Part shown: in pieces, positions 1-10,186 of the stretch
Layout: the number at the start of each line of letters is the position of its first letter
Position numbering within the stretch: the first letter of the stretch is position 1
Source: a virus
Lineage: Duplodnaviria > Heunggongvirae > Uroviricota > Caudoviricetes
DNA length: 10,186 nucleotides
IMG/VR virus record: IMGVR_UViG_2695420380_000017
Reading direction: 5' to 3' (one strand)
Program-made: the position numbers and the translations under genes
The notes under the pieces: model-generated
What the model was told of the DNA's origin: nothing
The model's input: only the letters and a program-made list of their open reading frames with translations
Databases searched by the model: none

Positions 1-141
1 TTACTGCTTACACTGTAAGAACGCCGCAAACTCCGCTCCCCAGAAGCTCATCCGTATTTCACACAGCGAACCGTGCAACATCCAGATGATGAGGATTGCC
101 GTCACGCAGAACGTGATGGTCGTAAGCGATTTTTGCGACAT
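1..141 (-). CDS. hok: Hok/Gef-family type I toxin, small membrane peptide (46 aa: MSQKSLTTITFCVTAILIIWMLHGSLCEIRMSFWGAEFAAFLQCKQ)
   Basis: Hand translation of minus strand from ATG (complement of 139-141) to TAA (complement of 1-3); not in the ORF track because it is short. N-terminal hydrophobic helix followed by SLCEIR ... EFAAF, matching the Hok/Gef signature (R1 Hok: ...[25 protein letters not shown], from memory). AAGGAG RBS about 8 nt upstream of the ATG. Confidence 0.7.
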   Translation of the reverse strand: MSQKSLTTITFCVTAILIIWMLHGSLCEIRMSFWGAEFAAFLQCKQ

Positions 142-271
142 AGCACTTGCTCCTTTTCCGGAGAGGCGCTAACCTTTCACTTGTCAAGGTAATGCGGTTA
201 GGGCCTCGGTTAAACAGAGATGTTTTCCGGGGCCTTTCCACATCTGGCCTTCGGGTATTCCCTCCGACCAT
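59..271 (-). CDS. mok: mok-like overlapping reading frame (70 aa) that would couple translation to hok
   Basis: 70-aa ORF in a different frame that starts upstream of hok and overlaps most of it, the arrangement and size known for mok in hok/sok loci. The protein itself has no recognisable motif; the call rests on position only. Confidence 0.35.
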   Translation of the reverse strand: MVGGNTRRPDVERPRKTSLFNRGPNRITLTSERLAPLRKRSKCYVAKIAYDHHVLRDGNPHHLDVARFAV

Positions 272-331
272 CAGCCGAAAGGCACCCGCGCGTAATCTAT
301 CGCTTTTTTGTTACTCCGGCAATTCTGCCTG

Positions 332-592
332 TTAATTCTGAGGTAAAGGCAAGCTCATCTGATTGTTTCCCCTGTGTGAAGCTGGCAGATCATGCCACGG
401 GATATCTTCTGAAGAGTGAACGCCGGAGGCGTGTTTTGATGTGAATTTATGGAAAGCTTCCAGTGTTGAGAAGCATACGCCGCATTCCAGATTGTTACAC
501 TGGTAATACTTTTGCCGCACGGTGTTTGAATCATTTTCCGGACGACTGGTGCGGATACGGGCAGATGCGCCACAAAGCGGACAACGGAACAT
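332..592 (-). CDS. ogr: Ogr/Delta-family zinc-finger late transcription activator
   Basis: N-terminus MFRCPLCGASARIRTSR...YYQCNNLECGVCF matches P2 Ogr (MFHCPLC...RTSR...YHQCQNVNC...) with the four-Cys pattern. Strong RBS AAGGGAGG just upstream; lies downstream of gene D as in P2. Confidence 0.85.
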   Translation of the reverse strand: MFRCPLCGASARIRTSRPENDSNTVRQKYYQCNNLECGVCFSTLEAFHKFTSKHASGVHSSEDIPWHDLPASHRGNNQMSLPLPQN

Positions 593-603
593 AGCGACCT
601 CCC

Positions 604-2364
604 TTAACGTAGTGCAGGGGCTATTCTAAGTTGTTCTGGCTCATACTCCAACAGCCAGTCCGTTTCGAGCGAAAAGCGGTGATTTAACTCTTGAAGAAAT
701 AGGCTTTGATACGATTTATCCAAAGCCTGTAAAAGATTGGAATGTTTTTTNNNNNNNNNNNNNNNNNNNNNNNNNNNNNNNNNNNNNNNNNNNNNNNNNN
801 NNNNNNNNNNNNNNNNNNNNNNNNNNNNNNNNNNNNNNNNNNNNNNNNNNNNNNNNNNNNNNNNNNNNNNNNNNNNNNNNNNNNNNNNNNNNNNNNNNNN
901 NNNNNNNNNNNNNNNNNNNNNNNNNNNNNNNNNNNNNNNNNNNNNNNNNNNNNNNNNNNNNNNNNNNNNNNNNNNNNNNNNNNNNNNNNNNNNNNNNNNN
1001 NNNNNNNNNNNNNNNNNNNNNNNNNNNNNNNNNNNNNNNNNNNNNNNNNNNNNNNNNNNNNNNNTGGCTGTATATACGAACAACGGGAATATTTCTTCTT
1101 TGACTTGATGACGCCACTCTTCGCATTCCAGCGATACAACTTGAACTGGCTCATTTCTCTTTTCTTTATAATAAAAATCGTTTTTATCCCTTTCTGTTGG
1201 AGTAAGAGATAACAAAGGACCAATTTCTTTTGAAATTATACTGGATAGCGGTGTTTCCAAAGCTCCCCCAGCGTAAGGCATTCTTTCTGTTACGCCACAT
1301 ACACTACGCCATTTTCCTTTGGGGGCGGTAGGGGCTGAAGGTAGGTCAATCCTTTTGCTTTCAGTCAGCTCTTCCATTATCTCCCAATTAAATCCACACA
1401 GACGAAAATCTCCTTTTGCTGTAAATGTTACCACAGCACGTTCAGCGATAGTATAACCTGTGTTTTGTAATAAAAACGACAGCGGGTAATTTATTGCCTT
1501 CGGATTAATATGAGTATGACAGTTTTTCAGTATTTCTTCACACTGCTTTTTCCAAAGTGGATAATGTTTTTCTTTATAAAGAGAAATATCATCTGCTGAT
1601 ACAGGGAAATACTCCTGTTGACTAAATGACTTGATGATTTTTTCTAGTGATTGTGGGGTAGTTTGTTCATTGTCAAAGTTTGTAACCAATGGGAATGCAT
1701 CCGTTAGTTGACAAAGCAAATTATCAACTTCATATTCAGATAAAGCTGTATAATAAGGAAGTACAATATTTAATTGCTCGTCATCGGCTACTTTAATGCT
1801 GAAATCGGGCATAGACTGAGTGAATTGCTTCAGCTTAGCTTCCAGCAATTTAATTTGTTTATCCTTTTCATCTGGCTCAGCAGGAAGCAACCATGAAGAA
1901 GGCACTTTATAGCAGATTATATTATGTTTTATTGCTGAAAAACGTGGACCGCTATCATTGGTAATGATTGCCACCTCCGAATCTGGATCGTCAGCGCAAT
2001 ACCCTGCCGCAATACCAACAAAACGATCGTCGGCCTCCTGATAATCCAATTGTTCAGATAACTGTTCACATGGTTTCAGGCTTAGATCCATGGTAAGAAA
2101 AACTCGCGGCGAGCGTTCACGAATAACAAGAGTCATGTCAGTTGAATCAACTACTTGATTAAATAGGCTAGCAGCCTTCCTTGCTTTTTTGGATAGGCGG
2201 GAATTACCTTGCCCTTTCTGGCGGTCAATCTCTTGCTGAATGGGCCTTGTAATAATGATACATACTTCATCACAAGCAGTAATCTCGGAAAAATTTACCT
2301 GCGTCAAGTCCTTGCATTGTAGAAAAATGTTTGAGTCTGGGAATAAATACAGCTTTTTGTTCAT
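604..2364 (-). CDS. AT-rich cargo ORF, 586 codons, PIN-like predicted nuclease N-terminus and uncharacterised C-terminal ~430 aa (interrupted by N run 751-1064)
   Basis: Long ORF with GAGG RBS 5 nt before the ATG (complement of 2362-2364). Visibly AT-rich against the GC-rich flanking phage genes. N-terminal ~150 aa carries a PIN-like acidic pattern: LYLFPDSNIFL, QQEIDRQ, ADDPD, AIITNDSGPRF. Sits between D and ogr, which are adjacent in P2. Confidence 0.75.
   Translation of the reverse strand: MNKKLYLFPDSNIFLQCKDLTQVNFSEITACDEVCIIITRPIQQEIDRQKGQGNSRLSKKARKAASLFNQVVDSTDMTLVIRERSPRVFLTMDLSLKPCEQLSEQLDYQEADDRFVGIAAGYCADDPDSEVAIITNDSGPRFSAIKHNIICYKVPSSWLLPAEPDEKDKQIKLLEAKLKQFTQSMPDFSIKVADDEQLNIVLPYYTALSEYEVDNLLCQLTDAFPLVTNFDNEQTTPQSLEKIIKSFSQQEYFPVSADDISLYKEKHYPLWKKQCEEILKNCHTHINPKAINYPLSFLLQNTGYTIAERAVVTFTAKGDFRLCGFNWEIMEELTESKRIDLPSAPTAPKGKWRSVCGVTERMPYAGGALETPLSSIISKEIGPLLSLTPTERDKNDFYYKEKRNEPVQVVSLECEEWRHQVKEEIFPLFVYTAXXXXXXXXXXXXXXXXXXXXXXXXXXXXXXXXXXXXXXXXXXXXXXXXXXXXXXXXXXXXXXXXXXXXXXXXXXXXXXXXXXXXXXXXXXXXXXXXXXXXXXXXXKKHSNLLQALDKSYQSLFLQELNHRFSLETDWLLEYEPEQLRIAPALR
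751..1064. other. Run of 314 N inside the cargo ORF
   Basis: Directly visible; about 105 codons of the cargo protein are unreadable. Confidence 1.
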
Positions 2365-2399
2365 TCAAACCTCAACTATGTCAATGGTGTTAGATTAAT

Positions 2400-2427
2400 A
2401 TAATAATAGTTATCAATTGGTTATCAA
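2400..2427 (-). promoter_or_regulatory. Candidate sigma70 promoter for the cargo ORF (minus strand -35 TTGATA, 16-nt spacer, -10 TATTAT)
   Basis: Read on the minus strand: TTGATA (plus 2422-2427) and TATTAT (plus 2400-2405), in the AT-rich 225-bp gap between D and the cargo ORF. Sequence match only. Confidence 0.25.
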
Positions 2428-2589
2428 AGCATGATTCTTACCACCCCTGATGTCAGGTAGGAAAACACCATATGTTTCTGCTCTGTTTTTCCTTAGAAAT
2501 AGGCATCCTTGCTGGAACAAAGCGAGCAGCTATATTGACTCTATGTTGTGAGTGTGTTGATCCGTTCTGAGTTAATACATTTAAGTTGC

Positions 2590-3699
2590 TCACTCTGTTT
2601 CTGCTATCCATTCCGGGATTTTTGCCTCAAGCTCAAGCTGCGTGGTAAAGCCGCTGTTATCAATGGTGTGCTCGGCTTTTGCAATAATCCAGTCCTGATT
2701 ATCAATCTCGCTTTTAAATCCTGTTACCGTGCCATGCATTTCGGGGTAGAGTTCTGCACGTCCATGCGCCAGTGTGATGGAGAATGATGCGGCTCCGCGT
2801 TGTAGCTGCTGCCACTTTGCCGCCGCTGCACGTCTTGCTGCCTGCTCGTTCTGATAAGTTTTGCGTAACACAAACACGTTGCCTTCCGCACCTTCCATAT
2901 AGTCGCCTTCCCGGCTGCTGCTTTTCTCCTTTTTTGGTTTTGACGGTTTGCGGCGTTTCACGCTGACTTTTTTCTTTTTCCCGTAATTAAGATCAAGCCA
3001 GTAAGCGCGTACCCCCGTATACGCTTCGCGGTCAGCAATGCGGAACTGATGGCGATCGCCGCTGCTGCGTGTGATGGCGAACGAGGGCAACGGCTGGCCC
3101 TGTGCGTTCACGCCACCACCGGGCATGATGAATAACAGATTACCGCTTTTTACCGTGGTGATTGCGCCCAGCATTTCCGCCATGCGCGTAAGGAAGGACA
3201 TGTCGCTTTCTTCGGTCTGGTCGGCGTGGTCGATTTCGATATCCATCAGCATTTCGCTGATTTGCGGTTTCAGACCATACCGATGAGCGATGGCGGATAC
3301 CACACGCTCAACGGTCACATCATGCCAGGACACCTCACGTTTAACGTTAAATTCAGCCCGAAAATCTGCGCTTCTGGCTGAAACAGTCAGCCTGTCCGGC
3401 GGTCCTTCGTGAGCGATTTCATCAACAATGTAAGTGCCTTTTTCTGTCAGCGGTTCTCCCTTCCAGCCAATGAGAACCGTCAGGCGCGCGCCCCGTGGCG
3501 GTAGCTGCAACTGACCATCCGCATCATCCAGCGTGATGGTGAGCTGGTCCGCCTCAAATCCCCGGTTGTCGGTCAGTGACAGGCTCATCAGGCGCTCTGC
3601 CACGCCTGACAGCGTTTTACCCTCCGCGAGAATATCAAAATCCGGCATTTTCACGGGGTCTGTGCCCTGACTGAGCAATTGCATGGTGGTGTCGGTCAT
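2590..3699 (-). CDS. D: P2 gpD-family tail protein (late control gene D)
   Basis: Motifs SLSLTDNRGFEAD, GWKGEPL, ITRSSGDRHQFRIADREAYTGV, a lysine-rich linker, EFSITLA and GFK..ID.QDW...SGFTT.LELE match gpD as recalled. Start placed at the ATG (MTDTTMQ...) preceded by a GGGAGGGAG RBS rather than the upstream in-frame Met at 3831. Confidence 0.9.
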   Translation of the reverse strand: MTDTTMQLLSQGTDPVKMPDFDILAEGKTLSGVAERLMSLSLTDNRGFEADQLTITLDDADGQLQLPPRGARLTVLIGWKGEPLTEKGTYIVDEIAHEGPPDRLTVSARSADFRAEFNVKREVSWHDVTVERVVSAIAHRYGLKPQISEMLMDIEIDHADQTEESDMSFLTRMAEMLGAITTVKSGNLLFIMPGGGVNAQGQPLPSFAITRSSGDRHQFRIADREAYTGVRAYWLDLNYGKKKKVSVKRRKPSKPKKEKSSSREGDYMEGAEGNVFVLRKTYQNEQAARRAAAAKWQQLQRGAASFSITLAHGRAELYPEMHGTVTGFKSEIDNQDWIIAKAEHTIDNSGFTTQLELEAKIPEWIAETE

Positions 3700-3856
3700 C
3701 TGCTCCCTCCCTGTGTGGCATGGTCGCATGTGCGTGCGGAGGGGGTTACTGCTTTTTGTTGTCGCCGTGGCGGGAGAATGGCGCAGGGGTGAGATTACGC
3801 GCGTGGTGGGTGATGATTGTTGCCGAATCATTTAACGGATACAAGGGGTTGAAGCT

Positions 3857-5041
3857 ATGAGTGAAACTCGTTTTCATGGTGCCCGTGTTACGGAAAATAC
3901 CGACCTGGTAACAGCGATTAACGATGTTGATTCCAGCGTTATCGGTATCGTGGCAACGGCGGATGATGCGGACGCGGAGCTGTTCCCGCTGAACAAGCCC
4001 ACACTGCTGCCCCGCGTCAATGACGTGCTGGGAAAATGCGGAACAACGGGGACGCTTTATCGTGCGCTTAAGGCCATCGCAGACCAGGTGAGCACAAAGG
4101 TGATCGTCGTTCGCGTGGCTGAACACAAAGAAGAAGACGGAAAAACGCAGGATCAACTGGTTATCGGTGGTTCTGAATCTGACGGCAGCTATACGGGGAT
4201 GTATGCGCTGCTTGTTGCAGAGCAGGATGAAAGCATCGGATACCGTCCGCGTATTCTGGCCGCGCCGGAGCTGGACACGGAGGCGGTGACAAAATCCCTG
4301 TGCGTGATTGCGGGTAAACTGCGCGCGTTTGTGTATGCCTCATGTCATGACTGTAACACGATGGCTGAGGCAATTACCTACCGCCAGAAATTCAACGAAC
4401 GTGAGGTGATGCTCTTATGGCCGGACTTCATCGCCTACAACCCGAAAAGTGGCAAAAACGAAACGTTCCCCGCGCCTGCCTATGCGTGCGGCCTTCGTGC
4501 GTACATTGACCATGAGCAGGGCTGGCACAAATCGCTGTCCAACGTTCCGGTTAAAAATGTGCTGGGGATGTCCAGGCATGTGTTCTGGTCGTTGCAGGCC
4601 GAAGACAGTGATGCCAACAGCCTCAACAACAAAGAAATCACGACCATTATTCGTCGCAACGGGTTCCGCTTCTGGGGCAACCGCACACCGGAAACGAACG
4701 CCTACATCTTTGAGGTGTATACCCGAACCGCACAGGTGCTGGCTGATTCAATTGCGGAAGCGCAGTTTGAAACCATCGACAGTCCACTGACGCCTGCGAA
4801 CGTGAAGGATGTTATCGGTGCCATCAGGGCAAAACTGGATTCACTGGTTACTGCCGGGAAACTGATTGGGGCGTCGTGCTGGTATGACGTGGTGGATAAC
4901 GGCACCACGAATTTACGTCAGGGGCGCGTGCGTATTCGCTACAAATATACGCCTGTTCCCCCGCTGGAAGACATGGAGCTTTACCAGTCGTTTACTGATG
5001 AATTCTTTGGTCCCGCATTTGCGGTGCTGGGAGGTGCCTGA
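3857..5041 (+). CDS. FI: Contractile tail sheath protein (P2 gpFI family)
   Basis: 394 aa; motifs FPLNKP, AIADQ, KLRAF, WPDF, EQGWHK.LSNV, IRR.GFRFWGNRT, YTPVPPLE match P2 FI as recalled. Stop overlaps the FII start (ATGA). Confidence 0.93.
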   Translation: MSETRFHGARVTENTDLVTAINDVDSSVIGIVATADDADAELFPLNKPTLLPRVNDVLGKCGTTGTLYRALKAIADQVSTKVIVVRVAEHKEEDGKTQDQLVIGGSESDGSYTGMYALLVAEQDESIGYRPRILAAPELDTEAVTKSLCVIAGKLRAFVYASCHDCNTMAEAITYRQKFNEREVMLLWPDFIAYNPKSGKNETFPAPAYACGLRAYIDHEQGWHKSLSNVPVKNVLGMSRHVFWSLQAEDSDANSLNNKEITTIIRRNGFRFWGNRTPETNAYIFEVYTRTAQVLADSIAEAQFETIDSPLTPANVKDVIGAIRAKLDSLVTAGKLIGASCWYDVVDNGTTNLRQGRVRIRYKYTPVPPLEDMELYQSFTDEFFGPAFAVLGGA

Positions 5042-5553
5042 TGGCTGTACCAAAACATCTTCGCTTTTTTACGCTGTTTGTGGATGGTGAAAACGAAGTG
5101 GGTAAGGTGACGTCCGTCACTCTGCCTAAGCTGACGCGCAAAACCGACAGCTACCGGGGTGGTGGCATGATGGGAGCGGTAAGTATTGATCTCGGCCTGG
5201 ATGACTCCGCGCTTGATGCGAGCTTTGTCATGGGGGGCGCAGTTCGTGAGCTGTTCCTTAAGTATGGCGGCACGATTGACGGTACGCTGCTGCGTTTTGC
5301 GGGTGAATACTACACCGACGCTGAAAGCGACCTGTATGAAGTCGAAATGCGCGGACGTGTGACGGAAATTGATATGGGGGAAGCCAAACAGGGCGAAGCC
5401 ACATCACACACTTACGCCATTAAAAACACCTACTACAAGCTGAGTGTTAACGATCGCCCGTTGTGGGAGATTGACCTGCTGAACTTCATTTACCGGAAGG
5501 ACGGCAGGGACATTGTGCCCGATCGCATCCGTTCCGCGCTCGGGCTTGGCTGA
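5041..5553 (+). CDS. FII: Tail tube protein (P2 gpFII family)
   Basis: 170 aa; TLPKLTRK..YRGGGM...DLGLDD...RFAG.Y and EVEMRGR..EID.GE.KQGE resemble P2 FII as recalled. GGAGG RBS; translationally coupled to FI. Confidence 0.92.
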   Translation: MAVPKHLRFFTLFVDGENEVGKVTSVTLPKLTRKTDSYRGGGMMGAVSIDLGLDDSALDASFVMGGAVRELFLKYGGTIDGTLLRFAGEYYTDAESDLYEVEMRGRVTEIDMGEAKQGEATSHTYAIKNTYYKLSVNDRPLWEIDLLNFIYRKDGRDIVPDRIRSALGLG

Positions 5554-5607
5554 TAAGTAATATGCAGGCGGCGCAGTGCGTCGCCTCTGACTGAAAGGAG
5601 TTTCCTG

Positions 5608-5973
5608 ATGAAAGAGACGAAAAACATCGATACCGAAAACACGGTCGTTGCTGACACTGTGAAAGAAACCAGTGAGCGTGGCGTAAAACTTACCCAACCA
5701 ATTGAGCGAGGCGGCGAAAAAATCACGTATGTGGAGATCACCGGGGCTATTGAGCAGGCTGGATCTCTGCGAGATTTGTCGCTGTCTGATGTGCTGAATT
5801 TGAAAGCGGAATCCATGTTTACGCTGCTGTCACGCGTGACATCACCGCGACTGGATGAAGTGACGATCAAAAAAATGGCATCCCGTGACTTTATTCAGTT
5901 ATGTGTGGTTGCCGTAAATTTTTTGAGCGGTGCGGACTCTGGCGAGAAGAACGAACAGGCGACGGAAGCCTGA
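5608..5973 (+). CDS. E: Tail assembly chaperone E (zero-frame product)
   Basis: 121-aa acidic ORF with AAAGGAG RBS, positioned between the tube and tape-measure genes as in P2; contains the slippery heptamer near its 3' end. Confidence 0.85.
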   Translation: MKETKNIDTENTVVADTVKETSERGVKLTQPIERGGEKITYVEITGAIEQAGSLRDLSLSDVLNLKAESMFTLLSRVTSPRLDEVTIKKMASRDFIQLCVVAVNFLSGADSGEKNEQATEA

Positions 5974-6137
5974 TCACGGTTGTGTGCTTTGAGCACATAG
6001 AAGACTTTGTGGCGGATATTGCCGCCATTTTTAACTGGTCGCCCGCCGAAATCTTCATGATGACGCCCGGCGAAGTGGTTAGCTGGCGTGAGCGGGCGGC
6101 ACTTCGCAGCGGGAATGCAGACAATGAAGACTCTTGA
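5608..6137 (+). CDS. E': Tail assembly chaperone E+E' (programmed -1 ribosomal frameshift fusion)
   Basis: Zero-frame codons AAT TTT TTG (5917-5925) contain T_TTT_TTG. The -1 frame is open from there to TGA at 6135-6137 (track ORF 5901..6137), giving ...VAVNFL then ERCGLWREERTG... . Same mechanism and position as P2 E/E'. Confidence 0.7.
5919..5925 (+). promoter_or_regulatory. Slippery heptamer T_TTT_TTG for the -1 frameshift
   Basis: Six T then G, in frame as X_XXY_YYZ relative to E; the -1 frame continues open for about 70 codons. Confidence 0.7.
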
Positions 6138-9062
6138 TATCCGGGTCGCTTTCAGCGCCGTTGACAGGCTGACCCGGCCTGCCGAAAACGCCCGCCGCCT
6201 GATGGGGCAGTTTGGTGACTCCATCCAGCGAACGCAGGGGGCGATCAAAAATCTCGAGCGTCAGGCGCGTTCATTTGAGCGCGCCCGTGACGCTGTCAGT
6301 AAAGCGGATGCGGGCATCGTGAAAGCACGACGCCAGCTTAACGCCCTTAATCAGTTACAACGCACGGGTACAGTGCTCAGCGAAAAACAACAAAAGCTGA
6401 TGCAGCAGTTAAGCACCCGGCTTGAACGCCTGAATGAATCGCGCACACGGGAAATTCAGAAAATGCGGGAACTTGGCGGAGAGCTGAAACGCCACGGCAT
6501 TTCCCTGACAGGCAGCGATAACACCATCCAGCAGGCCATCAGACGCACCGGACAATACAACAACCAGCTTGAACGCGAACGGCGGGCGCTTGCGCGTGTA
6601 ACGCAGGCGCGTGAGCGGTATTCACGCGCGCAGGAAACAGCGGGAAAACTGAAAACAGGTGGTGCGCTGGCAACAGGTGCGGCGGCAGCGGGCGGCTATG
6701 CTGCCGGGCGTTTTTTGCAGCCCGCTATCGGGTTCGGGAAAGAGATGTCCCGTGTTCAGGCACTGACGCGAATCGATAAAAACAGCCCGCAGTTTAAGGC
6801 GCTGCGTGAGCAGGCGTTAAAACTTGGCTCTGAAACGCAGTTCACCGCAGGCGATGCCGCCAGTGGACAGGCATTTCTTGCAATGGCTGGTTTCACACCG
6901 CAGGCCATTCAGGCTGCGCTTCCCGGCGTGCTGAGCATGGCAACGGCTGGCGGTATGGACCTCGGCGAGACGGCGGATATTGGTTCCAATATCCTGACGC
7001 AGTTCGGCCTCTCTGCTGACCAGATGGACCGGGTCGGTGACACACTTACCGCAGCGTTTACCCGTACCAACACTGACCTTCGCGCACTGGGCGAAACCAT
7101 GAAATATGCAGGTCCGGTGGCGGGTAAGCTGGGAATATCGCTGGAGCAGGCCGCAGCGATGGCGGGCGTGCTGGCGAAGATGGGTATCAGGGGGAGTGAT
7201 GCAGGTACAGCGTTGCGTAAAAGCCTGGCCAATCTGTCATCACCGCCAAAGGCAGCGGCAGAAGCACTGAAAGAGCTGGGGGTGTCAGTTGCTGACGCCA
7301 AAGGCAAAATGCGCCCGATGGAGAATGTGCTGGCCGATCTCTATAAAGCCACCCGCAAATACGGGGAGGTTGACCGGGTATCGTTCTTTAAGGACATTGC
7401 CGGAGAAGAGGCTTTCACATCATTTATGGGCCTCGTTGATGCGGCAGGTGACGGCTTCTTAGCCAAACTGAGAAAAGAACTTGAAGGCGCGCGCGGTGAG
7501 GCAGAACGCACGGCAAAGGTTATGGCCAATAACCTTGATGGCAACCTGAAATCACTCGGCAGTGCATGGGAAGGTCTGCGTATTCGCATCAGTGATCTGG
7601 TTGACGGTCCGCTGCGTTCTGTCACGCAGTGGCTCACGCGGGTTGTCTCAAAGGTGACGGCGCTGGCGCAGGCCCACCCGGCACTGACGCGCCAGTTACT
7701 GATAGCGGGAGGCGCACTGCTGGCGACAACAGCAACGGTTGGTTCGTTGTCTCTGGTTATTGGGGTGCTTCACGGGAAGCTGGCTACGTTGCGTCTCGGT
7801 TTTTCTCTCCTGACCGAATCAATGAATGTTGTCAGGGTTCTGCCTGCATTATGGGGAATGGTGACGGGTTCCGTTTCTTTACTTGGTGGCGCTATCGGGG
7901 CGCTGTTCAGTCCGGTTAGTCTTATCGTGGCTGCGCTTGCCGGAGCTGCCGTTCTTATCTGGAAATACTGGGATCCCATCAGGGCATTTTTTGCCGGGGT
8001 GTTCAGCGGGATTATGGAAAGGCTGACCCCGTTGCGCGAAACCTTTGAACGNNNNNNNNNNNNNNNNNNNNNNNNNNNNNNNNNNNNNNNNNNNNNNNNN
8101 NNNNNNNNNNNNNNNNNNNNNNNNNNNNNNNNNNNNNNNNNNNNNNNNNNNNNNNNNNNNNNNNNNNNNNNNNNNNNNNNNNNNNNNNNNNNNNNNNNNN
8201 NNNNNNNNNNNNNNNNNNNNNNNNNNNNNNNNNNNNNNNNNNNNNNNNNNNNNNNNNNNNNNNNNNNNNNNNNNNNNNNNNNNNNNNNNNNNNNNNNNNN
8301 NNNNNNNNNNNNNNNNNNNNNNNNNNNNNNNNNNNNNNNNNNNNNNNNNNNNNNNNNNNNNNNNNNNNNNNNNNNNNNNNNNNNNNNNNNNNNNNNNNNN
8401 NNNNNNNNNNNNNNNNNNNNNNNNNNNNNNNNNNNNNNNNNNNNNNNNNNNNNNNNNNNNNNNNNNNNNNNNNNNNNNNNNNNNNNNNNNNNNNNNNNNN
8501 NNNNNNNNNNNNNNNNNNNNNNNNNNNNNNNNNNNNNAAACCCAAAGACAACAAACCGCTCACANNNNNNNNNNNNNNNNNNNNNNNNNNNNNNNNNNNN
8601 NNNNNNNNNNNNNNNNNNNNNNNNNNNNNNNNNNNNNNNNNNNNNNNNNNNNNNNNNNNNNNNNNNNNNNNNNNNNNNNNNNNNNNNNNNNNNNNNNNNN
8701 NNNNNNNNNNNNNNNNNNNNNNNNNNNNNNNNNNNNNNNNNNNNNNNNNCAGTAAGCCTGCCCCCGCAATTAATATCACACCCGTGGTCCCGGCTCCGCT
8801 GCCTCCGGCGCTGGTCCCTGTTGTTGCGGCCAGCTCCCGCCCGGTGGCGGAGGCCATACGCTCTCCAGTGGCATCAGTTCCTGTAACTTCCCGTAACCGG
8901 GAGCCTGTTGCCTCCGGATTTGGTGGTGAAATTCATGTTCATCTGCATAACGTTGTTACGCAGAATCCCCGCGAACTGGCGAAACTGGTCGGTGAAATGG
9001 TCAGGGCAGAAATGGAACGGCGCGCCCGTGCCGGGCGTGGCAGTTTTTACGATAAAGATTGA
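6124..9062 (+). CDS. T: Tail tape measure protein (P2 gpT family), interrupted by two N runs; start may be 6115 or GTG 6088
   Basis: Long ORF between E' and U: coiled-coil-like Arg/Glu/Gln-rich N-terminus, Ala/Gly-rich middle, hydrophobic stretch LLIAGGALLATTATVGSLSLVIGVLHG. After the N runs the open frame (8751-9062) ends FYDKD* with TGA at 9060-9062 overlapping the U RBS. Reading frame before and after the N runs differs by one (see findings). Confidence 0.8.
8052..8537. other. Run of 486 N inside the tape measure gene
   Basis: Directly visible. Confidence 1.
8565..8749. other. Run of 185 N inside the tape measure gene, separated from the previous run by a 27-nt readable island (8538-8564)
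   Basis: Directly visible. Confidence 1.
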
Positions 9063-9068
9063 GGAGTC

Positions 9069-9563
9069 ATGGCCATGATGATGATCTACGGCATGTTTGT
9101 TTTTGAGCTGCGTACATTGCCGCATCAGCAGTTACAGCAAAACAAAAGCTGGCGGCATGTGAAAAATGAACGCGTTAACCGTTCGGCAAGCTGGCAGTAT
9201 ATCGGTGCAGGTGATGAGCGCATCGTTCTTTCTGGTGTGCTTTATCCTGAAATTACAGGTGGCGAAGTGTCGCTGTCGCTGCTGACCACGCAGGCGTATA
9301 CAGGACGACCCTGGCCTCTGATTGATGGCGTCGGGCAGATTTACGGCATGTATGTCCTGACCGAAACGAATACGACCCGCTCCGAGTTTGATCGCTACGG
9401 TAAGGCGAAAAAGATAGAATTTTCACTGACTCTTGAACGCTGTGATGAGGATTTGCGGGAGCGCCTGCAATCCTCATCGTTCAGCGATATGCTGTCCGGC
9501 TTCAAAGATAAGGTAACATCATCCCTTAACAGCGCGGCCAGTTCAGTTAAAGGGTTGTTCTGA
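9069..9563 (+). CDS. U: Tail protein U (P2 gpU family); true start may be ATG 9075 for better RBS spacing
   Basis: 164 aa; MMMIYGMFVFELRTLP resembles the P2 gpU N-terminus as recalled. GAGGAG at 9061-9066 and position immediately after T. Confidence 0.87.
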   Translation: MAMMMIYGMFVFELRTLPHQQLQQNKSWRHVKNERVNRSASWQYIGAGDERIVLSGVLYPEITGGEVSLSLLTTQAYTGRPWPLIDGVGQIYGMYVLTETNTTRSEFDRYGKAKKIEFSLTLERCDEDLRERLQSSSFSDMLSGFKDKVTSSLNSAASSVKGLF

Positions 9564-9574
9564 TTTAACACAAA

Positions 9575-9608
9575 AACCGCTAATGGTCAGATTAGCGGTT
9601 ATTTTGTT
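9575..9608. terminator. Bidirectional rho-independent terminator between U and the invertase
   Basis: Perfect 10-bp stem AACCGCTAAT (9575-9584) and ATTAGCGGTT (9591-9600) with 6-nt loop, A-run upstream and ATTTTGTTT downstream. The invertase stop codon lies in the right arm. Confidence 0.6.
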
Positions 9609-10186
9609 TCCTGACTCTTCTCTATTGTTCCGATTGATTCTCCTGCGGGGTGGTAACGATAAATCGTCGATATACCAATGCCGTAAATTATTGCCAGTTG
9701 TTTTCTGTCGTGCCCGTTTTTGATCAGCCTTGCTATTTGCTCATGCTGTTCTTTTGTCAGCTTCGGTCGACGTCCGCCTGTGCGCCCCCGTGCGCGTGCT
9801 GCCGCCAGTCCGGCCAGTGTACGTTCAACAATTAATTCACGTTCCATTTCAGCCAGGGCACCCATCACGTGGAAGAAAAAACGCCCCATTGGAGAAGATG
9901 TATCTATGCTGTCGGTCAGACTGCGAAAATTAATTCCTCGCTCCCGTAGTTCCCCGACGAGAGAAATCAGATGTTTCATGCTTCGCCCGAGGCGATCCAG
10001 TTTCCAGACAACCAGCGTGTCACCTTTTTGAAGGCGCTTTAAAGCGCGTTTTAATCCCGGTCGGTCTGTCTTTGTCCCGCTTAATTTATCTTCAAATATT
10101 TGTTCACATCCTGCACAAACAAGAGCGTTTCGTTGCAGGTCTGTATTCTGGTCATTTGTTGATACCCTTACATAGCCAATCAGCAC
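9599..10186 (-). CDS. Serine DNA invertase, Gin/Pin/Cin/Hin family (N-terminus coincides with the window edge)
   Basis: 195 aa; GYVRVSTNDQ (catalytic Ser), DRPGLKRAL, GDTLVVWKLDRLGRS, MGRFFFHVMGALAEMERELIVERT and C-terminal HTH GIGISTIYRY; almost identical to Gin/Pin as recalled. First codon in the window is GTG at 10184-10186, so the start is either this GTG or lies beyond the edge. Confidence 0.93.
   Translation of the reverse strand: MLIGYVRVSTNDQNTDLQRNALVCAGCEQIFEDKLSGTKTDRPGLKRALKRLQKGDTLVVWKLDRLGRSMKHLISLVGELRERGINFRSLTDSIDTSSPMGRFFFHVMGALAEMERELIVERTLAGLAAARARGRTGGRRPKLTKEQHEQIARLIKNGHDRKQLAIIYGIGISTIYRYHPAGESIGTIEKSQETK

What the first reader, a model, noticed from the sequence alone, without database searches (positions are those of the whole stretch)
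1..331. Unannotated hok/mok-type type I toxin locus immediately downstream of ogr
A 46-codon ORF missed by the ORF track encodes a peptide with a hydrophobic helix and the Hok/Gef hallmark SLCEIR...EFAAF. A 70-codon frame overlaps it in the manner of mok. Hok peptides depolarise the membrane, and hok/sok loci are known to stabilise mobile DNA and to exclude phage T4. Here it sits at the ogr-distal end of the prophage region, either as a second cargo gene or as the host flank. The cognate Sok antisense RNA should be on the plus strand around 200-330 but I could not define it; there is a T-run at 301-309.
Basis: partly seen in the sequence, partly recalled or inferred. Interest (0 to 1): 0.5.

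Follow-up and report, generated by a model that had tools for sequence, protein, structure and literature searches.

The report
Prophage-borne Hok/Sok toxin-antitoxin cassette
The 46-codon ORF is a real Hok membrane toxin with the RNA switches of a hok/Sok toxin-antitoxin cassette, carried at the end of a P2-family prophage, but it is common, already annotated and close to an experimentally tested toxin, so it is ordinary.

Summary
Confirmed but already known. Window 1-141 (minus strand) encodes a 46-aa Hok/Gef peptide: Pfam 29 bits against a cut-off of 22, PHROG 251 at E 1e-22. RefSeq already calls it 'Hok/Gef family protein'. The cassette occurs in 1555 of 5426 complete E. coli genomes and in phage P88. 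A peptide differing by one residue (cluster 72) is listed as cloned for a toxicity assay in a 2026 preprint and is not among the three named non-toxic ones.

In 42 distinct relatives the about 410-nt mRNA keeps the R1-type switch: tac-fbi end pairing, tac-ucb, and GAGG pairing with ucb or dcb, with coupled compensatory changes. The 3' hairpin, fbi and terminator lie just outside the window.

Sok is predicted on the plus strand at about 182-246, from a conserved TTGCTC-17-TAACCT promoter. The T-run at 304-309 is the spacer of the hok promoter, not a Sok terminator.

The 70-codon 'mok' frame exists here but is not conserved. A leader ORF reads into hok in only 20 of 42 relatives, and none starts at the R1 position.

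A 25-bp att repeat (the ihfA terminator) places hok inside the prophage, so it is cargo, not host flank.

The parts
1..141 (-). hok coding sequence, 46 aa (stop codon at 1-3, ATG at 139-141)
   Evidence: ORF list. Pfam PF01848 29 bits, above the gathering score of 22. PHROG 251 E 1e-22. RefSeq WP_000078923.1 'Hok/Gef family protein'. The ORF is intact in 42 of 42 relatives and median dN/dS is 0.21.
150..155 (-). hok Shine-Dalgarno AAGGAG, 8 nt before the ATG; it can pair with CUCC just upstream
   Evidence: Read from the sequence. A small CUCC/GGAG hairpin appears in the folds.
142..287 (-). hok mRNA 5' leader, with +1 at about 287
   Evidence: Rfam RF01794 matches 287..128 on the hok-sense strand at E 1.4e-8, 48.4 bits, below the gathering score of 59. 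The same model matches an R1-type plasmid locus on the hok-sense strand and ends at the hok ATG. Homology among relatives begins at GGGTGCC.
294..322 (-). predicted hok promoter: -35 TTGCCG (322-317), 17-nt spacer, -10 TAGATT (299-294).
   Evidence: Read from the sequence. A TAGAWT-like -10 sits at a fixed distance from GGGTGCC in 41 of 42 relatives, although the upstream contexts differ. It falls below the threshold of the consensus scan.
277..287 (-). tac element (mRNA nt 1-11, GGGUGCCUUUC)
   Evidence: It pairs with fbi: 98.7% of cells are paired, 4 pairs show compensatory changes, 0 of 500 shuffles reach this, and slid controls give 26-46%. It pairs alternatively with ucb: 95.7% paired, with 2 compensatory pairs.
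229..239 (-). ucb / anti-SD box (mRNA nt 49-59, GGAAAGGCCCC)
   Evidence: It pairs with tac or with the GAGG box: 99.6% paired, with 2 compensatory pairs.
202..209 (-). conserved CCGAGGCC box at the position of the R1 mok SD (GAGG at 207-204)
   Evidence: Almost invariant in 42 of 42 relatives. Its last G covaries with both ucb and dcb. No canonical start codon follows it in 0 of 42.
163..167 (-). dcb-like box GCCUC (mRNA nt 121-125), which pairs with GAGGC in the leader-only fold
   Evidence: Fold of the leader. Helix at columns 85-96/120-131 is 95.7% paired.
147..175 (+). predicted Sok promoter: -35 TTGCTC (147-152), 17-nt spacer, -10 TAACCT (170-175)
   Evidence: Read from the sequence. The architecture matches R1-type TTGCGC-17-TATCCT. 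Hexamers and spacing are kept in all 42 relatives, as TTGCTC/TTTACT/TTGACT and TAACCT/TATCCT. It falls below the consensus-scan threshold.
182..246 (+). predicted Sok antisense RNA (about 65 nt; both ends inferred, not mapped)
   Evidence: It folds as a 10-nt single-stranded 5' tail plus a long hairpin: -26.4 kcal/mol, z -4.0. It is complementary to leader nt 42-106. The part of the leader that its 5' tail would pair with (window 182-195) is the most variable stretch of the leader.
   Evidence: ORF list. No family hit. The frame is closed or lacks a start in most relatives, including P88.

Best explanation
This is an intact hok/Sok-family type I toxin-antitoxin cassette (Hok peptide cluster '72', 46 aa). 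It is carried as cargo at the ogr end of a P88-like (Xuanwuvirus, P2-family) prophage integrated at the ihfA terminator.

Shown here:
- The toxin gene is under purifying selection.
- The roughly 410-nt hok mRNA region is conserved as one unit, from its 5' end (window 287) to a terminator about 120 nt beyond the window start.
- Phylogenetic pair counts support the two mutually exclusive R1-type folds. In the closed full-length form, tac pairs with fbi and ucb masks a GAGG box. In the open form, tac pairs with ucb and GAGG pairs with dcb.

Inferred by homology with plasmid R1:
- The full-length mRNA is inert, and slow 3' trimming removes fbi.
- The refolded mRNA is either bound by the short-lived plus-strand Sok RNA (about 182-246) and destroyed by RNase III, or translated when Sok is gone.
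- Hok then inserts into the inner membrane and collapses the membrane potential.

Difference from R1: the mok reading frame is not conserved in this cluster. Hok is therefore probably translated from its own AAGGAG SD rather than by obligatory coupling to mok.

Likely benefit to the phage (inferred, not distinguishable here): retention of the prophage, abortive exclusion of phages that shut off host transcription, or help with lysis on induction, as shown for hokW-sokW of the Stx phage Sp5.
For: Toxin:
- Pfam HOK_GEF is above its gathering score and PHROG 251 gives E 1e-22.
- C27, E28 and the AEFAAFLQCK tail are invariant or nearly so.
- The ORF is intact in 42 of 42 relatives and median dN/dS is 0.21.
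- A peptide differing by one residue (72_1621) is listed as cloned for toxicity testing. The paper names only three other constructs as non-toxic.

RNA:
- Rfam RF01794 matches the leader at E 1.4e-8. The model matches an R1-type locus on the hok-sense strand.
- The minimum-free-energy fold of the 410-nt mRNA pairs its two ends, z -6.6.
- RNAalifold gives the same end pairing, with 16 compensatory pairs.
- tac-fbi is 98.7% paired, tac-ucb 95.7%, GAGG-ucb 99.6% and the GAGG-dcb helix 95.7%. Slid controls stay at or below 50%, except one neighbouring register of tac-ucb at 69%.
- The same tac nucleotides (10-11) covary with both fbi and ucb. The same GAGG nucleotide covaries with both ucb and dcb.
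- The layout after the stop codon (hairpin, then fbi, then terminator) is collinear with the R1-type locus.

Sok: promoter hexamers are kept in 42 of 42 relatives, and the predicted RNA forms a stable hairpin with a free 5' tail.

Cargo status:
- The 25-bp repeat GGCCGCTCTGCGGCCTTTTTTCTTT flanks a 32-kb prophage and occurs once in K-12.
- The cassette is present in phage genomes such as P88, Chuche and PhiR44_2.
- The same D-ogr-hok-host order is seen at several Salmonella integration sites.
Against: - No expression data exist for this locus: transcript ends, Sok itself, 3' processing and RNase III cleavage are all inferred.
- Both promoters fall below the consensus-scan threshold, and the proposed Sok terminator has a weak U-tract.
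- The Rfam score is below the gathering threshold (48.4 against 59).
- Most compensatory changes follow a single split between an E. coli-type and a Salmonella-type lineage, so the number of independent events is small.
- The fbi box and terminator were read from genomes identical to window 1-750, not from the window itself.
- Without mok, it is unclear how Sok binding 30-100 nt upstream would block hok translation other than through mRNA decay.
Confidence: 0.88

Rival explanations
1. This is a canonical hok/mok/sok locus. The 70-codon frame (271..59) is a true mok whose translation is needed to open the hok ribosome-binding site, and Sok acts by blocking mok.
For: The frame exists, has the same length as R1 mok (70 codons) and overlaps hok. 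In R1, mok translation up to the hok SD is required (PMC9841398). An in-frame AUU lies about 10 nt after the conserved GAGG in this variant and in 9 other E. coli-type relatives.
Against: The AUG at 271 is 16 nt from the 5' end, inside the tac stem, without an SD and outside the region complementary to Sok. Only 20 of 42 relatives have any ATG/GTG/TTG-started leader ORF reading into hok, and these start at six different positions. P88 and most Salmonella copies have none. In 16 of 42 relatives no frame is open from GAGG to the hok SD. There is no family hit.
Confidence: 0.12
2. This is a decaying, non-functional hok relic, like most hok loci of E. coli K-12. It is carried along passively and never expressed.
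For: Chromosomal hok loci are often inactive (established knowledge; Pedersen and Gerdes 1999, recalled, not read here). mok is missing. The promoters are weak by consensus. One relative (L097) has lost the promoter and tac. The prophage in strain E2863 looks degraded: it carries an IS3-family transposase gene, a partial replication gene and a short integrase.
Against: The ORF is intact in 42 of 42 relatives with dN/dS 0.21. Promoter hexamers and four regulatory helices are kept, with compensatory changes. The cassette is found in 29% of complete E. coli genomes and in viable phages. A near-identical peptide is reported toxic.
Confidence: 0.08
3. The locus belongs to the host chromosome flank, not to the prophage.
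For: It is the last gene before host DNA, and the source contig ends at its stop codon.
Against: The att core repeat lies about 145 bp beyond the hok terminator (window -288..-264), and K-12 has an empty site with one copy. The cassette lies within the genome records of P88 and other Xuanwuvirus phages. It travels with ogr to different host sites in Salmonella.
Confidence: 0.01

Closest known systems
Hok cluster 72 of Escalera-Maurer et al. (bioRxiv 10.1101/2025.08.07.668861), e.g. peptide 72_1621
   Same: 45 of 46 residues are identical (T8A), with the same length and the same coding sequence type. The cluster is listed as a high-abundance cluster. The peptide is listed as cloned for the arabinose toxicity assay and is not among the three constructs reported non-toxic. 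That paper also reports enrichment of hok in prophages.
   Different: Nothing material for the toxin. That study did not analyse mok, Sok or mRNA structure for the cluster.
hok/mok/sok of plasmid R1 (parB)
   Same: - The mRNA plan is collinear: tac at the 5' end, ucb, a GAGG box, dcb, the hok SD next to the Sok -35, then a 3' hairpin, fbi and terminator.
- The antisense promoter has 17-nt spacing.
- Rfam RF01794 matches both loci on the sense strand.
   Different: - The peptides are only 39% identical over 31 residues.
- The leader is about 27 nt shorter.
- No conserved mok reading frame follows the GAGG box.
- It sits on a prophage rather than a plasmid.
HokA of E. coli K-12 (NCBIfam NF007290)
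   Same: It is the best-scoring named subfamily. They share the M-x-QK start, the WM..SLCE core and the AAFL-x-C tail, with 38% identity.
   Different: The score of 34 bits is far below the equivalog cut-off of 89, so it is not a HokA orthologue.
hokW-sokW of Stx2 prophage Sp5 (Takada et al. 2021, PMC8621323)
   Same: Both are prophage-borne hok/Sok type I systems in EHEC-type E. coli. hokW-sokW is a plausible functional analogue: there, Sok is lost on induction and Hok speeds lysis and phage release.
   Different: HokW is a 51-aa HokC/D-like peptide, 31% identical to this one. The copy of the present cluster in Stx phages is a separate locus next to lom.

Membership tests
Hok/Gef toxin family (Pfam PF01848) | Sequence match to the family profile above the curated threshold | tested here: met
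   29 bits against a gathering score of 22, E 8.1e-7, covering residues 9-44. PHROG 251 E 1e-22.
Hok/Gef toxin family (Pfam PF01848) | A peptide of about 50 aa with an N-terminal hydrophobic helix and the conserved L-C-E core | tested here: met
   46 aa. Residues about 6-23 are hydrophobic (by eye). S25-L26-C27-E28 are invariant or nearly so in 27 homologues. C and E at these positions are among the few residues conserved family-wide.
Hok/Gef toxin family (Pfam PF01848) | Toxic to the cell when expressed (membrane damage) | not testable with these tools
   Literature only: construct 72_1621 (one residue different) is in the tested set and is not listed among the three non-toxic constructs.
HokA orthologue (NCBIfam NF007290, equivalog) | Score at or above the equivalog cut-off | tested here: not met
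   34.1 bits against a cut-off of 89.
[quoted passage not shown] | 5'-3' end pairing of the full-length mRNA (tac-fbi) | tested here: met
   Present in the minimum-free-energy fold and in RNAalifold. 11 pairs are 98.7% paired and 4 show compensatory changes, against 26-46% in slid controls. The fbi box lies outside the window.
[quoted passage not shown] | Alternative tac-ucb pairing, with the SD box switching between ucb and dcb (coupled covariation) | tested here: met
   tac nt 10-11 covary with both partners. The last G of GAGG covaries with ucb and with dcb in the same two sequences. There are few independent events.
[quoted passage not shown] | A cis-encoded antisense Sok RNA with its own promoter, complementary to the leader | tested here: inconclusive
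   TTGCTC-17-TAACCT is kept in 42 of 42 relatives. The predicted 65-nt RNA folds as a tail plus hairpin, z -4.0. There are no transcript data, the consensus scan found no promoter, and the U-tract is weak.
[quoted passage not shown] | A mok reading frame that starts after the GAGG SD and is translated up to the hok start | tested here: not met
   0 of 42 relatives have a canonical start in SD range of GAGG. 16 of 42 have no open frame from GAGG to the hok SD. The 70-codon frame of this window is present in a minority of relatives only.
[quoted passage not shown] | Match to Rfam RF01794 at the gathering score | tested here: not met
   48.4 bits against 59, though E is 1.4e-8 over the full model length. 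An R1-type locus scores 87.2.
[quoted passage not shown] | 3' exonucleolytic activation and RNase III decay of the Sok-mRNA duplex | not testable with these tools
   Inferred from R1 (PMC9841398) and from hokW-sokW.

The most novel reading that the evidence does not exclude
This very common Hok cluster keeps the whole R1 folding switch and the GAGG box but has lost mok. The GAGG box, exposed only in the processed mRNA and covered by Sok, might then serve as a ribosome standby or loading site for direct hok translation. Alternatively, Sok may act purely by RNase III-dependent decay. Either way this would be a mok-independent variant of the hok/Sok control circuit.
Probability: 0.3. Interest if true: 0.4.

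Novelty: already known. Interest (0 to 1): 0.15.

Why it matters
It matters little as a discovery. The gene is annotated in RefSeq, its family is catalogued, and a near-identical peptide is reported toxic.

It is useful for annotation. Prophage-boundary callers that cut at the last gene's stop codon remove the fbi box and terminator of this cassette, and ORF tracks with length cut-offs miss the toxin.

It also adds a small point for type I toxin-antitoxin biology. A widespread prophage-end Hok cluster shows coupled covariations for the R1 switch, yet has no conserved mok. That makes the need for mok testable in a natural variant.

Tried and rejected
- The consensus promoter scan found no promoter in the locus. 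Both predicted promoters score 6-8 of 12, below its threshold, so they rest on conservation instead.
I used an alignment of homologues instead.
- The genome-contig scan returned only 7 loci.
- Collecting cassettes by BLAST gave fragmented hits. A profile search with nhmmer replaced it.
- My first register for tac-ucb was off by one (69% paired). The +1 slide control exposed the error, and the corrected register gave 95.7%.
- PADLOC has no model that matches Hok or the neighbouring PIN protein.
- I rejected the T-run as a Sok terminator. No hairpin precedes it, and it lies upstream of the hok -10.
- I rejected identity with hokW: it is a different peptide cluster.
- I rejected the host-flank reading.
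- The window is not strain E2863 beyond position 750 (96% identity). Its likely source is an IMG/VR contig that ends at the hok stop. Two 3'-UTR versions occur among loci identical to window 1-750, and both carry the hairpin, AAGGCACCC and a terminator.

Full report
**Observation.** The window begins with the stop codon of a minus-strand ORF (1..141). It encodes MSQKSLTTITFCVTAILIIWMLHGSLCEIRMSFWGAEFAAFLQCKQ. A second minus-strand ORF of 70 codons (59..271) overlaps it. Six T stand at 304-309, and ogr (332..592, Pfam Ogr_Delta 52 bits) lies directly upstream on the same strand.

**The peptide is a Hok.** It passes the Pfam Hok/Gef gathering score (29 bits against 22, E 8.1e-7) and matches PHROG 251 at E 1e-22. 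Its best NCBIfam match is HokA, but at 34 bits against a cut-off of 89, so it is not a HokA orthologue. A database search returned 70 relatives from Escherichia, Shigella, Salmonella and Klebsiella; those that carry a name are all named Hok/Gef family protein, and the rest carry no name. The L-C-E core and the AEFAAFLQCK tail are invariant or nearly so.

**Where it comes from, and how common it is.**
- Window 1-750 is 100% identical to many complete E. coli genomes, including O26 and O111 strains. In all of them PGAP annotates this ORF as 'Hok/Gef family protein'.
- The 453-bp cassette is found in 1555 of 5426 complete E. coli genomes, with up to 7 copies per genome.
- It also occurs at 91-97% identity in P2-family phages of the genus Xuanwuvirus, such as P88, Chuche, PhiR44_2 and 500465-2. 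An 83%-identical copy sits next to lom in Stx phages.
- A 2026 preprint on Hok diversity lists this peptide type as high-abundance cluster 72. Its Table S2 lists construct 72_1621, which differs from ours by one residue, among the constructs made for toxicity testing. The text reports 42 of 45 tested homologues as toxic and names three others as the exceptions. It also reports enrichment of hok in prophages.

**Cargo or host flank.** In strain E2863 the prophage lies between btuC and ihfA. The 25-bp sequence GGCCGCTCTGCGGCCTTTTTTCTTT, which is the ihfA terminator, occurs at both ends of a 32-kb insert and once in K-12. The copy on the hok side lies at window -288..-264, about 145 bp beyond the hok terminator, so hok is inside the prophage. 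In Salmonella the same order (gpD, ogr, hok, then host DNA) is seen at several different host sites. That also shows the cassette travels with the phage. The window probably derives from an IMG/VR contig that ends at the hok stop codon. This is why the 3' part of the locus is missing from it.

**The mRNA.**
- *Leader.* Rfam RF01794 ('sok') matches window 287..128 on the minus strand (E 1.4e-8, 48.4 bits, below the gathering score of 59). On an R1-type plasmid locus the same model matches the hok-coding strand, from the mRNA 5' end to the hok ATG, at 87 bits. The model therefore describes the hok leader in sense orientation.
- *Extent.* Homology among relatives starts at GGGTGCC (window 287) and ends at a terminator about 410 nt downstream, whatever the flanking context.
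- *Promoter.* A TAGAWT-type -10 sits 6 nt upstream of GGGTGCC in 41 of 42 relatives. Here the promoter reads TTGCCG (322-317), 17 nt, TAGATT (299-294).
- *3' UTR.* After the stop codon come a covarying hairpin, the box AAGGCACCC, which is complementary to the 5' end, and a terminator. This is the same order as in the R1-type locus.

**The folding switch.** The 410-nt RNA folds with its two ends paired (-176.7 kcal/mol, z -6.6). I assembled 42 distinct full-length cassettes. RNAalifold recovers the end pairing and finds 16 pairs with compensatory changes. Pair counts for four named helices are:

| Helix | Cells paired | Compensatory pairs | Slid controls |
|---|---|---|---|
| tac-fbi | 98.7% | 4 | 26-46% |
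| tac-ucb | 95.7% | 2 | at most 69% |
| GAGG-ucb | 99.6% | 2 | at most 48% |
| GAGG-dcb | 95.7% (main helix) | 2 | at most 50% (both helices of the hairpin) |

Two observations are the coupled covariations expected for alternative folds. Nucleotides 10-11 of tac change together with both fbi and ucb. The last G of GAGG changes together with both ucb and dcb in the same two sequences. This is the scheme described for R1: the closed form has tac/fbi with the SD masked by ucb, and the open form has tac/ucb with SD/dcb (PMC9841398). One caveat applies. Most of these changes follow a single split between an E. coli-type and a Salmonella-type lineage, so independent events are few.

**Sok.**
- On the plus strand, TTGCTC (147-152), 17 nt, TAACCT (170-175) has the same layout as R1-type TTGCGC-17-TATCCT. 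It is kept in all 42 relatives.
- A transcript starting near 182 and ending near 246 folds into a 10-nt free 5' tail and a long hairpin (-26.4 kcal/mol, z -4.0). It is complementary to leader nt 42-106, which includes the GAGG box.
- The stretch that would pair with the Sok 5' tail (window 182-195) is the most variable part of the leader. This would fit copy-specific recognition where several copies coexist; that reading is an inference.
- The transcript ends are not mapped and the U-tract is weak, so Sok remains a prediction.

**mok.**
- The 70-codon frame starts 16 nt from the 5' end, inside tac, has no SD, and lies outside the Sok target.
- Across 42 relatives, hok is intact in all (46-47 aa; median dN/dS 0.21).
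- A leader ORF that starts with ATG, GTG or TTG and reads into hok exists in only 20 of them, with start sites at six different positions. It is absent from P88.
- At the R1 position, just after GAGG, no canonical start occurs in any sequence. In 16 of 42 no frame is open as far as the hok SD.
- I conclude that mok is not a conserved part of this cluster. Hok probably uses its own AAGGAG SD (150-155).
- The hok start region can also pair with codons 36-41, which show almost no synonymous variation. That suggests an additional RNA-level constraint.

**Function.** By homology, loss of the unstable Sok lets the processed mRNA be translated, and Hok damages the inner membrane. For a prophage this could mean retention of the element, abortive exclusion of phages that shut off host transcription (known for R1 hok/sok and T4; recalled, not read here), or help with lysis on induction, as shown for hokW-sokW of Sp5. 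No terminator separates ogr from hok. Transcripts from ogr may therefore run into the cassette during lytic growth; this is an idea only.

**Verdict.** This is a real, probably active hok/Sok-family cassette, but it is already annotated, catalogued and very common. The mok claim, the Sok coordinates and the terminator guess are not. The cargo question is settled in favour of cargo. The only mildly new point is the lack of a conserved mok in a cluster that otherwise keeps the full R1 switch.

Noticed in passing
window 751-1064, 8052-8537, 8565-8749: Three runs of N. The first lies inside the gene between ogr and gpD, and the others lie in the tape-measure gene. The first run is not length-true: there is a 26-nt offset against strain E2863, so ORFs that cross it are unreliable.
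   Followed up: partly
window about 836-2338 (minus strand); L001 6836-8338: A 500-aa protein with an N-terminal PIN_4 domain (Pfam 33.9 bits) and no PADLOC hit is inserted between ogr and the gpD tail gene. P88 has nothing at that position, so this is a separate cargo gene of unknown role.
   Followed up: partly
L106-L109 (1358-2777); L100 and L101 (2354-3274): Salmonella P2-like prophages carry two or three diverged hok cassettes in tandem, about 497 nt apart, between ogr and host DNA. Possible origins are repeated integration and decay at one att site, or duplication.
   Followed up: no
window 1; L012, L014 and about 50 other IMG/VR loci: Many IMG/VR prophage contigs end exactly 3 nt after the last Hok codon, that is at the stop codon. 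Boundary calling at gene ends therefore cuts off the hok 3' UTR (hairpin, fbi, terminator) and about 270 bp of prophage DNA up to att.
   Followed up: yes
L005, L007, L009: Records labelled Planococcaceae MAG, Vagococcus sp. and Xanthomonas pisi carry this enterobacterial hok at 74-96% peptide identity. Contamination or mis-binning of those assemblies is likely.
   Followed up: no
L097-L099, 2850-3000: In one Salmonella lineage the cassette lacks the promoter and the tac 5' end, and homology starts only at about mRNA nt 35. The Hok ORF is nevertheless intact. It is probably a silenced copy.
   Followed up: no
window 287-332; L001 5886-5913: No terminator-like site lies between the ogr stop (332) and the hok promoter. 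The first minus-strand terminator downstream of ogr is the hok terminator, so ogr transcripts may read through hok.
   Followed up: no
L004 7753-11716 (strain E2863, not the window): The E2863 copy of the prophage looks defective. Its integrase is short (753 nt), it carries an IS3-family transposase gene next to a partial replication endonuclease gene, and it carries a ParM-type partition pair.
   Followed up: no

What the first reader, a model, noticed from the sequence alone, without database searches (positions are those of the whole stretch)
604..2589. AT-rich 586-aa cargo gene with PIN-like N-terminus inserted between tail gene D and ogr: candidate undescribed single-gene anti-phage system
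In P2 and its relatives D is followed directly by ogr. Here about 2 kb of markedly AT-rich DNA sits between them: a 225-bp intergenic region with a plausible promoter and one long ORF. Its N-terminal ~150 aa show a PIN-like acidic pattern (FPDSN, QQEIDRQ, ADDPD, ITNDSGPRF), suggesting a Mg-dependent nuclease. The remaining ~430 aa match nothing I recognise. Composition, position in an otherwise conserved operon and domain make-up fit a moron of the kind P2-like prophages carry at variable loci. About 105 codons are hidden by the N run, so the domain picture is incomplete.
Basis: partly seen in the sequence, partly recalled or inferred. Interest (0 to 1): 0.85.

Follow-up and report, generated by a model that had tools for sequence, protein, structure and literature searches.

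The report
Prophage cargo gene: PIN nuclease, likely anti-phage
A foreign, AT-rich gene inserted between tail gene D and ogr of a P88/P2-like E. coli prophage encodes a 500-residue (not 586) PIN-type RNase fused to a conserved, unnamed C-terminal module. Its relatives sit in known anti-phage hotspots and next to known defence systems, so it is a good but untested candidate single-gene phage-defence protein.

Summary
About 1.95 kb of 38% GC DNA lies between D (54% GC) and ogr, which are 38-95 bp apart in 18 of 20 related species loci.

The 586-aa length is an artefact of reading through the N run. In E. coli O111 11128, which has one mismatch to the window over window 1067-2700, the gene stops inside the masked stretch and encodes 500 aa (WP_001035742.1, "PIN domain-containing protein").

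- **Family:** large, with 1266 50%-identity clusters at E<=1e-30. It matches no PADLOC, NCBIfam or PHROGs model, and it is unrelated in sequence to the validated PIN defences DS-3 and DS-5.
- **Context:** relatives occupy three other variable sites of P2-like prophages, an ICE, a type I R-M operon, and a site beside Gabija. No partner gene is conserved.

Best reading (confidence 0.6): an autonomous single-gene anti-phage RNase. No phenotype has been tested. I rate it a new variant of a known kind.

The parts
862..2364 (-). Cargo gene for a 500-aa PIN_4 + linker + Ig-like beta-sandwich protein (WP_001035742.1 family). Residues 1-433 are visible (window 2364-1066). Residues 434-500 and the stop codon are hidden in the N run, so the end coordinate is projected from E. 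coli O111 11128.
1900..2337 (-). PIN_4 domain, residues about 10-155. Conserved acidic residues are D10, E45, D47, D112, D113 and D137.
1066..1899 (-). Visible part of the C-terminal module, residues about 156-433. It comprises a linker helix, a small alpha/beta unit, a long helix (257-286) and the first half of the beta-sandwich. It carries Y263, Y268, W271, C275, H283, N301, G303, P345, P348, C414, W417, R418 and H419.
751..1064 (.). N run of 314 nt. It hides the last 67 codons, the stop codon and about 85-110 nt of the 3' flank. It is 26 nt longer than the 288 nt it replaces in O111 11128.
   Evidence: reference sequence.
2365..2589 (-). 225-bp upstream region that travels with the gene. 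Promoter-like -35 TTGATA (2427-2422) and -10 TATTAT (2405-2400), SD GAGG (2373-2370), ATG at 2364.
   Evidence: Sequence and promoter scan (the count is not above chance). About 130 nt upstream of the ATG, including these motifs, are conserved with the Rahnella copy, which sits at a different prophage site.
593..750 (-). Non-coding 3' flank of the insert, wrongly read as the ORF's C-terminus. It holds a hairpin at 728-701 followed by a U-tract (possible terminator). At about 672-627 it holds a diverged relic of a D 3' end.
   Evidence: Identical to 11128 DNA lying downstream of the annotated stop. Fold gives dG -10.7 kcal/mol, z -2.3. Alignment to the D 3' end and to the uninserted Salmonella junction.
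2582..2588 (-). Left junction of the insert: CAACTTA immediately after the D stop codon (2592-2590).
627..633 (-). Right junction: a second CAACTTA. From here to ogr the sequence matches the uninserted D-ogr spacer (GAATAGC...GGGAGG...ATG).
2590..3831 (-). Tail/baseplate hub gene D, the left flanking core gene. The longest ORF is 413 aa, and the true start is probably further downstream.
   Evidence: Pfam Phage_GPD E 5e-17. It is 98% identical to the Salmonella prophage D.
332..592 (-). ogr, the late-gene activator, which is the right flanking core gene.
   Evidence: Pfam Ogr_Delta E 5e-14.

Best explanation
The insert is an autonomous one-gene cassette (a moron) carried by a P88-like (Xuanwuvirus, P2-related) prophage. 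I propose it encodes a single-polypeptide anti-phage nuclease.

Shown:
- The protein has 500 aa. It has an N-terminal PIN_4 (SMG6-type) domain with a fully conserved acidic metal-binding set.
- A helical linker follows, then an Ig-like beta-sandwich that carries its own invariant residues (W271, N301, G303, C414, R418, H419, N451).
- Two disordered, hypervariable loops lie at residues 231-249 and 357-388.
- The gene moves with its own upstream region and has no conserved partner gene.
- Relatives lie in several P2-prophage variable sites, in an ICE, inside a type I R-M operon and next to Gabija.

Inferred:
- The gene is expressed from its own promoter in the lysogen.
- The PIN domain is a Mg/Mn-dependent endoribonuclease, as are its closest structural relatives (SMG6, Fcf1/Utp24, VapC).
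- The enzyme is kept inactive or substrate-restricted by the C-terminal module until an infecting phage supplies a trigger.
- It then cuts RNA (tRNA, rRNA or mRNA) and blocks phage replication, probably by abortive infection.
- The variable loops are the likeliest trigger-sensing surface, and the invariant C-terminal pocket the likeliest RNA or ligand site.
For: - **Cargo behaviour:** GC is 38% against 54% for the flanks. The gene is present in 59 complete E. coli genomes, against 720 with the empty junction. A prophage 99.9% identical in the U-invertase region lacks it. The upstream region is conserved with a copy inserted elsewhere.
- **Same family in other variable sites:**
  - between S and V in a Rahnella P2-like prophage;
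  - between portal Q and replication gene A (the classic old/tin hotspot), beside PADLOC candidate HEC-04, in Enterobacter;
  - directly after the integrase in a 186-like prophage;
  - in a Pectobacterium ICE;
  - between hsdS and hsdR of a type I R-M operon;
  - 346 bp from GajA/GajB, E 3e-208 and 6e-169.
- **The D-ogr site holds alternative cargo:** two other AT-rich single genes sit here in other strains. One has a weak HEPN hit.
- **Precedent:** single-protein PIN nucleases do defend E. coli, for example DS-3 (PMC13092281).
Against: - There is no experimental phenotype for any member. Nothing was found in the literature or in the supplements that could be searched.
- There is no hit to any of 5027 PADLOC models, including candidate systems. 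So the defence claim rests on association alone.
- The structured C-terminal module is almost as conserved as the PIN domain. That fits recognition of a conserved cellular substrate at least as well as sensing of diverse phage proteins.
- pTM is 0.56, so domain packing is uncertain.
- The promoter match is not statistically distinctive.
- One context (L005) is an ordinary chromosomal neighbourhood with only a VapC-like pair nearby.
- The C-terminal 67 codons of this particular copy are masked, and the N run length differs by 26 nt from the reference. Intactness of this copy is therefore assumed, not seen.
Confidence: 0.6

Rival explanations
1. It is a selfish toxin or addiction-type module that stabilises the mobile element, or is merely tolerated. 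On this view it is a fused, self-regulated VapC-like toxin with no role against phages.
For: PIN domains are the commonest toxin fold in type II TA systems (PMC5499597). The family sits on prophages and an ICE and beside VapBC pairs in two contexts. A Hok/Gef toxin gene lies just beyond ogr in the same prophage.
Against: No antitoxin-like small gene is conserved next to it in nine contexts. No tandem-repeat RNA antitoxin is present. The protein is 500 aa with a conserved extra module, unlike 130-150-aa VapC toxins. Placement inside a type I R-M operon and next to Gabija is typical of defence genes. Many TA-like modules also act in defence, so the two readings overlap.
Confidence: 0.13
2. It serves the phage itself. 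Possible roles are an RNase that degrades host or competitor RNAs during lytic growth, an anti-defence factor (for example destroying defence-system RNAs), or a regulator of late transcripts around ogr.
For: It lies between two late-region genes, D and ogr, in the same orientation, so read-through from D is possible. Foldseek against viral structures finds PIN-domain proteins in viruses.
Against: It is absent from all 50,697 phage records searched at the DNA level and has no PHROGs family. Most closely related prophages lack it. Relatives occur outside phages, in an ICE, an R-M operon and a chromosomal island. It carries its own conserved upstream region rather than depending on the late operon.
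Confidence: 0.1
3. It is a DNA-acting or structure-specific nuclease, or a housekeeping RNA-processing enzyme, that happens to be carried on mobile DNA.
For: The PIN-like superfamily includes FEN/5' nucleases. NCBI once named the cluster 'DNA-binding protein'. The beta-sandwich match TTHA1873 has no assigned function. The C-terminal module is strongly conserved.
Against: The best structural and HMM matches are all RNA-acting PIN domains (SMG6, Nmd4, Utp24, Rrp44, VapC). No FEN-type helical arch or H3TH is indicated. The patchy, strain-specific distribution (59 of 5426 E. coli genomes) and low GC argue against a housekeeping role.
Confidence: 0.1
4. This particular copy is a decaying pseudogene, or the ORF is an artefact.
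For: The 3' end is masked, the N run length differs by 26 nt from the reference, and the 586-aa model is an artefact.
Against: The visible 433 codons are intact and differ at one nucleotide from the 500-aa O111 allele. The NCBI cluster holds 444 sequences. The family has at least 1266 clusters, all of the same length, with invariant residues.
Confidence: 0.04

Closest known systems
DS-3 (WP_022645725.1) of the DefensePredictor study, a validated single-protein PIN-nuclease defence in E. coli (PMC13092281)
   Same: Both are one-gene systems with no antitoxin and with a PIN nuclease as the presumed effector. DS-3 defence was lost on mutating its catalytic residues, and its authors suggest auto-inhibition until infection.
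   Different: There is no detectable sequence relationship (hhalign probability 0.2%). [quoted passage not shown] This protein has 500 aa with a contiguous N-terminal PIN_4 domain and an Ig-like C-terminal module. DS-3 has a phenotype and this family has none.
DS-5 PIN protein (WP_021513009.1, PIN_12, with a DUF5830 partner), also found in P2 hotspots (PMC13092281; supplement of PMC9122126)
   Same: Both are PIN nucleases carried in P2-like prophage variable regions.
   Different: DS-5 is a two-gene system. It belongs to a different PIN family and shows no similarity (hhalign probability 0.2%).
SMG6/EST1A and other PIN_4 (COG1875) endoribonucleases, including bacterial PhoH2 (PIN_4 + PhoH)
   Different: This protein has no PhoH ATPase and no NMD-type partner domains. 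Its C-terminal module is unique to this family, and its genes lie on mobile elements.
VapC toxins of VapBC type II toxin-antitoxin systems
   Different: There is no adjacent antitoxin. The protein is three to four times larger and belongs to the PIN_4 rather than the PIN (PF01850) family.
Cargo of P2-like prophage defence hotspots (old/tin at A-Q, Z/fun, and the integrase-side sites; PMC9122126, PMC13586616, bioRxiv 10.1101/2024.10.15.618418)
   Same: It is a low-GC accessory gene between conserved core genes, with alternative cargo at the same site in other strains. A family member lies in the A-Q hotspot itself.
   Different: The D-ogr junction is not one of the named main hotspots. At most it falls within the 'third hotspot between a tail protein and CI' of the iLund4u preprint. 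It is occupied in only about one in six junctions of this lineage (144 of 864 complete E. coli genomes counted).

Membership tests
PIN domain-like superfamily, PIN_4 (PF13638) group | Significant match to the family HMM above the curated threshold | tested here: met
   E 4e-8, 34 bits against a cutoff of 21.9, residues 10-151. All 40 family members tested match, best E 2e-13.
PIN domain-like superfamily, PIN_4 (PF13638) group | Three-layer alpha/beta/alpha PIN fold | tested here: met
PIN domain-like superfamily, PIN_4 (PF13638) group | Four conserved acidic residues forming the metal site | tested here: met
   D10 is conserved in 96%, E45 in 98%, D112 in 100% and D137 in 100% of 191 relatives, with D47 at 98% as well. 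Their positions (after beta1, in the helix after beta2, at the start of the helix after beta3, after beta4) fit the canonical layout. Spatial clustering could not be checked because no coordinates were available.
PIN domain-like superfamily, PIN_4 (PF13638) group | Metal-dependent nuclease activity | not testable with these tools
   This needs purified protein and RNA or DNA substrates.
VapBC type II toxin-antitoxin | Small antitoxin gene immediately upstream in an operon with the PIN toxin | tested here: not met
   No conserved neighbour was found in nine contexts. The upstream 225 bp holds no credible ORF.
VapBC type II toxin-antitoxin | Single-domain toxin of about 130-150 aa of family PF01850 | tested here: not met
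   The protein has 500 aa and three modules, and it belongs to PIN_4 rather than PF01850.
PhoH2 (PIN_4 + PhoH ATPase) | C-terminal PhoH P-loop ATPase domain | tested here: not met
   No PhoH or any other NTPase hit in Pfam. The C-terminus is a beta-sandwich.
Any anti-phage system in PADLOC-DB 2.0.0 (including the PDC and HEC candidates) | HMM match to a system component | tested here: not met
   There were 0 hits for the 433-aa and 500-aa forms at E<=1 and E<=0.1. Across 40 members there was none except one spurious MTase hit at E 0.005.
DS-3 / DS-5 PIN defence systems (DefensePredictor) | Sequence homology to the validated proteins | tested here: not met
   hhalign probability is 0.2% for both. 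WP_001035742 is absent from the stored supplements, some of which were truncated.
Prophage moron / hotspot cargo | Presence/absence polymorphism between conserved core genes, with alternative cargo at the same site | tested here: met
   Among complete E. coli genomes, 720 have the empty junction, 59 the PIN cargo, 65 the L024-type cargo and 20 the L007-type cargo. In the species survey 18 of 20 loci have the empty junction.
Prophage moron / hotspot cargo | Deviant base composition and own regulatory signals | tested here: met
   GC is 38.2% against 54%. The upstream region is conserved with the Rahnella copy. There is a promoter-like site, an SD and a downstream hairpin. Promoter function is inferred only.
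Anti-phage defence gene (functional class) | Recurrent co-location with known defence systems or defence hotspots | tested here: met
   Relatives lie in the P2 A-Q hotspot beside HEC-04, inside a type I R-M operon, adjacent to GajA/GajB, and at the int-att site of a 186-like prophage. Only nine contexts were sampled, and no enrichment statistics were computed.
Anti-phage defence gene (functional class) | Reduces phage replication when expressed | not testable with these tools
   No experiment was found in the literature searched.

The most novel reading that the evidence does not exclude
This would be the founding member of a widespread, so far unnamed family of one-protein immune sensors with at least 1266 50%-identity clusters of constant architecture. 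In this reading, an Ig-like beta-sandwich with an invariant Y/W/C/H/N/R pocket and two hypervariable loops detects a phage component or an infection-specific ligand. It then switches on an SMG6-type PIN ribonuclease in the same polypeptide. That would be a bacterial counterpart of eukaryotic RNA-surveillance nucleases used for immunity. The family moves as a self-contained cassette between several prophage hotspots, ICEs and R-M operons.
Probability: 0.4. Interest if true: 0.72.

Novelty: new variant of a known kind. Interest (0 to 1): 0.6.

Why it matters
If the function is confirmed, this adds a large and easily recognised family to the catalogue of single-gene anti-phage systems. The family has about 500 aa, a fixed architecture and well over a thousand sequence clusters.

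It would link the SMG6-type PIN ribonuclease fold to bacterial immunity. It would also give function to a conserved beta-sandwich module that has no Pfam family.

The finding shows that the D-ogr junction of P88/P2-like prophages is a minor cargo site with at least three alternative single genes. It also shows that one cassette can occupy at least four different sites in P2-like prophages, which bears on how defence genes shuttle between hotspots.

In practical terms, the gene is common in STEC O111 lysogens and could influence their phage susceptibility.

Tried and rejected
- **No family or system match.** NCBIfam and PHROGs gave no hit. PADLOC gave no hit in three separate scans.
- **PDB by sequence.** The family profile and the N-terminal domain alone gave only noise.
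- **Fold searches.** Foldseek against afdb50 was not available. The BFVD viral library gave no full-length match, only isolated PIN or Ig-like hits.
- **Phage records.** No record holds the gene; only the D 3' end matched.
- **RNA and repeats.** Rfam found nothing in the window. There are no tandem repeats, so no ToxI-like RNA antitoxin. Generic repeat scans showed nothing meaningful around the insert or between the D/FI and U/invertase boundaries.
- **Rejected idea: FI-U inversion.** I first thought the FI-U block had been inverted relative to D, perhaps by the neighbouring invertase. That is wrong. All 20 species loci and phage P88 itself have D divergent from FI, so this is the normal Xuanwuvirus layout.
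- **Rejected idea: identity with DS-3 or DS-5.** There is no similarity.
- **Source genome.** FDAARGOS_943 matches the right end of the window at 99.9% but has no PIN cargo, so it is not the source.
- **Structure prediction.** It was repeated with P0001 as the first row.
- **Literature.** Searches for the accession, for PIN_4/PF13638 with defence terms, and for PIN single-gene anti-phage systems found nothing about this family.
Full report
**1. What is in the window**

The window is part of a P88-like (Xuanwuvirus, Peduoviridae; P2-related) prophage. Its layout is:
- Hok/Gef toxin gene, 1-141 (-)
- ogr, 332-592 (-)
- a long AT-rich ORF (-)
- tail gene D, 2590-3831 (-)
- on the other strand FI (3857-5041), FII (5041-5553), E, T (with N runs) and U (9069-9563)
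- a small serine invertase, 9599-10186 (-)

Phage P88 has the same order and orientations, as do all 20 related species loci examined. The head-to-head D/FI arrangement is therefore normal for this lineage and not a rearrangement.

**2. Checking the observation**

The ATG is at 2364, and the 225-bp spacer after the D stop codon (2592-2590) is as described. The insert has 38.2% GC, against 53.8% for D, 48.3% for ogr and 54.9% for FI-U.

The ORF length is wrong. It appears to run to 604 only because it is read through the N run at 751-1064.

In E. coli O111:H- 11128 the same DNA has one mismatch to the window over 1067-2700. There it is annotated as a 1503-nt gene for a 500-aa 'PIN domain-containing protein', WP_001035742.1, followed by 243 nt of non-coding DNA before ogr.

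Projected onto the window, the stop lies at about 864-862. So 67 codons are hidden, not 105, and window 604-750 is not coding. The N run is 26 nt longer than the 288 nt it replaces, so the hidden end of this particular copy cannot be confirmed.

**3. The site**

D is normally followed directly by ogr.
- The gap is 38-95 bp in 18 of 20 species loci that hold both genes.
- The uninserted junction is found in 720 of 5426 complete E. coli genomes.
- The PIN cassette occupies the site in 59 genomes, mostly O111.

Two other AT-rich single genes, both on the opposite strand, occupy the same site in other strains:
- a 386-aa protein with no family match, in 20 genomes;
- a 340-aa protein with a sub-threshold HEPN_RiboL-PSP hit, in 65 genomes.

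A prophage that is 99.9% identical in the U-invertase region has the empty junction.

Comparison with an uninserted Salmonella prophage places the insert between two copies of CAACTTA, at 2588-2582 and 633-627. The roughly 40 nt before the right junction look like a diverged copy of a D 3' end, and this relic is shared by all three cargo alleles. That pattern suggests exchange of cassettes by recombination in the flanking D and ogr sequences. This step is an inference.

The iLund4u preprint mentions a third P2 hotspot 'between a tail protein and CI'. The main published P2 hotspots lie elsewhere.

**4. The protein**

Pfam places PIN_4 at residues 10-151 (E 4e-8, 34 bits, cutoff 21.9). PADLOC, NCBIfam and PHROGs give nothing.

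A word-indexed search found 52 clusters, all 470-520 aa. An exhaustive profile search found 4162 representatives at E<=1e-3 and 1266 at E<=1e-30, and the top 150 are all full length. This is a large family with a fixed architecture.

The AlphaFold2 model, built with a 40-sequence alignment, has mean pLDDT 84.4 and pTM 0.56. It shows:
- a PIN domain, 1-155;
- a linker helix, 166-183;
- a small alpha/beta unit, 188-223;
- a disordered loop, 231-249;
- a long helix, 257-286;
- a beta-sandwich, 290-470, interrupted by a disordered loop at 357-388;
- a C-terminal helix.

In 191 full-length relatives with median identity of 31%:
- the acidic residues D10, E45, D47, D112 and D137 are 96-100% conserved;
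- the C-terminal module has equally strict positions: W271, N301, G303, P345 and H419 at 100%, N451 at 99%, C414 at 98% and R418 at 97%.

Variability is concentrated in the two disordered loops and the last helix. No member has a Pfam family for the C-terminal part.

**5. Genomic company of the family**

Nine contexts were examined.
- This D-ogr site.
- Between tail genes S and V in a Rahnella P2-like prophage, 73% identity.
- Between portal Q and replication gene A, the classic old/tin hotspot, in an Enterobacter asburiae prophage. It lies beside an ATPase that matches PADLOC candidate HEC-04 at E 4e-44.
- Immediately after the integrase of a 186-like prophage.
- Between integrase-side genes and the type IV secretion genes of a Pectobacterium ICE.
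- Between hsdS and hsdR of a type I R-M operon that also holds VapBC pairs.
- 346 bp from a Gabija pair, GajA E 3e-208 and GajB E 6e-169.
- Beside phage remnants in Raoultella.
- In a chromosomal region with a VapC-like pair.

No neighbouring gene recurs, so the unit is a single gene. About 130 nt upstream of the ATG are conserved between the O111 and Rahnella copies despite their different insertion sites. This stretch includes a TTGATA-16-TATTAT match (2427-2400) and the SD. The promoter match alone is not above chance. A hairpin with a U-tract at 728-701 could terminate the transcript.

**6. How it most likely works**

Shown: the protein is a mobile, self-contained gene for a PIN_4 nuclease-like protein with an intact catalytic set and a conserved extra module. 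It recurs in anti-phage hotspots and beside known systems.

Inferred from the PIN_4 family (SMG6 is an ssRNA endonuclease preferring Mn2+; PMC5499597) and from VapC biology: the effector cuts RNA.

Inferred from the lack of an antitoxin, and by analogy with DS-3, where the authors propose auto-inhibition (PMC13092281): the C-terminal module restrains or directs the nuclease until infection. The variable loops are candidate trigger sensors, and the invariant pocket is a candidate RNA or ligand site.

Whether the outcome is abortive infection or selective destruction of phage RNA cannot be decided here. I put 0.6 on 'anti-phage single-gene nuclease'. Within that reading I put about two thirds on RNA as the substrate.

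**7. Comparison with what is known**

The protein is a member of the PIN_4 family, since the HMM, fold and acidic-residue tests were all met.
- It is not a VapBC toxin: it has no antitoxin, the wrong size and the wrong PIN family.
- It is not PhoH2: it has no ATPase.
- It is not in PADLOC 2.0.
- It is not related to DS-3 or DS-5.

Single-protein PIN defences and prophage hotspot cargo are both established, so the kind is not new. The architecture, the C-terminal module and the family are not described in anything I could search. Current DefenseFinder models and truncated supplements could not be checked.

**8. Verdict**

This is a real, well-delimited cargo gene. The gene model needs correction to 500 aa. 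The PIN and moron claims are confirmed. The defence role is well motivated but untested. I rate it a new variant of a known kind, with interest 0.6.

Noticed in passing
window 1-141 (-): A complete 46-aa Hok/Gef family toxin gene (Pfam E 8e-7) lies just beyond ogr, at the prophage end. Phage P88 and O111 11128 have the same gene. Rfam found no Sok-like RNA at gathering threshold.
   Followed up: partly
window 9599-10186 (-), and the whole window layout: A Hin/Gin-type small serine invertase (Resolvase E 1e-50) follows U. The layout hok-ogr-D(-)|FI..U(+)-invertase(-) is that of phage P88 (Xuanwuvirus) and of all 20 related species loci. D and FI are divergent in this lineage, unlike the single-direction order recalled for P2. 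In O111 11128 a serine O-acetyltransferase replaces the invertase, so the PIN cassette sits in at least two prophage backgrounds.
   Followed up: yes
L007 7226-8386 (-) and L024 568-1590 (-); same D-ogr site as window 593-2589: Two other AT-rich single genes occupy the D-ogr junction in other strains. One is a 386-aa protein with no Pfam or PADLOC match, in 20 complete E. coli genomes. The other is a 340-aa protein with a sub-threshold HEPN_RiboL-PSP hit (E 1e-4), in 65 genomes. Both are further untested defence candidates.
   Followed up: partly
window 627-672 and 2582-2592: The insert is bracketed by CAACTTA on both sides. Its ogr-proximal end carries a diverged relic of a D 3' end (LETDWLLEYEPEQ against LEAKIPEWIAETE). 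The three cargo alleles share this relic, which hints at cassette swapping by recombination in the flanks.
   Followed up: partly
window 751-1064: The N run is 314 nt, but the corresponding stretch in O111 11128 is 288 nt. Either the source carries a 26-nt indel here or the masking does not preserve length.
   Followed up: no
L001 15524-16377 and L034 3174-4027 (equivalent to window 2590-3831): RefSeq annotates D as an 801-nt CDS plus a small overlapping pseudogene fragment in two genomes. However, a full-length D reading frame (368 aa aligned at 98-99% identity) is intact. This looks like an annotation quirk rather than a truncated gene.
   Followed up: partly
window 9567-9608: An 18-bp inverted repeat (89% complementary, 6-nt loop) lies between the convergent U and invertase genes. 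It is probably a bidirectional terminator.
   Followed up: no
L032 3612-14020: A type I R-M operon (hsdM, hsdS, hsdR) is interleaved with three VapBC/Phd-PIN pairs as well as the PIN_4 family member. This is a dense nest of PIN nucleases inside one restriction operon.
   Followed up: no
window 8052-8537 and 8565-8749: Two further N runs (486 and 185 nt) mask part of the tape-measure gene T. The 932-aa ORF listed there therefore has the same read-through caveat as the PIN ORF.
   Followed up: no

Follow-up and report, generated by a model that had tools for sequence, protein, structure and literature searches.

Gene order and signals in the window

The window is the whole stretch of DNA that was analysed, 10,186 nucleotides in length. 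Judged by its sequence, it is the right-hand part of a P88-like, P2-related prophage (genus Xuanwuvirus, family Peduoviridae), and membership was checked on this 10-kb part of the phage genome. P88 matches positions 2400-10186 on one strand at 96.6% DNA identity over 89% of the interval, with collinear gene order, and the remainder is N-masked. Thirteen phage records cover at least 80% of the same interval, also on one strand and at 94-97% identity. The gene identities and strands given by the first-pass annotation agree with the ORF calls and Pfam matches, and the features are listed below.

1-141, minus: hok/gef-family toxin gene at the prophage end, for context only (Pfam HOK_GEF, E 8e-7; P88 gp52)
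332-592, minus: ogr, zinc-finger late-gene activator (Pfam Ogr_Delta, E 5e-14; 99% identical to the P88 homologue)
862-2364 (low end approximate, inside an N run), minus: AT-rich cargo gene for a PIN_4-domain protein, between ogr and D (Pfam PIN_4)
2590-3699, minus: gene D, baseplate hub or late control D (Pfam Phage_GPD; 99% identical to P88 D)
3720-3725, minus: predicted -10 of the D promoter (pD), GACCAT with TG upstream, start predicted near 3713; conserved offset from the Ogr box
3760-3777: single Ogr box TGTCGCCGTGGCGGGAGA, TGT-N12-AGA, centre 3768.5; motif conserved in related loci
3812-3817, plus: predicted -10 of pF, GATGAT, predicted start near 3824; conserved offset from the Ogr box
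3857-5041, plus: FI, tail sheath (Pfam Phage_sheath_1, sheath_1C, Gp18_domIII_N)
5041-5553, plus: FII, tail tube (Pfam Phage_tube, E 2e-46)
5608-5973, plus: E (ORF; weak Phage_TAC_7 match)
to 6137, plus: E', -1 frameshift extension of E (P2-type slippery T TTT TTG at 5919-5925)
about 6124-9062, plus: T, tape measure, partly N-masked at 8052-8537 and 8565-8749 (Pfam PhageMin_Tail, E 7e-58)
9069-9563, plus: U, last gene of a shortened F operon (Pfam Phage_P2_GpU, E 8e-39)
9567-9608, both strands: bidirectional intrinsic terminator hairpin at the point where U and the invertase gene converge (inverted repeat, terminator scan)
9599-10186, minus: full-length Gin-type serine DNA invertase, 195 aa (Pfam Resolvase, E 1e-50; HTH_7, E 2e-13)

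Gene D starts at the ATG at 3699-3697, with the Shine-Dalgarno sequence GGGAGGGAG just upstream, in agreement with the annotated D of P88. A start at 3831 (ORF 2590-3831) was rejected, since it is the Shine-Dalgarno-preceded ATG at 3699 that matches P88 D. The D|FI spacer is therefore 3700-3856 (157 bp), where the first-pass annotation had placed it. E and E' have counterparts at equal offsets in P88 gp47 and gp46. In T, the reading frame before the mask differs from the frame after it, and the masked stretch exceeds its P88 counterpart by 131 nt. The cargo ORF at 604-2364 is artificially long because of an N run; the version in E. coli E2855 has 500 aa (~862-2364). For this gene, a separate sigma-70-like promoter match is found at 2427-2400, and window positions 633-2578 are missing from P88.

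The hairpin after U has 10 pairs between an A-run and a T-run, gives a terminator score on both strands, and overlaps the stop codon of the invertase gene. Strong hairpins follow U in most loci with the layout of the window, whereas in canonical loci U runs straight into D.

The inverted FI-U block and its distribution

In the P2 record, the genes FI FII E E' T U D ogr lie on a single strand. In the window, ogr, the cargo gene, and D are on the minus strand and FI-FII-E/E'-T-U are on the plus strand, followed by the terminator hairpin and the convergent invertase gene. The FI-U block is thus inverted relative to P2, as had been read from the layout alone. The canonical F operon runs co-directionally from FI to D, with D last and driven by pF; here D lies opposite to FI and diverges from it. 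The genes themselves, the E/E' slippery site, and the architecture of pF are those of the P2/186 F operon, whereas the opposition of FI-U to D and ogr, the position of D, and the terminator after U are not. The proteins are only 42-50% identical to those of P2 (FI 45, FII 42, U 47, and D 50%).

The flipped block is real; it is the usual order in a large and common group of P2-related prophages, P88 and its relatives, and is both ancient and stable. The annotated P88 genome reads D on the minus strand, FI to U on the plus strand, and the invertase on the minus strand, followed by fibre, baseplate, lysis, and head genes, all on the minus strand. The layout is found in the isolated phages P88, PhiSM, and SEN5, the first two of which can be induced and form plaques (PMC5285337, PMC6456863). 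A search of 5426 complete E. coli genomes found the D|FI junction at full length in 1356 of the 1380 genomes containing it, and a synthetic canonical U-to-D junction built from the window sequence was found in none of the 1412 genomes that carry both pieces. Three causes had been left side by side by the first-pass annotation. A lineage-specific layout is borne out, and an assembly artefact and a recent rearrangement are not, the phages, the 1356 E. coli genomes, and 61 related loci being in agreement. It had also stated that a stable, identical layout in close relatives would refute a rearrangement, and P88, PhiSM, SEN5, and the E. coli genomes have exactly that layout.

Citrobacter phage PhiSM and other Xuanwuvirus phages share 94-97% DNA identity with the window across D, FI-U, and the invertase, together with gene order, strands, terminator hairpin, and D|FI spacer; P88 differs in lacking the PIN_4 cargo insert (1.95 kb) that separates ogr from D. 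At a greater distance, the Salmonella phages SEN4 and SEN5 (Senquatrovirus) and the Klebsiella Reginaelenavirus phages also have an inverted FI-U block and a single-box D|FI spacer. In contrast to the window, their D is only 63-70% identical (63% in SEN5, 70% in Klebsiella phage Kp4871-3), their Ogr boxes are perfect TGT-N12-ACA, and next to U no invertase is annotated or detected. P2 and Cartapus, with D 50-53% identical, have the canonical layout. Loci were scored from the best 80 genome loci together with those of phages and E. coli: each of the 61 in which D is 58.6% identical or more has the inverted order, and each of the 22 in which it is 54% identical or less has the canonical one. The inverted loci span ~25 enterobacterial genera and one Aeromonas MAG, and neighbour-joining trees without bootstrap show them as monophyletic, whether built from D, which lies outside the block, or from the block genes FI, FII, and U. 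A search of the literature on members of the clade found no discussion of the layout.

The invertase and the origin of the inversion

The first-pass annotation had linked the inversion in its title to the neighbouring serine invertase, a link that does not survive comparison with relatives. The Gin-type invertase is an independent, swappable tail-fibre or host-range module, which neither caused the FI-U inversion nor can reverse it. The protein has the architecture of Gin, Pin, Cin, and Hin (~190 aa, resolvase catalytic domain at the N terminus, HTH at the C terminus). Its DNA is 93.7-98% identical to gin of Mu, D108, and PhiR68_1, the 93.7% identity to Mu gin applying to positions 9807-10186. 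In P88, one gix site (TTATCTAAAACCTCGGTTTACAGGAA) precedes the invertase start by 55 nt and another (TTCCTGTAAACCGAGGTATTCGATAA) is inside the fibre gene, and the pair flanks a 3-kb fibre segment. Invertases of this family act on an inverted pair of 26-bp gix/hix-type crossover sites, and by comparison with P88 those of the window are expected ~55 nt past position 10186 and ~3 kb further, and the enzyme would flip a segment with a C-terminal tail-fibre part and chaperone beyond the right edge of the window. The near-identity to Mu Gin in DNA and the alternative fibre C-termini and chaperones in the gix-bounded segment of P88 resemble the Mu Gin, P1 Cin, and e14 Pin systems. Unlike those systems, the module is embedded in a P2-like genome with its invertase gene convergent with U, and the segment and gix sites fall outside the window.

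It is most improbable that this invertase flips, or has lately flipped, the 5.9-kb FI-U block, although a full-length, near-Mu gin gene adjoins it and Gin-type enzymes do invert kilobase segments. Gix- or hix-like sites or inverted repeats at the breakpoints had been proposed for checking; no gix-like site with up to 3 mismatches occurs within the window, and no inverted repeats link 3700-3856 with 9564-9598. The gix pair of P88 brackets the tail-fibre segment instead. The block thus has no end sites of a programmed invertible segment, and across the E. coli genomes it has one orientation only, the alternative junction being absent. The invertase is moreover detected in only 7 inverted-layout loci, most inverted relatives being without one. 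In ~700 E. coli genomes the match ends at window position ~9568, beyond which an acetyltransferase and a fixed fibre stand in place of the invertase while the orientation of FI-U is unchanged, and in Cartapus, whose layout is canonical, a Gin homologue lies upstream of FI. An error of assembly or scaffolding at the junctions is less probable still, to the point of being negligible. The window does contain N runs (751-1064, 8052-8537, and 8565-8749), but they lie away from both junctions, as had been noted before, and identical junctions occur in complete virion-derived phage genomes and in more than 1300 complete chromosomes.

A further possibility is modular replacement, in which a pF-FI..U module taken up from another P2-like lineage was placed in reverse between the fibre genes and D. 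On either side the block is now bordered by a mosaic joint, with invertase or acetyltransferase after U and variable cargo in the D-ogr gap. On the other hand, FI, FII, and U inside the block are about as diverged from P2 as D outside it, the block genes and D recover one identical monophyletic clade, and no closer donor lineage with canonical layout was seen among the sampled loci. This route is therefore considered improbable, but a sister phage that once donated its whole F module in reverse would leave a pattern not strictly separable from that of inversion in place. Under the preferred reading, a segment comprising pF and FI-FII-E/E'-T-U would have been inverted in place in a phage ancestral to a large subclade of P2-like phages in enterobacteria, which includes Xuanwuvirus, Reginaelenavirus, Senquatrovirus, and many unnamed prophages. 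The breakpoints would lie at the U/D boundary and just upstream of the activator site of pF. The F operon now stops at U, where it has gained an intrinsic terminator, and D and FI are arranged head to head with ~125-200 bp between them. The arrangement has stayed fixed since then and shows no switching.

Predicted late promoters in the D|FI spacer

The uncoupling of D from the F operon means, as previously argued, that D needs its own promoter, and a strong candidate was found by prediction. The Ogr-site consensus is TGT-N12-ACA (PMC3931495), and the P2 sites of pF, pP, and pO served as the comparison set for the box. The spacers of 59 of 61 related loci each contain one TGT-N12-A[C/G]A at an aligned position with variable N12. 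The AGA of the window is one mismatch from the consensus half-site, and most relatives have a perfect ACA. Late promoters of the Ogr/Delta class depend on Ogr, which contacts the alpha subunit of RNA polymerase. The spacer was compared with their pattern, which combines a TGT-N12-ACA dyad, centred ~55 bp upstream of the start, and a -10 without a good -35. It conforms in both directions, the -10 hexamers beginning 34 nt beyond each end of the box. On the FI side this matches P2 pF, where the box is ~55 bp upstream of the start and the hexamer 34-35 nt beyond it. A gap-free scan anchored on the box in 59 loci (signature A..AT, hexamer offsets 35-40) found the signature toward FI in 57 loci and toward D in 48, with no enrichment at any other offset, although these loci are phylogenetically related and such counts overstate independence. 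On the D side, 56 of the 59 have A36, and T40 is equally frequent. Canonical loci retain only the FI-side -10, and the D-side element is conserved only in the inverted clade.

P2 itself offers a mapped parallel. In its record, pO and pP share a single annotated activator site, and their starts have been mapped to 3016 and 3127, 55.5 bp to either side of the centre of the box at 3063-3080; the -10 offsets of the window reproduce both starts. The P|O spacer of P88 has the same geometry. In the window, the predicted starts of pD and pF would each lie 55.5 bp from the box centre and 111 bp apart. As at pP/pO, a single TGT-N12-NCA-type box is situated midway between divergent units, and the two -10 elements of the window predict the 111-bp spacing of the mapped P2 starts. 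The P2 locus differs in that it serves terminase and scaffold genes rather than tail genes, it has no sequence homology with the window spacer beyond the motif elements, and the starts in the window are predicted.

On this conservation and geometry, it is somewhat probable that a new leftward promoter, pD, drives D through a dyad-symmetric Ogr site that it shares with pF. With slightly less assurance, the balance also favours the view that the ancient inversion created a second bidirectional late promoter of the pP/pO type, in which the site at 3760-3777 drives both the F operon and the D unit. As pD and pF would share the Ogr site, D is proposed to stay under Ogr control and to be co-expressed with the other tail genes. 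Alternatively, D may be expressed at a low constitutive level or from an activator-independent extended -10 promoter, without the Ogr box being shared with pF. A TG one base upstream of the D-side hexamer (offsets 32-33) is present in 38 of the 59 loci, and such a promoter could act without an activator; distant members also have a -35-like hexamer, TTGTCT or TTGTTC, 17 bp upstream. This alternative is considered rather unlikely, because the distance from the D-side -10 to the Ogr box is exact and free of indels across very diverged spacers and mirrors both the pF side and the mapped P2 pP/pO, whereas the stretch from the -10 to the D start codon varies in length. Moreover, D is an essential tail protein, required alongside the other late proteins.

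As a separate observation, an alternating-GC spacer motif is conserved on the D side and is also present at pP. It could be an undescribed element of leftward late promoters of the pP type.

Taken as a whole, the best explanation is an ancestral, fixed FI-U inversion, a candidate D promoter that may share the Ogr site of pF, and an independent invertase, with a probability of about 80%. The result is mainly a clarification, as what looks like a suspicious rearrangement beside a recombinase is a standard ancient gene order. The P88-like group is among the commonest E. coli prophages, being found in about one quarter of complete genomes, and has relatives across Enterobacterales. The rule that the F operon runs from FI to D fails in the inverted clade, which is relevant to annotation pipelines and to users of P2 as a template, and the relative orientation of FI and D is a clean single-event marker that tells the clade apart from phages of the P2/186 type. 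The two mosaic joints that border the block, between D and ogr and downstream of U, are hotspots of cargo and host-range genes and are worth mining. The predicted pD/pF pair with its shared box is a testable case of operon break-up tolerated through reuse of a symmetric activator site; if true, the dyad symmetry of that site would have let the phage survive the splitting of an essential operon.

Gene order in the window and in related phages

Six-frame ORFs and Pfam searches recovered all genes named in the first-pass annotation. They are as follows.

Features of the window
332-592, minus strand: ogr
604-2364, minus strand: ORF of the cargo gene, PIN_4 domain
2590-3831, minus strand: ORF of D, with the actual ATG at 3699
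3857-5041, plus strand: FI
5041-5553, plus strand: FII
5608-5973, plus strand: E
5919-5925: P2-type slippery heptamer T TTT TTG; the E' extension is in the -1 frame
about 6124-9062, plus strand: T, tape measure
9069-9563, plus strand: U
9599-10186, minus strand: serine recombinase, 195 aa
751-1064, 8052-8537 and 8565-8749: N runs, distant from both junctions

The start codon of D at 3699 has GGGAGGGAG directly ahead of it, so the spacer between D and FI is 3700-3856. In the annotated record of P2 itself, the order FI FII E E' T U D ogr lies on one strand with the promoter pF upstream of FI, and the window departs from this order in that its FI-U segment is inverted. The ORFs, the Pfam matches and the P2 record together confirm that FI-U is inverted relative to D and ogr, as the first-pass annotation had claimed. 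Its further statements, that U is followed by a terminator and a convergent invertase and that the N runs do not lie at the junctions, also stand. The terminator separating U from the invertase is a 10-pair hairpin (9567-9608) that has an A-run before it and a T-run after it, and a terminator scan scores it on both strands. The P2-type F operon is not conserved in the window; the shortened operon stops at U, where it has a terminator of its own. In most inverted-layout loci U is followed by strong hairpins, not homologous to each other, whereas in canonical phages U continues straight into D.

Thirteen phage genomes cover at least 80% of 2400-10186 on a single strand at 94-97% identity (megablast, phage records), among them Escherichia phage P88, further Xuanwuvirus members and Citrobacter phage PhiSM. 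The annotated order of P88 is D on the minus strand, FI to U on the plus strand, and then the invertase, the invertible fibre segment, H, G, baseplate, lysis and head genes, all on the minus strand, which makes FI-U the sole late block opposed to the rest. P88 and PhiSM are inducible, plaque-forming phages (PMC5285337, PMC6456863), and the layout is thus functional. The window adds an instance to a phage genus that has been described before, and its gene order can already be seen in annotated public genomes. The searched papers on P88, PhiSM, SEN4/5 and Serratia PP4 make no mention of the FI-U inversion, and those on the kosakonicin and xenorhabdicin tailocins describe other layouts.

Between ogr and D there is a slot for cargo. 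In the window it is filled by an AT-rich insert of 1.95 kb (633-2578), which codes for a PIN_4-domain protein of about 500 aa and has its own sigma-70-like promoter match. The slot is empty in P88 and holds a YecA-family gene in E. coli 631, and the window's insert also occurs in 59 complete E. coli genomes, including O111 strain RM9322. Pfam PIN_4 was the sole match of the cargo protein, with none in PADLOC or NCBIfam, which makes it a candidate uncharacterised defence or toxin gene. The 586-aa length of the cargo ORF is an artefact arising at its 604-1064 end, where it is read through the N run at 751-1064; the E. coli E2855 copy of the gene (99.9% identical) stops at the equivalent of about window position 862. 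The E2855 prophage sits immediately downstream of ihfA. Window 1-141, at the prophage end past ogr, holds a toxin gene of the hok/gef family (Pfam HOK_GEF). No Sok-type antisense RNA was detected, and tRNA and Rfam scans of the whole window gave no match (Rfam at gathering score). The masked stretch of T (8052-8749) is 131 nt longer than its counterpart in P88 and E. coli 631, and the reading frame before the mask differs from that after it; the N-masked stretch may contain an insertion or frameshift in the tape-measure gene of this prophage.

Stability and age of the inversion

A real rearrangement, a lineage-specific layout and an assembly artefact had all been offered as causes. Among 5426 complete E. 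coli genomes, 1380 have any match to the D-FI junction (window 3300-4400), and in 1356 of these it is intact. A synthetic canonical junction, in which the 3' end of the window's U was fused to the 5' end of its D, was present in none of the 1412 complete E. coli genomes that hold both halves. The intact D-FI junction and the absence of the canonical one exclude both an assembly artefact and an orientation polymorphism. A recent rearrangement was not borne out either. The layout is fixed and lineage-specific: close relatives hold the same stable order, an outcome that the first-pass annotation had itself named as a refutation.

The prophage type is a remnant in O157 strains. In E. coli O157 180-PT54 (L002, locus 2325-3735), D is cut by an IS30 insertion and T is frameshifted, while the D-FI spacer and FI-U are kept. 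A P88-like prophage region with D 98% identical to that of the window is also found on a contig (L009, NZ_JBQPOM010000071.1) assigned to the Gram-positive 'Vagococcus sp. WN89Y', most likely through enterobacterial contamination of that assembly.

Salmonella phage SEN5 (Senquatrovirus) and Klebsiella phage Kp4871-3 (Reginaelenavirus), whose D proteins are 63% and 70% identical respectively, also have the inverted block, and P2 (D 50%) and Cartapus (D 53%) have the canonical layout. A genome scan with a D-protein alignment as query, limited to one genome per species, gave 80 loci, which were scored for layout by tblastn together with phage and E. coli loci. Every one of the 61 scored loci whose D was 58.6% identical or more had the inverted layout, and all 22 scored loci with D at 54% or less had the canonical one. 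Hosts of inverted loci include Salmonella, Klebsiella, Enterobacter, Kosakonia, Serratia, Erwinia, Pantoea, Pectobacterium, Brenneria, Xenorhabdus, Photorhabdus, Providencia, Morganella, Yersinia, Hafnia, an Aeromonas MAG and others. With P2 as the root, neighbour-joining trees of D, a gene outside the block, and of FI, FII and U, genes within it, all recover the inverted loci as monophyletic. Divergence from P2 is alike for the two sets, with 42-47% identity in the block genes and 50% in D. The simplest reading of these comparisons is a single in-place inversion in the ancestor of the clade; the alternative origin for the block, that an F module was captured from elsewhere in reverse, is less likely. 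D and U are each least conserved beside the inferred breakpoint, D in its N-terminal 12-18 residues and U in its C-terminal tail.

The invertase and the joint after U

The recombinase has the protein-level characters of the Gin family and is orthologous to Gin; its DNA is 93.7-98% identical to gin of Mu, D108 and PhiR68_1. In P88 (coordinates of locus L001), 65-nt inverted repeats lie at 8889-8953 and 11929-11993 and include gix-type sites. One site, TTATCTAAAACCTCGGTTTACAGGAA, is 55 nt upstream of where the invertase starts; the other, TTCCTGTAAACCGAGGTATTCGATAA, is within the tail-fibre gene. Between the repeats lie 3 kb with chaperones and alternative fibre C-termini, which make up a classic host-range switch of the G-segment type. 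Judged from P88, the equivalent gix sites of the window would fall past position 10186.

Inverted repeats or gix-like sites, which the first-pass annotation had proposed to look for at both breakpoints, were not found there. A search of 2400-10186 returned only chance-level pairs and the terminator hairpin, none of them joining 3700-3856 to 9564-9598. The P88 gix site had 0 matches in the window at up to 3 mismatches, and the gix core AAACCNNGGTTT had 3 at up to 2 mismatches, against 4.8 expected and with none at a junction. Moreover, the inversion stays without the invertase. Only 622 E. coli genomes keep the U-invertase junction intact; in about 700 others similarity ends at window position ~9568 with FI-U still inverted, and a serine O-acetyltransferase and a fixed, non-invertible tail fibre replace the Gin invertase and the invertible fibre segment. 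The region just 3' of U (9564-9610) is a second mosaic joint. An invertase is nearby in only 7 inverted loci, and in the canonical Cartapus it lies upstream of FI. The invertase is thus a swappable module at the joint of the fibre and F blocks, and it adjoins U for no other reason than that the block is inverted. The FI-U inversion is real but ordinary: it is fixed and lineage-specific, and is not an artefact, not recent and not the work of the invertase.

Predicted promoter elements between D and FI

The first-pass annotation held that D, once uncoupled from the F operon, needs its own promoter. We agree, and a candidate leftward promoter, pD, was found in the D-FI spacer. Spacers of about 125-200 bp were taken from the 61 inverted loci, and their alignment has a conserved core. 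Exactly one TGT-N12-A[C/G]A occurs in 59 of the 61, at an aligned position and with variable N12; a TGT-N12-ACA-type box is the Ogr/Delta late-promoter consensus (PMC3931495). The predicted Ogr box of the window is TGTCGCCGTGGCGGGAGA at 3760-3777 (centre 3768.5). It carries AGA, exact TGT-N12-ACA having 0 matches in the window, and was recognised only through comparison with relatives.

When the 59 loci were anchored on the box without gaps, the A..AT of a -10 hexamer stood at offsets 35-40 toward FI in 57 and toward D in 48 (A36 and T40 in 56 of 59), with no enrichment at any other offset. Canonical-layout loci have the same element on the FI side, and their opposite flank is unconserved. The P2 record gives one 'activator binding site; pO, pP promoters' for the divergent late promoters pP and pO. 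Their box TGTGTCAGTGATAAGCCA is at 3063-3080, and the mapped starts, 3016 and 3127, are both 55.5 bp from its centre and 111 bp apart. Hexamers at offsets 35-40 give these mapped starts exactly, and the P-O spacer of P88 has the same geometry. The P2-calibrated rule predicts two promoters in the window.

Promoters predicted in the D-FI spacer
3812-3817, plus strand: -10 GATGAT of pF, start near 3824
3725-3720, minus strand: -10 GACCAT of pD, start near 3713

Each predicted start is 55.5 bp from the box centre at 3768.5, and the two are 111 bp apart. The spacer has the sequence features of an Ogr-dependent promoter, and with its predicted starts it fits the geometry of the shared-site pair pP/pO. 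From the conserved offsets and the P2 calibration, we infer that pD shares its Ogr site with pF. The inversion would have set D head to head with pF, and a leftward promoter would then have evolved on the symmetric site, shared as it is by pP and pO. The main rival is that D is driven by an activator-independent extended -10 promoter; TG is often found ahead of the D-side hexamer.

Nearly all inverted-layout loci have an alternating-GC motif with the consensus CGCGCGCGC[A/G]TG (GTGCGTGCGG at 3727-3740 in the window) immediately upstream of the D-side -10. In P88 (L089, its P-O spacer) and P2 (L088) a similar motif stands ahead of the pP -10, and the pF and pO sides lack it. Derivation of the D-FI spacer by duplication of the P-O spacer was rejected, since the motif orientation differs and similarity is confined to the box and the GC-rich element. 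P88 gp50 and SEN5_27 were likewise rejected as real small ORFs of the spacer; their strands differ between annotations and they overlap the conserved promoter elements.

The recognition of a second bidirectional late promoter of the pP/pO type in this clade may be new. If true, the shared pD/pF promoter would vary a known mechanism only modestly. The layout itself is usable as a clade marker.
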